A stretch of DNA of 64,000 nucleotides. It comes from an uncultured Alphaproteobacteria bacterium (GTDB taxonomy: Bacteria; Pseudomonadota; Alphaproteobacteria; CAAHEQ01; UBA3637). Made by a program: the position numbers and the translations under genes. The stretch covers positions 6,428-70,427 of the forward strand of contig CALXUR010000005.1 of NCBI GenBank assembly GCA_944391735.1, given 5' to 3'. Within the stretch, counting starts at the first letter, position 1; every line of letters begins with the position of its first letter. Shown here one piece after another: positions 1 through 64,000 of the stretch. The notes below the pieces were generated by a model that worked only from the letters and a program-made list of their open reading frames with translations, ran no database searches and had not been told where the DNA came from.

Positions 1-224
1 ACCACCTGGCGGTATTCGTGCTCATCGCAGTAGCCGCCTTTGCCTTTTAAGAAGCCGTAGTCGTTTAAAGGGGTGCGGCATACTCTTTTATGTTCGGCCG
101 GTGTCAGGTTAATGGTTTCAACCACCGCCACGGTTTCAAGTCTGTCGCTGTTGGCTCTGGTTATGCTCTTTACTTCGTCGAGGTCGCTTGGCTTGCGGAC
201 CATGTAAGTTTTAACTGTTTTCAT
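1..224 (-). CDS. Small phage hypothetical protein, truncated by the window edge (not in ORF track)
   Basis: ATG at 224 after RBS GAAAGGA. Reads MKTVKTYMVRKPSDLDEVKSITRANSDRLETVAVVETINLTPAEHKRVCRTPLNDYGFLKGKGGYCDEHEYRQVV with no stop before base 1. Confidence 0.7.
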   Translation of the reverse strand, partial: MKTVKTYMVRKPSDLDEVKSITRANSDRLETVAVVETINLTPAEHKRVCRTPLNDYGFLKGKGGYCDEHEYRQV

Positions 225-281
225 TTTAATTTCCTTTCGCTGTTGTATCTTACAAGTCAATGAACGCTCTTTTTTGAAGAA

Positions 282-1556
282 TTATCCAGTTAATTCTGCA
301 TTATAAGTGCTTGTTTCTGCATTATTTTTTGATATTTCGCCACTTTCTAGCAGAACAGCCTTTTTACCGGTCCAATCTTCCCATCTTTTTACGATAACAT
401 CGCAGTATTTCGGGTCCAATTCCATCAATCTTGCGACTCGACCGGTCTTCTCACAGGCGATTAAAGTCGACCCGGAACCGCTAAATCCGTCCAAAACAAT
501 CTCGCCAACCTTGGAACTGTTGTTGATAGCGCGCTCAACAAGCTCGACCGGTTTCATTGTCGGGTGCAGGTCATTGTGCTGTGGCTTGTTATATTCCCAA
601 ATGTCGGATTGGTTCCGGTCACCACACCAATAGTGAGGCTTGTCGCTCACCCAGCCGTAGAGGATAGGTTCATATTGCCGCTGATAGTCAGCTCGGCCCA
701 AGGTAAAGGTGTTCTTGGTCCAAATGATAAAGGTGGACCATTTGCCGCCGGCTTTCACAAATGCCGAGTAAAGGGTGTGAAGTTCAGACGAACTCATGCA
801 AACGTAAGCGGCACCTTTGCAATACATCAGCATATTGGTGCAGGCATCGTAAAGGAACTGCTCGAAATCTTCGCCCAGGTTGTCGTTCATAATGGTGCGG
901 CCATGGTTCGGACTGGTGTGATAACGGAGTTTGTCTTTCATCGTTGCGCCGTAGTTAACATTGTATGGCGGGTCGGTAAAGATCATGTCGGCCACGTCGT
1001 TTTGCATTAACTTTTTGAAATCGTCTATCATGGTCGTGTCGCCGCACATCAACCGGTGGTTTCCCAACTGCCAAACGTCACCATGCTTGGAGGTAGGTTC
1101 AACCGGGGCCTCGGGAACCTCATCATCTTCGGTGTTACCAGTGTCCTGAATTTCGCCAAAGTTCTCGAGGGCCTTTAGTTCATCATTGGTAAAGCCGAGA
1201 TTAGTTAAATCAAAGTCCTCGTCTTTCAGCTCGCCGATTTCCAATGCCAACATCTTTTCATCCCAACCAGCGTTGAGGGCGATCCGGTTATCGGCAATGA
1301 CCAAGGCTCGGCGTTGTGTTTCGGTTAAGTCCGGTAAGACGATGACCGGGACTTCTGTCAAACCTAAGCGTTGAGCCGCCAAAAGTCTGCCATGTCCGGC
1401 AATGATAACGTTGTCCGAGCCGATAAGGATCGGGTTGGTAAAGCCGAACTCCTTAATACTGGCCATAATCTGTGCTACTTGCTCATCATTGTGCGTGCGC
1501 GAGTTGCGTGCGTAAGGGATAAGTTTATCCACTGGAAAATTCTGTTGAAATTCCAT
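282..1556 (-). CDS. ParB-like N-terminal domain fused to N6/N4 DNA methyltransferase
   Basis: ParB-like LIPYARNSRTH...IIAGHGRLLAA; catalytic DPPY; HPTMKP and VLDGFSGSGSTLIACE SAM-binding motif (beta-class order). Start moved to MEFQQ at 1556 (RBS GGAG). Confidence 0.92.
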   Translation of the reverse strand: MEFQQNFPVDKLIPYARNSRTHNDEQVAQIMASIKEFGFTNPILIGSDNVIIAGHGRLLAAQRLGLTEVPVIVLPDLTETQRRALVIADNRIALNAGWDEKMLALEIGELKDEDFDLTNLGFTNDELKALENFGEIQDTGNTEDDEVPEAPVEPTSKHGDVWQLGNHRLMCGDTTMIDDFKKLMQNDVADMIFTDPPYNVNYGATMKDKLRYHTSPNHGRTIMNDNLGEDFEQFLYDACTNMLMYCKGAAYVCMSSSELHTLYSAFVKAGGKWSTFIIWTKNTFTLGRADYQRQYEPILYGWVSDKPHYWCGDRNQSDIWEYNKPQHNDLHPTMKPVELVERAINNSSKVGEIVLDGFSGSGSTLIACEKTGRVARLMELDPKYCDVIVKRWEDWTGKKAVLLESGEISKNNAETSTYNAELTG

Positions 1557-1589
1557 TTTTGCTCCTGAATTTGTGTGATAAAACAAAGG

Positions 1590-1691
1590 GTGACCACCCA
1601 AAATTACAAAGTGACCACCCAAAATTTTAATTCGTTGTTATAACTATTTGATATTACTTTATTTTTAGGTGACCACTGACCACCCAAAATT
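1590..1691. repeat. Three direct repeats TGACCACCCAAAATT (1591, 1612, 1677) plus a partial GTGACCAC (1669); cosB R-site-like
   Basis: Exact 15-bp copies read from the sequence, immediately downstream (minus strand) of the cosN-like site. Confidence 0.75.
1641..1653 (-). promoter_or_regulatory. IHF-binding consensus site
   Basis: Minus strand TATCAAATAGTTA matches WATCAANNNNTTR exactly and lies in an AT-rich gap between two of the repeats. Confidence 0.6.
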
Positions 1692-1714
1692 TTTGTGTTT
1701 TGCTAGAAAAATGC

Positions 1715-1758
1715 CGCGGCTTGGACCCCCGCATACGATCCGAAGCGAGGAAGGACCC
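1715..1758 (-). other. Lambda-like cosQ + cosN packaging site
   Basis: Minus strand GGGTCCT (same as lambda cosQ), a 17-nt spacer, then ATGCG-GGGGTCCAAGC-CGCGG (lambda cosN: TTACG-GGGCGGCGACCT-CGCGG). Confidence 0.7.
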
Positions 1759-1819
1759 GCCGGCCTCGGCCGATCGAAGTTGAGCGACCAACTGGCGGAA
1801 CTTCCCGGAAACTGCGGGG

Positions 1820-2866
1820 TTAGGCAACAAGTTTGTCTTCCTGAACCGGAACGATAGTCAACGTCTGCAAAGTCTTGCGGCATAATTTGGTGTAAATCGG
1901 TCGATCCAAGCCGAAGAACTTGATTAAAGTATTCGGTTTTTGGTTGCAAACAAGCGGACTATTCGTAACAACACCGTTCTTAACAGTCCGGATCAAGCCG
2001 CTGGGCAGTTCAGACTTGCCGATGCAAGATGAAAGGTAGACGAAGCATTCATCATTGTCGCCAAGATGTTCGGTTGCAAGGTAACGTGCGTAGACATTCA
2101 ATGTTAAGTCAGCCTTGCTCGGGTCCTTGGTCCATGGCGAACCACCGCCAATCGGGCAGGCGGTAGAATAGAAGTCGCACGCTAATTTCCGACCGGTAAT
2201 ACCACAGTCGGCAATGGATGAATGGAATTGATAAATGCCTGTGCCATTCACGATGATGGACTTTAGCTCTTGTCCGAGCGCATCAACGACAAATGGTTTG
2301 ATGTCTTCCGGTTCCAGCATAGGTATGGCAACTATGGCAGTCACTATGTCACCGGTTGCATCATCTATGGTAATTTGTGTTTTTATGTCGAGGCCAAGGT
2401 TAGATGATGTCTTTGCATGTTCATAAAGAGCATTATTTAGTTTGCGTGCCAGCCATAACTCGCGGTTGATTAAGCCCGGTCCTTTGCAGGCATAGCCCAC
2501 AAACACGCCTTGATCTCCCCATCCATCGCGCTCGACACCTTGGTTGATGTCGGCCGATTGGACCCCGATTTTGTTTATGACCTCTATATGTCGAACATCT
2601 ATGGCATAATTTTTCCATATACTAGAGTAATGTTCATCATAACCGATTTCTCGGAGAGCATTGCAGACATATGTTTCGATGTCTGACATATCTACCGAAC
2701 CTTTGACCTCACCACCGAGCATAACGCAGTTATCTTTGATCATAACTTCCACAGCGTAATGAACGCCGGGATCCTGCTCGATAAGTCTGTCTAAAATGTA
2801 ACTTGAAATGTAATCGGCTGTTTTATCCGGGTGGCCGATAGACACCGCTTCAGCTGTTTTCAGCAT
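1820..2866 (-). CDS. Divergent S-adenosylmethionine synthetase-like protein (prophage copy)
   Basis: MetK motifs GHPDK, GDQG, DCGITGRK and KDPSKAD. Canonical GAGDQG and GGGAFSGKD are replaced by GWGDQG and GGGSPWTKD. RBS AGGAG. Confidence 0.85.
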   Translation of the reverse strand: MLKTAEAVSIGHPDKTADYISSYILDRLIEQDPGVHYAVEVMIKDNCVMLGGEVKGSVDMSDIETYVCNALREIGYDEHYSSIWKNYAIDVRHIEVINKIGVQSADINQGVERDGWGDQGVFVGYACKGPGLINRELWLARKLNNALYEHAKTSSNLGLDIKTQITIDDATGDIVTAIVAIPMLEPEDIKPFVVDALGQELKSIIVNGTGIYQFHSSIADCGITGRKLACDFYSTACPIGGGSPWTKDPSKADLTLNVYARYLATEHLGDNDECFVYLSSCIGKSELPSGLIRTVKNGVVTNSPLVCNQKPNTLIKFFGLDRPIYTKLCRKTLQTLTIVPVQEDKLVA

Positions 2867-2874
2867 AAGTTTTT

Positions 2875-2925
2875 CTCCTGTTTAGTCCGTTATAGTAGGA
2901 CAAGTTGGCCTAAATCCACATCACC
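2875..2925 (-). ncRNA. Putative SAM-II/SAM-V-class riboswitch overlapping the metK-like Shine-Dalgarno
   Basis: RNA GUGG-AUUU-AGGCCAAC-UUGUCC-UAC-UAUAAC-GGACUAAA-C-AGGAG. UUGUCC pairs with GGAC(U)AA, CC pairs with the GG of the SD, and P1 is GUG(G)/(C)UAC. It lies directly upstream of a SAM synthetase homolog. Confidence 0.65.
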
Positions 2926-2979
2926 ACGTCACCCGACGAGGTTGCTCTGATTATGGCAGATTTATTGGAAAATTACAAC

Positions 2980-3013
2980 AAAAAAATCCGCCGGTTTGCC
3001 GCCAGCGGATTTC
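2980..3013 (-). terminator. Intrinsic terminator between the DUF6362-like gene and metK-like gene
   Basis: AAAUCCGCUGG-cggcaaa-CCGGCGGAUUU followed by a U-tract on the minus strand. Confidence 0.75.
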
Positions 3014-3066
3014 AATGCTATTGTAAAAATGTATAACCGGAATTGCCTGTTTACACTTTCGTCCCG

Positions 3067-3075
3067 ATTATACCA
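3067..3075 (-). promoter_or_regulatory. Extended -10 promoter candidate (TG-G-TATAAT), no obvious -35
   Basis: Perfect TGnTATAAT just after the DUF6362-like stop codon and upstream of the terminator. Confidence 0.4.
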
Positions 3076-3079
3076 ATTT

Positions 3080-3502
3080 TTATAGCACTTTTTTTTGAAA
3101 ATGTCTTGTCTTTTTTTGTCTTGACAAATTTCCTGCTAGGTATCCTCGTAAGTAATTGATAATACGTTCATATCGCACGTTCAATTGAGGCCTTGATAAG
3201 CCATATTCGTGACATAGTAGCTTCCAAGGAATATGACAAGCACGTTTCCATACGAGTGTTCTTTCATCAACAGTCAGCAATGGCAACCATTTCAGAATAA
3301 CTCTTTCCCAAATATCAATTTGCTCTTTAGTTGGACGAGGCGGTTTTGGTCGCTGATCCATAAAAGCAATTTCTTGTGGAGTGTAAACGATTTCAAAAAG
3401 CCAACAGCGATATTTTGGCGGTCGAACCGGAGGTAAAAGCCGCTCTACGTAAGCCGCCGTTGCTAAATCTCTTTTGATTTGTTCAAGTGTGACTTGCTTC
3501 AT
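3080..3502 (-). CDS. DUF6362-like phage protein (possible late-gene regulator)
   Basis: LPPVRPPKY...W...EIVYTPQE...WLPLL..DERTLVWKRACHIPWKLLC pattern, recognised as typical of alphaproteobacterial prophage genes preceding the packaging region. Confidence 0.6.
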   Translation of the reverse strand: MKQVTLEQIKRDLATAAYVERLLPPVRPPKYRCWLFEIVYTPQEIAFMDQRPKPPRPTKEQIDIWERVILKWLPLLTVDERTLVWKRACHIPWKLLCHEYGLSRPQLNVRYERIINYLRGYLAGNLSRQKKTRHFQKKVL

Positions 3503-4190
3503 CTTGCGCCCCCTTTACTTTGCTAAGCATATCGTGACAGATGTCCGTCATGCTCTCCATTTCGGAGTAGGACAAACCGTTTTCTTTGCAAAACCATTTT
3601 CTGACAGCCTTTCGCCAATCCAGCGCAATATACTTCTTGCCGTTCATCCAGCCGCGGTCAGAATTCCACTTCACAAACGCCACCGGGTCGATGGTATAAC
3701 CACTTTCCTTGCAATAAATCGCCACTTCTTCAACGCTCGGAGCACCAACGTATCGTGACTTATCCACATTTTCCGGCTCTTTATCTTTATCCTTTTTATT
3801 TATAAAATCACTTTCAGACTCTTTTTCTTTATCTAGTTCACTATCGTTCTCTTTATCTCTCTCTTTATCTTCCGGGCGGTCGGTTTGCGCTGGTTCAGGT
3901 GGCTCGCTCGAATTTCGCTCAGCGGTCGCTTTGCGATTTGCAGTTCGCTTTTTTGCGTTTTGCGCGTTAATCTCGCATGTTTTAAGCCAACGCGAATTGC
4001 GCAATTCAATTACTTCTTGAATCGAATCAAAGTGAATTTTTTTCATGTCCGTTAATTTTACAGAAGTGCATCCATATAAATTAAATTCGCACAGCGCGAC
4101 AATTAAATCCGCGATTTCACTTTTCTTATAGTTATGCACAGCCGCGAGGAAGCCGGCAGTGTCTAACAAAATAGTTGTCTTTTTATCCAT
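3483..4190 (-). CDS. Phage replication-initiator-like protein (DUF6291-like N-terminus)
   Basis: N-terminal helical domain, acidic/basic DKDKE linker, C-terminal PSVEEVAIYC...DPVAF...RGW..GK...DWRKAVRKW motif. Start moved to MDKK at 4190. Confidence 0.55.
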   Translation of the reverse strand: MDKKTTILLDTAGFLAAVHNYKKSEIADLIVALCEFNLYGCTSVKLTDMKKIHFDSIQEVIELRNSRWLKTCEINAQNAKKRTANRKATAERNSSEPPEPAQTDRPEDKERDKENDSELDKEKESESDFINKKDKDKEPENVDKSRYVGAPSVEEVAIYCKESGYTIDPVAFVKWNSDRGWMNGKKYIALDWRKAVRKWFCKENGLSYSEMESMTDICHDMLSKVKGAQDEASHT

Positions 4191-4428
4191 GTTGCACCCC
4201 TTGGCGTTCATCCATTGTTTTAATTCGGATAACACCTTGAACCCATCGCAGAGCAAGAACTGCGCGATGGTATTCTTTGGTCTTTTCTCTGTGCTTCAAC
4301 GTATGTGCGATTACTTCCTCTTTCAGTTGTGCTTCAAAGTCACGCAATTGAGAGAATGAGAGAGAGACCATACTGTCGACCGGGATTGTTTGAATGATTT
4401 CATAAACAGTCTTTTTGTTTTTAACCAT
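4183..4428 (-). CDS. Phage hypothetical protein
   Basis: 81-aa ORF with RBS AAGGAG, overlapping the next start codon (translational coupling). Confidence 0.7.
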   Translation of the reverse strand: MVKNKKTVYEIIQTIPVDSMVSLSFSQLRDFEAQLKEEVIAHTLKHREKTKEYHRAVLALRWVQGVIRIKTMDERQGVQHG

Positions 4429-4459
4429 TTTTTTCTCCTTTTGTTATGGTTGATACAAA

Positions 4460-4497
4460 AGGTAAATTCCCGGCGAGCAGAAAAATTTCCCAAAAAA
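4460..4497. repeat. 38-bp direct repeat, copy 1
   Basis: AGGTAAATTCCCGGCGAGCAGAAAAATTTCCCAAAAAA, identical to 7468-7505. Confidence 0.95.
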
Positions 4498-4499
4498 TA

Positions 4500-5009
4500 T
4501 TAAAATTTTTTATTTTTTTGTTTTGCCTCCTTTAACCGCTTTTCAATCCTATAAAAAATATCATTGCTTCCATGCACTTGTTTTCTTGCTGTATGTACAG
4601 GAACGCCAGAGAGAAGGAGGTCGATAAAGTCTTGCTCTTTTTGTTTTAGGCATTTCTTTGCTTCATTGATAGCTATTATCTGTTCTACATCTTCTAGAGA
4701 AAATGAAGAGACAGGCTCAAAACCAGCTTCGAGCATACTATTTAATGACTCAATATTTAAAGAACCCGATTGCATCTCTCGCAATCGGGTTCGTCCTAAG
4801 TGCATGGACTTTGATTTTAAGGCCATAAAAAGTGTATCATCCGGAACATCGCCTCGCTCTCGAATGAACTCTAAATAAAAGAGGACTAAATCTTGAATTA
4901 AGTCCTCTCGTTCTTGGCTATCAAAAAGCCCTGTTGAATAAATATATCGCAAATGAATTTTGATATAAGTAATTACCTTTGGTGGTAGTCCATCAAATAA
5001 ATATTTCAT
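4500..5009 (-). CDS. Phage sigma-70/ECF-like transcriptional regulator
   Basis: EREDLIQDLVL region-2-like motif and a C-terminal HTH-like LKQKEQDFIDLLLSG..V...R segment. Confidence 0.55.
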   Translation of the reverse strand: MKYLFDGLPPKVITYIKIHLRYIYSTGLFDSQEREDLIQDLVLFYLEFIRERGDVPDDTLFMALKSKSMHLGRTRLREMQSGSLNIESLNSMLEAGFEPVSSFSLEDVEQIIAINEAKKCLKQKEQDFIDLLLSGVPVHTARKQVHGSNDIFYRIEKRLKEAKQKNKKF

Positions 5010-5160
5010 TTTTTAACCTTTTGTTAATGATTAATACAAAAGGCCATATATCCATTAGTTTAGTTTTTTTCAATAAACGGTTGAAAAATTTATAAAATTA
5101 AATATCTATGTATGTTTTTAACGCATACATAGATACAGAAAGAGAAATTTGTTTATTATT

Positions 5161-6873
5161 TTATGCTGGGTTAAAACCGAGTTCACGTCTTTGATCTTCC
5201 CATGAGTAAGGGAAGTGATCCCGGATTAGTCTTCGTGCAGTCAGTAATTTGGGCTGTCTACCTTCTATAATTGCCATTATGATGTCCGGAGCTAATGTCG
5301 TAAGCCTTAAGATTTGTCCCATGTATCCACGATCTAATTTTTCTCTTTTTGAGAGTTCACTGAGGGATATCTTTTGGTCATCCATAACTTGTTTATAGTA
5401 AAATGCCTGAGTAACAGCATTGTAAAGCTTCATATCTCTTTCGCATGTTTCACCACTTGGCTGATTAGGTTCAACAATCTGAACACACCCGCGTTTACGT
5501 CCGAACTTTATAGGATAACTTAATTCAAGGAGTTTTTCATTATAATGACTGTCTTTCTCAATTGCACCGCGTTCAAATAAGTCTGCGCTCATCGGCCTAA
5601 GTTTTATTATAATATGATCAGTATAAACGATGACTTTTTCAACAACTTCTGTAATAAACTCGTGTACAGTGGCTGGCTCGAAGTACTGGAAAGCTTGGCC
5701 AATATCCTGCACTATGTTGTGAACATCTGCACCATTAAAGTCTTCATTTTGCCGCTTAAATTCTTTCAGTAGTTCTTCCTGTAGTTCCGGTGTTTGAAAA
5801 ATCTTTTTAACCTTGTCTAAAACAAAATTATCAATTGCACCGGCTGGAATACTTCCAATTTGGCAATGGGCGTTATTTGCACCTTCTTTAACAGCCTTCA
5901 AGGAAGTGTAGTACTCATAATATTTATTACCTCTCTTACTTCGGGTTGGGGTCATTGTTCCACAACACGAGCATTCAAGTAGACCTTTCAACAAACTGTT
6001 TTTAACAGAGCGGCAAGGTCTGAATGCTGTTCCAATGTTGTCTTTTTTTACTTTTCTTGTTTCATCCCAAAGTTCCTGAGTGATGATCGCTTTGTGCTGT
6101 CCCTTATACAACTCTCCCTTATAAGGAACCATTCCAATGTATATCGGGTTATTAAGGATATTGGATATCATCGCATGGTTAAACATCTCACAGCCAACAA
6201 TTTTTCCTGTTTTTGTTTTCCATGTTTTCGGCTTGAAGCCTTTTTCGTTCAGATCTTCCACCGTTCTTATTTGAGATCTTGTTCTCTTATAGTCCTCAAA
6301 AATGAATCGTATTGTTTCAGCCTCAGCCGGGTTTATTACCAACTTTTTATTATTAACGTCATATCCAAGTGGGATAGCCCCACCAGTCCACATGCCTTTT
6401 TTCTTACTGGCCGCAATTTTATCGCGGACACGTTCCGCACCAAGCTCACGCTCAAATTGTGCAAATGACAGCAGAATATTTAATGTTAACTTGCCCATGG
6501 AATCGCAAGTATTAAAGTGCTGTGTCACAGATACGAATGAACAATTATTCTTTTCAAAAGTTTGAACTAATTGTGCGAAATCAAGGAGTGAACGTGTTAA
6601 TCGGTCTATCTTATAGACGACAATCATGTCCACTTTGCCTTTTTCTATGTCAGCCATCAACCTTTTCAATGCAGGCCTTTTTAAGTTACCACCGCTAAAG
6701 CCACCATCATCGTATCGATCAGGGAGGATTATCCACCCCTGGTGCTTCATACTCATTACGAAGTTTTCGCCAGCTTCGCGTTGGGCCTCAAGTGTATTGA
6801 ATTCCTTTTCAAGACCTTCATCTGTTGATTTACGAGTGTAAATTGCGCATCTTATTTGTTTTTGTTCTTCCAT
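5161..6873 (-). CDS. Large serine recombinase (resolvase + recombinase + Zn-ribbon-like domains)
   Basis: RCAIYTRKST catalytic Ser motif, YDDGGFSGGNLKRPALKRL, VYKIDRLTRS, and Cys pair CSCCG. Confidence 0.93.
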   Translation of the reverse strand: MEEQKQIRCAIYTRKSTDEGLEKEFNTLEAQREAGENFVMSMKHQGWIILPDRYDDGGFSGGNLKRPALKRLMADIEKGKVDMIVVYKIDRLTRSLLDFAQLVQTFEKNNCSFVSVTQHFNTCDSMGKLTLNILLSFAQFERELGAERVRDKIAASKKKGMWTGGAIPLGYDVNNKKLVINPAEAETIRFIFEDYKRTRSQIRTVEDLNEKGFKPKTWKTKTGKIVGCEMFNHAMISNILNNPIYIGMVPYKGELYKGQHKAIITQELWDETRKVKKDNIGTAFRPCRSVKNSLLKGLLECSCCGTMTPTRSKRGNKYYEYYTSLKAVKEGANNAHCQIGSIPAGAIDNFVLDKVKKIFQTPELQEELLKEFKRQNEDFNGADVHNIVQDIGQAFQYFEPATVHEFITEVVEKVIVYTDHIIIKLRPMSADLFERGAIEKDSHYNEKLLELSYPIKFGRKRGCVQIVEPNQPSGETCERDMKLYNAVTQAFYYKQVMDDQKISLSELSKREKLDRGYMGQILRLTTLAPDIIMAIIEGRQPKLLTARRLIRDHFPYSWEDQRRELGFNPA

Positions 6874-6884
6874 GGTTACTCCTT

Positions 6885-7283
6885 TTATTTATCTAATGCA
6901 AAAAAATACCGTCCGGATATCTTTCTACCGGTAATTTTTTTTGCTACTGCTGATAGCGAGGTATACTTCATTCCATTGTATTCAAAACCATCGCGTAGAA
7001 CTGTGACAATGTGTTCTACACCAAGATACTCGCGGACAATCCTTGTACCGGTTGGCGGTAAGTTGTTTCTGTTTTCCGGCGGAATGTACATGTTAGCTAT
7101 TAATTTTTGTTGGCTTGCCGATAGTCCTCCATAAGCGAGTTCTTGTATCTTATACGCTATGCGTGATACATAGAACTCTTTATTTAGGGAGAATGGCTTT
7201 ACATCAAAATACTTTTGCCATAAAGCCTGAAGCTCAACCAGTGACTTCCGCTCTAAAAGAGCTATTTGCATTGATACTTGCAT
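6885..7283 (-). CDS. DUF2924 family protein
   Basis: LQALWQKYF...RIAYKIQELAYGGL...PPTGTRIVREY.GVEHIVTV..DGFEYNG..Y.SLSAVAKKITG; typical partner gene upstream of this recombinase family. Confidence 0.85.
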   Translation of the reverse strand: MQVSMQIALLERKSLVELQALWQKYFDVKPFSLNKEFYVSRIAYKIQELAYGGLSASQQKLIANMYIPPENRNNLPPTGTRIVREYLGVEHIVTVLRDGFEYNGMKYTSLSAVAKKITGRKISGRYFFALDK

Positions 7284-7450
7284 TCTGAACCTCCGTCTTG
7301 TTCAAATTCTTCTTCGTAGTCGTCACAATACATGCTTGGATATAAAGTTTTATCCAGTCTTTTCTGAGCTAATTCGCCACTTTTTTTTAATTTCAAATAC
7401 CTTAACAAATCAGGCATTATAATTTTTACTATTTTTTCTGCTTGGGTCAT
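7262..7450 (-). CDS. Small phage hypothetical protein
   Basis: 62 aa from MTQAE at 7450 with strong RBS GAAAGGAGG; overlaps the DUF2924 start. Confidence 0.6.
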   Translation of the reverse strand: MTQAEKIVKIIMPDLLRYLKLKKSGELAQKRLDKTLYPSMYCDDYEEEFEQDGGSECKYQCK

Positions 7451-7467
7451 TTTGACCTCCTTTCGAT

Positions 7468-7505
7468 AGGTAAATTCCCGGCGAGCAGAAAAATTTCCCA
7501 AAAAA
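7468..7505. repeat. 38-bp direct repeat, copy 2
   Basis: Identical to 4460-4497. Confidence 0.95.
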
Positions 7506-7759
7506 AATAAAAAAAATTTTATAAGGGGGAGTGTGGACAGTATATGTCATTGAATTATAACAATAAAAAATACGTGGCTAGTATCCCCACCTTGGGTGTC
7601 CGATGTGGTCGTAAAAACACGTCCACGTGGTAGGATTTTTTATTATAATTGAAAAAAAATGCTTGTGTTTTTCTACAAAAATGGCTATATTGAATGCATG
7701 AAGAAAAAAGTCGGTTTTACTGGTATCAATTTTCTGATTATACCCTAGTGTGGCCGACC

Positions 7760-7800
7760 AATAAAAATAAGCAGGCTTTATGGGCCTGCTTATTTTATTG
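7760..7800. terminator. Bidirectional intrinsic terminator-like hairpin
   Basis: AATAAAAATAAGCAGGC-tttatgg-GCCTGCTTATTTTATT. Confidence 0.7.
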
Positions 7801-7932
7801 TGTCAGCGGGGCTTGAAGCCACGAGGCAGTGGGTTCGGCCGCGGGCACCGGCGGACGGCAGGACGCCGAAAAAGTGTCAAGGCAATGTCCGATAGGACAG
7901 CCCTTTAGGGTGAGCGTTGGAACAACGCGAAT

Positions 7933-7952
7933 AAATCCCGCCATTCCGACCA
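7933..7952 (+). pseudogene. tRNA-Pro 3'-end fragment (att-like remnant)
   Basis: AAATCCCGCCATTCCGACCA = T-loop 3' part, T-stem CCCGC, acceptor strand CATTCCG, A73 and CCA. G72/A73 are tRNA-Pro identity elements. No 5' half is present. Confidence 0.65.
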
Positions 7953-8381
7953 ATAAAGTTAATATATTGTAAATACTTTAAACTTTACTCCTTGATAATT
8001 TAGATCGAGGCGTTTTTTATATAAAAGTCATTGAGTATATCAGGGTTAGCATAGAAAAATTGTGCCACCCCAATAATTCAGCTCATTTCTGTTGTATGCG
8101 CTCTTCAATCAAAGGATGGGTATCCTTAACATCAACACCAAATTATTATAAAGGAGTATGACATGAAAGAATATGGTCTTATGAAAGAAACAGAAAGCAA
8201 AACGGAATCATATTTGCTGATAGACATTTTCAAAAAAAGCAAGGTGGTCGTTAAAAACTAAAGAAAAATAAAGGGGAATAATGGAGTTGTTTTTTATTCC
8301 ATTTTTATACCTTTAAGTTCCCTTGTATTTAAAAAAAATCCTCCTATATAATTTTTGTATTTTATCATAGGAGGAGAAAAT

Positions 8382-8678
8382 ATGCCTGAATTTGCAAATA
8401 TTAACAGTGTTTACGCACCGGTTAAAAAATTAAGCGAAATTGAAATGTTACGCGCCATCAAGTTCGCAATCGCCTCGGAGTATGAAGCGATACAGCTTTA
8501 TCAACAAATTATGGAATCGACAGACAACAAAGATGTTCAAATTGTTTTATCCGATGTTGCAAAAGAGGAAAAACACCATGTCGGTGAGTTGAGGAAACTA
8601 TTGGAAATTTTATCACCGGACGATGAAAAAGAGTATCAACATGGGGATCAGGAAACCATAGAAAATCTGGAAAAATAA
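8382..8678 (+). CDS. Short ferritin/rubrerythrin-like protein
   Basis: IASEYEAIQLY...DVAKEEKHHVGE di-iron ExxH-type ligands. Start at MPEF (RBS GGAGG). Confidence 0.8.
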   Translation: MPEFANINSVYAPVKKLSEIEMLRAIKFAIASEYEAIQLYQQIMESTDNKDVQIVLSDVAKEEKHHVGELRKLLEILSPDDEKEYQHGDQETIENLEK

Positions 8679-8704
8679 AAAAAGCGGGACACACCGCTTT
8701 TTTT
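8677..8704 (+). terminator. Intrinsic terminator
   Basis: AAAAAAAGCGG-gacaca-CCGCTTTTTTT. Confidence 0.75.
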
Positions 8705-8754
8705 TATTGCCTTTCATTAAGAACTTTTGTATCCTTTTATTGAAAGGATATTTT

Positions 8755-9294
8755 ATGTTACATTTAATTTACCCGCAACCCGATTTTTTAGAAACATTTC
8801 GACAAGGACTGACCGAAATACGAAACAACCGGACACCTTATGATTTACGGGCCGTTCAACAAGCCATTTCATTTATGGACAATGATTTTGAGGGATACTG
8901 GGATTACCTGGACAAAAGTGAGTCTCAAGACCAACCGGAAGGATATGTTCCAAGCACAACTCTTTGGTTGATGAACGGAAATAAGTTTGTGGGATTATAT
9001 GATATTCGTCATTATTTAACGCCGGCTCTTGAAAAACAAGGCGGACATATCGGATACCAAATTATTCCGTCCGAACGGGGACAAGGATACGTTCGGGATG
9101 GACTAAAGCTTGTTCTGGAATGGTGCCGGTCTCATTTAAATTTAGAGACCGTGTTATTATGTTGCAATCAAAAAAATACGGCTTCTTATCGGGCAATGAC
9201 ATCGGTCATGCGTGAGATGGGCGGATACGAAAGACCGGTGATTGAAATTGACAATCAGTTGGAATGTTCCGTTTGGATTAAGACAAAAAAATAA
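8755..9294 (+). CDS. GNAT family N-acetyltransferase
   Basis: VPSTTLWL...GGHIGYQIIPSERGQGY...N.ASYRAM. Start at MLHL. Confidence 0.85.
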   Translation: MLHLIYPQPDFLETFRQGLTEIRNNRTPYDLRAVQQAISFMDNDFEGYWDYLDKSESQDQPEGYVPSTTLWLMNGNKFVGLYDIRHYLTPALEKQGGHIGYQIIPSERGQGYVRDGLKLVLEWCRSHLNLETVLLCCNQKNTASYRAMTSVMREMGGYERPVIEIDNQLECSVWIKTKK

Positions 9295-9368
9295 AAAATT
9301 CCGCTAAAAGGTGTACTTTTGTCGGTCGAGTGCCTATATAATCCATCTAATATGACAAGGAGACAAAC

Positions 9369-10316
9369 ATGAAAACAATATTGGTTACCGGAGGAACCGG
9401 ATTTTTAGGATCCAACCTATGCCGGCGTTTAATCAGCGAAGGGAATCGGGTGATTTGTGTCGACAACAATTACACGGGAACATTGGAAAACGTAAAGGAC
9501 ATCGCGTCTCACCCCAACTTTACTTTTATACAGCACGACATTACAAATCCTTTATCCGTAGACAAACAGATTGACCAGATTTACAATTTAGCCTGCCCGG
9601 CATCGCCGCCCGCATATCAAGGAAAGCATGCGATTGAGACAACAAAAACGTGTGTTTTAGGTGCTTTAAATATGCTTGAATTGGCCAAAAAGAACAAAGC
9701 GACAATCCTGCAAGCATCTACATCCGAAGTGTATGGTGAGCCTCTGGTTCATCCGCAACCGGAAAGCTATCGTGGAAATGTGAACCCGATCGGCATTCGG
9801 GCGTGTTATGATGAGGGAAAACGATGTGCCGAAAGTCTGTTCTTTGATTACCACAGACACGAGGGTGTCGATATCAAAATCATTCGTATTTTTAATACAT
9901 ACGGTCCGGGAATGGATCCCAAAGACGGTCGGGTTGTCAGTAACTTTATCTGTCAGGCGTTAAAAGGCGAAGATATAACAATCTATGGAACGGGAGAACA
10001 AACACGCTCTTTCTGTTATGTGGATGATTTAATCGAGGCCATGATTCGTATGATGAATTCCGAAAAAGGATTTACGGGACCTGTCAATACGGGAAACCCC
10101 GGAGAATTTACCATGAAAGAGCTGGCGGAAAAGGTTTTGGCATTAATCGGCTCTTCTTCCAAAGTTATTTTTTGTGATTTGCCGAAAGACGATCCGACAC
10201 AACGGCGACCGGATATTTCTCTCGCCCAAGAAAAATTGGGATGGCATCCGTCCGTTCCTTTGGATGAAGGACTGGTTAAGACTATTTTTTATTTCAGAAA
10301 AAAATTGGGGATTTAA
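9369..10316 (+). CDS. uxs: UDP-glucuronate decarboxylase (UDP-xylose synthase, extended SDR)
   Basis: [41 protein letters not shown]. Confidence 0.9.
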
Positions 10317-10332
10317 TCAAATCCCCTTTTCA

Positions 10333-11634
10333 TCAAACCCGTCCGATGCCACGGTATTCAAAACCGTATCGTCTGGCTTTTTCGGCGTTCAGCATATTTC
10401 GGCAATCCACGATTTTTCGTCGACGCATGGATTGGGCAAGACGTTCAAAATCAATATTTTTAAACTCTTTCCATTCCGTTAAAATAACCAAAACATCAGC
10501 TCCTTCGGCGGCCTTATATAAAGAATCGGCATATTTAATTTTATTACTTAAAAGATTTTTCGCCGTTACCATTGCTTTCGGATCATAAGCCGTCACAGAC
10601 ACATCCGATTGAAGCAATTCCGCAACAACATCCATGGCGGGGCTTTCACGACAATCATCCGTTCCATCTTTAAAGGCCAATCCTAAAACAGCAATTTTAG
10701 GAGAAGAAATATCACGAACCATATTTAAAATACGACAAGCCATTTTTTTCTTTCGGGAACGATTTCCTTCAATGGCAGTCTCTATCAATGTTAAAGGCGT
10801 ATCGTTTTGACGCCCCATACAAGCCATAGCCATTGTATCTTTGGGGAAACAGCTGCCACCGTATCCGGGACCCGGGATTAAAAAACGGGAGCCGATACGT
10901 GTATCCAATCCCATTCCCTGAGCCACCTCCAGCACGTCGGCCTCTATCTTTTCACAAAAATCAGCCATTTCATTGATGTAATGAATTTTAATAGCTAAAA
11001 AGGCATTAGAGGCATATTTTATTGTTTCGCTGGAACGGCGTTTAACAAACAAAAAGTGTGTTTTTCCGTCAAACGGTTCATATAACTTGCGAACAACATC
11101 TTCGGCCCGCTTGGAATTGGTTCCGACAATAATTCTGTCCGGATGGAAAAAATCATGAACGGCAAATCCTTCCCGTAAAAACTCGGGCAAAGAAATGACA
11201 TCAAAATCAGCCTGCGGATTATGTTCGGAAATAATTTGTTCCAACTGATCTCCCGTTCCGACAGGGACGGTTGATTTTGTTGCAACAACCGTATACCTGG
11301 TCAGATAATCGGCCATTTCGGCAACAGCCTCATACACAAAACGTAAGTCAGCTTCTTTTGTTACCGGATGCGGCGGTGTCCCGACCGCCAAAATAACCAT
11401 ATCGGCATCAGACACCCCTTCTTTCATGGATGTTGTGAATTTTAAGCGGCCGTTTTTCACATTCTTGTTAAAAAGATCTTCAAGACCATCTTCATACAAT
11501 GTGATTTTACCATTTTTTAAATCATTGATTTTATTTTCATTTTTGTCAATACAAACAACCGTGTTTCCCAACTCGGCAAATCCGACGCCCGTCGGCAAAC
11601 CAACATATCCCGTTCCGATAATCCCTATTTTCAT
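10333..11634 (-). CDS. ugd: UDP-glucose 6-dehydrogenase
   Basis: GTGYVGL, KSTVPVG, PEFLREG, GPGYGGSCFPKD. Start at MKIG. Confidence 0.92.
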   Translation of the reverse strand: MKIGIIGTGYVGLPTGVGFAELGNTVVCIDKNENKINDLKNGKITLYEDGLEDLFNKNVKNGRLKFTTSMKEGVSDADMVILAVGTPPHPVTKEADLRFVYEAVAEMADYLTRYTVVATKSTVPVGTGDQLEQIISEHNPQADFDVISLPEFLREGFAVHDFFHPDRIIVGTNSKRAEDVVRKLYEPFDGKTHFLFVKRRSSETIKYASNAFLAIKIHYINEMADFCEKIEADVLEVAQGMGLDTRIGSRFLIPGPGYGGSCFPKDTMAMACMGRQNDTPLTLIETAIEGNRSRKKKMACRILNMVRDISSPKIAVLGLAFKDGTDDCRESPAMDVVAELLQSDVSVTAYDPKAMVTAKNLLSNKIKYADSLYKAAEGADVLVILTEWKEFKNIDFERLAQSMRRRKIVDCRNMLNAEKARRYGFEYRGIGRV

Positions 11635-11765
11635 TTTGTCCCCTATTTTTAATATCCTATTATTTAGTCTATTTTTTATCAAAAATCAAGAGGAGAATCT
11701 TATCTTATTTTATTTGAATTTTAAAATATAATTTGATATTCTTTAATACGAGGGGATGAATACCG

Positions 11766-12362
11766 ATGACATATTACCTGGTTGATCTGGATAACACACT
11801 GCTTCATACGTTTAAATGTAAGGAAAACGGAAAAATATCTTTTTATTGGACAAGTGATTTCGAAAAAGATTTTAAGAAACCTGTTTCCATCTTGGACGAA
11901 TTATTTCAAGGCATGTTTCTTGTTTATCTGCAAACAGAAACCAATTTGGGTAGTTACGTCAGTCCTTTTTTAGAAAAATACGGTTTGCAAATAAAGCCTG
12001 ATGCCTTTATAGATTACTGGCTATCACGGGATAATAATCTGAATCAAGATTGTTGGCAATGGATTTGCAATCAAAAACGAAAAGGGCATCGCTTTTCCAT
12101 TGCCAGTAATCAACCGGAAATTCGAATGCAATATTTATGGCAACACAGACCGGAGTGGCACACAGTTTTTGATCATGTTTTTACATCGGCACGGTTGGGG
12201 GTCGGGAAACCGGATCCGACGTTCTTTTTACATATTCAAAAACAACTTCAAACTTCTTTCCAAAATATATGCCTGATAGACGACAGTTCTGATAATTGTC
12301 AAACAGCCCATCAATTAGGCATGGATGCAATTTTATTTCGAACAGCGGAGGATTTGCCATGA
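11766..12362 (+). CDS. HAD-family hydrolase (subfamily IA-like)
   Basis: VDLDNTL (DxD), SNQ, GKPDP, IDDSSDN. Confidence 0.85.
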   Translation: MTYYLVDLDNTLLHTFKCKENGKISFYWTSDFEKDFKKPVSILDELFQGMFLVYLQTETNLGSYVSPFLEKYGLQIKPDAFIDYWLSRDNNLNQDCWQWICNQKRKGHRFSIASNQPEIRMQYLWQHRPEWHTVFDHVFTSARLGVGKPDPTFFLHIQKQLQTSFQNICLIDDSSDNCQTAHQLGMDAILFRTAEDLP

Positions 12363-13363
12363 CTGTCCCCTCACCGATTTTAACATATTGTCATTCTGTT
12401 TATGCCCAAAAAGACTCCATGCATGGCATAGATCATATTAAACGGCTTATTCAAAAAACAAAAGAATATATTGATTTGAATGATACCCTTGAAATATCCA
12501 TTTGGCTTCACGGTTTAATTGAAACACATGAACCCCAAATACGTAACCTTTTGACCTTACATAATTTACCGGTTGAAACAATCATTCGCATTGCACGGGA
12601 CAGTCTGAAAAATGAACACCCAACAACTTGGGAAGGAGCCTGGATCCATGACATGCATTTATTGGAGGGAAATGACGATTTCTTATTCATAAAAAGCGTT
12701 CTGACAGGCTATGCGCGGGGGCAAACTCTTGCGGAAACAATAGATTATTACAAACGTTATTTATATCGTAAAAATAAGTGCGCCCTCTCCCAAAACCAAA
12801 AGCTTTTTAAAAAACGGGAGAAACGTGCCGAGGAGTTGTTTCAGGCGATTTCATTCCTGGCGGAACATCCTTGTTCCGAATTAAAAGACACCCTTATTTT
12901 CACGGTTAAGGCCTTTATGGAAACACACAATGAAAAACCAGCTTTGCTGCACTCCATTCGTGTTTGCCGGCGGTTATTTGAAAAAGGCTATCCTCTTCCG
13001 ATTTTACAAGCGGCGATGATGCATGATATTGTTGAAGATACTCAAACAAGTCTTGATGAGATTCGAAAAACATTCGGCAATACGTCGGCCGGTTTAGTTC
13101 GCTTAATGACGATTTCAAATACCGGAGATTATGAAACCGATTACCGTCGAAACATGGAAGCCATGAGACATAATACTGACGCTTTGATCATACGGTGCGC
13201 TGATTTAATTGATAACGCGCCCTATATCAGGCAAAGAGAAAACAATCCCGTTTGGCAAAAACAATGTTACTTTTATAAAACATTTGAATCGATATTACAC
13301 CAAGAAGCTATTTGGATTGATTTCGAAAAGAACATGAATTCGTGTTGCAAAAAAGGAGGATAA
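12359..13363 (+). CDS. Tandem HD-like / small-alarmone-hydrolase-like (Mesh1/SpoT HD) protein
   Basis: N-terminal MHGIDH..WLHG..IHDMHLLEG domain; C-terminal LHSIRV..MMHDIVEDT..LVRLMT..RCADLIDN. ATGA overlap with the HAD gene. Confidence 0.7.
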   Translation: MTVPSPILTYCHSVYAQKDSMHGIDHIKRLIQKTKEYIDLNDTLEISIWLHGLIETHEPQIRNLLTLHNLPVETIIRIARDSLKNEHPTTWEGAWIHDMHLLEGNDDFLFIKSVLTGYARGQTLAETIDYYKRYLYRKNKCALSQNQKLFKKREKRAEELFQAISFLAEHPCSELKDTLIFTVKAFMETHNEKPALLHSIRVCRRLFEKGYPLPILQAAMMHDIVEDTQTSLDEIRKTFGNTSAGLVRLMTISNTGDYETDYRRNMEAMRHNTDALIIRCADLIDNAPYIRQRENNPVWQKQCYFYKTFESILHQEAIWIDFEKNMNSCCKKGG

Positions 13364-14168
13364 ATGAATTCAACATGTTATCAAGCGAATAAGGGATTTA
13401 ATTTTAACATATATACTCCAACGTGTGATGAGGCTTTTAAACTTTTATCTAATAACCTCAGGCAACTTTCCTGGTATCAAAAAAAATGGTTATTTGTCCC
13501 GAATTCGCCTATTTCAAAACAGTCCTTATCCGCTCATTCAAGACATACTGAAAGAATATTCATTTGATGAATTATCACGAATATCCCATTCTATGTTGAA
13601 ACAAAAATACATTGAAAGATTTGATCAAGAAATATATCGTCCGACTCAAAAAACATATCAACACTTTAAAGAGAAAATTCAATCCATATTACCGACCGTT
13701 CAAAATGTTTATCCCAGAATACAGGCTTTAAACAAAGCATGGGGATTTAAAATATGGCCTCAATATGAAATCCGACCCGATCCGTTTTGTTGTGGCGGAC
13801 AATATTGGCCGGAAGAAAAACAGGACAAAGGAATCATCATTTTAGGGATTGCGAACGGAATTCATCCGGAAAGAATTGTCGGAACGATGATTCATGAAAT
13901 GATCCATACAGGGATTGAATATTTACTCATCAATCCGAATCATGCGGACAATCCCCCTATCAAACACTTTGAAAAAGAAAGGATAGTCGATTATCTCTGT
14001 CGTTATGTTTGCGCAGAAGATCCGGCTTGGCACAGGCGGTATACTTGGAAAGACGGCTCCCAGCATCCTTATCAGGAAGCCACCCAAAATTACAGCTATA
14101 TGGATAACCTTATCGGACATCAACCCGAAACAAATCCAGTCAAAAACATTCAACGTTTTTTAGAATAA
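13364..14168 (+). pseudogene. HExxH (zincin-like) protein split by a +1 frameshift at an A8 tract
   Basis: RBS GGAGG start at 13364 (frame A). The HEMIH-containing frame B continues after A8 at 13479-13486. Span 805 nt = 3n+1. Confidence 0.65.
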
Positions 14169-14178
14169 AGGAGAAAAG

Positions 14179-14964
14179 ATGAAACGTGTCGTTATATCCG
14201 GCAGCAGCAAATTACTCGATAAAATCAAGCAATGGTGTTCTTTTTTTGAGCAACACGGCTGTCATGTTATCGGAAAGCCGGAAGCATTGTCTGAATCAAA
14301 TTTTTTACAAGAATTATCGGTGGTTCATAGTCGTTTTTATCAAGCACTTGATGCGTGTGATATTTTATTTGTCGCGAATGAAGATAAAAACGGCGTATCC
14401 GGATACATCGGTCCTTCTGCTTTTTCCGAAATCAACTATGCAATCGCCCAAAATTTAAATCATGGTAAACAGATCTTAATTTTCATACGTCAAATGCCGG
14501 ATAAAAACCTCCCCGTTTACGAAGAAATATCGAGTTATTTATCTTTAGGATGGATTTATCTCTGGCCGGATGAACCGCCTAAACAATTTGTAAGAGTCCT
14601 GTTAAAAAAAGGGGACGAGTATTTAGTCATTAAAGAAGTCAAACCAAACGGATATAATTTTTGGAATTTCCCCGGTGGAAAAATAGAAACCGATGAAATA
14701 CCGGAACAGGCAGCTATCCGCGAAATAAAAGAAGAAACGAACATTGTCTCCCAGAATATGACATTGTTGGGTCTTTACAATTGTTTTTATTCAATCGGAC
14801 TATGGAAAGGGTATTTCTTTCTGTGCACGGATTTTGATATGAGTCATTTTCGAATATCGGAGCCGACTAAATGCCATGGCTTTGCTTGGTTGAATATAGA
14901 TGAAATTCGCAAAATTCAACCAAACGGTGTATTTCAGGAGATATTGGATCAATTAGAATCATAA
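14179..14964 (+). CDS. Nucleoside-deoxyribosyltransferase-like domain fused to NUDIX hydrolase
   Basis: N-terminal VISGS..DACDILFVANEDKNG..YIGPSAFSEINYA; C-terminal Nudix box GGKIETDEIPEQAAIREIKEETNI. Confidence 0.7.
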   Translation: MKRVVISGSSKLLDKIKQWCSFFEQHGCHVIGKPEALSESNFLQELSVVHSRFYQALDACDILFVANEDKNGVSGYIGPSAFSEINYAIAQNLNHGKQILIFIRQMPDKNLPVYEEISSYLSLGWIYLWPDEPPKQFVRVLLKKGDEYLVIKEVKPNGYNFWNFPGGKIETDEIPEQAAIREIKEETNIVSQNMTLLGLYNCFYSIGLWKGYFFLCTDFDMSHFRISEPTKCHGFAWLNIDEIRKIQPNGVFQEILDQLES

Positions 14965-14990
14965 AAAAGGAGGGGATTGCCCTCCTTTTT
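14963..14990. terminator. Bidirectional terminator
   Basis: AAAAAAGGAGGG-gattg-CCCTCCTTTTTT. Confidence 0.8.
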
Positions 14991-15157
14991 TGTTGCAATC
15001 CGACTAACGACCGTCATGACCGCCTTGTTTTGCCAACAGAGCATTGATTTTAATCAAAGCCTGATCCCGTGTCTGTGTTGCCACGCGATACAGTTCCGGA
15101 TTCGTATCCTTGATTTTATCAACCATTAACATACGTGTTTCAAAATATTCCTTATAT

Positions 15158-16090
15158 CTAAATTTTCATAATTTTTATTTCTTTTTTCAATACGTTAAAC
15201 AACAAAGGACTACTGTGTCCTTTATCCGGCACAATCACTAATTTGGATTGAGGCAAAACCCGATGTAAATCAAAGGCTTGTTCAACGGGACAACAAAAAT
15301 CCAATCGATTATGAACAATCAAAGTCGGAATATTTTGAATTCTTTGAATATTCTGTAAAAGTTGATTTTCCTGAACGAAAAAATGATTTTTTTCATAATG
15401 CAGGTAAATCCGCATAAAACGAATGGAGGCATCCGTCAAGGCCGGTGTTTCATTAAAAGAAGCCTCCGTTTTTCCCAACATTTTTTCATAAACGGCGTAA
15501 TATTTCTGAACTTGTTGTAAGTCTTTATATTTATCCGAAAAAATCAAGCGATGATAGAATGAGACAATATCGTCTGTTCCGGCCTGTCGCCTCATTTCAT
15601 CAATTAAATCGGGGTAAAACAAACGGCTGGTATGAGAAACCCATCTGGCGTCTTGTTCTCGCATTAAAAAAACAGAATTCAAAATCAACCGGTTAACACG
15701 CTTCGGATACGTTTCGGCAAACAAAAGAGCCAAGCCTGCCCCATAGGATCCGCCGGCAACAGTTACCTTTCCTTTGATTTTCAAATAGTCCAACAGCTCT
15801 TTTCCATCTTGAACCGCGGCCGGAGCCGTGTTGTCTTTCAATAAATCGCTATAGCGCGACAATCCGCACCCGCGTTGATCAAACATAATAACGCGCCATT
15901 GTTTCAAATCATAATGAGAAGCGTGTTTTGCCTTACCGCATCCGCCCGGACCACCGTGAAAAAGCAGGACTGCCTGCCCCTTGGGATTACCGAATTGCTG
16001 ATAATAAATATCATGTCCCGAACCAACAGAAAGCCAACCGACATGATAAGGTTTTGGCTCTTTTTTACCGAAAAATAAAAACATATTCAA
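15158..16090 (-). CDS. pip: Proline iminopeptidase (alpha/beta hydrolase S33)
   Basis: FHGGPG, FDQRGCGLS, GGSYG nucleophile, DFCCP, GHS. Confidence 0.85.
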   Translation of the reverse strand: MNMFLFFGKKEPKPYHVGWLSVGSGHDIYYQQFGNPKGQAVLLFHGGPGGCGKAKHASHYDLKQWRVIMFDQRGCGLSRYSDLLKDNTAPAAVQDGKELLDYLKIKGKVTVAGGSYGAGLALLFAETYPKRVNRLILNSVFLMREQDARWVSHTSRLFYPDLIDEMRRQAGTDDIVSFYHRLIFSDKYKDLQQVQKYYAVYEKMLGKTEASFNETPALTDASIRFMRIYLHYEKNHFFVQENQLLQNIQRIQNIPTLIVHNRLDFCCPVEQAFDLHRVLPQSKLVIVPDKGHSSPLLFNVLKKEIKIMKI

Positions 16091-16105
16091 TCTCCTGATA
16101 TCAGA

Positions 16106-17944
16106 TTATGTTAATTTTTCCGATAATACAAGCCATTTTTCTTCTAAATCATCGATTTGTGTATTTAATTGTCTTAACTCTTCTGTTATGGAGCGAATTT
16201 GATCCGGTGTCAATGGCGTTTCAAAAGAAGATTCAAGATCTTTTTTACGGATGCTTAATCGTTCTAACTCCCTTTCCAAAAGCCCCATTTGCGCCCGAAC
16301 CTGACGTATTTCGGCAGATGCGTGAGTCTTATAAACGGATTTTGTCTGGGACAGTGTTTTTGTTTTTTTATTATTTTGTGTTAAAGGCGCAGGTTCCAAC
16401 AATTGTTTTTTATAGGTCGCCAAATCACCATCGAACGGCCGACAAGAACCGTCTTGAACCAACCATAAATCCTCGGCCGCCAATTCGATTAAATTTAAAT
16501 CGTGGGCAATCAGGATAACACTGCCGTCATATGCGTTCAACGCATCAATCAAAGCCTCCCGCCCCTGAATATCCAAATGGTTCGTCGGTTCGTCCAAAAT
16601 CAAAAGAGCCGGTTCCCGTATTGTCATGCGCGCAAATAAAAGACGTGCTTTTTCGCCGCCGGATAAGTATTCGATACGTGTTAACGCCCGTTCTCCGGTT
16701 AATCCAAATCTGGCCAAATGTGAGCGCAGTTTTGTTTCCGTCGCCTCGGGCAACAAACGGGACATGAACAATAAAGGCGTTAACGCCAAAGGTAACTCTT
16801 CCGTTTGATGCTGGGCGAAATAACCGATTTCCAACTGTGACGACCGACGCACGGTTCCCTCCATCGGATCTAACCGACCGACAAGCAATTTTGCCAAAGT
16901 TGATTTACCGTTTCCGTTAGCCCCCATCAGAGCGATACGATCATGCGCCCCGATTGAAAAAGATAATTTTCTTAATACGGGGGAACCGTTATATCCGACG
17001 CTGACCTGATCTAACGTCATCAAAGGCGGTGCCAAACGAGCCGGTGGCGGAAATGTGAATTGAAAATCGGCTTTTCCCGGCAAATCGGGTAAATCTGCCA
17101 TTTTTTCCAATTGCTTTAAACGACTTTGAGCCTGCCTGGCTTTTGTCGCCTTATAGCGAAACCGGTCAACAAAAGATTGCAAATGCGCTTTTTTTTGAGC
17201 CTGATGCGCAATCTGTTTGGCCAATAAATCCAGTTGAGCGGCATACGTTCTTTGAAACGTATCGTAATTCCCTGTGTATAATGTCAATTTTTGCCGATCA
17301 AAATAAACGATATGATCACACAGTTCGTTTAAAATCACCCGATCATGGCTGACCAAAATCAAAGTACCGTCATATTTTTTCAAATGAGTCAGCAACCATA
17401 AGGTTGATTCCAAATCCAAGTGGTTAGTCGGTTCATCCAAAAGTAAAATTGTTGAGGGTTGAAATAAAGCTGCCGCCAAAGCCAACCGCATCCGCCACCC
17501 TCCTGAAAATTCAGCGACAGGGCGGTGCAGATCCTCATTCTTAAAACCAAGACCGTTTAAAATCCGGGCGGCTCGCGCCGGTGCGGCATCCCCATCATGC
17601 AACCGCCATTGCTCTAAAAGATCCGGACGCTCCATATCAGAAGCCTCGGTTAACTTTCGGGACAACTCGGCCAAGTCTGTATCTTGAGACAAGACGTAAT
17701 CCAAGACAGGGATATTCGTATTTAAAAACTCCTGTGCCACAGACACAATCCGCGCATTGTTCGGAAAAGAAATCCGACCGCTTTCAATATCCATTTCATG
17801 ACGAAGAACACGAAACAAAGTTGATTTGCCGCAACCGTTCAGCCCGACAACCCCCACTTTTTGACCATCCGATACATGAAGTGACGCGTGATCCAACAGG
17901 ACACGGGAACCGATACGAACCGTAACATCATTTATATCAATCAT
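16106..17944 (-). CDS. ABC-F family ATP-binding protein
   Basis: Two ABC cassettes (GLNGCGKST, FSGGWRMR, LLDEPTNHLD; GANGNGKST, LSGGEKAR), no TM segments, coiled-coil tail. Start at MIDI. Confidence 0.92.
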   Translation of the reverse strand: MIDINDVTVRIGSRVLLDHASLHVSDGQKVGVVGLNGCGKSTLFRVLRHEMDIESGRISFPNNARIVSVAQEFLNTNIPVLDYVLSQDTDLAELSRKLTEASDMERPDLLEQWRLHDGDAAPARAARILNGLGFKNEDLHRPVAEFSGGWRMRLALAAALFQPSTILLLDEPTNHLDLESTLWLLTHLKKYDGTLILVSHDRVILNELCDHIVYFDRQKLTLYTGNYDTFQRTYAAQLDLLAKQIAHQAQKKAHLQSFVDRFRYKATKARQAQSRLKQLEKMADLPDLPGKADFQFTFPPPARLAPPLMTLDQVSVGYNGSPVLRKLSFSIGAHDRIALMGANGNGKSTLAKLLVGRLDPMEGTVRRSSQLEIGYFAQHQTEELPLALTPLLFMSRLLPEATETKLRSHLARFGLTGERALTRIEYLSGGEKARLLFARMTIREPALLILDEPTNHLDIQGREALIDALNAYDGSVILIAHDLNLIELAAEDLWLVQDGSCRPFDGDLATYKKQLLEPAPLTQNNKKTKTLSQTKSVYKTHASAEIRQVRAQMGLLERELERLSIRKKDLESSFETPLTPDQIRSITEELRQLNTQIDDLEEKWLVLSEKLT

Positions 17945-17992
17945 TTCGGACGGAATCATATCAGAAAAAAGGACAAAAGGCAAGTTTATTCC

Positions 17993-18021
17993 TTGACCAA
18001 CCGTTTTTCGAATGGTATATA
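17993..18021 (+). promoter_or_regulatory. Sigma-70 promoter of the MATE-metK-like operon
   Basis: TTGACC-17 bp-TATATA. Confidence 0.55.
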
Positions 18022-18041
18022 ACCTTTGAAAGGAATAAAAG

Positions 18042-19406
18042 ATGTTATCTGCAGATGCGCACCGTTTAACAGACGGACATATAGCCCGCACACTTTTTAA
18101 GTTTGCCCTTCCCTATTTGGGCGCTAATTTCCTTGTGGCTCTTTATGGTGCAGCCGACGTTCTGATTGTCAGTTATTTTGCAAGTCCCGCAGCACTTGCG
18201 GCAACGTCCACGGGGGCGCAGGCCGTATTTACGATGATGGCTCTGGCAATCGGGTTAACACTGGGCGGAACCATTTTAATCGGGCAATATTTCGGTGCCA
18301 AAAAGGAAAAGGATGTTATTGAAACGATTCAAACGGTATTTTCCCTGTTTGCCATTACCGCTTTGATCGGTTCAGCCGTTATGTTCATTTTTGCCCGTCC
18401 GATCGCCGCACTTTTGGAAACACCGCCGGAAGCATTTCAAGGTGCCTGTCAATACATCATGATTTGCGGTGGCGGATTAATCTTTACTTTTGCTTATGAA
18501 TCGATCAGTGCCGTTCTTCGTGGTCTGGGAGATTCTAAAAATCCGTTAAAATTCATTGCGGCAGCTTGTTCAATGAATATCCTTTTAGACTTATTGTTTG
18601 TCGGGGGATTCAATTGGGGTGCCGCGGGTGCCGCAGCGGCAACCGTTATCTCCCAGGCATTCAGTGTTCTGGTGGCTGTTCTGTATTTACGACACCGAAA
18701 ATTTATCTTTGACTTTTCATGGAAGAGTTTCGGATTTCATTCTGAAAAAGCAAAAAAAATTTTACGTCTTGGTATTCCGTCCGCCATTCAACAAACCGTT
18801 ATTTTTACATCCTTTACCATTATGACCGCCATCGTGAACAAAATGGGAGTTATCGCTTCGGCGGCTGCCGGCATTACAACCAAAATAGACGGTTTTATGA
18901 TTATGCCGTCTTTGGCATTCGCCTCTGCCGTTTCGGTTATGACGGCACAAAACATCGGCGCACGCCAAATCAAGCGAGCAAAAGAAACATTCTATACCGG
19001 TTTTTTGATGGCTTTATGTTTTGGCGCACCGTCATTTTATATGATGTATCACCATGCGCCGACCGTGATGCGGCTTGTAACCGAAAATACCGATATTATC
19101 AACGCGGGTGCCGATTTTATGTTAGCCTATAGTCCCGATTGTATTTTGTTAAGCCTTGTTTTTTGTCTGAACGGTTTTTTAAATGGCAGCGGGCGAACCA
19201 CATTCACAATGACAAATAATTTAATATCCACTTTGTTCTTTCGGGTTCCCCTTATTTTCCAAGCAACAACTCTGTTTGCGGCAGGCTTTGCACTTCCGCT
19301 TTCTACGATACCGCAAATCATGTTATCTTTATTTTATTTTTACAAAGGATATTGGAAAAAATCCGTTATTGATAACCCAAGGAGAAAAAATGATCAAAAC
19401 AGCTGA
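18042..19406 (+). CDS. MATE family efflux transporter
   Basis: About 12 hydrophobic segments; LRGLGDSKNPL, NILLDLLFV..G.AGAAAATVISQ, AQNIGA. Confidence 0.92.
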   Translation: MLSADAHRLTDGHIARTLFKFALPYLGANFLVALYGAADVLIVSYFASPAALAATSTGAQAVFTMMALAIGLTLGGTILIGQYFGAKKEKDVIETIQTVFSLFAITALIGSAVMFIFARPIAALLETPPEAFQGACQYIMICGGGLIFTFAYESISAVLRGLGDSKNPLKFIAAACSMNILLDLLFVGGFNWGAAGAAAATVISQAFSVLVAVLYLRHRKFIFDFSWKSFGFHSEKAKKILRLGIPSAIQQTVIFTSFTIMTAIVNKMGVIASAAAGITTKIDGFMIMPSLAFASAVSVMTAQNIGARQIKRAKETFYTGFLMALCFGAPSFYMMYHHAPTVMRLVTENTDIINAGADFMLAYSPDCILLSLVFCLNGFLNGSGRTTFTMTNNLISTLFFRVPLIFQATTLFAAGFALPLSTIPQIMLSLFYFYKGYWKKSVIDNPRRKNDQNS

Positions 19407-20400
19407 ATTTGTTTCTTTAGGACATCCCGATAAAACGGCCGATTTTATTACCAGTTACATTTTAGACCGCTTGATTGAGCAAGATGAACTTGTTAAATAC
19501 GGTGTCGAAGTGATGATAAAAGACAACACCGTCGTGTTGGGCGGAGAAATTAACGGACATGTTGTTCTGAATGACCTGACAAGTTGGGTCAAAGAAGCGT
19601 TACGCCAAATCGGATATGATGAACACTACGCCTCTTTATGGGGAAATAACGCCGTCAACATCAACAAATTGAATGTTATCAATTTAATCGGGCTACAATC
19701 TCCGGAAATTAATCAGGGGGTCATACAAAACGGTTGGGGCGACCAAGGCGTGTTTGTGGGATACGCCTGTCAAGGTCCGGATTTTTTACCCAGAGAGTTA
19801 TCATTGGCGCGAAAGTTGGCAAATACATTTTACGAACAAGCCAAACAATCGGATTGTTTGGGGTTGGATATTAAGGCTCAAATCACATTGGATGAAGAAA
19901 ATCACATCGAAACGGCGATACTGGCCGTTCCGATGCGTCGGCCTGTTGACATTTCAAATGAGGAAATTGCCGCCGCATTAGGGGAACAACCTAAAAACAT
20001 CATTGTGAACGGAACAGGATCTTATACCACCCACTCTGCCGTTGCCGATTGCGGTATTACGGGACGTAAACTGGCATGCGACTTTTACTCAACCGCCTGT
20101 CCGGTCGGTGGCGGATCTCCATGGACAAAAGACGCCACAAAAGCAGATTTGACCTTAAATTTATATGCGCGAAAATTGGCAATTGACTTGTTACGGGAAA
20201 ATGACGAATGTTTCGTCTACCTGTCTTCGTGTATCGGCCGGAGTGAGTTGCCGAGTGCTGTTGTCAAAACAATTAAAAACGGGGTCATAAAGGTAAACAA
20301 TATTCAAATAAAACAAACCCCGAAAGACATGATTCAACAACTCGGTCTGAACAAACCGGTTTTCGCCGACATGTGCCGCACAGGTATTGTATTATATTAA
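19390..20400 (+). CDS. metK: Divergent S-adenosylmethionine synthetase-like protein (chromosomal copy)
   Basis: GHPDK, GWGDQG, DCGITGRK, GGGSPWTKD..KAD. Start at MIKT (RBS AGGAG) overlaps the MATE 3' end. Confidence 0.8.
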   Translation: MIKTAEFVSLGHPDKTADFITSYILDRLIEQDELVKYGVEVMIKDNTVVLGGEINGHVVLNDLTSWVKEALRQIGYDEHYASLWGNNAVNINKLNVINLIGLQSPEINQGVIQNGWGDQGVFVGYACQGPDFLPRELSLARKLANTFYEQAKQSDCLGLDIKAQITLDEENHIETAILAVPMRRPVDISNEEIAAALGEQPKNIIVNGTGSYTTHSAVADCGITGRKLACDFYSTACPVGGGSPWTKDATKADLTLNLYARKLAIDLLRENDECFVYLSSCIGRSELPSAVVKTIKNGVIKVNNIQIKQTPKDMIQQLGLNKPVFADMCRTGIVLY

Positions 20401-20783
20401 CGAGCGGATTGACGCACGTCGGATAAAATTTGTTTTTCCAATTTTTTTCTAAAAACAAGCTCTCGGCGATATGCGTCAATAGTCCCGTTAGACAAAGCCA
20501 AAATCGCCTCAAAGTTATCATTGGGTGAAACTTTGTTTCTCCGAACAAAGCCGCACTTTTCACATTGATGAACAATATACTGTTGACCGTTTTTGTTTTC
20601 CAAAGAAACTGCCAGCATTGTTCCTTTGCACGAAGATGCCCGATCTCCGGGGTTAATATCAACATGCTTACTGGATAAACACTCCGGGCAATGATTCGTG
20701 TACCCGTTTCCCTGCACATCCGTCGCACACACATCACAGGTAAAATCTTCCTTACGTCGTGTAAATTGAGCCGTCACAGTCAT
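20397..20783 (-). CDS. RNHCP-domain protein (Zn-ribbon)
   Basis: FTCDVC..GNGYTNHCPECLSSKHVDINPGDRASSCKG.M...HQCEKCG. Confidence 0.85.
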   Translation of the reverse strand: MTVTAQFTRRKEDFTCDVCATDVQGNGYTNHCPECLSSKHVDINPGDRASSCKGTMLAVSLENKNGQQYIVHQCEKCGFVRRNKVSPNDNFEAILALSNGTIDAYRRELVFRKKLEKQILSDVRQSAR

Positions 20784-22060
20784 TTCTCTTTCCTTTCATA
20801 GTCTCGAAAAATCAAAACATCCTTGGGTGGCAGGCAGACCTGAAGTTGAATATTTTGCTCCGTATCTTTTCGAGCCAACACACGCCCTTTTCGATACAGG
20901 GAAGCTAAAATGTCCCCTCGTTCAATCGGAATCGCCACATCCAAGGTTTGATACTCTTTTAACAGTTCCTGCTCTATCCGACGCAAGAAGGCATCAATTC
21001 CCTGCCCCGTTTTGGCAGATACGGGCCATTCGTTGTTAAAACGGGTCTTTTGATTCAAAATCCGTTGCTGTTCGGCTTCGTCCAATAAATCAATTTTATT
21101 TAAAACCTCAATCAACCCGGTATCAACTTTATCTTTAACTCCCAAATCGGATAAAACTGACTCCACATCCTTTTTTTGCGCAACCGTGTCAGGATGTGAA
21201 AAATCACGCACATGAACAATAATATCTGCTTCCAATACCTCTTCCAAAGTGGCACGGAACGCCATCACCAATTCCGTCGGCAAGTCAGACACAAAACCAA
21301 CGGTATCGGATAAAATGACATCTGTTCCACCGGGCAGCCGCACATGTCGCATTGTCGGATCTAAGGTTGCGAACAGCATATCTTTGGCTAACACATCCGC
21401 TTTTGTCAACCGATTAAACAACGTTGATTTACCGGCATTTGTATAACCGACCAGGGCGACTATCGGATACGGAACCCGACGGCGGGCACGACGATGTAAC
21501 TCCCGCTTTTTTTTAACCTCGGACAACTCTTTTTTGATTTTGATAATATCATCATCAATTAAGCGACGATCTAACTCTATTTGTGTTTCCCCCGGACCTC
21601 CTAAAAAACCGGAGCCGCCCCGCTGCCGCTCCAAGTGCGTCCAGGAACGTACCAAACGAGAACGCGCATATGTTAAATGAGCCAGTTCAACCTGTAAAAC
21701 CCCTTCCTTTGTGCGTGCCCGCTGTCCGAATATTTCCAGAATCAAGGCAGTCTTATCAATCACCTTTGTGTGCCACACCTTTTCCAAATTACGTTGTTGA
21801 AGCGGTGATAAAACACAGGCCATAATCACGACATCCACCTGATTATCACGAATAACGGGCACCAGACGTTCAATATTGCCTTTTCCCAAATAAGCATTGG
21901 CTTTAATTTCACGCAAAGCAACCGTATCTTGAAAAACAACGTCCAGATCAATTGCTTTTGTTAAGGAAACAGATTCCGCCAAACGGGCTTCCGGAGATCT
22001 GGAAAAACCCCCTTCCTGTTTCAAATACGGTAAAATGACAATAGCTTTTTGTCGTGTCAA
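20780..22060 (-). CDS. hflX: GTPase HflX
   Basis: GPGETQIELDRR, VGYTNAGKSTL, LFATLDPT, DTVGF, NKID. Confidence 0.96.
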   Translation of the reverse strand: MTRQKAIVILPYLKQEGGFSRSPEARLAESVSLTKAIDLDVVFQDTVALREIKANAYLGKGNIERLVPVIRDNQVDVVIMACVLSPLQQRNLEKVWHTKVIDKTALILEIFGQRARTKEGVLQVELAHLTYARSRLVRSWTHLERQRGGSGFLGGPGETQIELDRRLIDDDIIKIKKELSEVKKKRELHRRARRRVPYPIVALVGYTNAGKSTLFNRLTKADVLAKDMLFATLDPTMRHVRLPGGTDVILSDTVGFVSDLPTELVMAFRATLEEVLEADIIVHVRDFSHPDTVAQKKDVESVLSDLGVKDKVDTGLIEVLNKIDLLDEAEQQRILNQKTRFNNEWPVSAKTGQGIDAFLRRIEQELLKEYQTLDVAIPIERGDILASLYRKGRVLARKDTEQNIQLQVCLPPKDVLIFRDYERKEK

Positions 22061-22072
22061 TGCAATATCCTT

Positions 22073-22288
22073 TTAATCCGGCAAAACGGGATCCACCGGC
22101 ATAATCGTCGAAACGGCATGTTTATAAATTAACTGACAATGCGCGTCCCGTCGAAGAAGTAAGGAGGTCTCATCTGCGTGTGTTAAGATTCCCTGCAATT
22201 TAATACCACAGATTAAAAATACCGTTACGGGATGTTCCCCTGCAATTAATTTATTAATATAGGACGCTTCCATATTCGACGGACTCAT
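22073..22288 (-). CDS. hfq: RNA chaperone Hfq
   Basis: VTVFLICGIKLQG..QLIYKHAVSTIMP, directly upstream of hflX. Start at MSPS chosen from RBS spacing. Confidence 0.88.
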   Translation of the reverse strand: MSPSNMEASYINKLIAGEHPVTVFLICGIKLQGILTHADETSLLLRRDAHCQLIYKHAVSTIMPVDPVLPD

Positions 22289-22333
22289 ATTCATTCTCCT
22301 GAAAAGAGAGTATACGCTCATTTTGATAAAAAA

Positions 22334-23059
22334 TCAAGACCACCTGACGCAGACACGTGCAAACTCAACGGAATCATCCGCATTTCCGAATACATGAACG
22401 GTTATTAAGGCTTGTCTATATGTTTTAATCCGAACAATATCACCTCTTTTGGCCGGTCGTTTAAAATCTATCCGAATTTCTGACGGAGAATGTTGCGCTG
22501 AAAAAGAGTCGGATACGGTATCTAATATCCATGACGGATAAAGGGCATTGTTGACATGTGCGTTTAAATCAATATCATCCGTATGAACCGGAAAAGAAAT
22601 AATCTCGGCCGCCCCTTCAGGAATCGAAATTTTATCAAATGATGACACCATTGCGTGTTCATTCAACAATTCGTAAGAGGGAATATGTTTCATAACCGAA
22701 ATCGGTCGCATGCGATTGATATCCACCAGCACCCATTGGCTTGTTGCGTTTATCAGAATATTTCCGACACCGTCCCTAACCTGAAAATCCCGAATACCGG
22801 TTGCCGCCGTTGATCCGGAAGGCCAGGTTGTCACTTTTATCTCATCACCCCACGTCGGTAATTTTTTGATTTCAACATGATAACCACCGCCAATCCAACC
22901 AATACCGCGTTCATGACAATAATGATATCCGAGTCCCATTTTGTCGGCATGCTCATCGGCCATATCTTGGAATAAATTAAACAAACTGCGAATACGCAGT
23001 TTTAATTGAGCATCGCATTCATAACTCTTGATTATATACTGTTTTTCATACTTATCCAT
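22334..23059 (-). CDS. Acyl-ACP thioesterase (FatA/FatB-like)
   Basis: SYECD, TWPSG..RDFQV, DIDLNAHVNNALY. Confidence 0.88.
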   Translation of the reverse strand: MDKYEKQYIIKSYECDAQLKLRIRSLFNLFQDMADEHADKMGLGYHYCHERGIGWIGGGYHVEIKKLPTWGDEIKVTTWPSGSTAATGIRDFQVRDGVGNILINATSQWVLVDINRMRPISVMKHIPSYELLNEHAMVSSFDKISIPEGAAEIISFPVHTDDIDLNAHVNNALYPSWILDTVSDSFSAQHSPSEIRIDFKRPAKRGDIVRIKTYRQALITVHVFGNADDSVEFARVCVRWS

Positions 23060-25271
23060 TCTTTTTATCCTCCGGTCTCGGCCGTTCTTTTTGAATTAAA
23101 TCGCAGACATGAAGAACACGCGCATCCGTCGTCAGGTTTTCCAATGAAACAGGAAGTTTATACCGCCAATTCGGATAATTCAAATAGGTCCCCGGCACGT
23201 TAACCTGTTCGACCTGCCCGACCATATCCTCTAAACGTGCCATCAACAACAAACTGTTTGACCTGGCCAAATAAGCATATGTATCCGGAATAAACCAATC
23301 CGGCATGTCCGGTGTCAGCAAACTATTTCGTCCCAAAGACGGCTCGGTAATCAATCCCTCTGAAATAAACGCATCCACGAAAGAACGCCGTTCTTCTTTT
23401 CGCTCGGATACGGCTGACTCATATTGTGTCGGCGTCATCATTTTTAAGCGGCGTTTTAAATCTAAATCCAATCCCTGCCAAAAAGCCGAGTAAGTCGGCA
23501 TATCATGTGTTCCGGCGACGACAAGACACCTGTGTTCGTATTCGCGCGGCAACATAAGCGTATTACCGTGTTTTTGGTAGTGAAAAATCCGAAACGACAA
23601 GACATTTGCCCGAGCCATTGCTTCCATAAAACCAGGCGGAACCGTTCCCAAATCCTCACCGATCACCAACGTTCTGTTACGAACGCTTTCCAAGGCGATA
23701 ATTCCCAGCAAATCATCAAAGGGATATGACAAATAAGCACCGCTACCCCCCGGAACACGTAAGAAAAGACGCATGAGTGAAAAAGCGTGGTCTATTCGGA
23801 AAGCACCGGCCGGACGCATAACATTGCGAACCATGCGAATAAAAAAATCATAAGCCGTCTTTTTCATAACAATGGGATTAAACGGAGCCAAAGCCCAATC
23901 CTGGCCTTTCGGATTAAAAGAGTCCGGCGGCGCACCAATGGAAACCCCTTTTAAAAACAAATCTTGGTCAGACCAGACTTCGGCACTGTTATGACTGACA
24001 CCGACAGGAAGATCCGTATATAACCCGATCGGAGTGTCCGGTGTATCATACACGGTACGAACATTTTCAAATTGTTCAAAAGCGATAAATTGTTGAAAAC
24101 GAATAAACCAAATGCTGTCAGCATATTTTTTTTGAAATGATTGAATCAAGGCCGCATCAGGCGACGCATACCCGGAGGGCCAATCCGGCCAATCGGGCGA
24201 TTGTTTTTCACTTAAAAAATAACTGCGCAGTGCATGAAAAGTGGCGAACTGTGTCAAATAAGGATCCGCCGCCTTACAAAAATCAATAAAAGCTTGTCCT
24301 CGGGGCGTGACAGCTTGAAAATCCGAAGTTAAATGAAGATTTTTAAAAGCGTCATACAAAATCCCCAGAGCCGTATATTTCATTTCGGCCACATATTCGT
24401 ATTCAACAACATCAGAGGATTTAGCTGCAGCCACAAGTTCTATGAACCGAGGCGATTTCAAATAGTCGGCATAGGCAGTAACAGTTTCGGATTCCGGAAC
24501 CGCATCCGTATCAATATAAAGCGGATTCAGAAACAATCGGGATGATGTAAAATAGGGACTGGCATCTTTCGGACTATCCGGAAACAAAGCGTTCAGCGGA
24601 TTAACACCGATCGCGGATGCTTGGAGACGAGTTGCGACCGTTTGAAGATACCTTAAATCCGTAAAATCACCCATACCCCAATTATGTCCCGAAGAAATGG
24701 CGTATAACTGAACCGGAATCCCCCAGGTACGGTATCCTTTTTGAAGAAATTCGGGCATATAGCACGTATTCGGAACAACAATTAAAGAAAGCGTCGCGTT
24801 TGTATCCGGCTTTACATCATCCAACAAAAAAGTCATGGAATGATACCCTTGAGGCACATCCAAAACAAATGAAATCCGACGGCGTTGATACACCTTTCCG
24901 CCCACAGTCCGTGTTTCCAAAATCGGCGTTTCTTTGATTTCCTTTTGTCCGGTAGCCGTTTTCCCATCCTCACGTGTTAAGAACCAAGAAAAGACACGGT
25001 CATCAGTCTTAACGGCAGGAACAACAATATCTAAAGAAAAAGGCGACAACTCCCATTCGCGGACAATACGAACCGGCGGAGCAAAATCTAAAAAACGGTT
25101 GTCTTCAAACCGTGCCAGAGATGCCTCGGCCTCCGCCGCTGTTTCGGCCTGATATCCCAATGAACGGCAAAGGCTTTTTTTTGTTTTGGTATCGGCCTGA
25201 TATATCTGTCCATTGTCCGAAAAAGAAGTCCATATACCTAATTTTTCACACAAACGATCCAGAGATGTCAT
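23052..25271 (-). CDS. malQ: 4-alpha-glucanotransferase (GH77)
   Basis: WGMGDFTDL, ASPYFTSSR, DLPVG, GAPPD, RIDH, GEDLG, THD, NWR. Confidence 0.93.
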   Translation of the reverse strand: MTSLDRLCEKLGIWTSFSDNGQIYQADTKTKKSLCRSLGYQAETAAEAEASLARFEDNRFLDFAPPVRIVREWELSPFSLDIVVPAVKTDDRVFSWFLTREDGKTATGQKEIKETPILETRTVGGKVYQRRRISFVLDVPQGYHSMTFLLDDVKPDTNATLSLIVVPNTCYMPEFLQKGYRTWGIPVQLYAISSGHNWGMGDFTDLRYLQTVATRLQASAIGVNPLNALFPDSPKDASPYFTSSRLFLNPLYIDTDAVPESETVTAYADYLKSPRFIELVAAAKSSDVVEYEYVAEMKYTALGILYDAFKNLHLTSDFQAVTPRGQAFIDFCKAADPYLTQFATFHALRSYFLSEKQSPDWPDWPSGYASPDAALIQSFQKKYADSIWFIRFQQFIAFEQFENVRTVYDTPDTPIGLYTDLPVGVSHNSAEVWSDQDLFLKGVSIGAPPDSFNPKGQDWALAPFNPIVMKKTAYDFFIRMVRNVMRPAGAFRIDHAFSLMRLFLRVPGGSGAYLSYPFDDLLGIIALESVRNRTLVIGEDLGTVPPGFMEAMARANVLSFRIFHYQKHGNTLMLPREYEHRCLVVAGTHDMPTYSAFWQGLDLDLKRRLKMMTPTQYESAVSERKEERRSFVDAFISEGLITEPSLGRNSLLTPDMPDWFIPDTYAYLARSNSLLLMARLEDMVGQVEQVNVPGTYLNYPNWRYKLPVSLENLTTDARVLHVCDLIQKERPRPEDKKNG

Positions 25272-27301
25272 GAGGCACTCCCCTTAAAAACCAACACGCT
25301 CCAAGCCGGCACTGTTCCTTTTTCAGGTGTAAAAACAGCTTCATCGGAAGTATCCAATATCATTTTCCACCGACCGGCGGGCAGTTGCCACGCCAAAGGT
25401 TGATCGTAAGCATTAAAAATAAAGAACAAATTATCTTTTTCTCCTTGAATCCAACAGGAAACAGCCCGAACATACCCCACCCAATCGTCTTGCCGCATCG
25501 CTCGACCATCAGGACGATACCAGATAAACCCTTCCCGATCAAAAAAATCATCTTTTTCCATCACGGGATACGTCCGGCGGATACGCATTAAATCACGCAC
25601 CAAATCCTGCATACGATGTCCCGCCGGCGTTATACTTATCCAATCAATCCAGGAGTAGATATTATCCTGCGCATACGTGTTATTGTTTCCGAATGCGGTT
25701 CTTAAAATTTCATCTCCGGCCTGAATCATAGGGGTACCGAAAGACAAAAGGAGAGACGCCATCAGGCCTCTTGCCCTTTTTTCACGTAACGAAAGAATGG
25801 ATTTATCTTTCGTTTCCCCCTCAACCCCGCTGTTCCATGAATTGTTATTATCCGTTCCGTCACGATTTTCTTCACCGTTTCCCTGATTATGTTTCCAATT
25901 ATAAGAGACCAAATCCCATAATGTAAAGCCATCATGAGCCGTGATAAAATTAACGCTTTCCCAAGGTTTCCTGCCTTTTTTATCATACACGTCGGAAGAA
26001 CCGGTCATTCGGCTGGCAAAATCGGCCGCCACCCCTTCGTCCCCTTTCCAAAAACGGCGCACGGTATCCCTGAACTTGTCATTCCATTCGGCCCAACCCG
26101 GTCGAAACGCACCGACTTGATAGCCACCCCATCCCAAATCCCAAGGTTCCGCAATCAATTTCAGGCGTTGCAATGTCGGATCCTGTTGAACCGTTGCCAA
26201 AAAATCGCTGTTAATGGTATATTGATTGTTATCATCACGCGCCAGAGTTGTTGCCAAATCAAAGCGAAAGCCGTCTATTTGCATCACATCCGCCCAATAA
26301 CGCAAAGAATCCATGACCAATTGAAGCACGCGCGGATGATCCAAGTTAAAAGAATTACCGCATCCCGTTGTATCATCATAATAACGCGGATTATCTTTGT
26401 TTAAACGATAATAAACGGCATTGTCTATGCCCCGATAGCAAAGCGTTTGCCCCATTTGATTACCCTCACCCGTATGGTTATAGACAACATCCAAAATCAC
26501 TTCAATATTCGCCTCATGAAAAATACGAACCATCTCTTTAATCTCGGAAAGCCGGCGTTGAGACAGGTATAAGGCATGCGGGGACATAAAACTGATCGGG
26601 TCATATCCCCAATAATTGGTTAATCCCTTGTCCAGTAAAAAACCGTTGGTCATAAAAGCGGCTATCGGTAACAATTCAATAGCGGAAATTTCCAGACTTT
26701 TCAAATACGCCACCACTTTTGATGCACTCATCCCCGCAAAAGTGCCACGCAAAGCGGCGTCCACATCCGGATTACGAGCCGTGAATCCCTTTAAGTGCGC
26801 CTCATAAATCACTTCGGAATCCCATGTCCGTTTCGGCTTATCAACCCGTCGCCAATCATAGTCATGATCATCCGTGACAATACATTTCGGCACATACGGT
26901 GCCGAGTTGACACGACTGAAAGACAAATCACCTTGAGCAGATTCCGGACGGTATCCCAACATGGCGTTATGCCCTATGAAAGGAGCCGTCAACATTTTCG
27001 CATACGGATCCGTTAACAGCTTGTGCGGATTAAACCGATGTCCTTTTGACGGATCATACGCACCAAAAACACGATATCCATAAAGTTGACCGGGTTTCAG
27101 GCCTTTAATATAGCCATGAAAAACTTCGTCCGTATATTTCGGCAGATCAATTCTAATCTCTCCGTTTCCGTTCTTGTTAAACAAACAAACCTGGACACGT
27201 TCGGCATGTGCCGAAAACAAAGCGAAATTAACACCGTTCCCGTCAAAATTCGCACCTAACGGATAGGGTAAGCCCGGTAGAACTTCAAAATCATGTTTCA
27301 T
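25268..27301 (-). CDS. glgX: Glycogen debranching enzyme
   Basis: NYWGYDP, DVVYNHTGEG, DGFRFDLA, AEPWD, NFITAHDGFTL. Confidence 0.95.
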   Translation of the reverse strand: MKHDFEVLPGLPYPLGANFDGNGVNFALFSAHAERVQVCLFNKNGNGEIRIDLPKYTDEVFHGYIKGLKPGQLYGYRVFGAYDPSKGHRFNPHKLLTDPYAKMLTAPFIGHNAMLGYRPESAQGDLSFSRVNSAPYVPKCIVTDDHDYDWRRVDKPKRTWDSEVIYEAHLKGFTARNPDVDAALRGTFAGMSASKVVAYLKSLEISAIELLPIAAFMTNGFLLDKGLTNYWGYDPISFMSPHALYLSQRRLSEIKEMVRIFHEANIEVILDVVYNHTGEGNQMGQTLCYRGIDNAVYYRLNKDNPRYYDDTTGCGNSFNLDHPRVLQLVMDSLRYWADVMQIDGFRFDLATTLARDDNNQYTINSDFLATVQQDPTLQRLKLIAEPWDLGWGGYQVGAFRPGWAEWNDKFRDTVRRFWKGDEGVAADFASRMTGSSDVYDKKGRKPWESVNFITAHDGFTLWDLVSYNWKHNQGNGEENRDGTDNNNSWNSGVEGETKDKSILSLREKRARGLMASLLLSFGTPMIQAGDEILRTAFGNNNTYAQDNIYSWIDWISITPAGHRMQDLVRDLMRIRRTYPVMEKDDFFDREGFIWYRPDGRAMRQDDWVGYVRAVSCWIQGEKDNLFFIFNAYDQPLAWQLPAGRWKMILDTSDEAVFTPEKGTVPAWSVLVFKGSAS

Positions 27302-27313
27302 ATACTGCCTCCC

Positions 27314-29596
27314 TTATTTTTGAGTAGGGGGAAGTTGATCATCCGGACGTTCCGCTCTTGATTTGGAAGTGCCGTCCTCAACCCGTTTAAAACAAACAAC
27401 GGAAAGCGGGGGTAAAACGACCTGAAGCGCATAGGGTTTAAAATTCCAACCCGGCTCCTCCGTTTGAAGATAGCCTTCATTCAAAACATTCGATCCACCG
27501 TAACCGACCGCATCCGAATTCAAAATCTCGCGATACAATCCCGGTTCATTCACGCCGATTCGGTAATTATAACGCGGCACCGGTGTAAAGTTACAAGCAA
27601 CAACGACGATGTCCTCCGGCCGCCGACCATGGCGCATAAATGTGAAACATGAATTTTCAAAATCATTGCCGTCAATCCATTCGAATCCGCTGGATTCAAA
27701 ATCAACCTCATACAACGCCGGCGTCTGTTGATATAAATTATTTAAATCCGCAACCAACTTTTGAATACCCAGGTGTTTCGGTTGTTTTAACAAGCCCCAA
27801 TCCAAGCTGTCGGCATAACGCCACTCACTACGCACGGCCAGTTCATTACCCATAAACAACAATTTTTTACCGGGATGCATAAACAAGTAACTGTAATACA
27901 AACGTAAATTAGCAAACTTTTGCCATTCGTCACCCGGCATTTTATCAATCATCGGCCCCTTACCGTGAACAACTTCGTCATGAGACAGGGGTAAAATAAA
28001 GTTTTCCGAAAAAGCATACAGCAAGCTGAAAGTTAATTCATTATGATGATATTTTCGATAAACCGGATTTTCGGACATATAGTGCAACGTATCGTGCATC
28101 CAGCCCATATTCCACTTATAACCAAACCCCAGTCCGCCGACATAGGTCGGACGCGATACCATAGGCCAGGCAGTCGATTCTTCGGCAAAGGTCGTTGCAC
28201 CGTTTCCTTCGGCAAACACAACCTCATTCAATCGACGCAGAAAGGCTATCGCCTCTAAATTTTCCCGTCCGCCATATTGATTGGGAATCCATTCGCCCTC
28301 TTTACGGGAGTAATCCAGATATAGCATACTGGCAACGGCATCAACCCGCAGTGCGTCAATATGATATTCTTTTATCCAAAACAAAGCATTTGCAATTAAA
28401 AAGTTGGAAACCTCATTGCGACCGTAATTGTAAATTTTTGTTCCCCAATCTTTATGCTCGCCTTTACGCGGATCCGCATGTTCGTATAAAGCCGTCCCGT
28501 CAAATTCGGCCAAACCGAAAGCGTCTCTCGGAAAATGAGCCGGCACCCAATCCATAATCACACCGATACCGGCTTGGTGAAGCATATCAACCAAATATTT
28601 AAAATCATCAGGAGTTCCGTAACGGCTTGTCGGGGCATACATACCCGTTACCTGATATCCCCAAGACCCATCAAAAGGATACTCTGCAAGGGGTAAAAAT
28701 TCAACGTGCGTAAAGCCCATTTTGTTTAAATACGCGGGTAGTTCATCTGCCATTTCCCGATATGTCAGCCATCGATTTCCCTCCAGCGCATTCCGACGCC
28801 AAGACCCCAAATGAACTTCATAAACAGAAATCGGACGACTCAAATCATTTGCTTTGGTGCGACCGCCGGACAACCAACTTTCATCCTGCCATTGATACCG
28901 TTCTTTGTCAAAGACAAGGGTTCCCGTTTTGGGTCGCATTTCAAAAGCAAAACCGAACGGATCCGACTTCAACGGCATCAGACGCCCTTGAGCACCAATC
29001 AACTCATATTTATATATGTCCCACTCCCGCAATCCGGGAATAAACAGCTCCCAAATACCGGAACTGCCGCGCGGCCGCATCATATGACGCCGACCATCCC
29101 ATCCGTTAAATGTTCCCACGACACTCACCCGCTTGGCGTTCGGAGCCCAAACAGCGAAAGAAACGCCTTGAACACCTTGATGCATTATAAGATGACTGCC
29201 GAGTTTATCATAAATCTGCAGATGTTTCCCTTCCCCATATAAATACAGATCCAACTCCCCCAAAACGGGCAAAAAGCGATATGCATCCTCGGTTTCATAT
29301 ACCTGACCATCGGGCATTGTTATTTTGAAATAATAATCGAAAAAAGCAAGCTCATCCGAAATATCCAATTGAAACAAGCCCCCCTCATGGATACGGCGCA
29401 TACAACCGAGAGAGGTTCCCAAATCCCGACGCATGACCTCAACACATGCCGCCTGCGGTTGTATTGTTCTGATAAATAATACATTCTTTCCTTCAATATC
29501 ACACCTCTGATGCATACCGAGAACGGCAAACGGATCTCCTTGAAAATTTCCCGACACCAGAGCTTCGACCTGACTACTTTCTAAAATTAAACTCAT
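27314..29596 (-). CDS. glgB: 1,4-alpha-glucan branching enzyme
   Basis: FAVWAPNA, YEVHLGSW, SWGYQ, LRVDAVASM, AEEST, LSHDEVVHGK. Start at MSLI. Confidence 0.96.
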   Translation of the reverse strand: MSLILESSQVEALVSGNFQGDPFAVLGMHQRCDIEGKNVLFIRTIQPQAACVEVMRRDLGTSLGCMRRIHEGGLFQLDISDELAFFDYYFKITMPDGQVYETEDAYRFLPVLGELDLYLYGEGKHLQIYDKLGSHLIMHQGVQGVSFAVWAPNAKRVSVVGTFNGWDGRRHMMRPRGSSGIWELFIPGLREWDIYKYELIGAQGRLMPLKSDPFGFAFEMRPKTGTLVFDKERYQWQDESWLSGGRTKANDLSRPISVYEVHLGSWRRNALEGNRWLTYREMADELPAYLNKMGFTHVEFLPLAEYPFDGSWGYQVTGMYAPTSRYGTPDDFKYLVDMLHQAGIGVIMDWVPAHFPRDAFGLAEFDGTALYEHADPRKGEHKDWGTKIYNYGRNEVSNFLIANALFWIKEYHIDALRVDAVASMLYLDYSRKEGEWIPNQYGGRENLEAIAFLRRLNEVVFAEGNGATTFAEESTAWPMVSRPTYVGGLGFGYKWNMGWMHDTLHYMSENPVYRKYHHNELTFSLLYAFSENFILPLSHDEVVHGKGPMIDKMPGDEWQKFANLRLYYSYLFMHPGKKLLFMGNELAVRSEWRYADSLDWGLLKQPKHLGIQKLVADLNNLYQQTPALYEVDFESSGFEWIDGNDFENSCFTFMRHGRRPEDIVVVACNFTPVPRYNYRIGVNEPGLYREILNSDAVGYGGSNVLNEGYLQTEEPGWNFKPYALQVVLPPLSVVCFKRVEDGTSKSRAERPDDQLPPTQK

Positions 29597-29713
29597 TTTC
29601 TCCCCAATCATCCATTGTATTCCTGTTTCCTATATAGCATTGTTTTTCACAAAAAGAAAAGCAAAAAAATATTTTTCTTGCAATTTTTAAAAAAATCTTT
29701 TTAATATAGAATC

Positions 29714-30484
29714 ATGTTTGAAAAAGAATTAGAGAATATTGATTACGTCAGAAGCCATCATTTTTTATTGATTCAAGCGATTGAGTTAGCCGGTGGCGTT
29801 ATTGTTGTTTCACTCTTGCTTTGGTTTTTCATCATCCGTGATCCGTTTATTCGATGGGTATATGGCTCTTCAGGTTTCTCCCCCGAAGAAGTTTCAATGG
29901 AAATGAAACGTGTGGATCTGAAAAAAAATACGTCTCTGCAATCCTCCGTTATTCGAGGCCTTAATATCGATATCCGTATGACCTTTAAGCAAAAAATAAA
30001 TGTCAACGCAGCCGTTCTGAATATTCAAAAATACGGTTTTTGGGGAACATATGCGCGCGGTAGCCGGGGTAATGCCCTATATGATAAAATCGCACCCTAT
30101 GATGTGGCGTTAGCGTTTGGTAATGCGGGAAAAGAACAAAACTTTAACGCGCTTGCTTTTAAATCGGACTACAGATATTTTGAAGCACGGGTCAATGGTC
30201 GTTGGGAAGGCCTATTCAACGGCGATGAATTCGGAAACTATATGATCATTCCGTCCGGCAAAAATATAGAAGCCGGTCTATCCCTACTGAAAGTCGGAGA
30301 CATTGCCGAATTTGAAGGATACATAACGGAGCTTGAAAATGACTCTTCAATAAAAGAGGCATCGAACATGAAAGCGACCAATCAAGGAAAAGTCGAAATT
30401 AAAAACGGCGGAACGGTCATCCGGAAAGAAGCTGAAATCATTTATTTAACCAAGCTGAGCTTTAACGGACGCGTCTTTCAATAA
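29714..30484 (+). CDS. Hypothetical membrane-anchored protein
   Basis: 256-aa ORF with one N-terminal TM segment. Confidence 0.65.
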   Translation: MFEKELENIDYVRSHHFLLIQAIELAGGVIVVSLLLWFFIIRDPFIRWVYGSSGFSPEEVSMEMKRVDLKKNTSLQSSVIRGLNIDIRMTFKQKINVNAAVLNIQKYGFWGTYARGSRGNALYDKIAPYDVALAFGNAGKEQNFNALAFKSDYRYFEARVNGRWEGLFNGDEFGNYMIIPSGKNIEAGLSLLKVGDIAEFEGYITELENDSSIKEASNMKATNQGKVEIKNGGTVIRKEAEIIYLTKLSFNGRVFQ

Positions 30485-30620
30485 CAATTTATGAAAAACC
30501 GCCAAAAAAAGCTTGCAATCGATTTGAAAAAGTGATACAGGTTTTGAGTAAAAAAAGTCATTTTCCACAAATGACATGTGGTTTTTGTTAACGTAGAGAA
30601 AAAAAATAAAGGAACAACTA

Positions 30621-33281
30621 ATGACAAAATGGGTTTATACTTTTGGTGACGGAGCCGCTGAAGGCGACGCCAGCATGCGTAATCTGTTGGGTGGTAAAGG
30701 AGCCAACTTGGCTGAAATGAGCCGGGTTGGTGTTCCCGTTCCGCCGGGATTCACGATTACGACAGAAGTTTGTACATATTACTATGAAAATAATCATTCC
30801 TATCCGGCCGATTTAAAAGATCAGGTTATGGCGGCTCTGGCGGCTATTGAAACCAAAATGGGTAAAAAATTCGGTGATGCCGAAAACCCGTTACTGTTTT
30901 CGGTTCGTTCCGGCGCCCGCGTTTCCATGCCCGGTATGATGGATACGGTTTTGAACCTGGGCTTGAATGATGAAACAGTTAAAGGGTTAGCCAAAATTTC
31001 CGGAAACGAAAAATTCGCTTATGACAGCTATCGCCGCTTTATTCAAATGTATGGCGACGTCGTGATGGGTGTTGACTCTCATAAATTTGAAGCTGTCTTG
31101 GATCACGTCCGCGAAACAAACGGATATCAGTTTGACAACCAAATGACGGTTGAACAATTGAAAGATGTTGTTGAACAGTTTAAAAAGATTTGTGAAGACG
31201 ACGGTCATCCGTTGCCTCAAAATCCGATTGACCAATTGTGGGGCGGTATCGGTGCCGTGTTCGGATCCTGGATGGTTGATCGCGCGATTTATTATCGTAA
31301 ACTCAACAATATTCCGGGTGATTGGGGCACAGCCGTCAACGTTCAAACAATGGTTTTCGGTAACTCCGGTGACAATTCCGCGACAGGCGTTTGCTTCTCA
31401 CGCGACCCGGCAACCGGTGAAAATTATTTCTATGGTGAATACCTGAAAAATGCCCAAGGTGAAGACGTTGTGGCCGGTATCCGCACACCGCAACCGATGA
31501 CAAAGTTGGTCAAAGAACGCCGTGGCATTGATCTGCCCTGCATGGAAGAAGAATTCCCGGCTCTGTTCAAAGAATTGTCCGATATCCGCGCCAAATTGGA
31601 AGCGCACTATAAAGACATGCAGGATATGGAATTCACCATTCAGGACGGTAAACTGTGGATGTTACAGACACGTAACGGTAAACGGACGGGAACAGCTGCT
31701 TTAAAGATTGCGGTTGACATGGTTCGTGAAGGCCTGATTGATAAAGAAACAGCTATTTTGCGTGTAGAGGCAGCTCAATTGGATCAATTGCTGCACCCGA
31801 TGTTTGATAAAAACGCGAAAAAAGAAGTCATTGCAACAGGTCTTCCAGCTTCTCCGGGTGCCGCGGTCGGTGAAATCGTATTTTCCGCCGAAGATGCCGA
31901 AAAGGCAGCCGAAGAAGGTCGCAAAGTTGTATTGGTTCGTGTGGAAACATCTCCGGAAGATATTGCAGGTATGCATGTGTCACAAGGTATTTTGACGGCA
32001 CGCGGCGGTATGACATCACACGCGGCTGTTGTTGCCCGCGGAATGGGTAAGCCGTGTGTTTCCGGTGTTCCTAACCTGCGCATCGATTATGCCGCTCAAA
32101 CATTAACGGTTGACGGGGTTACGTTAAAAGCCGGAGACATGATCTCCATCGACGGAACAACAGGTCAAGTCATGGCCGGTGCGTTGAAGTTGGTTGTCCC
32201 CGAAATGGCAGGCGACTTTGGCGAATTCATGGGCTGGGTTGACAGTATCCGCAAATTACGCGTTCGCGCCAATGCGGAAACACCGACGGATGCAAAAACA
32301 GCCAAACTATTCGGTGCCGAAGGTATCGGTTTGTGCCGGACAGAACACATGTTCTTTGATCCGTCCCGTATTAACCATATGCGTGAAATGATTTTGGCAA
32401 ATAACGAGGCTGACCGTCGTAAGGCATTAGCTAAATTGTTGCCGTATCAACGTCAAGATTTTGTTGATCTGTTCACGATTATGGACGGTCTGCCCGTGAC
32501 GGTTCGTTTGTTGGATCCGCCCTTGCATGAATTCTTGCCGAACAAGCGTTCCGAGCAGGAAGAAATCGCAAAAGAGATGGGCATTTCCGTCGATGAAATC
32601 ATCGCACGGACGGCACAGTTACACGAAGCAAACCCGATGTTAGGTCTGCGTGGTTGCCGTTTGGCCATCGTCTATCCGGAAATCTGTGAAATGCAAACAC
32701 AGGCAATCATTGAAGCTGCGTTGGAAGTTTCTTCCAAGGGTATCAAGGTCATTCCGGAAATTGAAGTTCCTTTGATCACATCAAAGAAAGAATTGGAAAT
32801 CTGCAAACACATCATTGACACAACGGCTGAAAAAGTCTTTGCCGAAAAAGGCGCTAAAATCGAATATTTCGTCGGAACAATGATTGAGTTGCCGCGTGCA
32901 GCCATTTTGGCCGATGAAATCGCTGAAGTAGCTGATTTCTTTGAATTCGGAACAAACGACTTGACACAAACAACTTTGGGTATGAGCCGTGATGATGCCG
33001 GCAGCTTCTTGCCGACATTCGTTGCGAAAGGCATTTATCCGGCCGATCCGTTCCAATCTTTGGATCAAAACGGTGTTGGCAAGTTAATTGCCATGGCTTG
33101 CAAATCAGGTCGTGCGACAAAAGCAGGCTTATACCTCAGCATTTGTGGTGAACATGGTGGCGATCCGGCCTCTATTGAGTATTTAAATCAATATCTGGAC
33201 GGTGTTTCCTGTTCTCCGTATCGTGTGCCTATTGCTCGTTTGGCTGCGGCGCAAGCTGCTGTTAAAGCGAAAAAAGCTTAA
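30621..33281 (+). CDS. ppdK: Pyruvate, phosphate dikinase
   Basis: LGGKGANLAEM, SVRSGARVSMPGMMDT, GGMTSHAAVVARG, GLCRTEHMF, GTNDLTQ, CGEHGG. Confidence 0.98.
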   Translation: MTKWVYTFGDGAAEGDASMRNLLGGKGANLAEMSRVGVPVPPGFTITTEVCTYYYENNHSYPADLKDQVMAALAAIETKMGKKFGDAENPLLFSVRSGARVSMPGMMDTVLNLGLNDETVKGLAKISGNEKFAYDSYRRFIQMYGDVVMGVDSHKFEAVLDHVRETNGYQFDNQMTVEQLKDVVEQFKKICEDDGHPLPQNPIDQLWGGIGAVFGSWMVDRAIYYRKLNNIPGDWGTAVNVQTMVFGNSGDNSATGVCFSRDPATGENYFYGEYLKNAQGEDVVAGIRTPQPMTKLVKERRGIDLPCMEEEFPALFKELSDIRAKLEAHYKDMQDMEFTIQDGKLWMLQTRNGKRTGTAALKIAVDMVREGLIDKETAILRVEAAQLDQLLHPMFDKNAKKEVIATGLPASPGAAVGEIVFSAEDAEKAAEEGRKVVLVRVETSPEDIAGMHVSQGILTARGGMTSHAAVVARGMGKPCVSGVPNLRIDYAAQTLTVDGVTLKAGDMISIDGTTGQVMAGALKLVVPEMAGDFGEFMGWVDSIRKLRVRANAETPTDAKTAKLFGAEGIGLCRTEHMFFDPSRINHMREMILANNEADRRKALAKLLPYQRQDFVDLFTIMDGLPVTVRLLDPPLHEFLPNKRSEQEEIAKEMGISVDEIIARTAQLHEANPMLGLRGCRLAIVYPEICEMQTQAIIEAALEVSSKGIKVIPEIEVPLITSKKELEICKHIIDTTAEKVFAEKGAKIEYFVGTMIELPRAAILADEIAEVADFFEFGTNDLTQTTLGMSRDDAGSFLPTFVAKGIYPADPFQSLDQNGVGKLIAMACKSGRATKAGLYLSICGEHGGDPASIEYLNQYLDGVSCSPYRVPIARLAAAQAAVKAKKA

Positions 33282-33293
33282 CACGACACAAAC

Positions 33294-33329
33294 AAAACAT
33301 CCTCCTGAACCTTCAGGAGGATGTTTTTT
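33294..33329 (+). terminator. Intrinsic terminator after ppdK
   Basis: AAAACATCCTCCTGAA / TTCAGGAGGATGTTTT perfect inverted repeat. Confidence 0.85.
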
Positions 33330-33483
33330 ATAACTATTATTTTATGACCAAATACCACTTAGTCTAATAAAACAGATTAATTACTTTTTATAAGTGTTTT
33401 CTTATTTATACAAAACGCTTTCTTTTATAAAAACATACCCCGACAAACGGGGTATATAATTATAAAAGAAAGACAGAATTACG

Positions 33484-33849
33484 TTATCTTTGATTTTCCG
33501 AACGTAACTGTTCACACCAAGGACATTTAGGTGTATACGGAAAAAATTCATACAACTTTCCTTTAAAAGGGGTTAATTGATAATCCACATGAGAAACAAC
33601 CGTCTTTCTAAAAGCTTTTTGATATTCGGCTTTTTGTTCCGGTGTCAGGTTTTCTTTTTTCATATTTGCTCTTAAATACTCAATCTTCTCATGTTCATTC
33701 AAAAGACTTTGTTTGTCCCAAGAACGACCGAAAACCAATTCTCCACCCACATAAATTAACGGAGTTAACGCTGCCACAATTGTCAATTTTAATAAATTTT
33801 TTGCTATTGTGTGCCGTTTATTCTTTTTTTTCATCCCAATTTCTACCAT
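33484..33849 (-). CDS. Hypothetical membrane protein
   Basis: One TM segment; start at MVEI (RBS GAGG). Confidence 0.5.
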   Translation of the reverse strand: MVEIGMKKKNKRHTIAKNLLKLTIVAALTPLIYVGGELVFGRSWDKQSLLNEHEKIEYLRANMKKENLTPEQKAEYQKAFRKTVVSHVDYQLTPFKGKLYEFFPYTPKCPWCEQLRSENQR

Positions 33850-34122
33850 AGAACACCTCTTAAAATTAAAATCATGACATATGATATCATAAAAAAACAT
33901 TTCTGTCAACAATATTCAAGATATGTCACTTGGACACAAAATATATTCAAACCGTAACGATTTAAGGGTCAATAAAATGTTATAGATTTTATAACATAGA
34001 GGGCTATCGTCTGGCAAGGACTTTTTCGTTGAATTTCCAAGAAAGGAGCGTATTTTGGACATCTTTCCGAAAATGTAAAAAAATAATGACCGTTATTTTT
34101 TAATACTGAAAGGAAGGATTTT

Positions 34123-35214
34123 ATGACGGAAAAACAAAAGGTTACTCCAAATATGAAAGCGGCAAAAAACGAATCGGGCAAATCCATGGTGGAGATGTTA
34201 GGTGTCTTGGCTTTGATGGGATTATTGGCTATTCTGGGGGCTAAAGGGTATAATATGGCCATGGAACGCGCGATGGCGAATGAGATTATCAATGATGTCA
34301 ATAAACGCTCTCTACTTCATTCTCAACAGCTTTTGGCCGGTAGTGCTTTGGATGTTTCAGAAATGCCTGATAAAATCCGAGACATCTATCCCGTTTCTGC
34401 CGAAAAGCTCGGCGTTCAGTTCTTTACGGTCAAAGTCTCTCAAGTAGAAACGCCTGTTTGTCGTCGGATTGCTGATTTAGGCTACACCATCCCGATTCAA
34501 GTCACGGCAAATGGAACAAAGATTACACCCGACAACACCACGCCTTGCGAAAATCAAACGGGTATTGTCGAAATGGCTTTTACCTTTAACAGGACGTTGA
34601 CCCCTTGTCCGGGATGTTTGGATGACATCAGGCAATGCGCCAGCACATCCAATTGTGCCAGCGGTTACAGCTGTCAAAATGGTTTATGCGTGTGCGATGT
34701 GCCCTGTAAAAATGCGTGTTGTCCGACGGGACAACAATGCGTTAACAATACGTGCACTTCCGCCGAACTATGCGATGACGGTTTGTGTGAGGACGGCGTG
34801 TGCCTCCCCTCCGGCCTCTGCGGGTGTTATTCTTATCGTGATTGTCAGTATTTCTGTATCATTAATGATAATGATAAATTTGGAGTTTGCTCGACAACAC
34901 CTAATCAAGCACAAGGAAGTGGAACAAACGGCATTTTTTGGTCACAGGGAAATCTTAATTGGTATACGGGGAAAGATTTCTGCGATAGTTTAGGAACTCA
35001 AATGGTTAGCTTTGAAGATTTAGGATGCGTCAAAAAGGAAAGTATCATGGATTGGGACTGTTCCGAATTAAAATCAGAATTCAAAGGCAAAGGTTTTGTT
35101 TGGGTATCCAACCCAGGAACCGCTACCAACATGAAATGGCAGGTCGGAACATCACATAACGGAGTTGTTTATTCTATCGGCTATAATGGTAGAGCTTTTG
35201 CTCTTTGTAAATAA
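34123..35214 (+). CDS. Type IV pilin-like protein with Cys-rich repeats and C-terminal C-type-lectin-like domain
   Basis: Class III signal ESG|KSMVE (E5) plus a hydrophobic helix, a Cys-rich mid region, and NWYTGKDFCDSLGTQMVS...WVS...ALCK. Confidence 0.75.
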   Translation: MTEKQKVTPNMKAAKNESGKSMVEMLGVLALMGLLAILGAKGYNMAMERAMANEIINDVNKRSLLHSQQLLAGSALDVSEMPDKIRDIYPVSAEKLGVQFFTVKVSQVETPVCRRIADLGYTIPIQVTANGTKITPDNTTPCENQTGIVEMAFTFNRTLTPCPGCLDDIRQCASTSNCASGYSCQNGLCVCDVPCKNACCPTGQQCVNNTCTSAELCDDGLCEDGVCLPSGLCGCYSYRDCQYFCIINDNDKFGVCSTTPNQAQGSGTNGIFWSQGNLNWYTGKDFCDSLGTQMVSFEDLGCVKKESIMDWDCSELKSEFKGKGFVWVSNPGTATNMKWQVGTSHNGVVYSIGYNGRAFALCK

Positions 35215-35218
35215 GAAG

Positions 35219-35240
35219 AGGCTCTAACGAGCCTTTTTTT
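35219..35240 (+). terminator. Intrinsic terminator
   Basis: AGGCTC-taac-GAGCCT followed by a T-tract. Confidence 0.65.
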
Positions 35241-35802
35241 AAAATGTGTAACGAAATCCTAAATACCCTTCATGAGCACGCATTTTCAACTTCGGCCAAT
35301 CATAGAATTCTTTTTTACCCGCATCCACATAACGATACCCCACATCCACATTAATAGCACGGTTAACCGCCAATGTGAGCCCCGCTCCGGCATTCCAGGC
35401 AAACGACGACCCATCATCATCCGAAGAGGAGTGATGTCTCTTTTCAAAATCGGTATAGGCCATACCCGCCCCTACGTTAATAAACGGGCGAATAACAGAT
35501 CTTAATGGAATATCATAATATAATTGTAGCATAACACGTTGTTGCAAATAACTGTATTCACCATAATCCGCTCGGGAAGCACTGGCCCAATCCAATTCCG
35601 CACGAACATCTTTCAAACGAATACCGAACGCGGCACCGTATGTAAATACCGTATTTTTTTCTTTTGAGTGCTCCACACCATCCATTTCGGCCTCCAATCC
35701 TGTTCCGGCAAAACGAACCGCAATATACGGTCCATTATTTGTCCGTGCAAAAGCAGGGGCGGAAACCATCAATGCCATAACGGCTAAAACCCATTTTTTC
35801 AT
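35239..35802 (-). CDS. Outer-membrane beta-barrel protein (OmpA-like/opacity family)
   Basis: Signal peptide; RPFINVGAG, FAWNAGAG, VDVGYRY; terminal GFRYTF. Confidence 0.85.
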   Translation of the reverse strand: MKKWVLAVMALMVSAPAFARTNNGPYIAVRFAGTGLEAEMDGVEHSKEKNTVFTYGAAFGIRLKDVRAELDWASASRADYGEYSYLQQRVMLQLYYDIPLRSVIRPFINVGAGMAYTDFEKRHHSSSDDDGSSFAWNAGAGLTLAVNRAINVDVGYRYVDAGKKEFYDWPKLKMRAHEGYLGFRYTF

Positions 35803-35897
35803 CCCAAATCCTTTCTCTGAATTAACTATTTTCCTATGATACATATTTTTATATTCTTTTTCAAGTAAAAAAATTCCCTCCGTCAGGAGGGGATTTT

Positions 35898-37799
35898 TTA
35901 TTCGACATCAGATGAGTAAATCGAAAAAATTTTTCGAACTTCAGCTTCATTAACAGAAACACCGAAAGTATCCGCGTAGGAAGAGACAATATCACCCATC
36001 AGCTCTGTTCCGATCGCGTCTTTCAAAGATGCTTCCACCTGACGATAAGCATCTCCCCCCTCTTTCAAATCGGGATATGAAACTCGATTTGTAACAGCGA
36101 TTAAAATCCCCTTCGAAACCGGAATCATGATCGCGTTTTCTACCCCTGTCTTTTGCATAAAGACATCGGAAACGGCTTCCCGCGGCAAACGGTCAAAGTC
36201 TTCCCGACTGATATTATTCGCTTGAATAATTTCAAAATTACCAAAGACACCCTGCGCAGATAAAGACTCTCCCTTATGAATCCGATCTAATATTTGATCG
36301 GCTGTTTTTTCAAGTTGATCCTTCTGTTGTTCTGACGTCCACAAACGCACCAAGTCGGAACGAACATCTTTAAACTCTTTTTGGGAAACAGGAATAATAT
36401 CCGTCAATTGAGCGACAAGGTATCCCGTACCGTTTTCAATTAACGGAGTTGTGTCACCTTTTTGAATCGTAAACACATTTTGAAGCATCTCTTTATTGTT
36501 GACATCTTCGGATAATGTTGTTCCATCGGCCGAAACACCGGACACGTCAACACGATCAATTGTCAAAAGAGGTAAATCCAGTTGCTCCGAAACGCGCTCC
36601 AAAGAATCACCGGCACCTAAAATATCCTCAATCTGCTTAACGGTTTCATACATCGTGTCATATGTTTTTTCCCGTGCCAAAGATGTTCTGATTTCCGAAC
36701 GGATTTCTTTTTCCGGTATTGTCTTGGCCGCTTGAATATCACGAACTAATAACACGTGCCACCCCAAAGGACTTTCAACCGGACCGACAATCTGATTACG
36801 GGAAGCCGTAAAAACGGGGTCCATCAACTCTTCCAATAATTCATCCCGAATGATATATCCGAAATCCGTTTGTTCAGATGTCTGCCCCAACTTATCCGCC
36901 GCGACCTTCGCAAAATTATCAGGAGTCAACCCCTGAAGTGCCGAACGCGCGGCAGCTTCTGTTTCAAAGCGCATCTGACTGACCGCCCGTTTTTCGGGAG
37001 TTGTATATTGATTTTTCCGCTCATTATAAACAGCGTCTATTTCTTGATCGGATACCTGCACCCGGTTTAACATCATTTCCGGAGTCAAACGAACCACGTT
37101 GAATGAACGATACTCCGGTGCCATAAATTGATCCGAATAAGCTTCAAAATAATCTTTTAAATCGGTATCCGTCGGTTGTTTGTTTAATTGAATCTTATCC
37201 GTTTCAATCAATAAAGCCGCCACATCCCGCTTTTCATTTTGATATTTATACGTTAACCGAACCAATTTTTCCGGCGCATACGCAATGCTTTTAACGGCAT
37301 ATGCCAAGTGTTGCATCGCCAATTCGCTTTGAAGCTTTTCGGCCAATTCCGACTCCGTCATTTTAACCTGACGCAAATAAGCATAAAATAAATTTTTATC
37401 AAATTTACCCAAAGCATCCGCAAAAGCAGGATTATTTTCAACATATTTTTGAACAGCCGCGTTTGAAGCCGTCAATCCCAAAGACTCCTTGACTTCATCA
37501 TTGATTAACGTATTGACCTGCTGCCGCACAACCTGAGCCGCCAATCCCATTTCAACGGCCTTTTTCGGTGAAATATATCCGCCCGCCAATCCGTTTAATT
37601 TCTGCCGCTCTTGCTCAAAAGCCTGTAACAATTGATTCGCTGCCACTTTTTTATTTCCGACACGAACAGCCTCATCGGAATAACGCGTTGTGTTAGAAAG
37701 TCCGCCAATTCCCCAAAAAGCAACCATACTTAACGCCAAAACGGTAAAAATACCTTTTGCGACCCAGCTGTTCCCCACTTTATTAAAAAATATCATCAT
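35898..37799 (-). CDS. PpiD-like periplasmic chaperone (SurA-N + parvulin domains)
   Basis: N-terminal TM anchor, SurA_N-like region, GPVESPLGWHV parvulin motif. Confidence 0.85.
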   Translation of the reverse strand: MMIFFNKVGNSWVAKGIFTVLALSMVAFWGIGGLSNTTRYSDEAVRVGNKKVAANQLLQAFEQERQKLNGLAGGYISPKKAVEMGLAAQVVRQQVNTLINDEVKESLGLTASNAAVQKYVENNPAFADALGKFDKNLFYAYLRQVKMTESELAEKLQSELAMQHLAYAVKSIAYAPEKLVRLTYKYQNEKRDVAALLIETDKIQLNKQPTDTDLKDYFEAYSDQFMAPEYRSFNVVRLTPEMMLNRVQVSDQEIDAVYNERKNQYTTPEKRAVSQMRFETEAAARSALQGLTPDNFAKVAADKLGQTSEQTDFGYIIRDELLEELMDPVFTASRNQIVGPVESPLGWHVLLVRDIQAAKTIPEKEIRSEIRTSLAREKTYDTMYETVKQIEDILGAGDSLERVSEQLDLPLLTIDRVDVSGVSADGTTLSEDVNNKEMLQNVFTIQKGDTTPLIENGTGYLVAQLTDIIPVSQKEFKDVRSDLVRLWTSEQQKDQLEKTADQILDRIHKGESLSAQGVFGNFEIIQANNISREDFDRLPREAVSDVFMQKTGVENAIMIPVSKGILIAVTNRVSYPDLKEGGDAYRQVEASLKDAIGTELMGDIVSSYADTFGVSVNEAEVRKIFSIYSSDVE

Positions 37800-37871
37800 G
37801 ACGTTTATTCCCCTCTATGACTTGAATTAAATTTGTTATAACCTAAAACACATTTTTTGACAAGCTCTTTT

Positions 37872-40355
37872 CTATTTCTGATGCATTTTAGCCTGCAACA
37901 GATCAATGGCTTCCGCCAATGACGGTATAGCGTCTTTCTTTTTAACCGAAGCCATAATCTTACCGCATTTCACATACGGACCATAACGCCCGATCTGATA
38001 AGTGACCTCTTCTCTTTCCCATTTCCCGAGTGTTGTTACTTTTTGTTTTTCCGTCGCCTGACTCAGTAATGTCAATGCACGCGCCAAATCAACCGTCAAC
38101 ACATCATCCGAAGGTTCCAAAGACTTATACGTTTTTCCACGGCGAACATAGGGTCCGAATTTACCCAAACCGGCTTCTATCACTTCATTTGTATCAGGGT
38201 CATTTCCTAAAGGACGCGGTAAAGATAACAAAGACAGAGCCTTTTGAATGTCAACACTGTCGGGTGCCGTTCCTTTCGGAAGCCCGATTCTTTTGACGTC
38301 TTTCCCGCTTCCAAGCTGAACATACCAACCGTAAGGGCCTTTCCGCACAGTGACATCCGCGCCGGCAGCATCTTTTCCCAACTCAAAAATTTGCTTTTCC
38401 GACGGATTTTCTTCTATCAACTGACCGTTTTCATCCCGCGGCGCATCAATGCTTGCAAATTGCTTGGTATATTTACACTCCGGATAATTTGAACAACCGA
38501 TAAACGCGCCAAATCGCCCGACATGTAAAGAAAGTTTGCCTGTCTTACATTCGGGACAAACACGAGATTCCTCCGTCGGAAAAAGATGTTTTTCCAGCGA
38601 CTTGGAAACAGTTTCCAGCACCTCTCCCATTTTATGGGGCTCAACATCTTTGACCGTTGCGTCAAAGTTCTTCCAAAAGTCCCCCAAAACCTGTTTCCAT
38701 TGAAGTTGTCCGTTTGTAATATCATCCAGTTTATTTTCCAAATTAGCCGTATAATCATACTGCACATACTGGTTAAAATAGTTTTCCAGAAAAGCCGTTA
38801 CGATTCGACCGCGATCTTCCGGAATAAATCGCTTGGATACCAACTTAACATAAGCGCGTTCCTGTAAAACAGACAAAATCGTCGCATAGGTTGAAGGCCG
38901 GCCGATTCCCAATTCTTCCAATTTTTTAACCAGACTGGCTTCGGAAAAGCGCGGCGGCGGCTCGGTAAAATGCTGTTCAGCCAACACATCCAACGTTTTC
39001 AAGGCCTCACCTTCATTCATTACGGGCAACAATGTATTTTCATCTTCGGATTTGGCATCGTCAATATCCTCTTTATAGACTTTAATAAACCCCGGAAAAG
39101 AAATGGTCTGTCCCGTAGCGCGCAACTGAACACTGCCGTCATCGGCCGGAATGTCAATCCCGACTTTATCTAAAACCGCACTTTCCATTTGACAAGCAAT
39201 CGTTCTTTTCCAAATCAACTCATACAATTTACGCTGATCCGGTGTTAAAAAAGAGCCGATTTTTTCCGGAGTCCGAGCCACATTTGTCGGACGAATGGCT
39301 TCGTGAGCCTCTTGTGCGTTTTTAGAATTATTTTTATAAAAACGCGGCTTTTCGGGAACATATTCTTTACCGTATGCCTGTTCAATTAATGTTCGAGCCG
39401 CTGTAACAGCCTCATTCGATAATGCAACACTGTCTGTACGCATATATGTAATCAAACCGGCTGTTTCTCCGCCGATATCAACACCTTCATATAAATTCTG
39501 CGCAATTTGCATTGTTTTTTTTGCGGCAAATCCCAATTTACGAGATGCTTCTTGTTGTAAAGTCGATGTCGTGAATGCCGGCGCGGGGTTGCGTTTGACC
39601 TGCTTGCGTTCAATCGCACCAACCCGGAAAGAGGCCGATTCAACCTGCCGTTTGACTTCCTCTGTAATCGCGCCGTTTCCCAAATCAAACTTTGTCAGCT
39701 TTTTTCCTTTGACATGAGAGAGTTTTGCCCGGAACTTTTCAGAGCGAATCGTATCCAGATCAACATCAATACTCCAATACTCCTGCGGTTTAAAAGCTGT
39801 GATTTCATCTTCACGCTCACAAATTAAGCGTAACGCGACGGATTGCACCCGACCGGCCGATTTAGCCCCCGGCAACTTTCGCCATAATAACGGAGAGATA
39901 TAAAATCCGACAAGGTAATCCAAAGCACGCCGCGCCAAATACGCGTCCACAAGTTGCATATCTATCTCGCGCGGGGATTTCATGGCTTCCAGAATAGCCG
40001 ACTTTGTAATCTCATGAAAAACCACACGATAAACGGGAAGATTCGCCGGCAGTTTTTTTCTTCTTTTTAATTCCTGCAACACATGCCACGCAATCGCTTC
40101 CCCTTCCCGATCAGGGTCGGAAGCCAAATATAATGCGTCGGCTTTGGACAGTGCCTGAACAATTTCGCGAACAACCTTTTCGGCACGCGGTTGAATTTCC
40201 CAATCCATTGCAAAATCTTCATCCGGACGCACGGAGCCATTTTTGGCCGGCACATCACGAATATGTCCGAAACTTGCTTTGACCAAATAATCCTTTCCTA
40301 AATATTTATTAATTGTCTTTGCCTTTGACGGAGACTCCACAATGACAAGTTTCAT
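37872..40355 (-). CDS. topA: DNA topoisomerase I
   Basis: IVESPSKA, DPDREGEAI, SAGRVQS, GLITYMRTDS, GIGRPSTY. Confidence 0.98.
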   Translation of the reverse strand: MKLVIVESPSKAKTINKYLGKDYLVKASFGHIRDVPAKNGSVRPDEDFAMDWEIQPRAEKVVREIVQALSKADALYLASDPDREGEAIAWHVLQELKRRKKLPANLPVYRVVFHEITKSAILEAMKSPREIDMQLVDAYLARRALDYLVGFYISPLLWRKLPGAKSAGRVQSVALRLICEREDEITAFKPQEYWSIDVDLDTIRSEKFRAKLSHVKGKKLTKFDLGNGAITEEVKRQVESASFRVGAIERKQVKRNPAPAFTTSTLQQEASRKLGFAAKKTMQIAQNLYEGVDIGGETAGLITYMRTDSVALSNEAVTAARTLIEQAYGKEYVPEKPRFYKNNSKNAQEAHEAIRPTNVARTPEKIGSFLTPDQRKLYELIWKRTIACQMESAVLDKVGIDIPADDGSVQLRATGQTISFPGFIKVYKEDIDDAKSEDENTLLPVMNEGEALKTLDVLAEQHFTEPPPRFSEASLVKKLEELGIGRPSTYATILSVLQERAYVKLVSKRFIPEDRGRIVTAFLENYFNQYVQYDYTANLENKLDDITNGQLQWKQVLGDFWKNFDATVKDVEPHKMGEVLETVSKSLEKHLFPTEESRVCPECKTGKLSLHVGRFGAFIGCSNYPECKYTKQFASIDAPRDENGQLIEENPSEKQIFELGKDAAGADVTVRKGPYGWYVQLGSGKDVKRIGLPKGTAPDSVDIQKALSLLSLPRPLGNDPDTNEVIEAGLGKFGPYVRRGKTYKSLEPSDDVLTVDLARALTLLSQATEKQKVTTLGKWEREEVTYQIGRYGPYVKCGKIMASVKKKDAIPSLAEAIDLLQAKMHQK

Positions 40356-40358
40356 TTT

Positions 40359-41486
40359 TTACTCCCCAGAATAAATCAAAGAAACACGGTTTCCCGGGTA
40401 ACGTTCCAATCGCCCGGCCAGTTCCAATTCAACTAAAATAATGTTAATTAAACGAACATCAAGTCCTGTCTCACTAACAAAACGATCAACAGACACCATT
40501 TCCGGCCCCAAATTCCGAACAACAGTATCCCGCGCAGAAGATACAATATCATCGTTAATCGGCTCCGGTTCAAAAAACATGTCCATATCCGGCTCGCTTA
40601 ATGAAAATGTTTGTAAATTTTCAAGCGAAGCGATAATGTCCTTGGACGTTTCAACCAGTATAGCCCCATCCCGAATAAGCGCATTCGGTCCCGCACTGCG
40701 TGGATCAACCGGGGAACCGGGAACGGCAAAAACCTCTCGCCCCTGATTCAATGCTTCCCGTGCCGTAATTAATGAGCCGGAACGTTCTTGGGCTTCAATA
40801 ACTACTGTTCCCAAGGATAGCCCCGCTATAATTCGGTTACGACGCGGAAAATTACGTGGGGACAAAATCGTGCGGAAAGGAAATTCAGACACCAAACAAC
40901 CGTATCGACTGATTTCCGTATAAATATCTTTATTTTCATCAGGATACACCTCATCAACCGCCGTCCCCAGAACCGCTGTCGTTGCCGGCCGATCTTCCAC
41001 GGCAGTCAAAGCCCCCTGATGCGCGGATCGGTCTATTCCTCGAGCCATACCGGAAACAACATTGTATCCTTGTTCTGCCAATTCACACCCGAACCGTTTG
41101 GCCAATCCCTTTCCGTTTAATGAAGCGTTGCGTGTGCCCACAATGGATACTGCCGGTTTATCCAGAGCACTTACCTGTCCCTTCACAAACAAAATAGGGG
41201 GCGCATCAATTGTTCTCTTTAACAACTTCGGGTAATTAGCCTCTCTGAAAAACATCAGTTGAACACCATTTTTTTCGGCCTGCTCCAACTGCTTTTCGGC
41301 CTGATCGACTGTCGCGGCAATAATCGGCTTTTTCCGTCCTCCGCGACGCGCCAGATCATCTATGTGTTTAATGGCTTCGGTTGCCGTTCCATAAAAAGAT
41401 AATAATTGATTAAAGGTAATAGGTCCTACATTTTCACTTAAAATCAATCGAATCCAATTTATTTTTTCTTCATTTGAGAGTATCAT
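40359..41486 (-). CDS. dprA: DNA-processing protein DprA
   Basis: IVGTRNAS, VSGMARGID, FPRRNRIIAGL, SGSLITA, FAVPGSP. Confidence 0.96.
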   Translation of the reverse strand: MILSNEEKINWIRLILSENVGPITFNQLLSFYGTATEAIKHIDDLARRGGRKKPIIAATVDQAEKQLEQAEKNGVQLMFFREANYPKLLKRTIDAPPILFVKGQVSALDKPAVSIVGTRNASLNGKGLAKRFGCELAEQGYNVVSGMARGIDRSAHQGALTAVEDRPATTAVLGTAVDEVYPDENKDIYTEISRYGCLVSEFPFRTILSPRNFPRRNRIIAGLSLGTVVIEAQERSGSLITAREALNQGREVFAVPGSPVDPRSAGPNALIRDGAILVETSKDIIASLENLQTFSLSEPDMDMFFEPEPINDDIVSSARDTVVRNLGPEMVSVDRFVSETGLDVRLINIILVELELAGRLERYPGNRVSLIYSGE

Positions 41487-42088
41487 TTTTCTTCCTTTTT
41501 TAATTTAATCTTGGTTTCCTCTCCTCGTATCAAGCGTTGGATATTGCCTCTGTGCTGATAACAGGATAACAGTGCTAAAACGCCGAAACAAACCACGGCA
41601 ACAGGAGACGCCCAAATAACAGCGTAAAGAGGCGCAAGACATAACGCCGTCAAAGCGGCCAAAGAAGAATAACGGAACAAAACGGCTATGACAAGCCAAC
41701 TCAAACACGTCATTACCCCGACCAAAGGTGTAACAACAAGCATCATTCCCAAGGTGGAAGCAACACCCTTTCCCCCTTTAAAGTGCAACCAAACCGGATA
41801 ATTATGTCCGATAACAGCCATAAACCCGGCTATCAGTCCCGCTGTTTCGGATTGAAACACCATCTCACAAACAAACGCCGACAACCCTGCCTTACCTAAA
41901 TCAAAAAGCAAAGTCAGGAAAGCCAGATCTTTTCGCCCGGTTCGCAAAACGTTTGTTGCCCCGATATTACCCGATCCGATTTTCCTGATATCACCGAGTC
42001 CCGCCCACCGCGTAATCACGAGACCGAAAGGAACAGACCCAAGCAAATACCCAAAAACCAAAGAAAATATAACGGGGAACATTTCCAA
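41483..42088 (-). CDS. plsY: Glycerol-3-phosphate acyltransferase
   Basis: YLLGSVPFG, GSGNIGATNVLR, GHNYPVWL.FKGGKGVA. Confidence 0.96.
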   Translation of the reverse strand: MEMFPVIFSLVFGYLLGSVPFGLVITRWAGLGDIRKIGSGNIGATNVLRTGRKDLAFLTLLFDLGKAGLSAFVCEMVFQSETAGLIAGFMAVIGHNYPVWLHFKGGKGVASTLGMMLVVTPLVGVMTCLSWLVIAVLFRYSSLAALTALCLAPLYAVIWASPVAVVCFGVLALLSCYQHRGNIQRLIRGEETKIKLKKEEK

Positions 42089-42183
42089 CTCCTTTATGAA
42101 AGTGACACACTATTGTAACGTAATATCATTAAAAGGCAAGAAAAAAAAGAAAAGGCGCGGCTTTTATCTTTTTTCCTATTAAA

Positions 42184-43947
42184 TTACAAAGACTTGGCAG
42201 CATCTTGAATTTGAAACTGAATTTTTGTCTGACCACGCCATGAATCCAACTTCAAAATACCGGCCACATGAAAATAGGAATTACAGGATGTCAACAATTG
42301 ATGTCCCAACTCCGTATCTGATGCCCGAAAAGCAATTGCCTGAAGATATAAACCGCCCCGACCGGACAAGGTGCATCCGATGTGCCCGTTTTTTAATAAC
42401 GTGCAACGACTGACCATCACATCTTTAATCACGAAACGAGGCTCCGGATTGGCTTCACCGAACGGTGCCAACAAATTAATCTGACGAACCAAGTCGGCTG
42501 TTGCCCCGCCGATATCCAAAATACCGTCTATTTCCAGAGTCGAAGATCTGTTCTGTGTCATATCCGGCGTGATGTTTTCTTTCAAATACATATAAAAATC
42601 ATTTAATCTTTCTTTTTTCAAAGAAAATCCGGCCGCCATCGGATGTCCGCCGCCGCGCGACAAAATGCCCTTACCGATCGCATTCATAACCAACGCCCCC
42701 AAATCAACCCCCTGAACCGATCGAGACGATCCTTTGACCTCGTCTCCTTCTATGCTTAACGCAAACACCGGTAAATTGTAACGATCTTTTAAACGACCGG
42801 CCACAATACCAACCACACCCTGATGCCACAATTCACCTTTTACAAAAACAAACGGATCCGATTCCGGCCTGCTTTCGGCTTGTTCTATCGCTTCCAATAA
42901 TACGGCGGCCTCAATATCCCGCCGTTGTAAATTTAATTCTTCCAGTGTATGAGCTAAAACAGATGCCTGAATATTATCTTGACATGACAACAGTTGCATC
43001 CCGATATCAGATTGCCCGACGCGTCCGCAGGCATTGACGCGGGGTCCGAACACATATCCTAAATGATAAGCGGAAGGAGGTTCGGATAACCCGACCAACT
43101 CCGCCAAGGCCGCTATACCTTTGTTCTCACCTTTTCTCATCTGATTCAGACCCGCTTTAACAAATAAACGGTTGACACCTTGTAAACGAACAACATCACA
43201 AACGGTTCCAAAAGCAACCAAATCCAGAAAACGCATCAAATTCGGTTCCGGTCTCTTTGCATAAAAACCTCGTTCTCTTAAAATAGTATTAAGTGCGACT
43301 GTAAACAGGAAAACAACACCGACAGCCGCCATATAGTGACACGGATGCGTTACAGGCTCATCCAACCGCTTGGGATTAACAACGGCATACGCATTCGGAA
43401 GACTCTGTTCCGCATCGTGATGATCCAAAACAATAATGTCCAAGCCCAATTTGACACCGGCGTCAATCGGGTCAAAAGCCGTCATACCGCAATCCAAAGT
43501 AGCGACCAAACGGCAGCCCTTATCATAAAATTCTTTCATTTTCAAAGCATTGGGACCATATCCCTCTTCCCGTTCGGGGATAAAGGTATAAACGGGAACG
43601 CCTATTTCCTCCAAAAACATCTTTAACAGTGCCGTTGATGTAGCACCATCCACATCATAGTCCCCCATTAAGCCGATCGGCTCTTTTGCTTCAATCGCAT
43701 CCGCCATCCGTCGGGCAGCCTTTTCCATATCTTTCAAAGACAGCGGGTTCGGCAAATTATGCTTTAGTGTCGGGTATAAAAAAGAATCGGCACTCTCCAA
43801 ATCAATACCGCGTGACGCCAAAATCCGGGCAACAACCTCCGGCAAATCAAATCGTTGAGCCAAAGCCGCCGCCAAACGGGCGTCTGTCGGCTGCATCTCC
43901 CAAGTCAATCCATTCAATGAACACGTTACATCCAAAACAGCCATCAA
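42184..43947 (-). CDS. recJ: Single-stranded-DNA exonuclease RecJ
   Basis: GDYDVDG, DCG, LDHH, GTVCDVV, GPRVNACGR, GGGHPMAAG. Confidence 0.96.
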   Translation of the reverse strand: MMAVLDVTCSLNGLTWEMQPTDARLAAALAQRFDLPEVVARILASRGIDLESADSFLYPTLKHNLPNPLSLKDMEKAARRMADAIEAKEPIGLMGDYDVDGATSTALLKMFLEEIGVPVYTFIPEREEGYGPNALKMKEFYDKGCRLVATLDCGMTAFDPIDAGVKLGLDIIVLDHHDAEQSLPNAYAVVNPKRLDEPVTHPCHYMAAVGVVFLFTVALNTILRERGFYAKRPEPNLMRFLDLVAFGTVCDVVRLQGVNRLFVKAGLNQMRKGENKGIAALAELVGLSEPPSAYHLGYVFGPRVNACGRVGQSDIGMQLLSCQDNIQASVLAHTLEELNLQRRDIEAAVLLEAIEQAESRPESDPFVFVKGELWHQGVVGIVAGRLKDRYNLPVFALSIEGDEVKGSSRSVQGVDLGALVMNAIGKGILSRGGGHPMAAGFSLKKERLNDFYMYLKENITPDMTQNRSSTLEIDGILDIGGATADLVRQINLLAPFGEANPEPRFVIKDVMVSRCTLLKNGHIGCTLSGRGGLYLQAIAFRASDTELGHQLLTSCNSYFHVAGILKLDSWRGQTKIQFQIQDAAKSL

Positions 43948-44023
43948 TCAACCTTTCTTCTTCTTTCCTTTTTAGGATACTTTTTTTAAAATTCAAAATC
44001 AAGAAAAAAATCTATGAAAAAGC

Positions 44024-44052
44024 TTGCAAAGCAAAAACAGCTCGTTTATACT
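44024..44052 (+). promoter_or_regulatory. Sigma-70 promoter of glgA-ddh
   Basis: TTGCAA-17 bp-TATACT. Confidence 0.6.
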
Positions 44053-44086
44053 GACTTCAAACAATGAGGAGTATAAGGAGACAAAA

Positions 44087-45550
44087 ATGAGTCAAAATAT
44101 CTTGTTCATAGCCAGTGAAATGACCCCCTTCATTAAAACCGGCGGATTAGGTGATGTTGTGGGGTCTCTGCCGAAATCGTTGATACATGAAGATGTTCAT
44201 GTCAAAGTAATCATTCCGCTTTATTCCGGCATTAATTATCAAAAATACGGATTATTCAAGGTAATGGAAGGCAATTGCGTCGAAATGGGCAATTGCCATG
44301 AATTTTTTTGTGTGCACCAATCCAATTATATTCCCAGCGTTGAAACTTATTTCATTGAGTTTAATAAGTATTTTGACCGAAACGGTGTCTATGATGATAA
44401 ATGGAGTCATACGGCTTATCAGGATAATGCCTACAGATACGCTTTCTTTTGCCGTGCGGCACTTCAGGTTTCAAAAGATTTAGGCTATCGACCGGACGTT
44501 ATTCATGTTCATGATTGGCAAACCTCTTTAATTCCTTATTATATTAAGCATGATCATGATCCGTTCTTTGCTCGGACAAAATCGCTTTTGACCATCCACA
44601 ACCTGCCATATCAAGGTCGTTTTCCTTCAGATGTCGTGCCTTATGCCAAAATAGATTGGTCAGATTTCCATGCCGGTGCCTTTGAAGATTACGGATGCAT
44701 TAATTTCTTAAAAGGCGGATTGCGTTTCGCGGATAAATTAAACACCGTATCCCCCAATTACGCGCATGAAATCCTAACGCCGGAATTCGGTGCCGGACTG
44801 GATTTCCTGCTTCGGGAAAGACAAAATGATTTGTGCGGCATTTTAAACGGTATTGACACACAGCTTTGGAACCCCTCAAAAGACCTGATTATTCCGGAAC
44901 GTTATTCGGCCGATTCATTCACCAAGGGCAAACAACGCAACAAAGAAGAACTTGTCCGCCGAACGGGATTATCCAGCACGTCTCAACCGATTTTCGGAAT
45001 GGCCGTGCGCCTGGCCGAACAAAAGGGGATCGGTATGTTGTCACAATGTATCGAGCCTGTTTTAAACACCATGCAATGTCAATTCGTGATTATGGGTCAA
45101 GGCGATCAATGGGCTCAAAATTATTTTGAATCTCTGCCTAAAAAATACCCGGGACGGATTTCGGTTCAAATCGGATTTGATCCCGAAATGGAACATTGGA
45201 TTGACGCGGGCAGTGATTTTTCGCTGGTTCCTTCTATTTACGAACCGTGCGGTTTAAAACAAATGGTCAGTCAAACCTATGGCGCCCTGCCCGTCGGTAG
45301 AGCGACCGGTGGTCTGGATGATACAATTTATAATTACAATGAATACTATGGGGTCGGAACAGGATTTAAATTCAAAGATATTTCCCCTATGGCGTTGTAT
45401 AACACTATCGGTTGGGCAAACGCAACATATTTCGACCGCCCGGAACACATCAACACAATGCGTCATTTGGCCATGAAACAAAATTATTCCTGGTCAAAAT
45501 CATCAAATGACTATAAAAAACTGTATCAAAAAATGTCTGGAGGATATTAA
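44087..45550 (+). CDS. glgA: Glycogen synthase
   Basis: KTGGLGDV, HVHDWQT, TIHNL, NGID, PSIYEPCGL. Start at MSQN. Confidence 0.95.
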   Translation: MSQNILFIASEMTPFIKTGGLGDVVGSLPKSLIHEDVHVKVIIPLYSGINYQKYGLFKVMEGNCVEMGNCHEFFCVHQSNYIPSVETYFIEFNKYFDRNGVYDDKWSHTAYQDNAYRYAFFCRAALQVSKDLGYRPDVIHVHDWQTSLIPYYIKHDHDPFFARTKSLLTIHNLPYQGRFPSDVVPYAKIDWSDFHAGAFEDYGCINFLKGGLRFADKLNTVSPNYAHEILTPEFGAGLDFLLRERQNDLCGILNGIDTQLWNPSKDLIIPERYSADSFTKGKQRNKEELVRRTGLSSTSQPIFGMAVRLAEQKGIGMLSQCIEPVLNTMQCQFVIMGQGDQWAQNYFESLPKKYPGRISVQIGFDPEMEHWIDAGSDFSLVPSIYEPCGLKQMVSQTYGALPVGRATGGLDDTIYNYNEYYGVGTGFKFKDISPMALYNTIGWANATYFDRPEHINTMRHLAMKQNYSWSKSSNDYKKLYQKMSGGY

Positions 45551-46458
45551 TGCAAAAAATTTCTGTCGCAATTATCGGATGGGGAAACGTCGGACGCGGA
45601 TGTAAGCGTGCCATTGCCGAAAGTTCCGATTTATATCTGGCGGGCGTTGTTCGGCGTCCGGCTTCATTGGCAAAACACGATCCCAGTTTGGAAAACACGC
45701 ACGTTGTTGACGATATCACAAAACTGGATAAAGTGGATGTCGCTCTTTTGTGTATTCCATCACGGGAAGTGCCGGAACGAATCAAAGAATATCAAAATCT
45801 TGGGATTTGCACGGTTGACAGTTTTGATGAGCATGACCGTATTCCGGGCTTAAAAAAAGAATTGGATATCATTGCAAAATCAAAAAAAGTGGTTTCCATT
45901 TTTGCAACCGGTTGGGATCCGGGTACCGATTCCGGTATTCGAGCCATTATGAAAATCGCCTCTATTACCGGCCACACAACAACGACTTTTGGCGGTAAAA
46001 AAGGCGGTCGAAGCATGGGGCATACCGCCGCCGTTAAAGCGATTGAGGGTGTTAAAGATGCCGTGGCTTTGACTTTGGCAAACGGTCGGGGCAAACAAAA
46101 GCGTCAGGTTTACGTTGAACTTTTGCCCGGATTTGATGCAGATGTTATAGAACAAGCAATTAAAAGCGATGCCTATTTCAAAAATGACCCGACAGAAGTT
46201 AAATTTGTGAAGAATATTAACAAATATAACACACTTCATCATGAAGGTGAGGTAGAACGAACCGGCATGCAGGTCAATCAAATTTACACAGCCGAGGGAA
46301 ATAATCCCGAATGGACCGCCAATATTATGGTGTCTTGTATCAGAGCCTGCATTTCATCACGGGATCGAGGTGAATACGGAACATATACGTTTATTGAACG
46401 TCCGTTGATTGACTATTTGCCCGGTAAAACATTGGATGAAAAATTAGAGGGATATTAA
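45550..46458 (+). CDS. ddh: meso-diaminopimelate dehydrogenase
   Basis: IIGWGNVG, TVDSFD, GWDPGTDS, SMGHTAAVKAIEGV.DA. Confidence 0.88.
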   Translation: MQKISVAIIGWGNVGRGCKRAIAESSDLYLAGVVRRPASLAKHDPSLENTHVVDDITKLDKVDVALLCIPSREVPERIKEYQNLGICTVDSFDEHDRIPGLKKELDIIAKSKKVVSIFATGWDPGTDSGIRAIMKIASITGHTTTTFGGKKGGRSMGHTAAVKAIEGVKDAVALTLANGRGKQKRQVYVELLPGFDADVIEQAIKSDAYFKNDPTEVKFVKNINKYNTLHHEGEVERTGMQVNQIYTAEGNNPEWTANIMVSCIRACISSRDRGEYGTYTFIERPLIDYLPGKTLDEKLEGY

Positions 46459-46617
46459 CAAACTTCATTTAACTTAAAACTTCGGCAATTCTGCCGAAGT
46501 TTTTTTATGGTTGTTCGATTCACATAAGTACATCGTACCCGAACAGAATAACCATCGGGATTATAATAAACCACCATCGGATTTCTCCGATAGTGGTTTC
46601 GACACGGCCCGTCGTTT

Positions 46618-48870
46618 TTATTTCACACACTTGTTATATATACATGTTTTACCACTGGGGCAATCATCATTATCAAAACATAAATAAACCTTGACGCCAT
46701 CAATACAATATTCGTGAGGTATTCCCGTGCTTACTCCGTCGTCTTGAATACAAGTTCCGCGGAGTTCGCATTTTCCCGAATTACACGATTCTGTATTCAA
46801 ACAATCCCAATGATCCGAACAAGTAGATGTTTCTTCCTGATTACCCACATAATCCTCTTGATCGGAGGCATCCGGTGTCAAAGTCGTATCCTTATTGGGC
46901 GATGCACCCGGTTCACGGTAAATACCACTGTCAAAATTCTGTGACTCTGTTCCGCCCGAGGAGAAAGCGTCTTTTTCAAAAACACAATAGGTTTGAACCA
47001 AGGCGGAAATATCATCCACTCCGTTTTTACTGGGCGCATTACCGCCATAGGTCATTGTCACCTCCCACTTCTCATCTTCTTTATTTCCCGCAATATTAAT
47101 CTGAACAGGTGCCTTTTGAATTAAACGCACTTGAGGATTGTTATCCTCGTCCCGAATGACAATATTACCCTCATCGATATCAACATTATTCGTATCAATA
47201 TTAATACTATGCGCATCCGGGGCATCCACATTAAAAGTATGGGTATGCGCCGTTCCACTCGATCCACCGCTAGAAGTAGTGCCGTTATATCGAACAGTAT
47301 TATTATATTTGTGTTCCATATTCAGCTCGACACCTTGCACATATTGAGCCCACTTGGTCGGTGTTACCACAATCGCACGGGAATATCCTGCGGGACATTC
47401 CGGTTTTGTAACCTCTTTTTTTTGTTCGAGATCATTCGCCGTAAAGGAAAGCGACTGCATTCCCTTGGCAATGTAATTCGGCAAAATTTCACTTAACTTT
47501 GCGCCGCCACGAGACGTCAAACGCACATCATTCAACAAAGAAACGTTTGCCAAATCTAATTTATAAGATCGTTTTTCTCCATCCGCAAGCGTTGCTTGTT
47601 CGTTGGATACAATCTGTCCCCCGCCGATACGCAAAGTCGGGACATAAATATTCTTATTAATATCACCGCCGACATGCCGTTTCTGATAGGTAGTAATAAT
47701 CCCGTTTCCACCATCAATACGAACCGTTTCACCACCATCAGAATCACGGGCAATCACATGTCCCCCGGCATTTAATGTCAATCGCTCTGTCCCATCAATG
47801 TTATACACCCGAATTTGGCGACCGGCATCACTTTCATCATCCGTTTCAATCGCGACAGCTTGACGATTATTTTCATTATCGCGACCGACATATAAATTGT
47901 TTTTGATATAAACATGTCCCGCACTGGATTTATCCGTATCCGTGTTTGTAACCGTTCCGACCCAAAACAAAGGATCACATTTATTGGAAGCCGCCGCCCC
48001 TGATCTAAGACCTCCCGGACCGTAAATTGTATCTTCTTTTGCTGCATTACCTTCCATAATCGTGTGACACAATACCGTTTTACTGGAATCCGTCGGATCC
48101 GTGCAAACCTCTATACAATTATCGTTACTGTTACCGACCGAGAAATACTCACTGCTATGCAACCGACGGAAAGCGATCGATTCCGGAACGGCAACAGGAA
48201 TGCGCGCGTCATCCTTAATATCGGGTTCGGGCACATACACATCTATCCCCGTTAAAACAACCGGAATACCGGTCATACCACTTGGCAGGCTGGGAGGACA
48301 AACCTCGTCGACACATGGCAGGCTCCACCCCCCCATCGTTCCGTTCAAGTAGCCCCCACCGGAAGAATCATCTGTATAAATACCACCATCCGAACCAATC
48401 AGATTCGCAACACGCGCCGCCTGCGTTAACTTCATAGCCTCCGGCAAAGGCCCATCCGGACCAGTTTTAGGAACAATAATACCATAGAAGTATTTTCGAC
48501 CACTCACCTGATATCCGTATAGATAAAAGTTATACATATCCAAAACATCACCGGCACCATGAAAGTCCGCATATCCATCGGGCACAAAATCCCGAATATT
48601 ATCACGAAGCTGATCAGAAGAGGAGCAAGACTGGGGATCTTCTTCTCCAACCGTGCAATCCGTTTCCAAAACGGCTTTATCCGCATTAATATAGGCTAAA
48701 AAGCCCTCTTTCAAAATACGCATTTCCGTGGCTATGTTGATATTATCCAATTCTTGATTCCGTTGAATCACCTGACGGAACAGTAATGTTCCCATCGTGC
48801 CCAACAACGCGATAACCGCCAGAACCTCCACCATAATCGCGCCGCGTTCGTTTTCTTTCCGTTCCATCAT
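46618..48870 (-). CDS. PilV-like type IV pilus tip adhesin with Cys-rich C-terminus
   Basis: Class III signal ERG|AIMVE; ANLIGSDGG..GTMGGWSL resembles the Shufflon_N PilV constant region; KPECPAG....VVTP; terminal Cys repeats. Confidence 0.65.
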   Translation of the reverse strand: MMERKENERGAIMVEVLAVIALLGTMGTLLFRQVIQRNQELDNINIATEMRILKEGFLAYINADKAVLETDCTVGEEDPQSCSSSDQLRDNIRDFVPDGYADFHGAGDVLDMYNFYLYGYQVSGRKYFYGIIVPKTGPDGPLPEAMKLTQAARVANLIGSDGGIYTDDSSGGGYLNGTMGGWSLPCVDEVCPPSLPSGMTGIPVVLTGIDVYVPEPDIKDDARIPVAVPESIAFRRLHSSEYFSVGNSNDNCIEVCTDPTDSSKTVLCHTIMEGNAAKEDTIYGPGGLRSGAAASNKCDPLFWVGTVTNTDTDKSSAGHVYIKNNLYVGRDNENNRQAVAIETDDESDAGRQIRVYNIDGTERLTLNAGGHVIARDSDGGETVRIDGGNGIITTYQKRHVGGDINKNIYVPTLRIGGGQIVSNEQATLADGEKRSYKLDLANVSLLNDVRLTSRGGAKLSEILPNYIAKGMQSLSFTANDLEQKKEVTKPECPAGYSRAIVVTPTKWAQYVQGVELNMEHKYNNTVRYNGTTSSGGSSGTAHTHTFNVDAPDAHSINIDTNNVDIDEGNIVIRDEDNNPQVRLIQKAPVQINIAGNKEDEKWEVTMTYGGNAPSKNGVDDISALVQTYCVFEKDAFSSGGTESQNFDSGIYREPGASPNKDTTLTPDASDQEDYVGNQEETSTCSDHWDCLNTESCNSGKCELRGTCIQDDGVSTGIPHEYCIDGVKVYLCFDNDDCPSGKTCIYNKCVK

Positions 48871-48906
48871 TTTTAATCACTCCCGTTTTATTATAATTGA
48901 AATCCG

Positions 48907-50349
48907 TTAAATACCAAACCGTTTTTTATCCGCTTGATAATTGTTTTGAATTTGTGTTTCACCCAATGCCCGTTTATAAATCCGTAAATGCCGCAACACT
49001 TGATTGTCATTCTGAATCAAGGAGGAATCTGCCAACTCCGGATGTGATAAAACAGGTGCACCTGTCGAAGAAGAAACCGGCTCATTATCATTCACATCAT
49101 CATCCATATCATCATTCACATACAACACCTGTCCACCGGGGGTGCCGACATACGCGAATGAGATTGCCGACTTTGCGGATATACCACTGGCCGTCAATCC
49201 GTTCACGGTTAAAGAGCATGTCTTGTCATCATCGCTTTGAGTGCAACTGATTGAAGCGGGGACACTTCCCGACAAAATGGATTGGGTGCCGTCTACATTT
49301 TGTATCACACCGGCAATCGTGTAGTTTGTTTCGTAAAAAGAGCCCGACGATGGAGTCAAATCCGTCCCCGACACATTTCCTTCCAATGGAACGGTGGGGC
49401 CGGATGAAGATGTTCCGTATCCCAGATTATTAATTTTATCAACCATAAACGCCAGCCCGCCCGTATAATAGGGATTATTAAAAGGCGACAGACAAAACAA
49501 AATCCCGTCTAACCGTTCCGTGCATCCCGCCTCTGAACGACAGGTATCCAACCCGACATTTCCCGTTTCACCGGAATGCGCCATATTTTCGGTAACCGCA
49601 GGCGGAACGATATATTGAACTTTATTGTCCCCGCCGTCTGGTCGGCGGACAACCCCTGTCAGACGTTGCGTCGTGTCAATCGCGTAATAGTGATCATCTG
49701 CTCCATAGTCACCAACGGCATATAACACGCCGCAAGAGGCCGATCCCCGCGTCCGCCGTAAAATCGCCTTACGCCATGTTTCCAAGCGCGTTGTCCGAGA
49801 TTGCCACCAATCACTTTCCTCAAACATATTCGGCGGATACCCATACGTCAACAAATATTGCTTATTCGACGGGCAGTCCTTGATAGCCGCCAAAGTATCA
49901 TCCATACAGACCAAAACACTGGTATAGTGTCCGATACTATCCTGAAGTGTCGGGTTCGGCGTCAATCGTGTTTGACAATTACTATCCGGACACACAGCAT
50001 AAATTTCGTGCATAAATTGACCATCTTTGGTGGAAAAACGCATAGCCCAAGGCATCATGGATTGCAATCCCCGAAACGGTAAAACATTAAAAAAAGGTGA
50101 ATCTTGTTTCATTTGCTCACTCGGATGCCATTCAATCATCTGATACATATAATCACGAGCGGCCTGATGTTGATTCACAAAAGCGTTTATGGCATACTCC
50201 GCTTTCCGAAGTTCTTGATCATATTGATCGTTCCGCGGATAGAACATATAGGTCATAATGCTGGCGATAAAAACCAAAACGCTTGCCCAAAAAACCATAT
50301 CAACGCTCCTTTTTTGAATTAGTTTAAGGCGATTCGTTTTTTTTATCAA
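48907..50349 (-). CDS. Membrane-anchored protein with C-terminal LamG/ConA-like domain
   Basis: N-terminal TM; GLAFMVD...LRIYKRAL...IQNNYQA.KKRFG. Confidence 0.55.
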   Translation of the reverse strand: MIKKTNRLKLIQKRSVDMVFWASVLVFIASIMTYMFYPRNDQYDQELRKAEYAINAFVNQHQAARDYMYQMIEWHPSEQMKQDSPFFNVLPFRGLQSMMPWAMRFSTKDGQFMHEIYAVCPDSNCQTRLTPNPTLQDSIGHYTSVLVCMDDTLAAIKDCPSNKQYLLTYGYPPNMFEESDWWQSRTTRLETWRKAILRRTRGSASCGVLYAVGDYGADDHYYAIDTTQRLTGVVRRPDGGDNKVQYIVPPAVTENMAHSGETGNVGLDTCRSEAGCTERLDGILFCLSPFNNPYYTGGLAFMVDKINNLGYGTSSSGPTVPLEGNVSGTDLTPSSGSFYETNYTIAGVIQNVDGTQSILSGSVPASISCTQSDDDKTCSLTVNGLTASGISAKSAISFAYVGTPGGQVLYVNDDMDDDVNDNEPVSSSTGAPVLSHPELADSSLIQNDNQVLRHLRIYKRALGETQIQNNYQADKKRFGI

Positions 50350-50435
50350 GTATAAAATCGACCTCTTTTCGAAAAAATCCTTTTCTTTTTATTTTGTTAA
50401 TACTTTATTTACATCTGAATGATACAACATAAATC

Positions 50436-50975
50436 ATGAAATTCATTTCTTTATTTTTTGCCTTCTTTAAAATAGGTTTGTTTGCTTTCGGCGGCGGCTA
50501 CACAATCGTCGCCCTGGCACGTTCCGAATTTGTGAACAAACGCCGTTGGATTTCCGATGGTGAACTATGCGATTTTTTGGCTCTCAGTCAAACTCTGCCC
50601 GGTATTATATCTGTTAATTTTGCGGCTTTTCTCGGAAATCGCCAAGGTGGTTTCATCGGCAGCGTTTTTGCCGTTTCAGGAATGGTCTTTCCTGCCGTAT
50701 TGGCAATCCTGCTTTTAGCTCATCTCATAACAGAGGCAAATAACTATCCCGTCTTAAAAAGTGCTTTGGCCGGCGTCAGAATCGCCGTCGCGGTTATGTT
50801 ATTGACCTTGACGTTCTCTCAAGCGCGAACAGTTTTAAAAAGCAGATTCGGCGTTCTATTGGCCGTTTCGGCATTCATTTGGATTTTATTCGACCTGTCC
50901 CCCGCCGTTCCGTTGATTATCGCCGGCATTGCGGGATGGTTGTTTTACCGGCAAAAAGGGAAAGTGTTCGAATGA
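50436..50975 (+). CDS. chrA: Chromate transporter, short-chain subunit 1
   Basis: KIGLFAFGGGY, SQTLPG. Confidence 0.88.
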   Translation: MKFISLFFAFFKIGLFAFGGGYTIVALARSEFVNKRRWISDGELCDFLALSQTLPGIISVNFAAFLGNRQGGFIGSVFAVSGMVFPAVLAILLLAHLITEANNYPVLKSALAGVRIAVAVMLLTLTFSQARTVLKSRFGVLLAVSAFIWILFDLSPAVPLIIAGIAGWLFYRQKGKVFE

Positions 50976-51511
50976 CTTTTCTTGTTCTGTTTTATCGGTT
51001 TTTCTATATCGGATTATTCGCCGTCGGCGGTGGATTTGCCATCATTCCGTTCTTGGAAACACTTGTCGACGGGGCGCATTGGGTCAGCCGGGATGATCTA
51101 TCAAATATCATTGCTTTAGCCGAAATGACTCCCGGTGCGGTCGGTGTCAATATGGCAACCTACACCGGATTCGCCCTGGCCGGTATTGCCGGAGGACTTG
51201 TCGCCACATTGGGACTCATCACACCGTCATTAATCATTGTCGGCGTTATCAGTCGCCTTTGGCAACACGCAAAAGAGTTTCCTTTGGCGGTTTCCGTTTT
51301 TAACGCGGTCAAAGCCGCCGTTGTCGGGTTGCTCGGAAGTGTTTTTATCACCTTGTTTTTACTGATATTCCAAGAACAAGATGTTTTTATTTTTGACATA
51401 CGGAAAATCATCCTGTTCGCATTAACACTGGGTATCGTTTCTTATTTTAAGATAAACGCCATCATCTATATTATTTTGTTGGGTATCATCGGCGCGATAA
51501 TCGGCTTATAA
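50972..51511 (+). CDS. chrA: Chromate transporter, short-chain subunit 2
   Basis: GLFAVGGG, AEMTPG..GVNMATY. ATGA overlap; start at MTFL. Confidence 0.88.
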   Translation: MTFLVLFYRFFYIGLFAVGGGFAIIPFLETLVDGAHWVSRDDLSNIIALAEMTPGAVGVNMATYTGFALAGIAGGLVATLGLITPSLIIVGVISRLWQHAKEFPLAVSVFNAVKAAVVGLLGSVFITLFLLIFQEQDVFIFDIRKIILFALTLGIVSYFKINAIIYIILLGIIGAIIGL

Positions 51512-51898
51512 GGTCTTTGTTTTCAAAACATCAATGAACGGCTTGTCCGCCGGACAGAAATCATATTGCGCCAACTCCGCCGGCGTAACCCAGGCAATTT
51601 GCTCATGCGCCGTCATACAAGTTGTTTGCGTCGTCTGACACGTTGCCCAATATGTATTCAAATGAACGCATCCCGTATCCGGATAAGAATAACAGACATC
51701 CATAAAGAAATCCCTGACATCAACAGGTAGCCCCAATTCCTCCATGAACTCACGCCGTATGCAATCCGCCGCCGTTTCCCCGGGTTCTATCTTACCCCCC
51801 GGAAACTCCCATAACAATGCTTGCTTTCGTCCGCGTTGACGCTGGGCTATTAAAATTTTATGGTTATGCACCACAACGGCCATTCCGATTTCAAGCAT
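51506..51898 (-). CDS. MutT-like NUDIX hydrolase
   Basis: WEFPGGKIEPGETAADCIRREFMEELG, FCPAD. Confidence 0.9.
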   Translation of the reverse strand: MLEIGMAVVVHNHKILIAQRQRGRKQALLWEFPGGKIEPGETAADCIRREFMEELGLPVDVRDFFMDVCYSYPDTGCVHLNTYWATCQTTQTTCMTAHEQIAWVTPAELAQYDFCPADKPFIDVLKTKTL

Positions 51899-51995
51899 AC
51901 AACACTCCTTTTTTGGATACACAGTATACTTTCCTTTACCAAAAGGCAAGCTTTTATTGATAAAGGAAGGCAACAAAATACGAACAATTCATATC

Positions 51996-53393
51996 TTATT
52001 TTCTCGGCATTTCTTGGATAAACTCATAAATGCCGTTTTGGTTCCGCTGAAACACCTCCGGATTCCACTGTTGATTTTCCCACTCCACAATGACTTTGTC
52101 TTTGGAAACTTTGTTAACTATGGCACAGGCATCAGGTAAAGAAAAACGGCATGTTTTTTGTCTTTTTGTTGGAACAATTATACTGTCGCTCCAGTATGGA
52201 TGTTCCAGCCTGATCTTTTCTCCCTCCGGGTAAAATTGATAACTTCCGTCATTTTGCAAATAAAAAGTCTCTTTCGGCCAAGAATCCCAAACAATTGTTA
52301 TCTTGTCATCCTCAATTACAACTTGTCCCTTGTCTTTCGTTCTCAATCTTTGCCATTTCCCATCCTTTGATTCAACCAAAAAATCTGACCAAAACGGATG
52401 TTTTAAGTAAAGAGCCGTTTCAAAATCAACAGGACATTGCGCGGCAAATCTATTTTCCAAATAGTGGTGAGGCAGTTTTGGATTTTTTAAATTACCATCT
52501 AACATTTTTCGTAATAAAGCACATTTTTCTTTTTGTGAATAAACATATTTAACATCTTCATCTTTACAAAGAAAAAATTGTGATAGCATTTTTCTTTTTA
52601 CATCAAGTGCGTTTTTACTCATAGCCGTATAATACTCTTTTGAATTTGACGAATGAAACCGAACATAAGCCAGTGTATCTTTAATGGAAGCCATTCTTCC
52701 GCCAAACAAAACAAACTGACGCCAAAAATCATAGTCTTCCGCCGATAAAAGCCGATCATTATATCGAATTTTGTTTTTTAAAGTAAAAGAACGTTTATAT
52801 AGTGCAGACACATTCCAAAACAAATTAGCAAATGTCTGTTCCACCTCATAAAATCCTGGTAATTTATCAACAGTATACCCTTTTTTTTCAGAAACAGAAT
52901 AATCCGGAATAAATACATCTTTCGGTATTGCCTGAATCCTACCCGTCATGACATCAACTTCGGGATGATCACGCATAAAAGCCAACGATTTTTCAAACCG
53001 ATCCGGAACTGACCAGTCATCAGAATCCATAACGGCGATATACTCTCCCCTGGCCGCATCAGCACCTCGTTGCCGAGAGTAAGCGATCCCCTGGTTTTTA
53101 GGATTATAAATCAATCGAATACGATCATCTTGTTTAGCGTATTGCTTTAAAATACTCTTGGTTAACGTATCAGAACCATCATCAACAATAATAAGTTCAA
53201 AGTTATCCATTGTCTGATTCAGAATAGAGGTAATCGCTCGTCCCACTAAATCCGGGCGGTTGTAAACCGGCATAACCACAGATACAAGCGGTGGCGGATC
53301 AGAATGCCTCCAATGGAAATAAATACTTGAAAAACAAATAAAAGGAATCAAACAAAATATCGTTATTTTAAACAGTCTTGTTTTGATCATCAT
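51996..53393 (-). CDS. Glycosyltransferase family 2 with duplicated C-terminal domain
   Basis: VSVVMPVYN, IIVDDGSD, MDSDD, AEDYDFW; two HP(F/Y)WSD...W...E.F repeats. Confidence 0.85.
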   Translation of the reverse strand: MMIKTRLFKITIFCLIPFICFSSIYFHWRHSDPPPLVSVVMPVYNRPDLVGRAITSILNQTMDNFELIIVDDGSDTLTKSILKQYAKQDDRIRLIYNPKNQGIAYSRQRGADAARGEYIAVMDSDDWSVPDRFEKSLAFMRDHPEVDVMTGRIQAIPKDVFIPDYSVSEKKGYTVDKLPGFYEVEQTFANLFWNVSALYKRSFTLKNKIRYNDRLLSAEDYDFWRQFVLFGGRMASIKDTLAYVRFHSSNSKEYYTAMSKNALDVKRKMLSQFFLCKDEDVKYVYSQKEKCALLRKMLDGNLKNPKLPHHYLENRFAAQCPVDFETALYLKHPFWSDFLVESKDGKWQRLRTKDKGQVVIEDDKITIVWDSWPKETFYLQNDGSYQFYPEGEKIRLEHPYWSDSIIVPTKRQKTCRFSLPDACAIVNKVSKDKVIVEWENQQWNPEVFQRNQNGIYEFIQEMPRK

Positions 53394-53598
53394 ATACTTC
53401 CTTTTGTAAAAATTGAATGGGCAATAAATTTTTATACATTTGTATCACATATGAATATAAAAATGCAAGTCTTTTTATTTGAATTATAAGGATTAATGTT
53501 TTTTTTTATCGAATGTAAAAATTTATTGTCCCTTTTTTCGTTACAGATATAAAAAAAGCAGAAGATAAAACCTTCTGCTTGTAATAATATTAAATCAA

Positions 53599-55311
53599 TT
53601 AACGATACTTTTTCATTTCTTCATCTATCCATTTACGTGCGAAATCGACCGCCTCTTCTATCGGAATCAGTCCACTTTCATCCGTTCCCCGGACTTTATA
53701 TTCCACCATACCTTGTTCCAAAGCACGCGGCGCGATAATCAAACGTAACGGAACCCCCATCAGATCCGCATCCGCGAATTGAACACCCGCCGAAAGCCCC
53801 CTGTCATCATAAAGGACTTCGGTTCCCGCTTCCTCTAAATCAGCATACAACTTTTCGGCAACCTCTTTGATTTGCGGATTCGCCATCCCCATGGCGTTCA
53901 ACTGAACTTGCCAAGGTGCAATCGATAACGGCCAAATCGGACCATAGTCATCATGACGCGCCTCAATAACCGATCCCAGCAACCGCCCGACACCGATTCC
54001 GTAACACGCCATAATAGGCGTCTGTTCCTGACCTTTTTCATCGGTATAGGTCATATGCATTGATTCCGTGTATTTTGTGCCCAACTTAAAGATATTGCCA
54101 ACCTCAATCCCGCGGGAAATGCGAAGCGGCGCACCACATTTAACACAAATATCACCATCTTTGACCGTCGCAATATCCACAACGGTGGCGTGCGGAATGT
54201 CTCTTGAGATATTAAAGTTTTTCAAATGCCATCCTTCTTTGTTCGCCCCGCAGATCATATTGTATCCGTTCGCGACGGAGGCATCCACAAACACACGGCA
54301 TTTTAAACCGATAACATTTGCAAAACCGGGGATAGCACCAGCTTTTAATACCTCATCATCCGTTGCGAAATTAAATAAACAACGGACAATCTTTTGTAAT
54401 TTCAGCTCGTTCACCTCTATGTCACCACGAACGACAACGGCAAACGTCTCTCCTTTTTCAGAAGTATAAAACACGGTTTTAGCAATTTTTGAAGCCGGAA
54501 CATTTAAAAACTTTTCCAAATCGGCAATTGTCTTGGCCGCCGGTGTTTCAACTTCTTCCAGAGGACGCAACTCCTCCGGTTCGGCTTTAAATAAACAGGT
54601 TGCCACCTCACTGTTAGCATAAGTATGGCAAGCGTCGCAAACAACAACCCTGTCTTCGCCGGAATCTGTCAACAACTGATACTCATGAGCCACTTTACCA
54701 CCCATCATTCCCGAATCGGATTGAATGGAAACCACTTCCGGCACACCACACCGGCGGAAAATCGTGTGATAAGCTGCCGCGCACCGCTCATAATAATTAT
54801 CCAAATCCGCCCACGACGTGTGAAAAGAATAGGCATCCTTCATCGTGAATTCACGCACACGAATCAATCCGCCCCGTGACCGCGCTTCGTCACGAAACTT
54901 GGTTTGAATCTGATACAACATAAAGGGATAATCTTTATAACTTGTTACCTCTGTCCGTGCCAAAGCCGTAACGGCTTCCTCATGCGTCATCCCCAACAGC
55001 ATATCATGTTGTGTGCGGTCTTTAAAACGCAACAATTCGGAACCGACATTTTCCCAACGACCGGATTCTTCCCACAATTCGCGCGGCATGACCACGGGCA
55101 TTTTAACCTCTTGACCATCAATCTTATTCATTTCCTCACGAATAATATTTTCAATTTTCGCCTGAACCCGAACCGCCGGCGGTAACAGAGAATAGATACC
55201 GTTGGACACCGGCCGCATATAACCGCCGCGCAATAGATAAATATGGCTGATAAGTTGCGCCTCTGCGGGCTTTTCTTTATGTTTTTTGGAAATCAGACGA
55301 CTGACTCGCAT
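53599..55311 (-). CDS. proS: Proline--tRNA ligase (long form with editing insertion)
   Basis: LGMTHEE, YQIQTKFRDEAR, REFTMKDAYSF, GIEVGNIFKLG, CYGIGVGR. Confidence 0.96.
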   Translation of the reverse strand: MRVSRLISKKHKEKPAEAQLISHIYLLRGGYMRPVSNGIYSLLPPAVRVQAKIENIIREEMNKIDGQEVKMPVVMPRELWEESGRWENVGSELLRFKDRTQHDMLLGMTHEEAVTALARTEVTSYKDYPFMLYQIQTKFRDEARSRGGLIRVREFTMKDAYSFHTSWADLDNYYERCAAAYHTIFRRCGVPEVVSIQSDSGMMGGKVAHEYQLLTDSGEDRVVVCDACHTYANSEVATCLFKAEPEELRPLEEVETPAAKTIADLEKFLNVPASKIAKTVFYTSEKGETFAVVVRGDIEVNELKLQKIVRCLFNFATDDEVLKAGAIPGFANVIGLKCRVFVDASVANGYNMICGANKEGWHLKNFNISRDIPHATVVDIATVKDGDICVKCGAPLRISRGIEVGNIFKLGTKYTESMHMTYTDEKGQEQTPIMACYGIGVGRLLGSVIEARHDDYGPIWPLSIAPWQVQLNAMGMANPQIKEVAEKLYADLEEAGTEVLYDDRGLSAGVQFADADLMGVPLRLIIAPRALEQGMVEYKVRGTDESGLIPIEEAVDFARKWIDEEMKKYR

Positions 55312-55371
55312 AATGATGATCCTTTCTTAAAAATACAATGGGGTGGAGTATACTCCTTTCCCGATAAAATT

Positions 55372-58300
55372 TCAAGAGGCGGACACGATTTCTGATAATT
55401 TTTTAATGATGTTCCGGATCCCTGTCAAGCGATCGGTTACTTTTTCCCAAGGACGCATAACAATCAACTTTTGATCCGGACGAATGCGTATCGTTCCCAT
55501 TTGCGAAGAAATATACGCGATTAATCCGGCGGGATTGGGGAAAGTATTATTATGGAAGGCGATGCTCGCCCCTTTCGGACCGGCCTCTAACCGTTCAATA
55601 TTAACAGACTTAGCTAAAATTTTCAATTCAACCGTCATTAACAAATTATCCACCTCGACGGGATATTCACCAAAACGATCAATCAATTCTGCCTTCAAAG
55701 AATCTATTTCGGATAATTCCGTCATATCTCCGATACGATGATATAACCGCATACGGACATCCAGATCGGCTACATACGTATCCGGTATCAAAACAGGCAG
55801 ACCGACAGAAATTTGGGGTGAATAATCTTCTGCAACAACTTCCTTTTCGCCCGTTCCACGGCGTCGCAATGTTTGAATCGCGTCTGCCAGCATTTTTTGA
55901 TACAGAGCAACCCCGACTTCACGAATATGCCCGGATTGTTCCTGTCCTAATAAATTGCCTGCCCCGCGAATATCCAAATCATGACTGGCCAAAGCAAAAC
56001 CGGCACCCAGACTGTCCAAACTTTGCATAACCGTCAACCGTTTTTGCGCCGTATCCGACAAACGCTGTCGCGGCGGTGTTGTCAGATAGGCATACGCCCT
56101 TAATTTACCGCGTCCGACACGCCCGCGCAGTTGATACAGTGCCGCCAATCCGAACATATCGGCACGATAGACTATCATTGTATTGACGGAGGGCATGTCC
56201 AATCCTGATTCAATAATGCTTGTCGCCAATAAAACATCATATTTCTTATCCGCAAAAGCCGTCATAATATTTTCCAACTTACCCGGTGCCATTTGTCCAT
56301 GCGCTTGAACCACCCGGATATCGGGCACGATTTTGGAAAGGATATCGGCGACCTCGGTCATATCGGAAATACGGGGACACACGAAAAATGTTTGTCCGCC
56401 CCGGAAATGTTCACGCAAAATCGCTTCTTTGATAATAACAGGATCAAACGGCGTCACAAATGTTTTAACCGCCAATCTGTCCACCGGCGGCGTTGCAATG
56501 ACGGATAGTTCCCGCACGCCAGCCAAAGATAACTGAAGCGTCCGGGGAATCGGCGTCGCCGTCAAGGTCAGGACATGAACACCTTGCTTCAATTCTTTTA
56601 AACGTTCTTTATGGGCCACACCGAAATGTTGCTCCTCATCCACAATAACAAGCCCCAGGTTTTTAAATTGAATCCCTTTTGCCAAAAGAGCATGTGTTCC
56701 GACAACGATATCGACCGTCCCCCGCTTCATCTCCTCATGAATTTTTTGTGTATCCGCATGAGAAACCAAACGCGACAAACCGGCAATTCGAACAGGAAAA
56801 CCTTGAAAACGCTCTATGAAATTTTGGGTATGTTGTCGCGCCAACAAAGTCGTCGGGACAATAACGGCTACTTGATATCCGGACATAACAGCCAAAAAAG
56901 CGGCGCGCATAGCCACTTCGGTTTTGCCGAAGCCGACATCGCCGCAAACCAACCTGTCCATCGGTTTTCCGGCGGCCAGATCCATTTCTATTTCCTGTAT
57001 TGAGCGCATCTGATCATCTGTTTCGGAATACGGAAAACGGGCACAGAACTCTTGATACAAACCATGAGGTGGCAAAATACGCTCCGTATGATTCAATGCC
57101 CGTTGCGAGGCAATACCGATTAATTGTTCCGCCATGGCAAACAAATCTTTTTTAACGCGCTCTTTCCTGACGGCAAAAGCCGCGCCGCCCAACTTATCCA
57201 AGGCAACATGTTCGGCGTTGCCATAGCGTGATAACACATCCGCATTTTCAACCGGCACAAATAATTTATCCCCGCCATCATATTCAATACAAAGGCAATC
57301 ATGCGCCGCGCCGGCAATTTGCAACGGTATCAATGCCGAAAAACGACCGATACCGTGTGTTTGATGAACCACTAAATCCCCGGGATTCAACGTGCTTAAA
57401 TCAGCGATAAAATCCGTGTTTTTCCGTTTTTTAGGTGCCCGAATAATCCGATCACCCAACATATCCGTTTCGGTAATAACGATAAAACGATCTGTCGAAA
57501 ACCCTTTTTCAAACGGTGCCGTTAAAATCGACGGTGCCTCTTTTAACGCCTCTCCAAAATGATCCGCCGCGAAAAGAGGTAGATTTCGATCCCGCATCAA
57601 ACCGGCAATTCGTTGACTTGATCCGGGGGTTGACGCCGATAAAATCACCCGCCGTTTGTCCCGACGAATGAAGTCCGCAACCGCATCAAAAACATCTTGC
57701 TTATCCTGAACACGCACATCGACAAAATCGTGTCCAGGCCGACCACCTTCATCCTGTCCGTTTGCTTCAACGAATGGGGAAATATAAAAAGTTTTCCTTG
57801 AAGAAATAAAGTCATCTATTTGATTATTATTGATAAAAAATAATTCAGGCGGCACAGGTTGATAAACGGTTCCAAATGTTGTGTTGTCAACAAGTGCCTG
57901 ACGACGCGCCTCATAATACTCCAAAATCTGTTCCTGTCTGGAAACAAAAGCGTCCGGCGTTTGAAAATCCAAAACAACGATGGCAGTCGGCAGATATGTC
58001 CAAAACGGAACCAACCGTTCATGAAACAGCGGCAAAAAATGTTCCAATCCCTGAACATAACGCCCTTCGGAAACAGATTCATAAAACGGATCATTTTCTT
58101 TTTTATCAAATAACAATCGATATTGACTGCGAAACCGGGAAATACTGGCCTCGGTCAACACAAATTCCGACATCGGCTTTAACACCACCCGATCCGATGT
58201 CCCGGTCGTCCGCTGTGTCATCGGATTAAAAGAGCGCACAGAGTCAACCTCGTCCCCGAAAAAATCAATACGGACAGGTTGTTCAATCCCCCCGGGGAAA

Positions 58301-58788
58301 ATATCAACCAAGCCGCCCCGAACAGCAAACTCACCAACCTCCATAACCGTATCAGCGGCATGGTAACCGTTTCGAATCAAAAAATCCTTTAATGTATCAA
58401 AAGGCAACGTCTTGCCGGTTTCCACTTCCAAAACAGCGTTTTTAAAAAAATCAGGTGGCGGAACCATTTGAATCAAGGCCGAAGCCGTTGTCAAAACAAG
58501 CAAGGGTCGATCAAAAGAACATCGTGTTAAATTGACAAGCGTATCAATACGTTGTCCGACAATTTCGGAACGCGGTGCCGTTCGATCATACGGAACCGTG
58601 TCCCAGGTCGGAAAAATAAGTGTCGGAATCTCGGGGGTCATCATAGACAAAATATCCCGCAAAAAAGTCAGCCGGTTTTCGTTGGGCGCAACAACAAGTA
58701 ATACTTTATTTTCCTTTATTAACCTTTTGAAAACAAAAGGTTCAAATCCAGATGGAACACCCGACAAGCGTATTAAAGAATGATTCAT
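55372..58788 (-). CDS. mfd: Transcription-repair coupling factor
   Basis: CGDVGFGKTE, VDEEQHFG, TATPIPR, QLRGRVGR, HDLDIRGAG. Confidence 0.97.
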   Translation of the reverse strand: MNHSLIRLSGVPSGFEPFVFKRLIKENKVLLVVAPNENRLTFLRDILSMMTPEIPTLIFPTWDTVPYDRTAPRSEIVGQRIDTLVNLTRCSFDRPLLVLTTASALIQMVPPPDFFKNAVLEVETGKTLPFDTLKDFLIRNGYHAADTVMEVGEFAVRGGLVDIFPGGIEQPVRIDFFGDEVDSVRSFNPMTQRTTGTSDRVVLKPMSEFVLTEASISRFRSQYRLLFDKKENDPFYESVSEGRYVQGLEHFLPLFHERLVPFWTYLPTAIVVLDFQTPDAFVSRQEQILEYYEARRQALVDNTTFGTVYQPVPPELFFINNNQIDDFISSRKTFYISPFVEANGQDEGGRPGHDFVDVRVQDKQDVFDAVADFIRRDKRRVILSASTPGSSQRIAGLMRDRNLPLFAADHFGEALKEAPSILTAPFEKGFSTDRFIVITETDMLGDRIIRAPKKRKNTDFIADLSTLNPGDLVVHQTHGIGRFSALIPLQIAGAAHDCLCIEYDGGDKLFVPVENADVLSRYGNAEHVALDKLGGAAFAVRKERVKKDLFAMAEQLIGIASQRALNHTERILPPHGLYQEFCARFPYSETDDQMRSIQEIEMDLAAGKPMDRLVCGDVGFGKTEVAMRAAFLAVMSGYQVAVIVPTTLLARQHTQNFIERFQGFPVRIAGLSRLVSHADTQKIHEEMKRGTVDIVVGTHALLAKGIQFKNLGLVIVDEEQHFGVAHKERLKELKQGVHVLTLTATPIPRTLQLSLAGVRELSVIATPPVDRLAVKTFVTPFDPVIIKEAILREHFRGGQTFFVCPRISDMTEVADILSKIVPDIRVVQAHGQMAPGKLENIMTAFADKKYDVLLATSIIESGLDMPSVNTMIVYRADMFGLAALYQLRGRVGRGKLRAYAYLTTPPRQRLSDTAQKRLTVMQSLDSLGAGFALASHDLDIRGAGNLLGQEQSGHIREVGVALYQKMLADAIQTLRRRGTGEKEVVAEDYSPQISVGLPVLIPDTYVADLDVRMRLYHRIGDMTELSEIDSLKAELIDRFGEYPVEVDNLLMTVELKILAKSVNIERLEAGPKGASIAFHNNTFPNPAGLIAYISSQMGTIRIRPDQKLIVMRPWEKVTDRLTGIRNIIKKLSEIVSAS

Positions 58789-58797
58789 TTTTTTTAC

Positions 58798-60165
58798 CTA
58801 AAAAAAGCTGATCCCGACAGAAAACAGGCGTTCGGCGTCTTGAACATGTCCACGTTCAACAAACAGAAAAACAATATCTTTTTCCTTAACCATAAGATCC
58901 TTATTCGGAAGCATAAATAAATCACCCCGCAAAACACCTCCGACAACAACACCTTCCGGAATTTTGATTTTGCCGAGGTTGTTTTTGGTTATACGGGATG
59001 TTTTTAATGCCTCAATTTCCAAAATCTCACCAATACCGGATTGAATAAAATAATCATCCTTGACACGCCCTTTACGCAAATACTGTAAAATAGAAGAAAC
59101 CATAACGGCGTTCGGATCAATCGTCGTATCAATTCCCAACCCGGACAACACGTTATTATATAACGGATTGTGAATTAAAGCGCATGTTCTTTCTATACCG
59201 GCACGTTTAGAAATCAATGATAACAAAATGTTGCTTTCATCCGAATTGGTTGTAGCAATGCCGATTTTATAGTTTTTTAAATTCAGTTCGTCAACCAAAG
59301 CATCATCCAAAGCATCCCCGTTAATCACCAATGTCGACTCCAACTTTTCTGCCAAAAAACGAGCGCGTTCATCATCTTTTTCCACCAGTGTCACATCACG
59401 AGACACCGCATCACACTCTAACTGTTTAGCTAATTGAAACCCGACTTTACCTCCCCCGTAAATCACAATATAACGTGGCGGCAGACTGGCATACCCGAAA
59501 ACATCCAAAATACGCGTCAGATGAGAAGCGTCTGCCAAAAAGTAAACATCGTCACCGGATTTCACCGTAACATTATCTAAAGACATCAATTGAAACCGTC
59601 GCTTGACAGCCACGATTTGAACATTCGCATCCTGAACCATTGATCGTATTTCGGCAATGGTTTTTCCGGCCAGTGGAGATGTTTTCCGACATCTGAGCCC
59701 GATAAATTTGACCAGACCGCCCCCCATACTTGTCATATCCACGGATCCGGAAACCGTCAGATTATCAACAATCCGGCAAGCTGTTTCAACTTCGGGGGAT
59801 AACACAACTTCAACCGCCATAGATTCCAAAAAAGTTTTATACTTTGATGATAAATATTCGGAAGATGAAATACGGGCGATTCTTTTTGAAATATGAAACA
59901 AGGAATTCGCAATGCCGCAGGACACAATATTCGTTTCGTCATTGCCCGTCACGGCCAAAAACACATCTGCATGATCGGCCCCCGCTCTATCCAAAACGGA
60001 TGGTGATGAAGATGACCCGACAACTGTTTGAATATCCAGTTGTTCACTTAAGCTCCCCAGTTTATCGGCATCTTTATCTATCAGAACGATTTCATCATCT
60101 TCCGCACGCAAATATTTAGCCAACGCAACACCGACCTCGCCTGCCCCGGCAATAATAACTTTCAT
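58798..60165 (-). CDS. trkA: Trk potassium uptake NAD-binding subunit
   Basis: Two RCK domains (GAGEVG; YGGGKVG). Confidence 0.93.
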   Translation of the reverse strand: MKVIIAGAGEVGVALAKYLRAEDDEIVLIDKDADKLGSLSEQLDIQTVVGSSSSPSVLDRAGADHADVFLAVTGNDETNIVSCGIANSLFHISKRIARISSSEYLSSKYKTFLESMAVEVVLSPEVETACRIVDNLTVSGSVDMTSMGGGLVKFIGLRCRKTSPLAGKTIAEIRSMVQDANVQIVAVKRRFQLMSLDNVTVKSGDDVYFLADASHLTRILDVFGYASLPPRYIVIYGGGKVGFQLAKQLECDAVSRDVTLVEKDDERARFLAEKLESTLVINGDALDDALVDELNLKNYKIGIATTNSDESNILLSLISKRAGIERTCALIHNPLYNNVLSGLGIDTTIDPNAVMVSSILQYLRKGRVKDDYFIQSGIGEILEIEALKTSRITKNNLGKIKIPEGVVVGGVLRGDLFMLPNKDLMVKEKDIVFLFVERGHVQDAERLFSVGISFF

Positions 60166-61076
60166 TCTTCCCCCTTAAAAAAAGCACATACCATTTCTTT
60201 TACCCGATCCACGTTTTCTTCAGAATACACGCTTTGACAAAATTCCGCAACACCTTTTTTGCCACGCGCATACCACGCCAAATGTTTTCGTGCTACGAAA
60301 ATACCATGCGCACCATAATATTCTAATAACAGATCCAAATGCCGACAGATCAACGCCGCTTTCGGAACTGTCAAAGAAACGCCTTTTTCGATTTCCGACA
60401 AAATCCAGGGACGCCCCAAAGCACCGCGTCCGACCATAACACCATCAGCTCCCGTAACAGATAACGCTTTTTCGGCAGAAGCCCGATCCACAACATCGCC
60501 ATTCACAAAAACGGGAACAGACACGGATTCCCGGACGGCGCGAATAATATCCCATCGGACACATCCGCTATATCCCTGCTCTTTCGTGCGACCGTGAACC
60601 GTTATTTTTTGAACACCTGCCCGAACTAAAGTTTTGGCAAAAGAGACAGCATTGATATGCGCATCATCCCAACCGATACGCATCTTGGCCGAAACAGGAA
60701 CGGTGACAGCATTTGCAACTGCCTCAATTAAGTGCGCCGCCGTATCCGGAGAGTTTAACAACGCCGCGCCGCTACCGTTTGTAATAAGTTTTTTAACCGG
60801 GCACCCCATGTTAATGTCCACACCGACGGCTCCGACCGCTTCGGCGGCTTGTGCAGCATAAACCATGGCATCCCGATTGATACCGACCAGTTGGACAATA
60901 ATATTCGTTTCATCCCGAATATCCATCATTTTACGTGTCGCCGGATGATTTCGACGCAAAGATTCCACCCCGATCATTTCAGTTGTCAACGTTTGATTCC
61001 CGAATGACCGCACAATACGCCGAAAAGGCTTATCCGTCACACCGGCCATAGGTGCCAATACAACCGGTTGCCTCAT
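60162..61076 (-). CDS. dusB: tRNA-dihydrouridine synthase
   Basis: LAPMAGVTD, DINMGCP, HGRT, NGDV, MVGRGALGRPW. Confidence 0.9.
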   Translation of the reverse strand: MRQPVVLAPMAGVTDKPFRRIVRSFGNQTLTTEMIGVESLRRNHPATRKMMDIRDETNIIVQLVGINRDAMVYAAQAAEAVGAVGVDINMGCPVKKLITNGSGAALLNSPDTAAHLIEAVANAVTVPVSAKMRIGWDDAHINAVSFAKTLVRAGVQKITVHGRTKEQGYSGCVRWDIIRAVRESVSVPVFVNGDVVDRASAEKALSVTGADGVMVGRGALGRPWILSEIEKGVSLTVPKAALICRHLDLLLEYYGAHGIFVARKHLAWYARGKKGVAEFCQSVYSEENVDRVKEMVCAFFKGEE

Positions 61077-61642
61077 ATAGTGCCCCCTTTCAACCGATTC
61101 AATCGCTCTAAATCAGGTGAAACCCGCGTTAAGTCCGGTTCGTCAGGGAACATCTGACGCATAGCCTTTTCCATCCATTCCGCCGCTTCAGCATATTGTT
61201 TCCGTCCTTCTAACAGATGGGACATTTGTATCTGGGCCGGAACATACCCCTGTTCCGCGGCATGACGATACCAAAATAAAGATTGATCCGCATCTGTTTT
61301 GACCCATTTATTATCGGCGTAAATCTGTCCCAATTTCATACAAGATTCTACATGTTTTTGCTCGGCGGCCTTTTTATAATAAGAAAGGGCTTTCTTTAAA
61401 TCCCGCGGGACCAATTTGCCTTGCTCATAAATTTGGGCAACCAAAAACTGACTCTCCGGATCTCCATAAGAGGCTACCTTGCCATGCCATGCCAAATCCC
61501 AATACGGATCGACATACTCCTCCGCATCAAGAACAGGAGCCCCCTTCAACAATGTCAGATCCGATTTCAAAACCTGAGCAACCGTCGGGACACTCTGAAT
61601 ACAAAAACAAAGCAATGCCGTATAAAATACTTTCTTTTTCAT
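61073..61642 (-). CDS. Sel1-like repeat protein
   Basis: SQFLVAQIYEQG..AAEQ, WYRHAAEQGYVPAQ. Confidence 0.8.
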   Translation of the reverse strand: MKKKVFYTALLCFCIQSVPTVAQVLKSDLTLLKGAPVLDAEEYVDPYWDLAWHGKVASYGDPESQFLVAQIYEQGKLVPRDLKKALSYYKKAAEQKHVESCMKLGQIYADNKWVKTDADQSLFWYRHAAEQGYVPAQIQMSHLLEGRKQYAEAAEWMEKAMRQMFPDEPDLTRVSPDLERLNRLKGGTI

Positions 61643-61686
61643 GGGAATTATGATATATCAGATTTTATTCAAAAAGGAAAGAGTAA

Positions 61687-63018
61687 ATGACACAACATGT
61701 GACAATTATCGGTGCGGGTCTGGCCGGAAGTGAAGCAGCCTATCAACTGTTAAAACGTGGCTTTAACGTGCATATGATTGAAATGCGGCCGAATAAATTA
61801 ACCCCTGCCCATACAACCGCTTTGTTTGGCGAATTGGTCTGTTCAAACTCTCTGCGTTCGGATGACGCGGACACAAACGCTGTCGGATTGATGCATCAGG
61901 AAATGCGCCGGTGCGATTCTTTGATTATGAAATGTGCCGACGCCAATGCCGTTCCGGCCGGCGGGGCATTGGCCGTCAATCGTGAAGGATTTGCCCGACA
62001 GATAACGGAAACACTGCTATCTTTCCCCGGTTTTAAACTGGATATTCAAGAGGCCGATTTTCCCGAACAAACCGACACGCCCGTCATTATTGCAACCGGA
62101 CCGCTCACCTCGGATAAAATGGCAACCGGGCTCAGGGAAATCACACAAACGGACGCGCTTCATTTTTTTGACGCGATTGCACCGATTGTTTACACGGATT
62201 CGGTTGATATGACGAAAGCCTGGTATCAATCCCGATATGATAAAGGGGACGGAACGGATTATTTAAATTGTCCGTTGTCAAAGCAAGAATACAATGATTT
62301 TATCGATGCCCTTTTGTCCGGCGAAAAAGTTCAATTTCACGAATGGGAAAAGGATACACCCTATTTCGAAGGATGCCTGCCGGTTGAAGTCATGGCGGAG
62401 CGCGGTCGCCAAACGTTGTTATTCGGCCCGATGAAGCCGGTTGGTTTATCGAACCCGCATGAAGACGGGCGTCGTCCGTTCGCCGTTGTTCAACTTCGAA
62501 AAGAAAACAAACAAGGCACACTTATGAATTTGGTCGGTTTTCAAACAAAGTTGACCTATGGTGCCCAAAAACAAGTTTTCAGGATGATCCCCGCCCTGGC
62601 AAACGCCGAATTTGCTCGGTTGGGCGGCATTCATCGCAACACCTTTGTGTGCGGACCGAAAGTATTAAACGGAAAATTAGAATTAAAAGGACAGCCTAAC
62701 ATTCGTTTGGCCGGACAATTAACCGGATGCGAAGGGTATATTGAAAGTGCAAGCATCGGCCTTTTGGCAGGATTATTTACAGCTTTGCCCGATCTGCCAC
62801 CGCCGCCGGCCGAAACGGCTTTAGGCGCTATGTTGCGTCATATCACGATTGAAGCCGAAGAAACGTTATTTCAACCCATGAATATCAATTTCGGTCTTTT
62901 TCCGGAAATAGAAGCTTTTGATGAGCGTGGCAAAAAAGTAAAAGGTGCCGATCGAAAAAAACGGTATACGGAACGAGCCCGTCAAGCTTTGACAAAGTGG
63001 CTTCAACAAATTAAATAA
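61687..63018 (+). CDS. trmFO: Folate/FAD-dependent tRNA (uracil-54) methyltransferase
   Basis: IGAGLAGSEAA, ELVCSNS, GLAVDR-like, NLVGFQT, GCEGY.ESA, PMNINFG. Confidence 0.95.
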   Translation: MTQHVTIIGAGLAGSEAAYQLLKRGFNVHMIEMRPNKLTPAHTTALFGELVCSNSLRSDDADTNAVGLMHQEMRRCDSLIMKCADANAVPAGGALAVNREGFARQITETLLSFPGFKLDIQEADFPEQTDTPVIIATGPLTSDKMATGLREITQTDALHFFDAIAPIVYTDSVDMTKAWYQSRYDKGDGTDYLNCPLSKQEYNDFIDALLSGEKVQFHEWEKDTPYFEGCLPVEVMAERGRQTLLFGPMKPVGLSNPHEDGRRPFAVVQLRKENKQGTLMNLVGFQTKLTYGAQKQVFRMIPALANAEFARLGGIHRNTFVCGPKVLNGKLELKGQPNIRLAGQLTGCEGYIESASIGLLAGLFTALPDLPPPPAETALGAMLRHITIEAEETLFQPMNINFGLFPEIEAFDERGKKVKGADRKKRYTERARQALTKWLQQIK

Positions 63019-63133
63019 AAAGACGTAGAAACGCCTTTTTATTTTTTTAATATTTCCAAACAAATCCGAATAATGCCCGATAATCCGGCTTAATACTGTT
63101 TATAACAGGAACCCTTTATTTTATTTAAAAATA

Positions 63134-63409
63134 TTAAATTGTTCGTTCACGATACTTTCCGGATAAAATCCGATTAGGTTGAGAACGCGCAATAACCCGT
63201 CGATACAGTTTTGGGTGAAAACGCCGCATACATTTCCAAAAAACATTAAAGGTTTCCATATCATCGCCTTTTTTGGCAATATCGGGAACCGTTTGTCCAC
63301 AACCATCCTTGCAAAAGGGTTGCGCCCCCAAAGCCATTAATTCAAAAACCTTATCGGAATCTTTCCAATAGGCTGCACGAATCATTTGTTCTTCCAATGT
63401 TTTTTTCAT
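63134..63409 (-). CDS. Small hypothetical protein with one ankyrin-like repeat
   Basis: MIRAAYW...LMALGA.PFCKD.CGQT..DIA pattern; 91 aa. Confidence 0.45.
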   Translation of the reverse strand: MKKTLEEQMIRAAYWKDSDKVFELMALGAQPFCKDGCGQTVPDIAKKGDDMETFNVFWKCMRRFHPKLYRRVIARSQPNRILSGKYRERTI

Positions 63410-63471
63410 ACCTTTAAATTCCTTTCAATGATGAAAGAATATCATAGAATTATTTTTTTGTCAACAAATAT

Positions 63472-63957
63472 TTAATCTTCTATAGGCTCCGACAAATCCG
63501 GTTGTATTTCTTCCAAAGAGTCAATTTCTATTTTTTGTTTTTGAACGACGGGAACTGCCACCGGCACAATTTGTTCCCACTCCTTTTGAATCGGCGTATC
63601 CGATAAACATTCCAAGACCCAGATGTCGTAAATCGGATGTTCCATGGCGGACAAAGCGGGATTTGAGGAAAACATCCACCCGTTAAACACAACTTCATAC
63701 GCCTCATCTTTGTTTTTTTCTTCAATTATCAAAAAAGCGGCGTTTTCGGGTGTTTCTTCCGGCGGTTTTTTCAAACATTTTTGAGCCGTTATTTTTAAAT
63801 TACCGAAAAAAGCCGGCTCACCGATATGTGTTTCAAGCGTGCTTGTCCGCCCCGTTACTTTGTCGACACCACGCAACAATACTTTGGATGCATCAATATC
63901 CGCGCCATACACAGAAACGGAAACCAACATTCCAATCAGCAGAAAAAAAAGCCTCAT
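63472..63957 (-). CDS. DUF2155 family protein
   Basis: LRGVDKVTGR, FGNL.I....C, FNGWMFSSNPALSAMEHPIYDIWV..C. Start at MRLF. Confidence 0.85.
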   Translation of the reverse strand: MRLFFLLIGMLVSVSVYGADIDASKVLLRGVDKVTGRTSTLETHIGEPAFFGNLKITAQKCLKKPPEETPENAAFLIIEEKNKDEAYEVVFNGWMFSSNPALSAMEHPIYDIWVLECLSDTPIQKEWEQIVPVAVPVVQKQKIEIDSLEEIQPDLSEPIED

Positions 63958-64000
63958 CAAAAACCTACTTTGTTGACAGGAAAATAAATTCAGAAACATT

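Follow-up and report, generated by a model that had tools for sequence, protein, structure and literature searches.

A metK gene with a candidate SAM riboswitch and an orphan ParB-methyltransferase gene flank a predicted cos site in a lambda-like prophage of gut Alphaproteobacteria

The stretch of DNA analyzed here (the window; 64 kb) contains a temperate, lambda-like prophage with a GpA terminase, in a host that belongs to the gut Alphaproteobacteria (Ca. Enterousia and relatives). Its head and packaging genes encode a GpA-family large terminase subunit (terL), a Nu1-like small subunit, a lambda-type portal and gpW (PF05876, PF20454, PF05136, phrog_57 and phrog_75). On the minus strand, an early or regulatory operon ending with a DUF6362 gene and a terminator is followed by a metK cassette, a predicted cos site, and a packaging-side operon with a ParB-N6/N4 methyltransferase gene, small ORFs, terS, terL, gpW and the portal gene. 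An earlier interpretation made from the letters of this DNA (the sequence-only reading) had proposed four elements: a metK-like ORF, a riboswitch leader, a cos-like site and a ParB-methyltransferase. We found each of them where it had been placed, the riboswitch as a candidate. The calls of cos and riboswitch, made from raw letters, were upheld although a standard library search came back empty.

The metK gene (2866-1820, minus strand; phrog_1569) encodes a compact MetK (SAM synthetase) of 348 amino acids, of the GWGDQG/GGGSPWTKD type. What had been called metK-like has its three S-AdoMet synthetase domains in order, all above the Pfam cut-offs (N-terminal, 77.6 bits; central, 30.3 bits; C-terminal, 51.3 bits), and its catalytic motifs intact (GHPDK, E40, QSxDI, GDQG, DxKxQ, DxGxTGRK and KDxxKxD). 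Residues were checked by alignment to E. coli MetK (7ll3/1fug) and by the columns that are invariant over phage and host copies. Those kept, in E. coli numbering, are GHPDK, E42, the QSxDI gating loop, D118 (in GDQG), K165, D238, R244/K245, K265/D266, K269 and D271. The canonical triphosphate loop, GGGAFSGKD, is GGGSPWTKD in the type found in the window. As family criteria we used PF00438, PF02772, PF02773 and TIGR01034, the last with an NCBIfam equivalog cut-off of 309.4 bits. The window MetK scored 174 bits on TIGR01034, below this cut-off, which is also missed by the host chromosomal MetK (165 bits) and by all MetK homologues of the genus. The protein is thus a predicted SAM synthetase. PHROG 1569, the phage MetK family, is still labeled 'unknown function', and we came across no report of a phage MetK being assayed biochemically.

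The host chromosome has its own metK of this compact type, in this genome without a riboswitch, at 19390-20400 on the plus strand. Its product is 63% identical to the prophage MetK. All eight near-complete genomes from the genus, and six of seven other genera of the family, have the compact type as their only MetK homologue, which is indirect evidence for SAM synthesis activity. It is the sole MetK type of the host lineage, which rules out a phage-specific type. In a tree of MetK proteins, the prophage copies were interleaved with the host copies, and the starred branches force at least four changes of label. Judged by these sequence comparisons, the prophage MetK is the housekeeping type of the host lineage, exchanged several times, and not a phage invention.

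The metK gene is preceded by a candidate SAM riboswitch, a leader predicted to form an H-type pseudoknot of the SAM-II/SAM-V type (2919-2875, minus strand), as indicated by a weak SAM-V match, its register and covariation. The elements of the leader, all on the minus strand, are the ascending strand of P1, GUG (2919-2917); the third strand, GAUUUA (2916-2911); a turn, GGCCAA (2910-2905), whose CC would pair with the Shine-Dalgarno (SD) sequence as P2a; the descending strands of P2, CUUGUCC (2904-2898), and of P1, UAC (2897-2895); an A-rich L3 (2894-2889); the ascending strand of P2, GGACUAAA (2888-2881); and the SD, AGGAG (2879-2875). U2884 is a bulged U, and its equivalent in SAM-V pairs with the adenine of SAM. 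Rfam gave no riboswitch match at the gathering score over the whole window. At E ≤ 10 on three sub-regions, the only match was SAM-V, with 12.9 bits (E = 9.4) versus a gathering score of 41. We rejected a verdict of 'no riboswitch' drawn from this silence, since the pseudoknot at 2919-2875 is conserved and covaries. The riboswitch that the sequence-only reading put before metK thus corresponds to a covarying leader of the SAM-II/V type, a candidate, though one below Rfam thresholds.

We found 58 distinct versions of the leader upstream of host and prophage metK genes. P1 and the SD-occluding P2a covary over 37 distinct versions (score of 0.180 versus 0.104 in shuffles), and none of 500 shuffles reached 0.180. 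In P1, 82% of the cells were paired, compared to 33-59% in slid controls. Pair 3-29 is GC in 10, UA in 9, CG in 7 and AU in 3 versions, and pair 5-27 is UA in 15, UG in 14 and CG in 8. In P2a, CC:GG never varies, whereas at the third pair 22 sequences have UA and 3 have AU (CCU:AGG versus CCA:UGG). The core segments GAUUUA, CUUGUCC and GGACUAAA are invariant or almost so, and P2 gives no covariation because it is invariant. A different pseudoknot, in which the P2 loop would pair with the SD, was rejected: the 3' part of the loop is not complementary to the SD, and the 5' part has its partner in the strand that precedes GAUUUA.

The leader shows three features of the SAM-II/V clan: an H-type pseudoknot, a predicted ligand-pocket core spaced as in the crystal structure, and P2a-SD pairing. 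Its register is identical to that of the reference numbering, taken from the SAM-V crystal structure (PMC6061858). The metK leader matches the metY SAM-V structure in the third strand (G5..U8 U9 U10), in the pairing of C14/C15 of the turn with the SD (P2a), in U19 U20 G21, in the bulged U47 followed by A48 A49 A50, and in the spacing from U8-U10 to U19-U20. Like SAM-II, it has no P3; like SAM-II and SAM-V, it occurs in Alphaproteobacteria and has a translational OFF design, predicted for the metK leader. It differs from SAM-V in having a P1 of only 3-6 bp that includes the counterpart of G5, a C instead of an A at position 18, and a loop of only 9-14 nt. SAM-II and SAM-V typically control methionine biosynthesis genes, whereas this leader precedes metK. 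In many host genomes the metK leader is followed by a second SD-sequestering platform, and the riboswitch leader is absent from about half of the prophage lineages. Based on fold and register, feedback control of MetK by the leader is plausible. Because current Rfam models miss it, similar metK leaders are probably under-annotated in gut Alphaproteobacteria.

An intrinsic terminator (2983-3013, minus strand; 12-bp stem followed by a T-run) closes the upstream DUF6291-DUF6362 operon, and its hairpin is kept in close relatives. Between terminator and leader there is a sigma-70-like putative metK promoter (2950-2978, minus strand; TTGTAA, 17 nt, TG-CATAAT), called from its match to the consensus in a region with 2 promoter-type sites versus 3.1 expected from shuffles. 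Its position is kept in relatives of the same type. With a terminator, promoter and leader of its own, metK does not appear to form one expression unit with the ParB-methyltransferase gene here, and in about nine relatives 1-1.8 kb of cargo separates metK from cos and the methyltransferase gene. The shared expression of the two genes in the sequence-only reading was not borne out. Given its own promoter, metK may be expressed mainly in lysogeny.

A self-contained cassette of terminator, promoter, leader and gene also fits a different explanation, in which metK is a lysogenic-conversion gene (a 'moron') with its own promoter and riboswitch tuning. It would then be present for the benefit of the host (small genome, SAM capacity) or as a hitch-hiker at a cargo hot spot on the side of cos, and its location near the methyltransferase gene would be positional rather than functional. 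The slot between DUF6362 and cos in relatives does accept unrelated cargo, including Fic/RhuM (PDC-S23), a SocA-Panacea pair and two-gene membrane cassettes; PADLOC and Pfam recognized only Fic/RhuM and SocA-Panacea among the cargo genes. The host origin and repeated exchange of metK point the same way, as does a prophage metK of Streptococcus agalactiae that changes aggregation and biofilm phenotypes of its host (PMC8223999). Weighed with the gene neighborhoods described below, and given that the host already has a metK, we consider this explanation rather unlikely.

The gap between metK and the methyltransferase gene is 263 bp and holds a predicted lambda-type cos site on the minus strand. 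A block of GGGTCCTTCC (1758-1749), termed cosQ-like since it precedes the nick region by 21 nt, is invariant in all relatives. Next is a cosN-like core (1737-1701), CGTATGC-GGGGG-TCCAAGCCGCGGC-N8-CTAGCA, recognized by homology to mapped ends of Rhodobacter capsulatus (Rc) phages; its first three parts span 1737-1713 and CTAGCA spans 1706-1701. A cosB-like region (1689-1590) of conserved arrangement contains three direct repeats of TTTTGGGTGGTCA(C/G) (1689-1676, 1624-1611 and 1603-1590), putative binding sites of terS, the first two of which are set apart by an AT-rich spacer of 45 nt. The limits of about 1758 and 1590 that the cos site had been given before fit well, GGGTCCTTCC starting at 1758 and the last repeat ending at 1590. 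The block is kept in every relative that reaches this region, always together with the start of the methyltransferase gene. The predicted nick is in the G-run at about 1730/1729 and would leave an 11-nt 5' overhang of about GGGGGTCCAAG (1730-1720), ± 1 nt. The cos site of lambda consists of cosQ, cosN and cosB, with repeats in the order R3-I1-R2-R1 toward terS. The three repeats and spacer toward terS here resemble this layout.

The RcC-cluster phages of Rhodobacter capsulatus (RcDormio, RcKemmy and RcOceanus) have a GpA terminase, lambda-type portal and gpW like those of the prophage, and share the order DUF6362, genome end, ParB, small genes, terS, GpA terL, gpW and portal. Identities to the prophage proteins are 47% for terL, 31% for terS and 55% for the ParB domain. 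The 11-base 5' overhangs of RcC phages were determined from read termini (PMC8601537). These mapped overhangs fall within a GC-rich block that is homologous to 1758-1701 of the window and is followed by three direct repeats, with the ParB-domain gene first and DUF6362 last in the genome. The records of RcDormio and RcKemmy end with ...CGCTATGCG and start with GGGGGCGGAAGCGCG-N8-CTAGCG. In RcC phages, GGTTCTTCC is located at a distance from the right end equal to that of GGGTCCTTCC, and three copies of GGGTTTCCAC are at the position equivalent to the TTTTGGGTGGTCA repeats. In contrast to the prophage, RcC phages have ParB alone, an MT-A70 methylase across cos, no metK (their sharing this genome end counts in favor of metK as a moron) and other repeat sequences, and the ends in the prophage are predicted.

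Using nhmmer with a profile of the core of the family, we found that the joined Rc ends were the best non-self match in about 1 Mb, with a modest score (11.4 bits, E = 0.17); scaled to the 600 nt that were in fact inspected, this is about 1e-4, the likeness having first been spotted non-blind, from the ends. Pairwise local alignment of the gap with the Rc junction was no better than shuffles, and blastn of the 263-bp gap against the phage collection gave no match. One IMG/VR contig begins 3 nt before the cos core, a start that is ambiguous as a DNA end because strains diverge there and assemblies also break where strains diverge. In some relatives, 25-44 bp upstream of terS leave too little room there for cos. 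Contig C1 of the same genome carries a phage remnant with a cos site and with neither metK nor the methyltransferase gene. An RNA element in the cos region was ruled out by its fold, which was not significant (z = -0.98). Overall, the comparison with RcC phages supports the interpretation of the gap as a cos site, with the physical ends of this phage deduced by homology. Virion DNA would then have metK last and the ParB-methyltransferase gene first, and the two would be neighbors only in circular, concatemeric or prophage DNA. The homology to read-mapped RcC ends gives backing to the earlier claim that, if cos is cut, they sit at opposite ends of the virion DNA.

The conserved block could instead be a late promoter or operator of the packaging operon and not cos, with GGGTCC-N15-CGTAT resembling an ECF-type -35/-10 pair for a sigma-like protein of the phage and the repeats serving as activator or repressor sites. 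A 169-aa sigma-like ORF (phrog_1740, E = 6e-4) and the HTH-type DUF6362 are encoded just upstream, a conserved-variable-conserved layout is typical of promoters too, and the block heads a long co-oriented operon. This explanation is improbable: the read-mapped ends of RcDormio and RcKemmy fall inside the homologous block, the core is invariant though the sigma-like proteins of relatives share only 26-54% identity, and the repeats change with terS. The last point comes from two relatives (L008 and L020) in which the ParB-methyltransferases are 97% identical but the terS products share only 45% identity and the repeats are of different types. That the repeat type switches with terS, and not with the ParB-methyltransferase, rests on this single evolutionary event. 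Autoregulation of the ParB-methyltransferase through the repeats was rejected, as proteins with 97% identity are found next to different repeats. In lambda, late transcription runs across cos, so promoter and cos roles can coexist.

The first gene after cos (1556-282, minus strand) encodes a 424-aa protein with ParB_N and N6_N4_Mtase domains (phrog_498, E = 6e-164), in agreement with the ParB-N6/N4 methyltransferase called before. Motif IV (DPPY; TDPPYNV) precedes motif I (FxGxG; DGFSGSGST), the order of the beta class. Over its N-terminal 132 aa, the protein shares 55% identity with gene 1 of RcDormio, the first gene of that genome. We found no restriction-enzyme or nuclease families in the ORFs from the integrase to the portal gene, consistent with the earlier remark that no cognate restriction enzyme was in view, and the methyltransferase is an orphan.

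The order of metK, cos and methyltransferase gene is kept in 19 of 19 close viral relatives. In a sister clade of phage MetK proteins (38-49% identity), a ParB-N6/N4 methyltransferase gene is within 2 kb in 19 of 25 loci and abuts metK in 15. In Streptococcus phage Javan346 the order is MetK, A-MTase, C-MTase, terS and terL. MetK and ParB-methyltransferase are thus a recurrent pair, and the linkage proposed in the sequence-only reading stands in the relatives and the sister clade; it does not extend to ParB-methyltransferases outside the family, which occur without MetK. That independent phage MetK lineages abut ParB-methyltransferases far above chance placement (15/25 in the sister clade), and that L021/L022 and Javan346 also pair MetK with a methyltransferase, argues against a purely positional neighborhood.

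Phage metK genes are already widely annotated. Those of Streptococcus Javan and S. suis prophages, FP_Brigit of Faecalibacterium and Ca. Heliusvirales (PHROG 1569) encode MetK proteins of about 330-390 aa upstream of a methyltransferase and terminase, and a MetK homologue is present in 132 INPHARED records. In Heliusvirales, metK was reported in 59% of genomes and a DNA methyltransferase in 67% (PMC11283538). The locus described here differs in having the divergent type of the host lineage (GWGDQG, GGGSPWTKD), in keeping the riboswitch leader, and in having cos between metK and the methyltransferase gene.

Phage SAM lyases (the T3 Ocr-independent SAMase and Svi3-3) also alter the SAM pool of the host in the context of restriction-modification (R-M). 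They degrade SAM and belong to an unrelated protein family, whereas phage MetK is predicted to act in the opposite direction, by synthesis. Phage MetK might be a form of counter-defense, keeping SAM up against SAM-depleting systems of the host or of competitors, or disrupting host MetK through mixed oligomers; the active sites of MetK form at subunit interfaces, which counts for the latter. Contig C1 encodes a type I R-M system, and the T3 SAM lyase, which degrades SAM and inhibits MetK, escapes type I R-M and BREX (bioRxiv 10.1101/2023.02.27.530186). We regard counter-defense as highly improbable. A SAM-depleting defense is not in evidence in this host, more SAM would aid SAM-dependent restriction rather than hinder it, and the intact catalytic residues point to an enzyme rather than a decoy.

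We favor, with some reservation, the view that the genome ends of a temperate lambda-like phage join here at cos, and that a host-derived riboswitch-metK cassette and an orphan methyltransferase gene meet at this junction, with SAM feeding methylation. Terminase would nick the G-run near 1730/1729, so that the extreme ends of virion DNA are occupied by metK on the right and the methyltransferase gene on the left. MetK would convert methionine and ATP to SAM. When SAM is high, the leader would fold, its U-rich third strand docking in P2, and P2a (CC:GG) would cover the Shine-Dalgarno sequence and stop translation of MetK. The extra SAM would most plausibly feed the phage's own SAM-consuming methyltransferase, which may mark phage DNA during replication and packaging and so protect it from restriction in the next host. 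The added MetK would equally raise the SAM capacity of the lysogen. The 'make SAM, then spend it' interpretation is plausible but unproven.

A broader version of this model is tentative and, in our judgment, doubtful as a whole. The leader would be a functional sensor of SAM, from a minimal SAM-II/V subclass not yet catalogued, and the main regulator of metK in a gut alphaproteobacterial family that has compact MetK as its only SAM synthetase. Phages would have repeatedly taken sensor and enzyme as one cassette and placed it at the genome end formed by cos. In the late phase of infection, with the genome ends joined in concatemers, a SAM-limited MetK that throttles itself would supply the ParB-methyltransferase, which would mark the DNA destined for capsids.

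In gut viromes, metK is a frequent phage gene that is listed among the 'auxiliary metabolic genes', its purpose being a matter of guesswork. The locus described here would make a clean system for testing it, with the host's only MetK type, a short leader with a predicted ligand pocket, an orphan methyltransferase and a precisely predicted genome end. Each component is of a known kind, and the combination is a testable case of a virus carrying a regulated supply of methyl donor.

Extending the window (C5:6428-70427) leftwards by 6.4 kb (locus L001) revealed a prophage on the minus strand of the source genome, which is 1.0 Mb in 20 contigs and 75% complete. The order of genes begins with a serine integrase (5161-6873, minus strand) and continues with a sigma-like ORF, DUF6291, DUF6362, a MetK-like gene, a 263-bp gap, a ParB-N6/N4 methyltransferase, five small ORFs with one divergent DUF3489 ORF, terS, a GpA-type terL, gpW, and a lambda-type portal gene that is interrupted by the end of the contig. 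The DUF3489 gene (L001:4552-4911, plus strand; 1.5-1.9 kb left of the window start) is a lone divergent gene between the small ORFs and terS, and is found in most relatives but not all. The hosts of related loci are uncultured gut Alphaproteobacteria, many of them labelled Candidatus Enterousia, from humans and ruminants.

The two genes that flank the gap were as the sequence-only reading had described them. In the MetK-like protein (2866-1820, minus strand; 348 aa), all three MetK domains are present, the alignment to solved MetK structures is full-length and every catalytic motif is retained. The central domain is shortened, a loop reads GGGSPWTKD where the canonical enzyme has GGGAFSGKD, and the score with the NCBIfam model (174 bits) is below the cut-off of 309 bits. 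We refer to this GWGDQG/GGGSPWTKD type as compact MetK. The methyltransferase combines a ParB_N domain with a beta-class N6/N4 enzyme and belongs to phrog_498, a phage family of very large size, with 292 phage records at E≤1e-40. We found no restriction-enzyme-like gene near it, consistent with its description as a methyltransferase lacking a cognate restriction enzyme.

The gap contains a block, GGGTCCTTCC-N10/11-CGTATGCGGGG-N3-CAAGCCGCG-N8-CTAGCG, that is conserved better than the flanking genes and is followed by three direct repeats, one distal and, after a 45-nt AT-rich spacer, two proximal copies 21 bp apart. The block precedes the methyltransferase start by a steady ~175 bp, also in loci that carry 1-1.8 kb of cargo after metK. 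By terL comparison (47%), the isolated phages nearest to this one form the Rhodobacter capsulatus RcC cluster, whose ends are 11-base 5' overhangs, as determined from read termini (PMC8601537). We took the ends of the database records to be physical ends. The records of RcDormio and RcKemmy finish with GGTTCTTCC-N9-CGCTATGCG and begin with GGGGGCGGAAGCGCG-N8-CTAGCGTGACACG-T8 followed by three GGGTTTCCAC repeats; the RcOceanus record has the same end and start sequences, joined. Pairwise alignment of the gap to the Rc ends alone was not significant. A search of ~1 Mb with a profile of 34 distinct core sequences from the family ranked the joined Rc ends first among the non-self matches (11.4 bits, E=0.17). 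The gene context also corresponds. In RcC phages, the last gene before the right end encodes a DUF6362 protein, and the first gene after the left end encodes a ParB-domain protein that shares 55% identity with the N-terminus of the methyltransferase, followed by small genes, terS (31%), terL, gpW and portal in the same order. The DUF6362 protein (3080-3502, minus strand) and RcDormio gene 69 (L130:2225-2788) both have a C-terminal HTH-like segment. In each phage group, DUF6362 is the final conserved gene ahead of the right genome end; it may act in late regulation or as an accessory to packaging.

Homology to the read-mapped RcC ends and the matching gene context argue for the cos-like site proposed from the sequence. 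By homology, the predicted nick falls in a G-run at ~1730/1729, good to ~1 nt at best, with a predicted 5' overhang of ~11 nt near GGGGGTCCAAG. metK ends ~90 nt before the predicted nick and the methyltransferase starts ~173 nt after it. The conserved block could have an additional role as a late promoter with operator sites, but this reading leaves unexplained why the mapped ends fall within it. Two relatives (L008 and L020) share 91% identity over the 2.7 kb that run from the methyltransferase through the last small ORF (97% for the ParB-methyltransferase protein); their repeats differ (GGTTGTCA vs CTGGTCAC) and their terS proteins are only 45% identical. The direct repeats thus appear to behave as terS sites, which is suggestive rather than conclusive because this is a single evolutionary event. 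Several unrelated IMG/VR contigs (L146, L154, L158, L180 and others) start 65-650 bp before a ParB-(methyltransferase) gene with a GpA terminase after it, as would fit if ParB-first genome ends are common in the GpA terminase family.

Upstream of the prophage metK, the leader (2919-2875, minus strand) sits directly on the metK Shine-Dalgarno sequence (2879-2875) and is preceded by a terminator and a promoter-like site. The motif GUG-GAUUUA-N6-CUUGUCC-N9-14-GGACUAAA-N-AGGAG is kept upstream of metK in prophage and host loci, in 58 distinct versions. Using the SAM-V crystal structure (PMC6061858), read against the Rfam consensus to fix residue numbering, we found the same identities at equal spacing in the third strand (G5..U8 U9 U10), the turn with C14/C15, U19 U20 G21, the bulged U47, which pairs with the adenine of SAM in the SAM-V structure (PMC6061858), and A48 A49 A50. 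P3 is absent, as it is in SAM-II. P1 is the pseudoknot helix, in which the strand just 5' of GAUUUA pairs with bases at the start of the P2 loop, and it covaries (GUG/CAC, GCG/CGC, CGCG/UGCG, AGGUG/UACCU, AAGGUG/UGCCUU). P2a, the turn paired with the Shine-Dalgarno sequence, alternates between CCU:AGG and CCA:UGG. In a 45-column alignment of 37 distinct sequences, built from fixed-length slices that keep register, the covariation score was 0.180, compared to 0.104 in shuffles, none of which reached 0.180 (0 of 500); slid controls gave ≤0.074. P2 is invariant and, because it never varies, is uninformative on covariation in either direction.

The riboswitch proposed before metK stands as a candidate, a conserved SAM-II/V-type pseudoknot with covariation in P1 and P2a, but not as a recognized Rfam family: the leader had no Rfam match at threshold, and a narrow search gave a single weak match, to SAM-V (12.9 bits). 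The motif is absent from about half of the prophage lineages (L009-L018) and from the chromosomal metK of the source genome. Downstream of the motif, many host genomes have ~110 nt containing AAUCCACCU, complementary to the 5' strand of the aptamer, and a hairpin (CCUUUGGUU/AACCAAAGG) that would sequester the metK Shine-Dalgarno sequence (L065:7832-8010; L068:299-450 and 8806-8975; ~30 other host loci). From its sequence, this stretch is predicted to be a typical expression platform. The motif's own Shine-Dalgarno sequence opens a short, poorly conserved reading frame in host loci. At two loci (L098:6294-6650 and L113:7651-7925), a second riboswitch-like copy of the motif stands before a small ORF (99 aa and 71 aa, respectively) that lies just 5' of the riboswitch-metK unit. 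No paper that we found describes a SAM riboswitch travelling with metK in a phage.

metK itself is widely annotated in phages (132 phage records); it is present in 59% of Ca. Heliusvirales genomes (PMC11283538), and a prophage metK affects phenotypes in S. agalactiae (PMC8223999). Phage SAM lyases represent the opposite strategy (bioRxiv 10.1101/2023.02.27.530186). The expectation that MetK would be linked to methyltransferases held among the nearer relatives. The MetK/methyltransferase order is kept in all close relatives, and in a sister clade of phage MetK (38-49% identity) a ParB-N6/N4 methyltransferase lies within 2 kb in 19 of 25 loci, 15 of which abut. ParB-methyltransferases also adjoin MetK at two distant viral loci (MetK 33% identical), and Streptococcus phage Javan346 has MetK, then two methyltransferases, then terminase. 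Against an obligatory link, ~8 of 51 canonical-type MetK loci had a methyltransferase nearby, and MetK was absent from 45 viral loci with more distant ParB-methyltransferases.

A serious rival is that metK is a moron that benefits the host. A cargo hot spot lies between DUF6362 and cos, and in relatives cargo collects between metK and cos. Four different two-gene cassettes, each encoding a ~300-aa protein and a 140-170-aa membrane protein (L008:5836-7217, L011:5369-6732, L015:6783-8161, L018:7050-8494), had no match in Pfam or PADLOC; other cargo (L013:5154-6134 and L014:5380-6225) comprises a Fic/RhuM protein (PADLOC candidate PDC-S23) and a SocA-Panacea antitoxin paired with a small membrane protein. 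Such cargo probably consists of defence or toxin-antitoxin genes carried by the prophages. RcC phages have no metK, and neither does a second element in the source genome (contig C1:6622-10335); both count against obligatory coupling. The second element combines a serine integrase and a 254-aa ORF with a complete cos core plus repeats (C1:9183-9360) and small-ORF homologues. It has no terminase, its methyltransferase gene is reduced to the last ~15 nt, and a type I R-M system lies after it. The element is a prophage in decay or else a satellite that bears cos. Against the moron reading are the 15 of 25 sister-clade loci in which MetK abuts the methyltransferase. Given evidence both for coupling and against obligatory coupling, SAM supply for the phage's own methylation is rated the most likely purpose of the phage MetK. 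A third, decayed element (C1:23560-29473, partly covered by L127) retains a truncated integrase, a sigma-like ORF, DUF6291, DUF6362 with a frameshift and a truncated MetK (232 aa aligned), followed by a 145-aa class-I methyltransferase-like ORF and a radical-SAM protein, so that SAM users again lie beside MetK.

The source genome has three compact-type MetK copies, and no canonical metK was found in this 75%-complete assembly. The chromosomal copy (19390-20400, plus strand), between a MATE transporter and HflX, is 63% identical to the prophage copy. Of 327 relatives, 79 genome loci were kept, ~64 without phage genes nearby and 15 prophage copies; these labels depend on whether 16 phage proteins are present within 8 kb. 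Prophage and host copies were interleaved in the tree, and well-supported branches force at least four label changes, indicating that metK has moved between chromosome and phage several times. Compact MetK is the sole MetK homologue in each of the eight near-complete genomes of the genus, and likewise in six of seven further genera from its family; other alphaproteobacterial families carry canonical MetK. The type thus belongs to the host lineage. We found no published assay of a compact MetK. Because it is the only MetK homologue in the genus and most of the family, it is almost certainly a working SAM synthetase. With no canonical metK in the near-complete genomes of the genus, an entire lineage of gut Alphaproteobacteria appears to rely on the shortened enzyme as its housekeeping SAM synthetase.

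What the first reader, a model, noticed from the sequence alone, without database searches (positions are those of the whole stretch)
1590..1758. Full lambda-style cos architecture (cosQ-cosN-R-IHF-R-R) in an alphaproteobacterial prophage
Seen on the minus strand: GGGTCCT (1758-1752), a 17-nt spacer, ATGCG^GGGGTCCAAGC-CGCGG with a GCGG-N9-CCGC dyad, repeat TGACCACCCAAAATT (1677), a perfect IHF consensus (1641-1653), then two more repeats (1612, 1591). Established: lambda cos has cosQ GGGTCCT ~17-18 bp before cosN (TTACG^GGGCGGCGACCT-CGCGG), and cosB has three terminase R sites with an IHF site between the first two. Inference: an 11-nt 5' cohesive end GGGGTCCAAGC, with packaging running leftward and terminase genes left of the window.
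Basis: partly seen in the sequence, partly recalled or inferred. Interest (0 to 1): 0.7.

Follow-up and report, generated by a model that had tools for sequence, protein, structure and literature searches.

The report
Lambda-type cos site in prophage

Summary

- **Terminase:** A lambda gpA-type large terminase, a small terminase and gpW lie just left of the window, as predicted.
- **Conservation:** A cosQ-cosN-I2 core (GGGTCCTTCC, ~12 variable nt, GTATGCG^GGGG..CAAGC^CGCGGCATTTTTCTAGCGAAAC) lies upstream of gpA-type terminase genes, on the same strand, in 55 of 81 genomic loci. It also occurs in at least 120 viral contigs. Conservation starts exactly at GGGTCCT.
- **Physical ends:**
  - Virion-sequenced Rhodobacter RcC phages (published 11-base 5' overhang) end ...ATGCG and begin GGGGGCGGAAG-CGCG.
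  - A 45-kb IMG/VR contig carries a 10-nt terminal repeat that exactly fills ATGCG^...^CGCG.
  - A profile of the family has its best hit in the whole lambda genome at lambda's cos junction.
- **Repeats:** The core of the downstream repeats co-varies with the small terminase's DNA-recognition helix.

It differs from lambda in four ways. The predicted overhang is 11 nt (GGGGTCCAAGC), not 12. All three repeats are direct. The small terminase shows no sequence similarity to Nu1. Cos lies 3.7 kb upstream of terS, with a ParB-methyltransferase gene as the first gene after it.

No reads were available to map the ends of this phage itself. Verdict: a real lambda-type cos site and a new member of a known kind.

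The parts
1752..1758 (-). cosQ-like heptamer GGGTCCT (extends to GGGTCCTTCC, 1758-1749)
   Evidence: Read directly. It is exact in 154 of 155 distinct family members, and conservation starts exactly here, with about zero information content upstream. It is identical to lambda's cosQ heptamer (PMC4669245).
1735..1751 (-). Variable spacer between cosQ and cosN
   Evidence: The sequence varies between relatives while the length is held: cosQ to nick is 27-29 nt in the family (29 here) and 30 in lambda.
1714..1734 (-). cosN: ATGCG^GGGGTCCAAGC^CGCGG. The predicted nicks lie between 1730/1729 (this strand) and 1719/1718 (opposite strand), giving the 11-nt 5' cohesive end GGGGTCCAAGC (1729-1719).
   Evidence: It aligns without gaps to the RcDormio and RcKemmy junction ATGCG|GGGGGCGGAAG|CGCG, whose published end type is an 11-base 5' overhang. 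An IMG/VR contig has the 10-nt terminal repeat GGGCGCGAGG exactly between ATGCG and CGCG. 'GCG^' is present on both strands, symmetric about the centre of the 11-mer. The round-2 profile hits the RcDormio junction at E 6e-8.
1697..1718 (-). I2-like conserved block CGCGGCATTTTTCTAGCAAAAC between cosN and the repeats
   Evidence: Information content is high across the family. The distance from the nick to CTAG is 23 nt in 95 of 97 members. Lambda has CGCGGGTTTTCGCTA in the same register. I2 is needed for packaging termination in lambda (PMC4669245).
1668..1691 (-). First cosB repeat AATTTTGGGTGGTCA (1691-1677, in the position of R3) with an abutting half copy GTGGTCACC (1676-1668)
   Evidence: The repeat is conserved in close relatives, and its core changes together with the TerS recognition helix in more distant ones.
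1641..1653 (-). IHF consensus TATCAAATAGTTA inside an A/T-rich spacer, between the first and second repeats
   Evidence: In relatives the consensus positions are kept while the NNNN positions vary (ATAG, GCAC, TAAG, TAAT). The host encodes three HU/IHF-family proteins, one scoring 109 bits against the IHF-beta model, whose cut-off is 120.
1612..1626 (-). Second cosB repeat AATTTTGGGTGGTCA
1591..1605 (-). Third cosB repeat AATTTTGGGTGGTCA, 21 nt from the second
282..1556 (-). ParB-N-domain / N6-N4 DNA methyltransferase fusion, the first gene after cos
   Evidence: PF02195 plus PF01555, and phrog_498 at E 6e-164. A ParB-like gene starts within 400 nt of cos in 46 of 55 loci. It is also gene 1 of the RcC phages.
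1820..2866 (-). [quoted passage not shown]
   Evidence: PF00438, PF02772 and PF02773, plus phrog_1569.
5161..6873 (-). Large serine recombinase (integrase). Together with DUF2924 (6885-7283) it marks the prophage edge. Host genes start at about 8355.

Best explanation
Window 1591-1758 (minus strand) is the cos site of a temperate phage with a gpA-type terminase, integrated in an uncultured gut alphaproteobacterium.

The mechanism below is inferred by homology with lambda.

1. The small terminase binds the direct repeats GGGTGGTCA through its N-terminal helix-turn-helix. A host IHF-like protein probably bends the A/T-rich spacer between the first and second repeats.
2. This places the large terminase on cosN. 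There it nicks both strands after GCG, 11 nt apart, leaving the 5' cohesive end GGGGTCCAAGC.
3. DNA is then translocated toward lower window coordinates. The ParB-methyltransferase gene enters first, then terS, terL, gpW and portal.
4. At the next cos on the concatemer, cosQ (GGGTCCT), cosN and the I2-like block trigger the terminating cut.

What is shown: the anatomy, its conservation, the neighbouring terminase genes, and physical ends in relatives. What is inferred: the protein-DNA contacts, the role of IHF, and the cuts in this phage itself.
For: - **Terminase genes:** gpA-type TerL, TerS and gpW lie 3.7-4.2 kb downstream on the same strand. TerL is 29% identical to lambda gpA (E 9e-57) and 47% identical to RcC phage TerL.
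- **Conservation:**
  - The element lies upstream of TerL, always on the same strand, in 55 of 81 TerL-anchored genomic loci from Alpha- and Gammaproteobacteria.
  - It also occurs in at least 120 IMG/VR contigs.
  - The reversed control pattern gave no hits in 41 genomes, against 20 real hits.
- **Sharp boundary:** Information content is about zero upstream of GGGTCCT and maximal in cosQ and GTATGCGGGG. Spacing is fixed, with nick to CTAG at 23 nt in 95 of 97 members.
- **Physical ends:**
  - The RcDormio and RcKemmy records end ...ATGCG and start GGGGGCGGAAGCGCG. Read pile-ups showed an 11-base 5' overhang (PMC8601537).
  - The family profile hits that junction at E 6e-8.
  - IMG/VR contig 3300028845_000052 (45,194 bp, with a gpA-type TerL 0.8 kb from the end) has the 10-nt terminal repeat GGGCGCGAGG exactly between ATGCG and CGCG.
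- **Lambda:** The best profile hit in the whole circularised lambda genome is its cos junction, in the right orientation (8.8 bits; the next best is 2.7).
- **Repeats track TerS:** The repeat core changes with the TerS helix.
  - LSAVQNA goes with GGGTGGTCA.
  - LNAVQTA goes with GGCTGGTCA.
  - AVRKA goes with GGTTCGCA.
  - AVHKA goes with GGTTAGCA.
  - AVMKA goes with GGTGGACA.
- **Natural swap:** Locus L080 keeps a 60%-identical ParB-methyltransferase, but has a strongly diverged TerS and unrelated repeats.
- **IHF motif:** It is conserved, with its N positions varying between relatives.
Against: - No read-level data exist for this phage. Only assembled Logan contigs were available. Those either run through cos or break there because a low-depth variant shares the conserved 30-mer.
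- The contig ends inside the portal gene, and the rest of the head and tail genes are absent from the 75%-complete assembly. Whether the prophage is intact is therefore unknown.
- Similarity to lambda cos is weak as plain sequence (profile E 0.13).
- TerS is not a recognisable Nu1. Its fold matches to winged helix-turn-helix proteins are not significant.
- The covariation between TerS and the repeats is confounded by shared ancestry.
- A ParB-like gene almost always sits next to the repeats, so a second binding partner is not excluded.
- That the overhang sits at the left end of the RcC records follows from convention and from the resemblance to lambda. The paper does not state it.
Confidence: 0.85

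Rival explanations
1. The site is cos by descent but is no longer used. The prophage would be defective, and the element a relic that no terminase now cuts.
For: The contig stops in the portal gene, and no capsid or tail genes are found in the assembly. The same genome holds a second cos copy at C1:9185-9248 with no terminase nearby. Several near-complete relatives have cos copies but no TerL.
Against: TerL, TerS, gpW, the ParB-methyltransferase and the visible 450 aa of the portal are all intact open frames. Phages that are 96-99% identical, with the same cos, occur in MAGs from several animal hosts and in many gut metagenome runs, which argues for recent mobility. The missing genes are explained by the contig end and the 75% completeness.
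Confidence: 0.12
2. The three repeats are, or are also, loading sites for the ParB-fold N-domain of the adjacent methyltransferase, in the manner of parS. They would not be purely small-terminase sites.
For: A ParB-like gene starts within 400 nt downstream of the repeats in 46 of 55 loci and is present in all 55. It is also gene 1 of the RcC phages.
Against: The repeat core tracks the TerS recognition helix. L080 has a conserved ParB-methyltransferase (60% identity) but a diverged TerS and unrelated repeats. The cos copy at C1 keeps its repeats with no ParB gene in the assembly. In 9 of 55 loci other genes separate cos from the ParB gene.
Confidence: 0.1
3. The stretch is an iteron-type replication origin, or the operator and promoter region of the late operon. 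Direct repeats in helical phase, an A/T-rich stretch and an IHF site would fit either.
For: The second and third repeats are 21 nt apart, the spacer is A/T-rich, and there is an IHF motif. A DUF6291 protein whose C1 paralogue matches DnaD-like helicase loaders is encoded 1.7 kb upstream.
Against: The repeats are always joined at fixed distance to the conserved cosQ-cosN-I2 core, which coincides with physical genome ends in relatives. The element travels with the terminase genes rather than with replication genes, which differ between loci. No sigma-70-like promoter or intrinsic terminator was found in 1300-2100.
Confidence: 0.03

Closest known systems
cos of Escherichia phage lambda (cosQ-cosN-I2-cosB with R3, I1, R2, R1), cut by gpNu1/gpA terminase (J02459; PMC4669245)
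   Same: The cosQ heptamer GGGTCCT is identical. 'CG^' nick sites lie on both strands, flanked by CGCGG. The I2 block TTTCGCTA/TTTTCTAG is in the same register (12 nt from the right nick). Three small-terminase-type repeats follow, with an IHF consensus between the first and second. The large terminase is of the gpA family and is followed by gpW and portal. Packaging direction runs from cosN toward the terminase genes.
   Different: The predicted overhang is 11 nt, not 12. cosQ to nick is 29 nt, not 30. All three repeats are direct, whereas lambda's R2 is inverted. TerS has no sequence similarity to Nu1. Cos lies 3.7 kb upstream of terS with seven ORFs between, instead of about 190 bp. The host is an alphaproteobacterium.
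Genome ends of Rhodobacter capsulatus phages of cluster RcC (RcDormio MW677510, RcKemmy MW677517; PMC8601537)
   Same: The junction ATGCG^GGGG...^CGCG is the same, and the alignment from ATGCG to CTAGCG needs no gaps. The 11-base 5' overhang was determined experimentally. Repeats of similar type (TTTTGGGTTTCCAC against TTTTGGGTGGTCAC) follow. A ParB-like gene is the first gene after cos, and several genes separate cos from terS. TerS is 31% identical (E 2e-28) and TerL 47%.
   Different: The RcC repeats are tightly packed with no IHF spacer. Their cosQ is degenerate (GGTTCTT). Their ParB protein lacks the methyltransferase domain. Their genomes are 64% G+C. The paper reports the end type but does not describe a cos architecture.
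Complex versus simple cosB of N15, Monarch, 21 and other lambda-like phages (PMC4669245)
   Same: cosQ, cosN and I2 are conserved while cosB repeats and the TerS recognition helix diverge together to set packaging specificity. The same pattern is seen here across 55 loci.
   Different: Those phages are enterobacterial, have 12-nt ends and use Nu1-family TerS. The present family spans Alpha- and Gammaproteobacteria and uses a phrog_57 TerS.

Membership tests
Lambda-type cos site (cosQ-cosN-I2-cosB) | Lies upstream of, and on the same strand as, a gpA-family large terminase gene | tested here: met
   TerL at C5:2058-3998(-) matches PF05876 (E 3e-94) and PF20454 (E 3e-86). It is 29% identical to lambda gpA (E 9e-57). 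In 55 of 55 loci that carry the element, it is on the TerL strand.
Lambda-type cos site (cosQ-cosN-I2-cosB) | cosQ heptamer GGGTCCT about 30 nt upstream of the top-strand nick | tested here: met
   GGGTCCT is at 1758-1752, 29 nt before the predicted nick. It is exact in 154 of 155 family members at 27-29 nt. Lambda has the same heptamer at 30 nt.
Lambda-type cos site (cosQ-cosN-I2-cosB) | cosN with symmetric staggered nicks that give a 5' cohesive end | tested here: inconclusive
   The dyad GCG^G...C^CGC is symmetric about the 11-mer. Homologous junctions are physical ends in RcC phages (11-base 5' overhang) and in an IMG/VR contig (10-nt terminal repeat). The ends of this phage itself are not mapped, because only assembled contigs were available.
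Lambda-type cos site (cosQ-cosN-I2-cosB) | Conserved I2 segment between cosN and cosB | tested here: met
   CGCGGCATTTTTCTAGCAAAAC (1718-1697). Nick to CTAG is 23 nt in 95 of 97 members. Lambda has TTTCGCTA in the same register.
Lambda-type cos site (cosQ-cosN-I2-cosB) | Complex cosB: three R sites with R2 inverted, and an IHF site between R3 and R2 | tested here: not met
   Three exact repeats and an IHF consensus are present in the right order. All three repeats have the same orientation, whereas lambda-type complex cosB has R2 opposite to R3 and R1 (PMC4669245; lambda sequence).
'Lambda-like phages' as defined by Feiss (12-base 5' ends similar to lambda's) | 12-base cohesive end with significant identity to GGGCGGCGACCT | tested here: not met
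   The predicted end GGGGTCCAAGC is 11 nt and shares mainly the leading GGG. The length is set by an ungapped alignment to RcC ends.
Nu1-family small terminase (Pfam Phage_Nu1) | Sequence membership in the family | tested here: not met
   There is no Pfam hit at E 0.01. BLASTP against lambda Nu1 gives E 20. A profile of 36 TerS sequences finds no Nu1 chain in the PDB. The protein belongs to phrog_57 (E 3e-22).
Nu1-family small terminase (Pfam Phage_Nu1) | N-terminal winged helix-turn-helix DNA-binding domain followed by helical oligomerisation and TerL-binding parts | tested here: inconclusive
   The AlphaFold model (pLDDT 80) has strand, helix, helix and a beta wing, then long helices. The best Foldseek matches are Xis/MerR-type winged HTH domains and two viral packaging-motor entries (7lwr, 7lw0), all with E > 0.2.
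IHF-assisted cosB | Host encodes IHF | tested here: inconclusive
   There are three HU/IHF-family genes. One scores 109 bits against the IHF-beta model (cut-off 120). None passes the IHF-alpha cut-off, and the genome is only 75% complete.

The most novel reading that the evidence does not exclude
The ParB/Srx-fold protein encoded as the first gene after cos could be a third, cos-associated component of packaging or of early infection. It sits within 400 nt of cos in 46 of 55 loci. It is also gene 1 of the RcC phages and the 'methylase' of Wolbachia phage WO. One possibility is a nucleotide-gated clamp or nuclease that loads at or beside the cosB repeats. Another is a methyltransferase that marks DNA as it is threaded into the capsid. 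Under this reading it would not be a mere passenger gene at the start of the late operon.
Probability: 0.15. Interest if true: 0.7.

Novelty: new member of a known kind. Interest (0 to 1): 0.4.

Why it matters
- **Annotation:** It fixes the packaging strategy (cos, 5' overhang), the map origin and the packaging direction for a prophage group common in uncultured gut Alphaproteobacteria of chickens, ruminants and humans.
- **Reach of the lambda core:** The cosQ-cosN-I2 core is not an enterobacterial peculiarity. It accompanies gpA-type terminases across Alpha- and Gammaproteobacteria. Overhang length drifts between 10, 11 and 12 nt, and the cosB repeats co-evolve with the small terminase. A short profile could therefore be used to call cos sites and genome termini in metagenomic phage contigs.
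- **Leads:** The same approach gives a candidate cos site for Wolbachia phage WO, and it flags cos-bearing elements that have no terminase.
- **Limits:** For specialists the mechanism itself is familiar.

Tried and rejected
- **Pairwise alignment to lambda cos:** only a 9-mer matched, no better than shuffles. Homology to lambda therefore rests on the family profile and on register, not on plain alignment.
- **Terminator or structured-RNA reading of the G+C-rich half:** no terminator or promoter consensus was found. The fold z-score is -0.98. There are no Rfam or tRNA hits in the window.
- **A better cos candidate directly upstream of terS:** the apparent 700-bp gap holds a small minus-strand ORF, a bidirectional terminator-like hairpin and a plus-strand 119-aa gene (phrog_10315). 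Only about 90 bp are non-coding, and no cos motifs are there.
- **blastn of the 76-nt core against 50,697 phage records:** nothing relevant.
- **Read-end mapping:** all 24 runs that hold the stretch are kept only as assembled contigs. In the best-holding run the unitig break at 1713-1742 is a graph branch caused by a depth-3 variant sharing the conserved core, not a physical end. No run with 'vir' in its library description could be listed.
- **Contig-end enrichment in IMG/VR:** only 1 of 120 pattern-bearing contigs ends at cosN. That one is informative.
- **Nu1 membership of TerS:** tested by Pfam, BLASTP, a PDB profile search and Foldseek. None was positive.

Full report
**Observation.**
On the minus strand the 263-nt gap between a SAM-synthetase-like gene (1820-2866) and a ParB-N/DNA-methyltransferase fusion gene (282-1556) reads as follows:

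...GGCGGGTCCTTCCTCGCTTCGGATCGTATGCGGGGGTCCAAGCCGCGGCATTTTTCTAGCAAAACACAAAAATTTTGGGTGGTCAGTGGTCACCTAAAAATAAAGTAATATCAAATAGTTATAACAACGAATTAAAATTTTGGGTGGTCACTTTGTAATTTTGGGTGGTCACCC...

- The 13-mer TTTTGGGTGGTCA occurs three times exactly here and nowhere else in 64 kb. Each copy extends to a 15-mer.
- A half copy, GTGGTCACC, abuts the first repeat.
- GGGTCCT occurs 2 times in the window against 3.4 expected. The IHF consensus occurs 12 times against 6.7 expected. Neither is remarkable alone.
- A direct alignment to lambda's cos recovers only CGGGTCCTT, no better than shuffled sequence.

The case therefore had to be made from context and comparison.

**Context.**
The window is C5:6428-70427 of a 1.0-Mb, 20-contig assembly that is 75% complete. 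The best-holding public run is a chicken-gut metagenome. Close relatives are labelled as uncultured gut Alphaproteobacteria.

Continuing leftward from the site on the same strand, the contig holds these genes:
- the ParB-methyltransferase gene;
- five small ORFs;
- one ORF on the opposite strand;
- terS (C5:3952-4461, phrog_57);
- a 646-aa gpA-type terL (C5:2058-3998; PF05876 E 3e-94, PF20454 E 3e-86);
- gpW;
- a portal gene that runs off the contig end (97.8% identical over 450 aa to a relative's portal).

On the other side lie DUF6362, DUF6291, a large serine recombinase (5161-6873) and DUF2924. Host sugar-nucleotide genes begin at about 8355.

The site thus sits inside a prophage, 3.7 kb upstream of terS. 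The region directly upstream of terS has only about 90 non-coding bases and no cos-like motifs.

**Conservation.**
Eighty loci encoding relatives of TerL were fetched.
- nhmmer with the 274-nt gap found a homologous stretch in 40 of them. A profile built from those hits found it in 55 of 81 loci including this one.
- The element is always on the TerL strand and lies 0.6-7.8 kb upstream of terS.
- The alignment begins exactly at GGGTCCT. Upstream sequence is unrelated even between fairly close phages.
- Over 155 distinct sequences, 154 have GGGTCCT exactly.
- The distance to the conserved GTATGCG^GGGG is 27-29 nt.
- The distance from that point to CTAG(C/T) is 23 nt in 95 of 97.
- Information content is near zero before cosQ, maximal in cosQ and GTATGCGGGG, low at positions 4-6 of the 11-mer, and high again in CAAGCCGCGG and TTTTCTAGCGAAAC.
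- It occurs in 12 of 41 related genomes. The reversed control pattern has no hits there.

Non-coding DNA this well conserved across loci whose TerL is only 52-65% identical, with hosts labelled Rickettsiales, Anaplasmataceae, Marinobacter and Gammaproteobacteria, must be a functional cis element.

**Physical ends.**
- **RcC phages.**
  - The closest cultured phages are the Rhodobacter capsulatus RcC cluster, with TerL 47% identical.
  - The paper determined their ends from read pile-ups of virion DNA and reports a '5' overhang 11 base' (PMC8601537).
  - RcDormio and RcKemmy both end ...AGGTTCTTCC(N13)CGCTATGCG (the N13 differs between the two). Both begin GGGGGCGGAAGCGCGTTAAGTCCCTAGCGTGACACG, followed by three TTTGGGTTTCCAC-type repeats and then a ParB-like gene as gene 1.
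  - The site here aligns to that junction without a gap, from ATGCG through the 11-mer, CGCG and 12 further bases to CTAGC.
  - The round-2 family profile hits the RcDormio junction at E 6e-8.
- **IMG/VR contig.**
  - Contig 3300028845_000052 is 45,194 bp, is classed linear, and has a gpA-type TerL 0.8 kb from one end.
  - It ends ...GGGTCCTTCCGGGCAATCGACGCTATGCG|GGGCGCGAGG and begins GGGCGCGAGG|CGCGAAGCG.
  - This is an exact 10-nt terminal repeat filling precisely the interval between ATGCG and CGCG, as expected for filled-in cohesive ends.
- **Lambda.**
  - The same profile was run over the circularised lambda genome.
  - Its best hit is lambda's cos junction in the correct orientation, at 8.8 bits (E 0.13 for that search). 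The next best hit scores 2.7 bits.
  - Lambda shares GGGTCCT, ACG^GGG, ^CGCGG and TTTCGCTA in the same register.

The nicks therefore fall after (A/G)CG on each strand. The overhang is whatever lies between them: 10, 11 or 12 nt in different lineages. In this site it is the 11 nt GGGGTCCAAGC (1729-1719). That the overhang sits at the left end of the RcC records is inferred from convention and from the lambda resemblance.

**cosB.**
Downstream of the core, each lineage has its own short direct repeats, and their core changes together with the predicted recognition helix of TerS.

| TerS helix | Repeat core | Where seen |
|---|---|---|
| G-V-N-L-S-A-V-Q-N-A | GGGTGGTCA | this phage and its close relatives |
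| L-N-A-V-Q-T-A | GGCTGGTCA | L009 and L010 (TerL 96% identical) and many others |
| A-V-R-K-A | GGTTCGCA | more distant loci |
| A-V-H-K-A | GGTTAGCA | more distant loci |
| A-V-M-K-A | GGTGGACA | more distant loci |

- L080 keeps a 60%-identical ParB-methyltransferase but has a strongly diverged phrog_57 TerS placed directly after cos, with unrelated repeats.
- The IHF consensus between the first and second repeats is retained in close relatives while its four unspecified positions vary (ATAG, GCAC, TAAG, TAAT).
- The host has three HU/IHF-family genes, one close to the IHF-beta cut-off.
- Other clades carry a 9-10-bp inverted repeat at that position instead.

**Differences from lambda.**
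- The overhang is 11 nt, not 12.
- All repeats are direct, whereas lambda's complex cosB has R2 inverted (PMC4669245).
- TerS is not a Nu1 by Pfam, BLASTP or PDB profile search.
  - Its model has an N-terminal winged-HTH-like unit.
  - Fold matches to Xis/MerR-type domains and to two packaging-motor entries are not significant.
- Cos is separated from terS by seven ORFs. A ParB-like gene is the first gene after cos in 46 of 55 loci and in the RcC phages.

**Rivals.**
- An origin or operator reading fits the phased repeats, the A/T tract and the IHF motif. It does not explain the fixed linkage to a core that coincides with physical ends, nor the co-travel with terminase genes.
- A ParB-loading reading cannot be excluded as an additional role. 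L080 and the ParB-less cos copy on contig C1 argue against it.
- A relic-cos reading remains possible because the prophage is truncated by the contig end. However, all visible packaging genes are intact, and 96-99% identical phages with the same cos occur in MAGs from several animal hosts.

**What could not be done.**
No raw reads are served for any run holding the stretch. Contigs either span cos or break at the conserved 30-mer because of a low-depth variant. The ends of this phage itself are therefore inferred, not observed.

**Novelty.**
The element is a lambda-type cos site: a known kind, in a phage group where it has not been described. Earlier notes of this scan reached the same reading for comparable cos and ParB-methyltransferase arrangements in other genomes. 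Those are unverified AI notes and were not used as evidence. The RcC paper reports only the end type.

**Side observations** (listed under Noticed in passing).
- A collinear element lies directly upstream of the ParB-methyltransferase gene of three Wolbachia WO phages.
- The same genome holds a second cos copy without a terminase, and relatives have cos copies with no TerL.

Noticed in passing
Own genome contig C1:9185-9420 (outside the window; locus L086): This is a second cosQ-cosN-I2 copy (profile score 60 against 68 for the window's site), with four CTGGCTGGTCA-type repeats and a palindromic spacer. It lies between a serine integrase plus a DnaD-like/DUF6291 gene and small ORFs. A type I restriction-modification cluster follows (HsdS-like and methyltransferase). 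The assembly holds no terminase or ParB homologue other than the C5 copy. It may be a remnant or a cos-bearing satellite.
   Followed up: partly
Relatives G003, G005, G006, G008 and G012 (genome search handles); G005:C16:10169 and 28596 (L222, L223): Several 94-99%-complete relatives carry one to three cos cores but no gpA-type TerL at E <= 1e-20. G005 carries the element syntenic to own C1, plus a second cos 18.4 kb downstream on the same strand, with accessory genes between (DUF488, GNAT, ASCH, kinase-like). Many hits lie less than 1 kb from contig ends, so loss of phage contigs during binning is an alternative to satellites.
   Followed up: partly
Wolbachia phage WO records: L208:4681-4744 (MN180251), L218:3151 onward (AB036666), L219:4692 onward (HQ906662): A conserved element lies directly upstream of the ParB-methyltransferase gene in three WO phages: GGGTCCTTTC...(C/T)TAG(C/T)GT(C/T)AGA. 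cosQ and the TAG block have the same 52-nt spacing as in this cos family, but the cosN part is diverged and the profile score is only 8.2 bits. It is a candidate cos site for phage WO. No paper in the searched library holds 'phage WO', 'Wolbachia' and 'cos site' together.
   Followed up: partly
Acidithiobacillus phage AcaML1, L209:1741-1807 (JX507079, about 16090-16156): The family profile hits (E 0.03) the intergenic gap upstream of gp23 and the two methylase genes, 5.9 kb upstream of the annotated gpNu1-like terS. This is the same cos, methylase, terS, terL layout.
   Followed up: no
Loci L017, L021, L022, L026, L027, L029, L035, L036 and L079, between the first and later cosB repeats: Where this phage has an IHF consensus, other clades have a 9-10-bp inverted repeat (for example AAACCCTTGCTACATAAGGGTTT or CTGAAAACCAAGCAAAACAAGGTTTTCAG). 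This may be a site for a different bending protein.
   Followed up: no
Window 19390-20379 (+) and own C1:27001-27693: Further SAM-synthetase-like paralogues are present, 63% and 71% identical to the prophage copy at 1820-2866. The C1 copy is truncated. An extra serine integrase lies at C1:23560-24882. Together these suggest more phage-derived islands in this small genome.
   Followed up: no
Contig C5:1354-1830 (left of the window): There is a 477-bp insertion with a 118-aa ORF of unknown function between gpW and the portal gene, relative to the 95%-identical phages in L006, L007 and L030. L011 and L008 have a different insertion of about 360 bp at the same point.
   Followed up: no
Locus L080:5225-5928: In this relative, terS (phrog_57, E 1e-31) follows cos directly, as in lambda. 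The methyltransferase genes lie between terS and terL, so the gene order around cos is rearranged within the family.
   Followed up: partly
Window 1713-1742 in run X1: The assembly graph of the best-holding run branches exactly at the conserved cosN core, because a depth-3 variant from another phage shares the 30-mer. Conserved cos cores may be a general cause of contig breaks in these MAGs.
   Followed up: no

Follow-up and report, generated by a model that had tools for sequence, protein, structure and literature searches.

A SAM-II/SAM-V-like element before a prophage metK gene as a putative S-adenosylmethionine riboswitch in gut Alphaproteobacteria

Introduction

The closest described systems are two classes of riboswitches for S-adenosylmethionine (SAM): SAM-II (Rfam RF00521, SAM_alpha) and SAM-V (RF01826). 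In SAM-II aptamers helix P1 has 6 bp or more, P2 has 4 bp and P2a is usually a GC-rich helix of 5 bp; these riboswitches act mostly on transcription (PMC6061858). The SAM-II riboswitch of metX (2QWY) is translational and has a 2-bp P2a (PMC6061858). SAM-V is represented by the metY and bhmT leaders of 'Candidatus Pelagibacter ubique' (PDB 6FZ0), and it works with a 4-bp P1 and a 2-bp P2a (PMC6061858). The metY sequence can be written as AGGC-GCAUUUGAACUGUA-UUGUAC-GCCU-[P3]-AAA-GUACUAAAAAAGG, and that of bhmT as GGGC-AGUUGAACCAUA-UUGUGC-GCCC-...-GCACUAAAAAGGA (PMC6061858).

Riboswitches are described as rare in phages (PMC9004378). Glutamine riboswitches have been described in marine cyanophages, pelagiphages and the methylophage Melnitz (PMC9004378). 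We have found no published case of a SAM riboswitch carried by a phage.

We have analyzed a stretch of 64,000 nt from an uncultured alphaproteobacterium, which we call the window, where a sequence-only reading had pointed to a SAM-II/SAM-V-like element in front of a metK-like gene. In our opinion the 5' UTR of this prophage gene, about 77 nt long, is probably a translational OFF riboswitch for SAM, and one instance of a wider class. The grounds for this opinion are sequence, conservation, covariation, gene association and the equivalence of the core to that of SAM-V.

Results

The prophage and its metK gene

The RNA string described in the sequence-only reading is found, letter by letter, on the minus strand at 2919-2875. 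It reads GUG-GAUUU-AGGCCAAC-UUGUCC-UAC-UAUAAC-GGACUAAA-C-AGGAG and is followed by 8 nt and by the ATG at 2866. Its parts are listed in Table 1. The gene behind it had been taken for a SAM synthetase homolog, and the ORF does contain all three S-AdoMet synthetase Pfam domains. It also matches solved MetK structures in the PDB (E 2e-40). With the NCBIfam metK model it reaches 174 bits, the cutoff being 309, so it is a divergent, short methionine adenosyltransferase.

The genes are arranged in the order serine recombinase, sigma-like protein, DUF6291, DUF6362, leader, metK and ParB-N/DNA methylase. Beyond the left edge of the window there are lambda-type packaging genes (TerS, TerL and portal), and the SAM-synthetase/DNA-methylase module adjoins cos. 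Viral contigs in IMG/VR contain MetK proteins 95–97% identical to this one in the same gene order, which shows that the prophage location proposed earlier is real: This is a genuine lambda-like prophage. A module whose proteins are 98–100% identical is found in another genus of the same family (L410, G168:C3:90000-107000), with the genes for recombinase, sigma-like protein, DUF6291, DUF6362, MetK, ParB-methylase, TerS and TerL. This suggests either that the phage infects more than one genus or that binning has produced an artefact.

The genome contains three MetK-like copies, and the prophage copy is the only one with the aptamer. The chromosomal copy (window 19390-20400, plus strand) has neither leader nor element, and its 5' end overlaps the 3' end of a MATE transporter gene. 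The third copy is truncated (232 aa) and is found in a second phage-like remnant (C1:23560-27693), together with a serine recombinase, DUF6291 and DUF6362. This remnant occupies the site where the sister species G107 and G127 have aptamer-metK.

Table 1. Features of the metK leader and its surroundings in the window, and loci compared with it in other genomes
Feature	Position	Strand	Remarks
Intrinsic terminator	2983..3013	-	12-bp stem and U-run, from a terminator scan; module kept in relatives
Sigma-70-like promoter of the metK leader	2950..2978	-	-35 TTGTAA (2978-2973), 17-nt spacer, -10 CATAAT (2955-2950)
5'-terminal hairpin CCUCGUC-GGGU-GACGUGG	2924..2941	-	18 nt; 4 nt upstream of P1
P1 5' strand GUG	2919-2917	-	Partner UAC (2897-2895): G-C, U-A, G.U
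Third (triplex) strand GAUUU	2916-2912	-	Based on the SAM-V contact table (PMC6061858)
Turn AGGCCAAC	2911-2904	-	CC (2908-2907) complementary to GG of the Shine-Dalgarno (2878-2877), helix P2a
P2 5' strand UUGUCC	2903-2898	-	SAM-V U19-C24
P1 3' strand UAC	2897-2895	-	Abuts P2 directly, as in SAM-V
L3 linker UAUAAC	2894-2889	-	6 nt, no P3 hairpin
P2 3' strand GGACUAAA	2888-2881	-	U2884 is a one-nt bulge (SAM-V U47, adenine contact)
C	2880	-	Between P2 3' strand and Shine-Dalgarno
Shine-Dalgarno AGGAG	2879-2875	-	8 nt ahead of the ATG; spacer AAAAACUU
metK-like gene	1820..2866	-	348 aa, short divergent methionine adenosyltransferase; Pfam S-AdoMet_synt N, M and C
ParB-N/DNA methyltransferase	282..1622	-	SAM consumer, next gene downstream of metK
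Sole MetK of sister genomes	G107:C6:51273-52253; G121:C1:274914-275897; G133:C8:9182-10168		150-170 bits with NCBIfam metK, cutoff 309
145-190 aa protein family	L260:6657-7112; L277:3998-4453; L303:5607-6065; L218:3094-3651; others		Alignment A3

Transcription of the leader

A terminator, a promoter and an 18-nt hairpin are found upstream of the aptamer, which implies a dedicated 5' UTR of about 77 nt, whose transcription would start near 2943. The terminator (3013-2983) is predicted to isolate the metK leader from transcription upstream. In relatives the -10 box is also found just upstream of the 5' hairpin. A promoter within the motif itself (TGGATT-18-TATAAC) was considered and rejected: The -10-like hexamer is not kept in L007 and L028.

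In L004 the 5' hairpin has changed in a compensatory way (CCUCAUC...GAUGAGG). Of 147 distinct flanks upstream of the aptamer, about two thirds have a hairpin that ends 2–4 nt before P1 (mean folding z -1.7). In most members where the Shine-Dalgarno (SD) follows the aptamer directly ('type A'), this hairpin has a different sequence and the same structure, and is placed right behind the -10 box. It is a candidate for protection of the 5' end of the mRNA, or for stacking support of the short P1 (as a P0 helix), or for both. The MFE fold of the window leader is not unusually stable (z -0.63), an uninformative value, since pseudoknots are outside the folding model.

Another module is found further upstream. 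An extended -10 box, TGGTATAAT (3075-3067, minus strand), comes directly after the stop codon of DUF6362, and the corresponding RNA of about 85 nt ends at the strong terminator 3013-2983. This module of promoter, hairpin and terminator is also present in relatives which have no aptamer; in them the metK SD adjoins the terminator directly. The whole module (window 2981-3075) resembles the PR'/6S RNA/tR' late leader of lambda, so DUF6362 might be a Q-like antiterminator.

Comparison with SAM-V and SAM-II

The P2, P1 and CC/GG pairings named in the sequence-only reading are each possible as stated, and the proposed SAM-II/SAM-V-like fold stands: Its topology and core residues equal those of the crystallised SAM-V and of canonical SAM-II from the host's class. 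As in SAM-V, an H-type pseudoknot has a short P1 which abuts P2, a helix of 6 bp with one bulged U (UUGUxC/GxACUAAA). The agreement holds residue by residue for G5, A7-U10, U19-C24, G43-A50 and the bulged U47. In the 3' strand of P2, A2883 and A2882 pair with UU, and A2881 corresponds to SAM-V A50. All the nucleotides that contact SAM in SAM-V are kept (U8, U9, U20, U47 and A48-A50). Spacing is the same as in the bhmT SAM-V (CC-3 nt-UUG and CUAAA-2 nt-GG), with a 2-bp P2a between turn and SD. The host is also an alphaproteobacterium with a streamlined genome, and control would also be translational.

On the other hand, the window element lacks the P3 of most SAM-V, and nothing in it corresponds to the extruded C6. 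Position 18 is C instead of A, the turn is shorter, and there is an extra 5' hairpin. P1, considered from the start as the weak point of the structure, has in fact only three pairs, one of them G.U. The two lineages are also different: This one is found in the gut and not in marine bacteria, it precedes metK and not metY or bhmT, and the SAM_V covariance model gives it 12.9–24.5 bits, against a threshold of 41.

The core of SAM-II is also present (GAUUU...CUUG...CUAAA, with C before UUG), without P3. The last nucleotide of the turn, C2904, is in the position of SAM-V A18, and it is C as in canonical SAM-II. Canonical SAM-II sequences which we have retrieved from the host's class have this C before UUG, for example ...GUGGUGAUUUGAGCCGACCGGCUUGCGGCCAC...GCUAAAAGGUCG. 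With a P1 of 3 bp, a P2 of 6 bp and a P2a of 2 bp, the window element nevertheless falls outside the SAM-II architecture. Canonical SAM-II is found in 48 of the 121 sampled genomes of the host's class. Within the host's family 41 genomes have been sampled, and both canonical SAM-II and SAM-V are absent from all of them. Current annotation thus leaves this family without a SAM sensor.

Searches with Rfam models and chance expectation

A search with the Rfam models of SAM_V and SAM_alpha, suggested as a check in the sequence-only reading, gives scores below gathering in both cases. SAM_V comes out on top of 4227 Rfam families for a 75-nt slice of the window, with 12.9 bits and a gathering score of 41. 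For SAM_alpha (gathering score 36 bits) the site stays below about 10 bits: It is absent from the matches in its own genome down to 9.7 bits, and from the evalue-mode scans. No Rfam family reaches its gathering threshold in the whole window or in 18 other members of the family, and the divergent member L395 has no Rfam match. The element is therefore not a catalogued member of Rfam. The best genome-wide SAM_V matches of G133 and G192, also below threshold (24.5 and 23.2 bits), coincide with sites of R1, a covariance model which we have built from the family. Failure to reach the catalogued thresholds, together with an architecture unlike both SAM-II and SAM-V, makes this a variant distinct from each which shares their binding core.

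Several other matches were discarded. A SAM-II long-loop match of 13.7 bits at 3072-3116, from an evalue scan of 2780-3120, is in a different place and represents A-rich noise; the remainder is noise driven by the terminator. Four sub-threshold SAM_alpha/SAM_V matches (L411, L412, L415 and L416) lack the core, and L411 is in coding sequence.

A pattern of the core based on sequence only is not rare: It has two matches in the 64-kb window, where 0.43 are expected. We have also used a descriptor of SAM-V derived from the literature, which combines AUUU and UUGxyC/Gy'x'CUAAA (x and y complementary) with a 3-bp P1 abutting P2. This descriptor has one match in the whole 1.0-Mb genome, which is the window site, and 0.2 matches per Mb in simulated sequence. 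The comparative data described below (pattern scans and covariation) decide the matter against a chance resemblance.

Conservation and covariation

With a degenerate pattern we have obtained at least 120 matches in metagenome contigs, where about 9 are expected at random. A second pattern has given at least 120 matches in contigs of species genomes; for the two scans the random expectation is about 8–9. Among the matches listed, 4–5 are random and the others precede an SD and a start codon; nearly all precede one short MetK clade. Nearly all of the genome matches listed come from gut or rumen MAGs, whose label is either Alphaproteobacteria or 'Candidatus Enterousia'. The GAUUU/AUUU strand and the nucleotides that contact SAM are invariant in the family, an invariance partly forced by the patterns which collected the sequences; R1 has been trained on these same sequences.

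Covariation across homologous leaders had also been proposed as a check, and here the answer is positive: More than 90 distinct sequences keep the element and show covariation, and the gene that follows is nearly always MetK-like. In 94 distinct sequences, one of the pairs in P1 is UA (38), GC (27), CG (15) or AU (3), and the next one is UA (44), UG (31) or CG (19), with no mismatch. P2 is paired in 100% of these sequences, including two positions which are free in the metagenome pattern, and one of its pairs is CG in 89 of them and UA in 5. Overall, 88% of the cells are paired, against 26–50% when the partner columns are slid. The turn is otherwise variable, yet it contains CC in 92 of the 94 members and CUC or CUCU in the remaining two, which is consistent with a P2a contact to the SD. 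The L3 linker is A-rich across the family, with variable sequence and length. Many members have a P1 of 4–7 bp, compared with 3 bp in the window copy.

The window copy has 59 bits with R1 and is the sole strong match in its genome. A weak match at C1:30666 was rejected after reading its sequence, which has no core; R1 also gives weaker matches on C10 and C2. Within the genus, 8 of 10 genomes have the R1 motif, and within the order 24 of 80; it is absent from the 16 sampled genomes of other families. Some members are divergent. L393 has A at position 18, like SAM-V. In L395, the only member with a P3-like hairpin, P1 has 7 bp and CC/GG is replaced by CUCU/AGAG. These two members form a bridge to the known classes.

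Genes behind the aptamer and expression platforms

The sister genomes G107, G121 and G133 are complete and have a single MetK homolog each, placed directly behind the aptamer, so the class would control the housekeeping SAM synthetase. The same appears to be true of many gut Alphaproteobacteria, where it is the sole enzyme of this kind. Standard annotation may leave this lineage without any gene named metK, as the short divergent clade is its only methionine adenosyltransferase homolog.

About two thirds of the members have the same layout as the window: -10 box, 5' hairpin, aptamer, SD and ATG. Another layout is found in a subgroup with a remote platform (L163, L173, L183, L202, L272, L274, L284, L292, L301, L304, L328 and L336). 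In these members the aptamer is at the extreme 5' end and is followed, after about 100 nt, by AAUCCACCUU, which is complementary to the 5' strand of the aptamer, AAGGUGGAUU. This 10-nt anti-aptamer overlaps a 9-bp hairpin, CCUUUGGUU/AACCAAAGG, which buries the metK SD. This classic combination of aptamer, anti-aptamer and sequestor is sensible only for an RNA switch driven by a ligand. The subgroup also has an upstream ORF of about 51 codons, preceded by an SD, which enters metK out of frame.

The generic features of riboswitches are present in this class: There is a covarying aptamer with an expression platform, upstream of the sole MetK and of one further gene family without known function. 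This second family consists of conserved proteins of 145–190 aa, which many gut Alphaproteobacteria encode directly after this aptamer. They share the motif ..APTTDxGAISCLFxNLxLI..GLYVGGLYVG..IIGSPLSG.. and have no match in Pfam, PHROG or NCBIfam. The AlphaFold model is confident (pLDDT 91.6), with no match in PDB or BFVD at E <= 0.001. Since the aptamer also precedes this uncharacterised family, the regulon is not fully tied to SAM.

The aptamer is also found ahead of a few small ORFs. In two genomes there are paired aptamers close together (L261:4073-4404 and L288:2118-3806): The first is before an ORF of 71–99 aa with a W..DN..F.FD..LH.S motif, the second before metK.

Phage and chromosomal copies

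The element is not specific to phages; it belongs to a class found in chromosomes, of which the phage copy is one example. In IMG/VR the motif is present in only eight contigs, which correspond to one phage group, and it precedes metK in all eight. Three diverged lineages of phage MetK homologs (66–97% protein identity) have kept the leader, with changes only in the turn, in the linker and in the G.U pair of P1, which becomes G-C. More than 60 other homologs have no leader. Sister phages of the same group (L008-L017) also lack the aptamer, and their metK is found directly behind the upstream terminator.

In the MetK tree, whose backbone is unresolved, phage and chromosomal copies interleave, with at least four changes forced, and the phage copies with aptamer are placed in at least three positions among chromosomal copies. 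These placements suggest that the aptamer-metK cassette has been exchanged repeatedly. The phage group seems to have acquired aptamer and metK together.

Discussion

The mechanism that we infer for the window leader takes its details from SAM-V and from the SAM-II of metX. P1 (GUG/UAC) and P2 (UUGUCC/GGAC-U-AA) would pre-form the pseudoknot. When SAM is abundant, it would insert beside the bulged U2884, with its sulfonium near the carbonyls of conserved U's, and GAUUU would be locked into the major groove of P2. The CC of the turn would then be brought onto the GG of the SD, its proposed P2a partner. The SD would be occluded in this SAM-bound fold, the 30S subunit would be excluded and MetK would not be made. 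When SAM falls, the triplex and P2a would open and metK would be translated. The sequence-only reading had supposed that the phage monitors the SAM of its host and produces a synthetase of its own only when SAM is low, a supposition which we share. The benefit for the phage might be SAM on demand, either for the adjacent ParB-methyltransferase or for the lysogen, without overproduction and without draining ATP or methionine.

Three other explanations have to be weighed. The class may be real and the prophage copy a weakened or constitutive relic, with metK expression set by its promoter and by read-through from the late operon. We consider this improbable. It is true that the window copy has a P1 of 3 bp including a G.U and a P2a of 2 bp, that P1 has 4–7 bp in many other members, and that phages L008-L017 of the same group manage without an aptamer. 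Nevertheless, SAM-V itself functions with a 4-bp P1 and a 2-bp P2a, and the short form of P1, with its adjacent 5' hairpin, is also found before the only metK of chromosomes in the same genus. The conservation in three phage lineages (66–97% MetK identity) also argues against a relic, as the changes are placed in loops or improve pairing, as in the replacement of G.U by G-C.

The same fold might also bind another ligand, such as SAH, decarboxy-SAM, MTA or another compound of the methionine cycle. Variant aptamers can switch ligands, as in SAM-I variants which sense spermidine (PMC10853860), a case that concerns SAM-I and not SAM-II. Two facts point in the same direction: The architecture is unlike SAM-II and SAM-V (no C6, no P3, C at position 18), and a further gene family behind the aptamer has no known function. 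Yet every nucleotide that contacts SAM in SAM-V is kept, the C at position 18 is the canonical state in SAM-II, and the gene behind the aptamer in most cases encodes the sole SAM synthetase, a classic target of SAM feedback. A shifted ligand seems to us unlikely, a shade more so than a relic.

The third explanation, in which there is no metabolite sensor and the motif is a protein operator (inverted repeat TTGTCC-N9-GGACTAA), a generic structure that stabilises mRNA or enhances translation, or a chance match, is very improbable: At the DNA level the arms of P2 do constitute an inverted repeat, matches to the sequence-only pattern are not rare in 64 kb and Rfam gives no match at threshold, but the GUGGAUUUA strand and the CC of the turn are outside the repeat and equally conserved, P1 covaries as RNA pairs which include G.U, chromosomes and phages both carry the element with no common neighbouring regulator gene, the anti-aptamer platform of the subgroup fits only an RNA switch, and the structural descriptor is unique in the genome. 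The DNA operator in particular has been rejected, because of the conserved 5' strand outside the repeat and the G.U pairs in the covariation of P1.

We thus maintain the reading of a translational OFF riboswitch for SAM. Like the phage glutamine riboswitches, this leader would be a metabolite sensor in a phage of a streamlined host, where it would control a phage gene. The ligand class and the fold are different. A further difference is that the window aptamer would control the phage copy of the enzyme which makes the ligand, and that chromosomes of the host lineage contain its direct counterpart.

In summary, the element may be described as an uncatalogued relative of SAM-II and SAM-V, common in gut Alphaproteobacteria with small genomes, which most likely blocks translation when SAM is plentiful. 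A wider proposal is tentative, although we do not consider it far-fetched. It would be a third, self-standing branch of SAM-II/SAM-V, with a 6-bp P2, no P3, a minimal P1 supported by a 5' hairpin, and expression platforms of two kinds. Together with the short MetK it would form a mobile cassette, exchanged between gut Alphaproteobacteria and their temperate phages, it would meter SAM for the phage DNA methyltransferase, and it would place the uncharacterised protein family under SAM control. If this is true, a protein family without a matching fold under such control points to an unknown function related to SAM.

Biological significance

The class would add a widespread, uncatalogued lineage to the SAM-II/SAM-V riboswitches. 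It would explain how the only SAM synthetase is regulated in the tiny genomes (about 1.1–1.5 Mb) of gut Alphaproteobacteria of this order. The 145–190 aa family behind the same aptamer is a lead to a new function related to SAM or methionine. Finally, the prophage copy offers a testable case of a virus which would run an auxiliary metabolic gene by means of a metabolite sensor of the host type.

Follow-up and report, generated by a model that had tools for sequence, protein, structure and literature searches.

The window analysed here, a stretch of 64,000 nucleotides from an uncultured Alphaproteobacteria bacterium, contains two genes for an unusual short MetK-like protein, one on the chromosome and one inside a prophage (Table 1). 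The flanks of the chromosomal copy are cellular (ABC-F, MATE, RNHCP, hflX, hfq) and thus place it outside any phage or prophage; the stretch of about 12 kb between it and the recombinase end of the prophage holds cellular genes (rubrerythrin-like, GNAT, epimerase, UDP-glucose dehydrogenase, HAD, NUDIX, prolyl aminopeptidase and ABC-F genes), and its GC and GC3 contents are similar to those of the adjoining genes. The ABC-F gene probably starts near 17959 rather than at the GTG at 18091.

Table 1. Genes and sequence features around the chromosomal and prophage metK copies (window coordinates)
Feature	Position	Strand	Remark
ParB-N6/N4 DNA methyltransferase gene of the prophage	282..1622	-	SAM consumer adjoining phage metK
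Prophage short MetK gene, 348 aa	1820..2866	-	Inside prophage
Conserved leader motif GATTTA..TTGTCC..GGACTAAA, 5' of prophage metK	2882..2916	-	Absent before chromosomal copy
Serine recombinase and DUF2924 genes of the prophage	5161..7283	-	Prophage end nearest chromosomal metK
ABC-F ATPase gene, divergent from MATE	16106..17959	-	
Candidate promoter TTGACC (17993-17998), 17 nt, TATATA (18016-18021), in the divergent ABC-F/MATE intergenic region	17993..18021	+	Sequence resemblance
MATE-family efflux transporter gene	18042..19406	+	Last 17 nt overlap metK start
Ribosome-binding site AAGGAG, 5 nt 5' of ATG	19379..19384	+	Within MATE 3' end
Chromosomal short MetK-like gene, GWGDQG/GGGSPWTKD type	19390..20400	+	Intact ORF, 336 aa, no internal stops
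RNHCP-domain protein gene, convergent with metK	20397..20783	-	4-nt tail-to-tail overlap; downstream neighbour kept in four genera
GTPase gene hflX	20780..22060	-	Conserved synteny anchor

Both window proteins exceed the Pfam gathering scores of S-AdoMet_synt_N, S-AdoMet_synt_M and S-AdoMet_synt_C. Against the NCBIfam equivalog TIGR01034 they score 162-174 bits (162-169 for the chromosomal copy), well under the cut-off of 309.4 bits, and they fit the phage family phrog_1569, a PHROG of 'unknown function' (225-236 bits; best E = 1e-69). For relatives, the only NCBI label is 'methionine adenosyltransferase domain-containing protein'. The signature motifs GAGDQG and GGGAFSGKD read GWGDQG and GGGSPWTKD, with the functional D and K kept, and these non-canonical motifs are common to both proteins, as the earlier note had described. 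The subfamily is further marked by VDFY, NGTGxYxxHS, an 8-residue insert, a central domain shortened by deletions, and the lack of a C-terminal YGHFGR tail; some members of the clade are fused to further domains, reaching 660-730 aa. Clustered at 50% identity, the GWGDQG type comprises about 35 clusters.

We examined 16 positions (H14, D16, K17, E42, E55, Q98, D118, D163, K165, F230, D238, R244, K245, K265, K269 and D271), which we take to be the catalytic and ligand residues of the E. coli MetK structures. Fifteen are identical and F230 is conservatively replaced by Y, so that all are counted as kept, and they are invariant across 31 clade members. The AlphaFold model of the chromosomal protein (pLDDT 86.4, pTM 0.88) has the methionine adenosyltransferase (MAT) fold, the best 50 PDB matches in Foldseek all being SAM synthetases (probability 1.00, TM 0.72-0.83). 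We infer that this gene, the sole intact MAT candidate of its genome outside the prophage, encodes an enzyme with the predicted activity ATP + L-methionine -> SAM. A changed function, in which the tryptophans in both signatures would alter the chemistry (for instance, toward another nucleotide or amino-acid substrate, or toward resistance to a phage or host MetK inhibitor), would fit the clade-wide rewriting of both PROSITE-type signatures, the MetK equivalog score of half the cut-off, and the fused members. However, it appears very improbable in view of the fully kept metal-, triphosphate-, methionine- and adenine-binding residues, the mutual exclusion of the short type and canonical metK in the family, the MTA/SAH nucleosidase gene adjoining one relative, and the candidate SAM-type leader on most copies.

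The identity counts reported earlier for the chromosomal and prophage proteins (39/50, 111/169 and 208/335) were reproduced exactly by global alignment, and BLASTP aligned them with 208/331 identical residues (63%, E = 1e-158), an overall identity of 62-63%. At the DNA level their identity is 62%, and where residues are identical the third codon positions match in only 44% of cases; the two are not recent duplicates, as the earlier note had argued. The genome holds only three matches of the short type, one of them truncated. No riboswitch-like leader had been seen before the chromosomal copy, and indeed nothing of the kind is seen in 17900-19420; the overlap with MATE leaves no room for an intergenic leader. 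The leader motif precedes none of the 21 copies syntenic with the chromosomal gene, 39 of the 46 other copies in cellular context, and 4 of the 16 prophage copies. No Rfam family matched anywhere in the window at the gathering threshold; at a permissive threshold, SAM-V (12.9 bits, E = 10) was the sole match to the prophage leader, and all matches in the chromosomal metK region were chance ones. Judged by its sequence, the leader of most cellular copies is SAM-II/V-like and a candidate SAM-type element.

A canonical metK, for which the earlier note had proposed a search, is absent from most of the family and from this genome, where no match exceeded the TIGR01034 cut-off; the archaeal-type MAT (PF01941), sought as an alternative SAM synthetase, is absent from the same genome and from ten MetK-less relatives. 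Only the short type occurs in all nine congeners (88-100% complete). Among 80 genomes of the family, 53 have the short type only, 9 the canonical type only, 18 neither and none both, and in a tree of HflX the genera with canonical metK are parted from all short-type or MetK-less genera by one branch with a support of 99. Five radical-SAM genes in the genome studied indicate a need for SAM. The 18 MetK-less genomes, several of them 97-99% complete, encode 5-8 radical-SAM enzymes, and therefore SAM can perhaps be obtained from outside, in which case the gene would perhaps be non-essential; the family may take up SAM, and the essentiality of short metK is a presumption. A tblastn search for an MTA/SAH nucleosidase homologue found no match in the genome studied, which is only 75% complete. 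A 420-aa ORF occupies the metK position in the MetK-less genome G020; it was weighed as a possible substitute enzyme and rejected, the frame being spurious and the sequence there GC-rich.

The chromosomal copy adjoins RNHCP-hflX, as do copies in at least four genera (g1, g2, g8 and g10). These RNHCP-hflX-linked copies group as a single clade (SH-aLRT 94 in one tree; 93/75 in another). Since this clade has a fixed place there in all these genera, the chromosomal gene is an orthologue that was inherited vertically. The locus is not stable, as the metK site is empty in four species of the genus. In the sister species MATE abuts RNHCP without metK between them, and the empty sites, with a MATE-RNHCP gap of 18-46 nt in three of the four species, retain no metK remnant.

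The direct MATE-metK junction, which had been read as coupling to the transporter, is limited to the species studied and two relatives. Genes between or upstream vary by genus (an EamA, M23-like or SpoU methylase gene precedes metK in other genera); we therefore reject a functional link and regard the overlap as incidental. The overlap itself is as described and measures 17 nt. Of the sigma-70 promoter proposed before MATE, the sequence is present, but a consensus scan did not list it and the region shows no enrichment of promoter-like sites over shuffled sequence (8 found versus 5.2 +/- 2.0); such a promoter is at most plausible, as a sequence resemblance. The metK gene is probably expressed together with MATE, from the promoter of that gene, and without feedback by SAM.

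The empty sites are open to another explanation, namely that the chromosomal copy is a stranded remnant of a mobile element, adding to SAM capacity but dispensable, in bacteria that mainly import SAM, as in Rickettsia and Chlamydia. It would agree with the retention of radical-SAM enzymes in the 18/80 MetK-less genomes, the vacant site in four congeners, one of them the sister species, the several different loci occupied by copies within one genus, and the truncated third copy, which indicates that copies do decay. Nevertheless, all ten genomes of the genus hold at least one intact short copy. Those with a vacant RNHCP-hflX site always carry an intact copy with a leader elsewhere, a pattern of redundancy rather than dispensability. 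Given also the persistence of the locus over four genera with cellular neighbours, the complete invariance of catalytic residues, and that no SAM transporter was identified here, we consider this explanation improbable.

In the phylogeny, both window proteins fall into one unusual clade, as the earlier note had proposed. Canonical alphaproteobacterial MetKs form a separate clade (99/99), which includes the canonical MetKs of the family itself (G022 and G013), far from the short clade. The clade with GWGDQG, including the phage-borne P0004, P0006, P0007 and P0022, is supported at 100/100, and the union of the alphaproteobacterial short clade with P0004 at 99/95. The contigs of these four phage-borne genes carry terminase and portal genes, and DNA methylases adjoin all except P0007; for P0012, which adjoins a ParB-methyltransferase, and P0013 the contigs are phage-like, with no terminase or portal gene called on them. 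Among relatives from outside these bacteria, the closest ones whose context could be read are on phage contigs, 4/6 of them beside terminase or portal genes, and the direction of transfer is read from only these six outgroup contexts. A long branch (0.8-1.5 changes per site) leads to the alphaproteobacterial short clade, whose deep branches are weakly supported and whose basal members are cellular, not phage, copies. The MetKs of Streptococcus and Evtepia phages were also considered as the closest phage relatives and rejected, as they keep the canonical motifs and belong to a different clade.

The grouping of the whole clade with phage-borne genes points to transfer from phage to host, after which the canonical gene was displaced. 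The prophage allele of the window, with its host-type leader, is nested among cellular copies, which points to later capture from host to phage. Domestication by the host and capture by the phage, presented earlier as alternatives, thus both seem true at different depths, phage-to-host first and host-to-phage later. A host origin would instead make the short type a fast-evolving, vertically inherited alphaproteobacterial MetK, and all phage copies, even distant ones, captures from such hosts. Accelerated protein evolution is often seen in genome-reduced lineages, the basal alphaproteobacterial short branches are cellular copies with the riboswitch-like leader, and the 4/16 prophage copies with a host-type leader are nested among cellular ones. 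Against this stand the position of G022 and G013 with other alphaproteobacterial MetKs, the same derived motifs and indels in the leaderless P0004 and P0006 from unrelated samples, and the occurrence of the short type in only 6/401 genomes of a class-wide sample. A host origin is thus unlikely, though less so than a dispensable remnant.

We consider it probable that the canonical enzyme gave way to a phage-type MetK at an early stage of the family, and that the latter has been kept on the chromosome since as the working enzyme. In phages, the short MetK presumably provides SAM for phage DNA methylation. The ancestor of most genera in this reduced-genome family would have acquired the phage-type gene and then lost canonical metK. 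Most cellular copies would have gained the conserved SAM-II/V-like leader, the RNHCP-hflX lineage being without it, and in the species studied and two relatives metK would have moved into the transcription unit of MATE, which it overlaps by 17 nt while having a ribosome-binding site of its own. Related alleles occur in prophages of these hosts, some of them with a leader of host type. Copies would have moved between hosts and prophages, and genomes may have swapped or lost redundant copies; for example, the sister species would have lost the copy at the RNHCP-hflX site and kept another. A broader version of this history, to which we give slightly less than an even chance, is that the whole family replaced MetK by a phage-derived xenologue and still draws on a pool shared with prophages, with one copy or two per chromosome at alternative loci, reciprocal loss between sister species, and prophages re-capturing both the host allele and its riboswitch-like leader. 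If so, a prophage copy in MetK-less relatives could be the sole SAM synthetase, making lysogeny metabolically consequential.

MetK is among the most conserved bacterial enzymes, and the short subfamily is left unnamed by NCBIfam, NCBI naming and PHROGs models. If the enzyme is active, model-based metabolic reconstructions may wrongly score these gut Alphaproteobacteria as SAM auxotrophs. If the phage origin is true, the family would provide a clean case of a phage auxiliary gene turned host housekeeping gene, with continuing host-prophage exchange. A compact MAT variant of about 335 aa with a tryptophan, W116 or W245, in each rewritten active-site signature is also of interest for its kinetics, product inhibition and sensitivity to phage SAM-targeting proteins.

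Various aspects of this system resemble known ones. Canonical bacterial MetK (TIGR01034; E. coli, PDB 1RG9, 1P7L and 7LL3) has the same three-domain fold (TM about 0.8), the same catalytic and ligand residues, and the loop region QSPEINQGV, which is kept in the window protein. In contrast, the latter is only about 27-30% identical to it, shorter (336 versus about 384 aa), and distinguished by the insert after GYDE, the central-domain deletions and the missing YGHFGR tail. The 'unusual' MetK of Campylobacter jejuni (PDB 4LE5) is the best match in sequence and fold among solved structures, with 29-30% identity in the fold alignment; it is longer (388-430 residues), and its chain has GAGDQG and GGGAQSSKD where the HMMER alignment places GWGDQG and GGGSPWTKD of the window protein. 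In Rickettsia and Chlamydia, genomes are reduced, canonical metK is lost or decaying, and SAM is imported. The MetK-less part of the family (18/80 genomes) resembles them, whereas the organism studied keeps an intact foreign-type synthetase, again with no SAM transporter identified here.

Shortened MetKs on temperate phages, adjoining DNA methyltransferases, are known from Streptococcus prophages (Javan phages; 12/111phiA) and an Evtepia phage. Phenotypic effects of the Streptococcus prophage metK have been reported, with the own MetK of the S. agalactiae host serving as comparison (PMC8223999). These phage proteins are about 33% identical to the window protein and retain GAGDQG and GGGAFSGKD, and their hosts retain a canonical metK of their own, whereas the host described here has none. 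Finally, the phrog_1569/GWGDQG-type phage MetKs (P0004, P0006, P0007 and P0022) belong to the same subfamily, with the same derived motifs and 45-53% identity. They are leaderless phage genes that adjoin N6/N4 or C5 DNA methylases and terminase, whereas the window gene lies amid cellular genes at a locus kept across genera.

The presence of an unusual MetK outside the prophage, reported in the earlier note, was confirmed, and its interpretation proved largely right apart from the supposed coupling to a MATE transporter: a divergent, phage-affiliated MetK subfamily very probably serves as the sole SAM synthetase of a bacterial lineage, with activity predicted from residues and fold. Both window proteins contain the three MetK domains, reach only 162-174 bits with the MetK equivalog model (cut-off 309), and find their best family match in PHROG phrog_1569 (225-236 bits), a phage family annotated "unknown function". 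In the alignment with E. coli MetK, numbered from the PDB alignment, all 16 examined ligands of metal, triphosphate, methionine and adenine are kept, the sole change being F230 to Y. Derived in the clade are the motifs GWGDQG (replacing GAGDQG), GGGSPWTKD (GGGAFSGKD), VDFY (VDTY) and NGTGxYxxHS (NPTGRFVIGGP), together with an 8-residue insert past GYDE, central-domain deletions and loss of the C-terminal YGHFGR tail; across 31 clade members, neither the catalytic positions nor the two tryptophans vary. The AlphaFold model of the 336-aa protein has pLDDT 86.4 and pTM 0.88, and the top 50 matches of a PDB fold search with it are all SAM synthetases (TM ~0.8). Residues and fold together make methionine adenosyltransferase activity very probable for this protein. 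Several GWGDQG-type representatives are 660-730 aa long (proteins P0024, P0030, P0031, P0036 and P0042), their two MetK halves being matched in separate stretches, and may be fusions or domain insertions.

The identity counts given earlier for the chromosomal and prophage proteins were reproduced exactly by alignment (39/50, 111/169 and 208/335 residues), and the identity found by BLASTP is 63% (E = 1e-158). The two genes are 62% identical in DNA, and third codon positions agree at only 44% of the identical residues; synonymous sites are thus saturated, which bears out the argument from divergence against a recent duplication. Since both copies lie on one contig, with ~12 kb of ordinary cellular genes between the prophage recombinase end (~7.3 kb) and the chromosomal gene, mis-binning is ruled out as the source of the pair. 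The prophage also carries ParB-DNA methyltransferase, DUF6362, DUF6291, serine recombinase and DUF2924 genes. In one related species (locus L100, G003:C67), a serine recombinase gene (83% identical to that of the window) and a DUF2924 gene lie ~5 genes upstream of ABC-F, near the ABC-F-MATE-metK region, which suggests that this prophage type integrates recurrently close to the chromosomal metK locus.

Positions in the window of the two short metK genes and of the features adjoining the chromosomal copy
Feature	Position	Strand	Remarks
Prophage short metK	1820-2866	-	348 aa
ABC-F ATPase ORF	16106-18091	-	mechanical start GTG at 18091, overlapping MATE start
MATE transporter gene	18042-19406	+	stop codon 17 nt past metK start, genes overlapping
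Ribosome-binding site AAGGAG	19379-19384	+	precedes metK ATG
Chromosomal short metK	19390-20400	+	unbroken ORF, 336 codons, ATG start
RNHCP-domain protein gene	20397-20783	-	tail-to-tail 4-nt overlap with metK 3' end

The suggestion that the short gene might have replaced the canonical metK was strengthened. No match over the MetK cut-off was found in the window's genome (1.0 Mb, 20 contigs, 75% complete), where the only three short-type matches are the two window copies and a truncated one on contig C1; all nine congeners (88-100% complete) likewise have the short type only. Among 80 genomes of the family, from 16 genera, 53 have only the short type, nine only the canonical type, 18 neither and none both; zero overlap would have a probability of 2e-5 if the types were independent, a figure calculated over genomes that are not phylogenetically independent. 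In the HflX tree, used as a stand-in for the species tree, the canonical-metK genera g5, g11 and g14 lie on one side of a branch with support 99 and all short-type or MetK-less genera on the other, a split compatible with a single displacement event. Of 401 alphaproteobacterial genomes sampled across the class, only six have the short type, four from this family and one each from two other small-genome families, the remaining members of which have canonical metK. The Rs-D84 group is described in PMC12306168 as a gut lineage with reduced genomes.

The 18 family genomes in which no bacterial MetK was found (e.g., G020, G043, G071, G079 and G081), several of them 97-99% complete, belong mostly to the smallest-genome genus. 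Archaeal-type MAT was not found in the ten of them that were searched. Each of the five examined keeps 5-8 radical-SAM genes, so that SAM must come another way, and the 18 are candidate SAM scavengers. SAM import may exist in the family, and the window's gene may therefore not be essential.

The chromosomal gene is followed by the RNHCP gene, hflX and hfq. Genera g1, g2, g8 and g10 have short metK immediately upstream of RNHCP-hflX, and the 21 sequences with this synteny group as one clade (SH-aLRT 94 in the first tree, 93/75 in the careful one), where the window's copy clusters with those of G003 and G004 (support 99-100). Its GC (0.436) and GC3 (0.445) are like those of its neighbours. Judging from this synteny, single clade and composition, the chromosomal copy is an old gene, transmitted vertically. 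The proposed coupling to the MATE transporter did not hold: MATE directly abuts metK only in G000 (the window's genome), G003 and G004, whereas an oppositely oriented EamA transporter gene separates the two in g8, an M23-peptidase-like gene does so in g2, and a SpoU methylase gene is immediately upstream of metK in g10. As the junction is unconserved among genera and the proposed sigma-70 promoter is a sequence resemblance only, the adjacency is read as lineage-specific compaction rather than a functional module. The true start of the ABC-F gene is probably near 17959, as the match to the family starts around residue 45, which would leave a divergent ABC-F/MATE intergenic region of ~80 nt. The g8 gene (L024:4971-5882, minus strand), of the EamA/DMT family, stands head to head with the chromosomal short metK, and a homologue 37% identical to it is found at ~61-62 kb of contig C3 in G000. 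The SAM transporters of Rickettsia and Chlamydia belong to the same superfamily.

Individual metK loci turn over within the genus. In G007, the sister species (support 99; 86% identity in HflX), a gap of 46 nt that contains no metK remnant separates MATE from RNHCP; G005 and G009 resemble it (gaps of 18 and 25 nt), and in G001, where another gene separates RNHCP from MATE, no remnant was found near RNHCP-hflX. Each of the four has an intact copy elsewhere. That of G007, which bears a leader (L119, contig G007:C3), is flanked by an LMW phosphatase gene on one side and Nudix/clpB genes on the other, in a region collinear with C1:20.9-36.1 kb of G000. There only the truncated copy remains (C1:27001-27699, L006, outside the window), encoding 231 aa, ending in RKLACDF and located behind prophage-type DUF6291 and DUF6362 genes. 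G000 and G007 thus retained opposite members of a redundant pair. That all genomes of the genus have at least one intact short metK argues that selection maintains MetK function, though no one locus is stable. The LMW-phosphatase/metK locus is adjoined in two species (G000 C1:11.5-20.9 kb; L126 of G009) by an M48-like gene and a type I restriction-modification system (HsdM, HsdS, HsdR), a further SAM-dependent system near a metK copy.

Most short metK copies are preceded by a conserved leader (GGATTTA(A/G)NCC..CTTGTCC..GGACTAAA..AGGAG), considered a candidate riboswitch since Rfam matched the prophage leader only to SAM-V, below threshold (12.9 bits). The reported lack of such a leader before the chromosomal gene extends to its whole syntenic clade: the motif is present in 0 of 21 syntenic copies, 39 of 46 in other contexts and four of 16 in prophages, including that of the window, its one occurrence in this genome. 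Its absence is therefore a derived peculiarity of the syntenic sublineage. Most of the other contexts sampled are cellular, with DnaJ-like, AcrB, thioredoxin-reductase-like and glycosyltransferase genes as neighbors; an MTA/SAH nucleosidase gene over its equivalog cut-off is found at L077, and a phage-type integrase gene adjoins metK at L087. Other leaders were read in the 95 nt upstream of metK (loci L019-L098 and L119-L138). One, TCCTTT(C)...(G)AAAGGA, recurs in g2 and at L021, L022, L027 and L074, and could pair with the ribosome-binding site; another, CCTTTGGTT...AACCAAAGGAG, recurs at L060, L068, L084, L087 and L088; in several prophage copies a hairpin and T-run take their place, just 5' of the ribosome-binding site.

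The earlier note left open whether the host had domesticated a phage gene or the phage lineage had captured a host one. Among 1.8 billion representative proteins, the search found ~34 full-length GWGDQG clusters at 50% identity, the next matches being canonical-motif MetKs. In the careful maximum-likelihood tree (quick versions were also built), the GWGDQG clade has support 100/100 and the alphaproteobacterial short clade 97/98, with P0004 as its sister (99/95), and the canonical alphaproteobacterial MetKs, including the family's own (from G022), form a separate 99/99 clade. Outgroup context was readable for six clusters, two further ones being uninformative. Terminase and portal genes occur on the contigs of P0004, P0006, P0007 and P0022, and N6/N4 or C5 DNA methylases lie beside all four except P0007; P0004 and P0006 are leaderless, and each overlaps the methylase gene upstream of it. 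P0012, which adjoins a ParB-methyltransferase, and P0013 are on phage-like contigs in which no terminase or portal genes were called. The 279-kb contig of P0013 (L148, GCA_902730075.1) has a prohead-protease-like gene (Peptidase_S77), GTP cyclohydrolase and AAA ATPase genes and a DNA polymerase III alpha fragment, and may be a very large phage genome.

Both directions of transfer find a place in the most economical reading, phage origin for the clade and later host-to-phage capture for the leader-bearing prophage allele of the window. A phage gene providing SAM for methylases would have entered the ancestor of most of the family, displacing canonical metK; the host would have put it under a SAM-type leader; and some prophages, that of the window included, would later have acquired the host allele plus leader. 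This reading is qualified by the long branch to the clade, weak resolution within it and only six outgroup contexts. The MetKs of Streptococcus and Evtepia phages are similar in having DNA methylases beside them, but have retained the canonical motifs and group in a separate clade.
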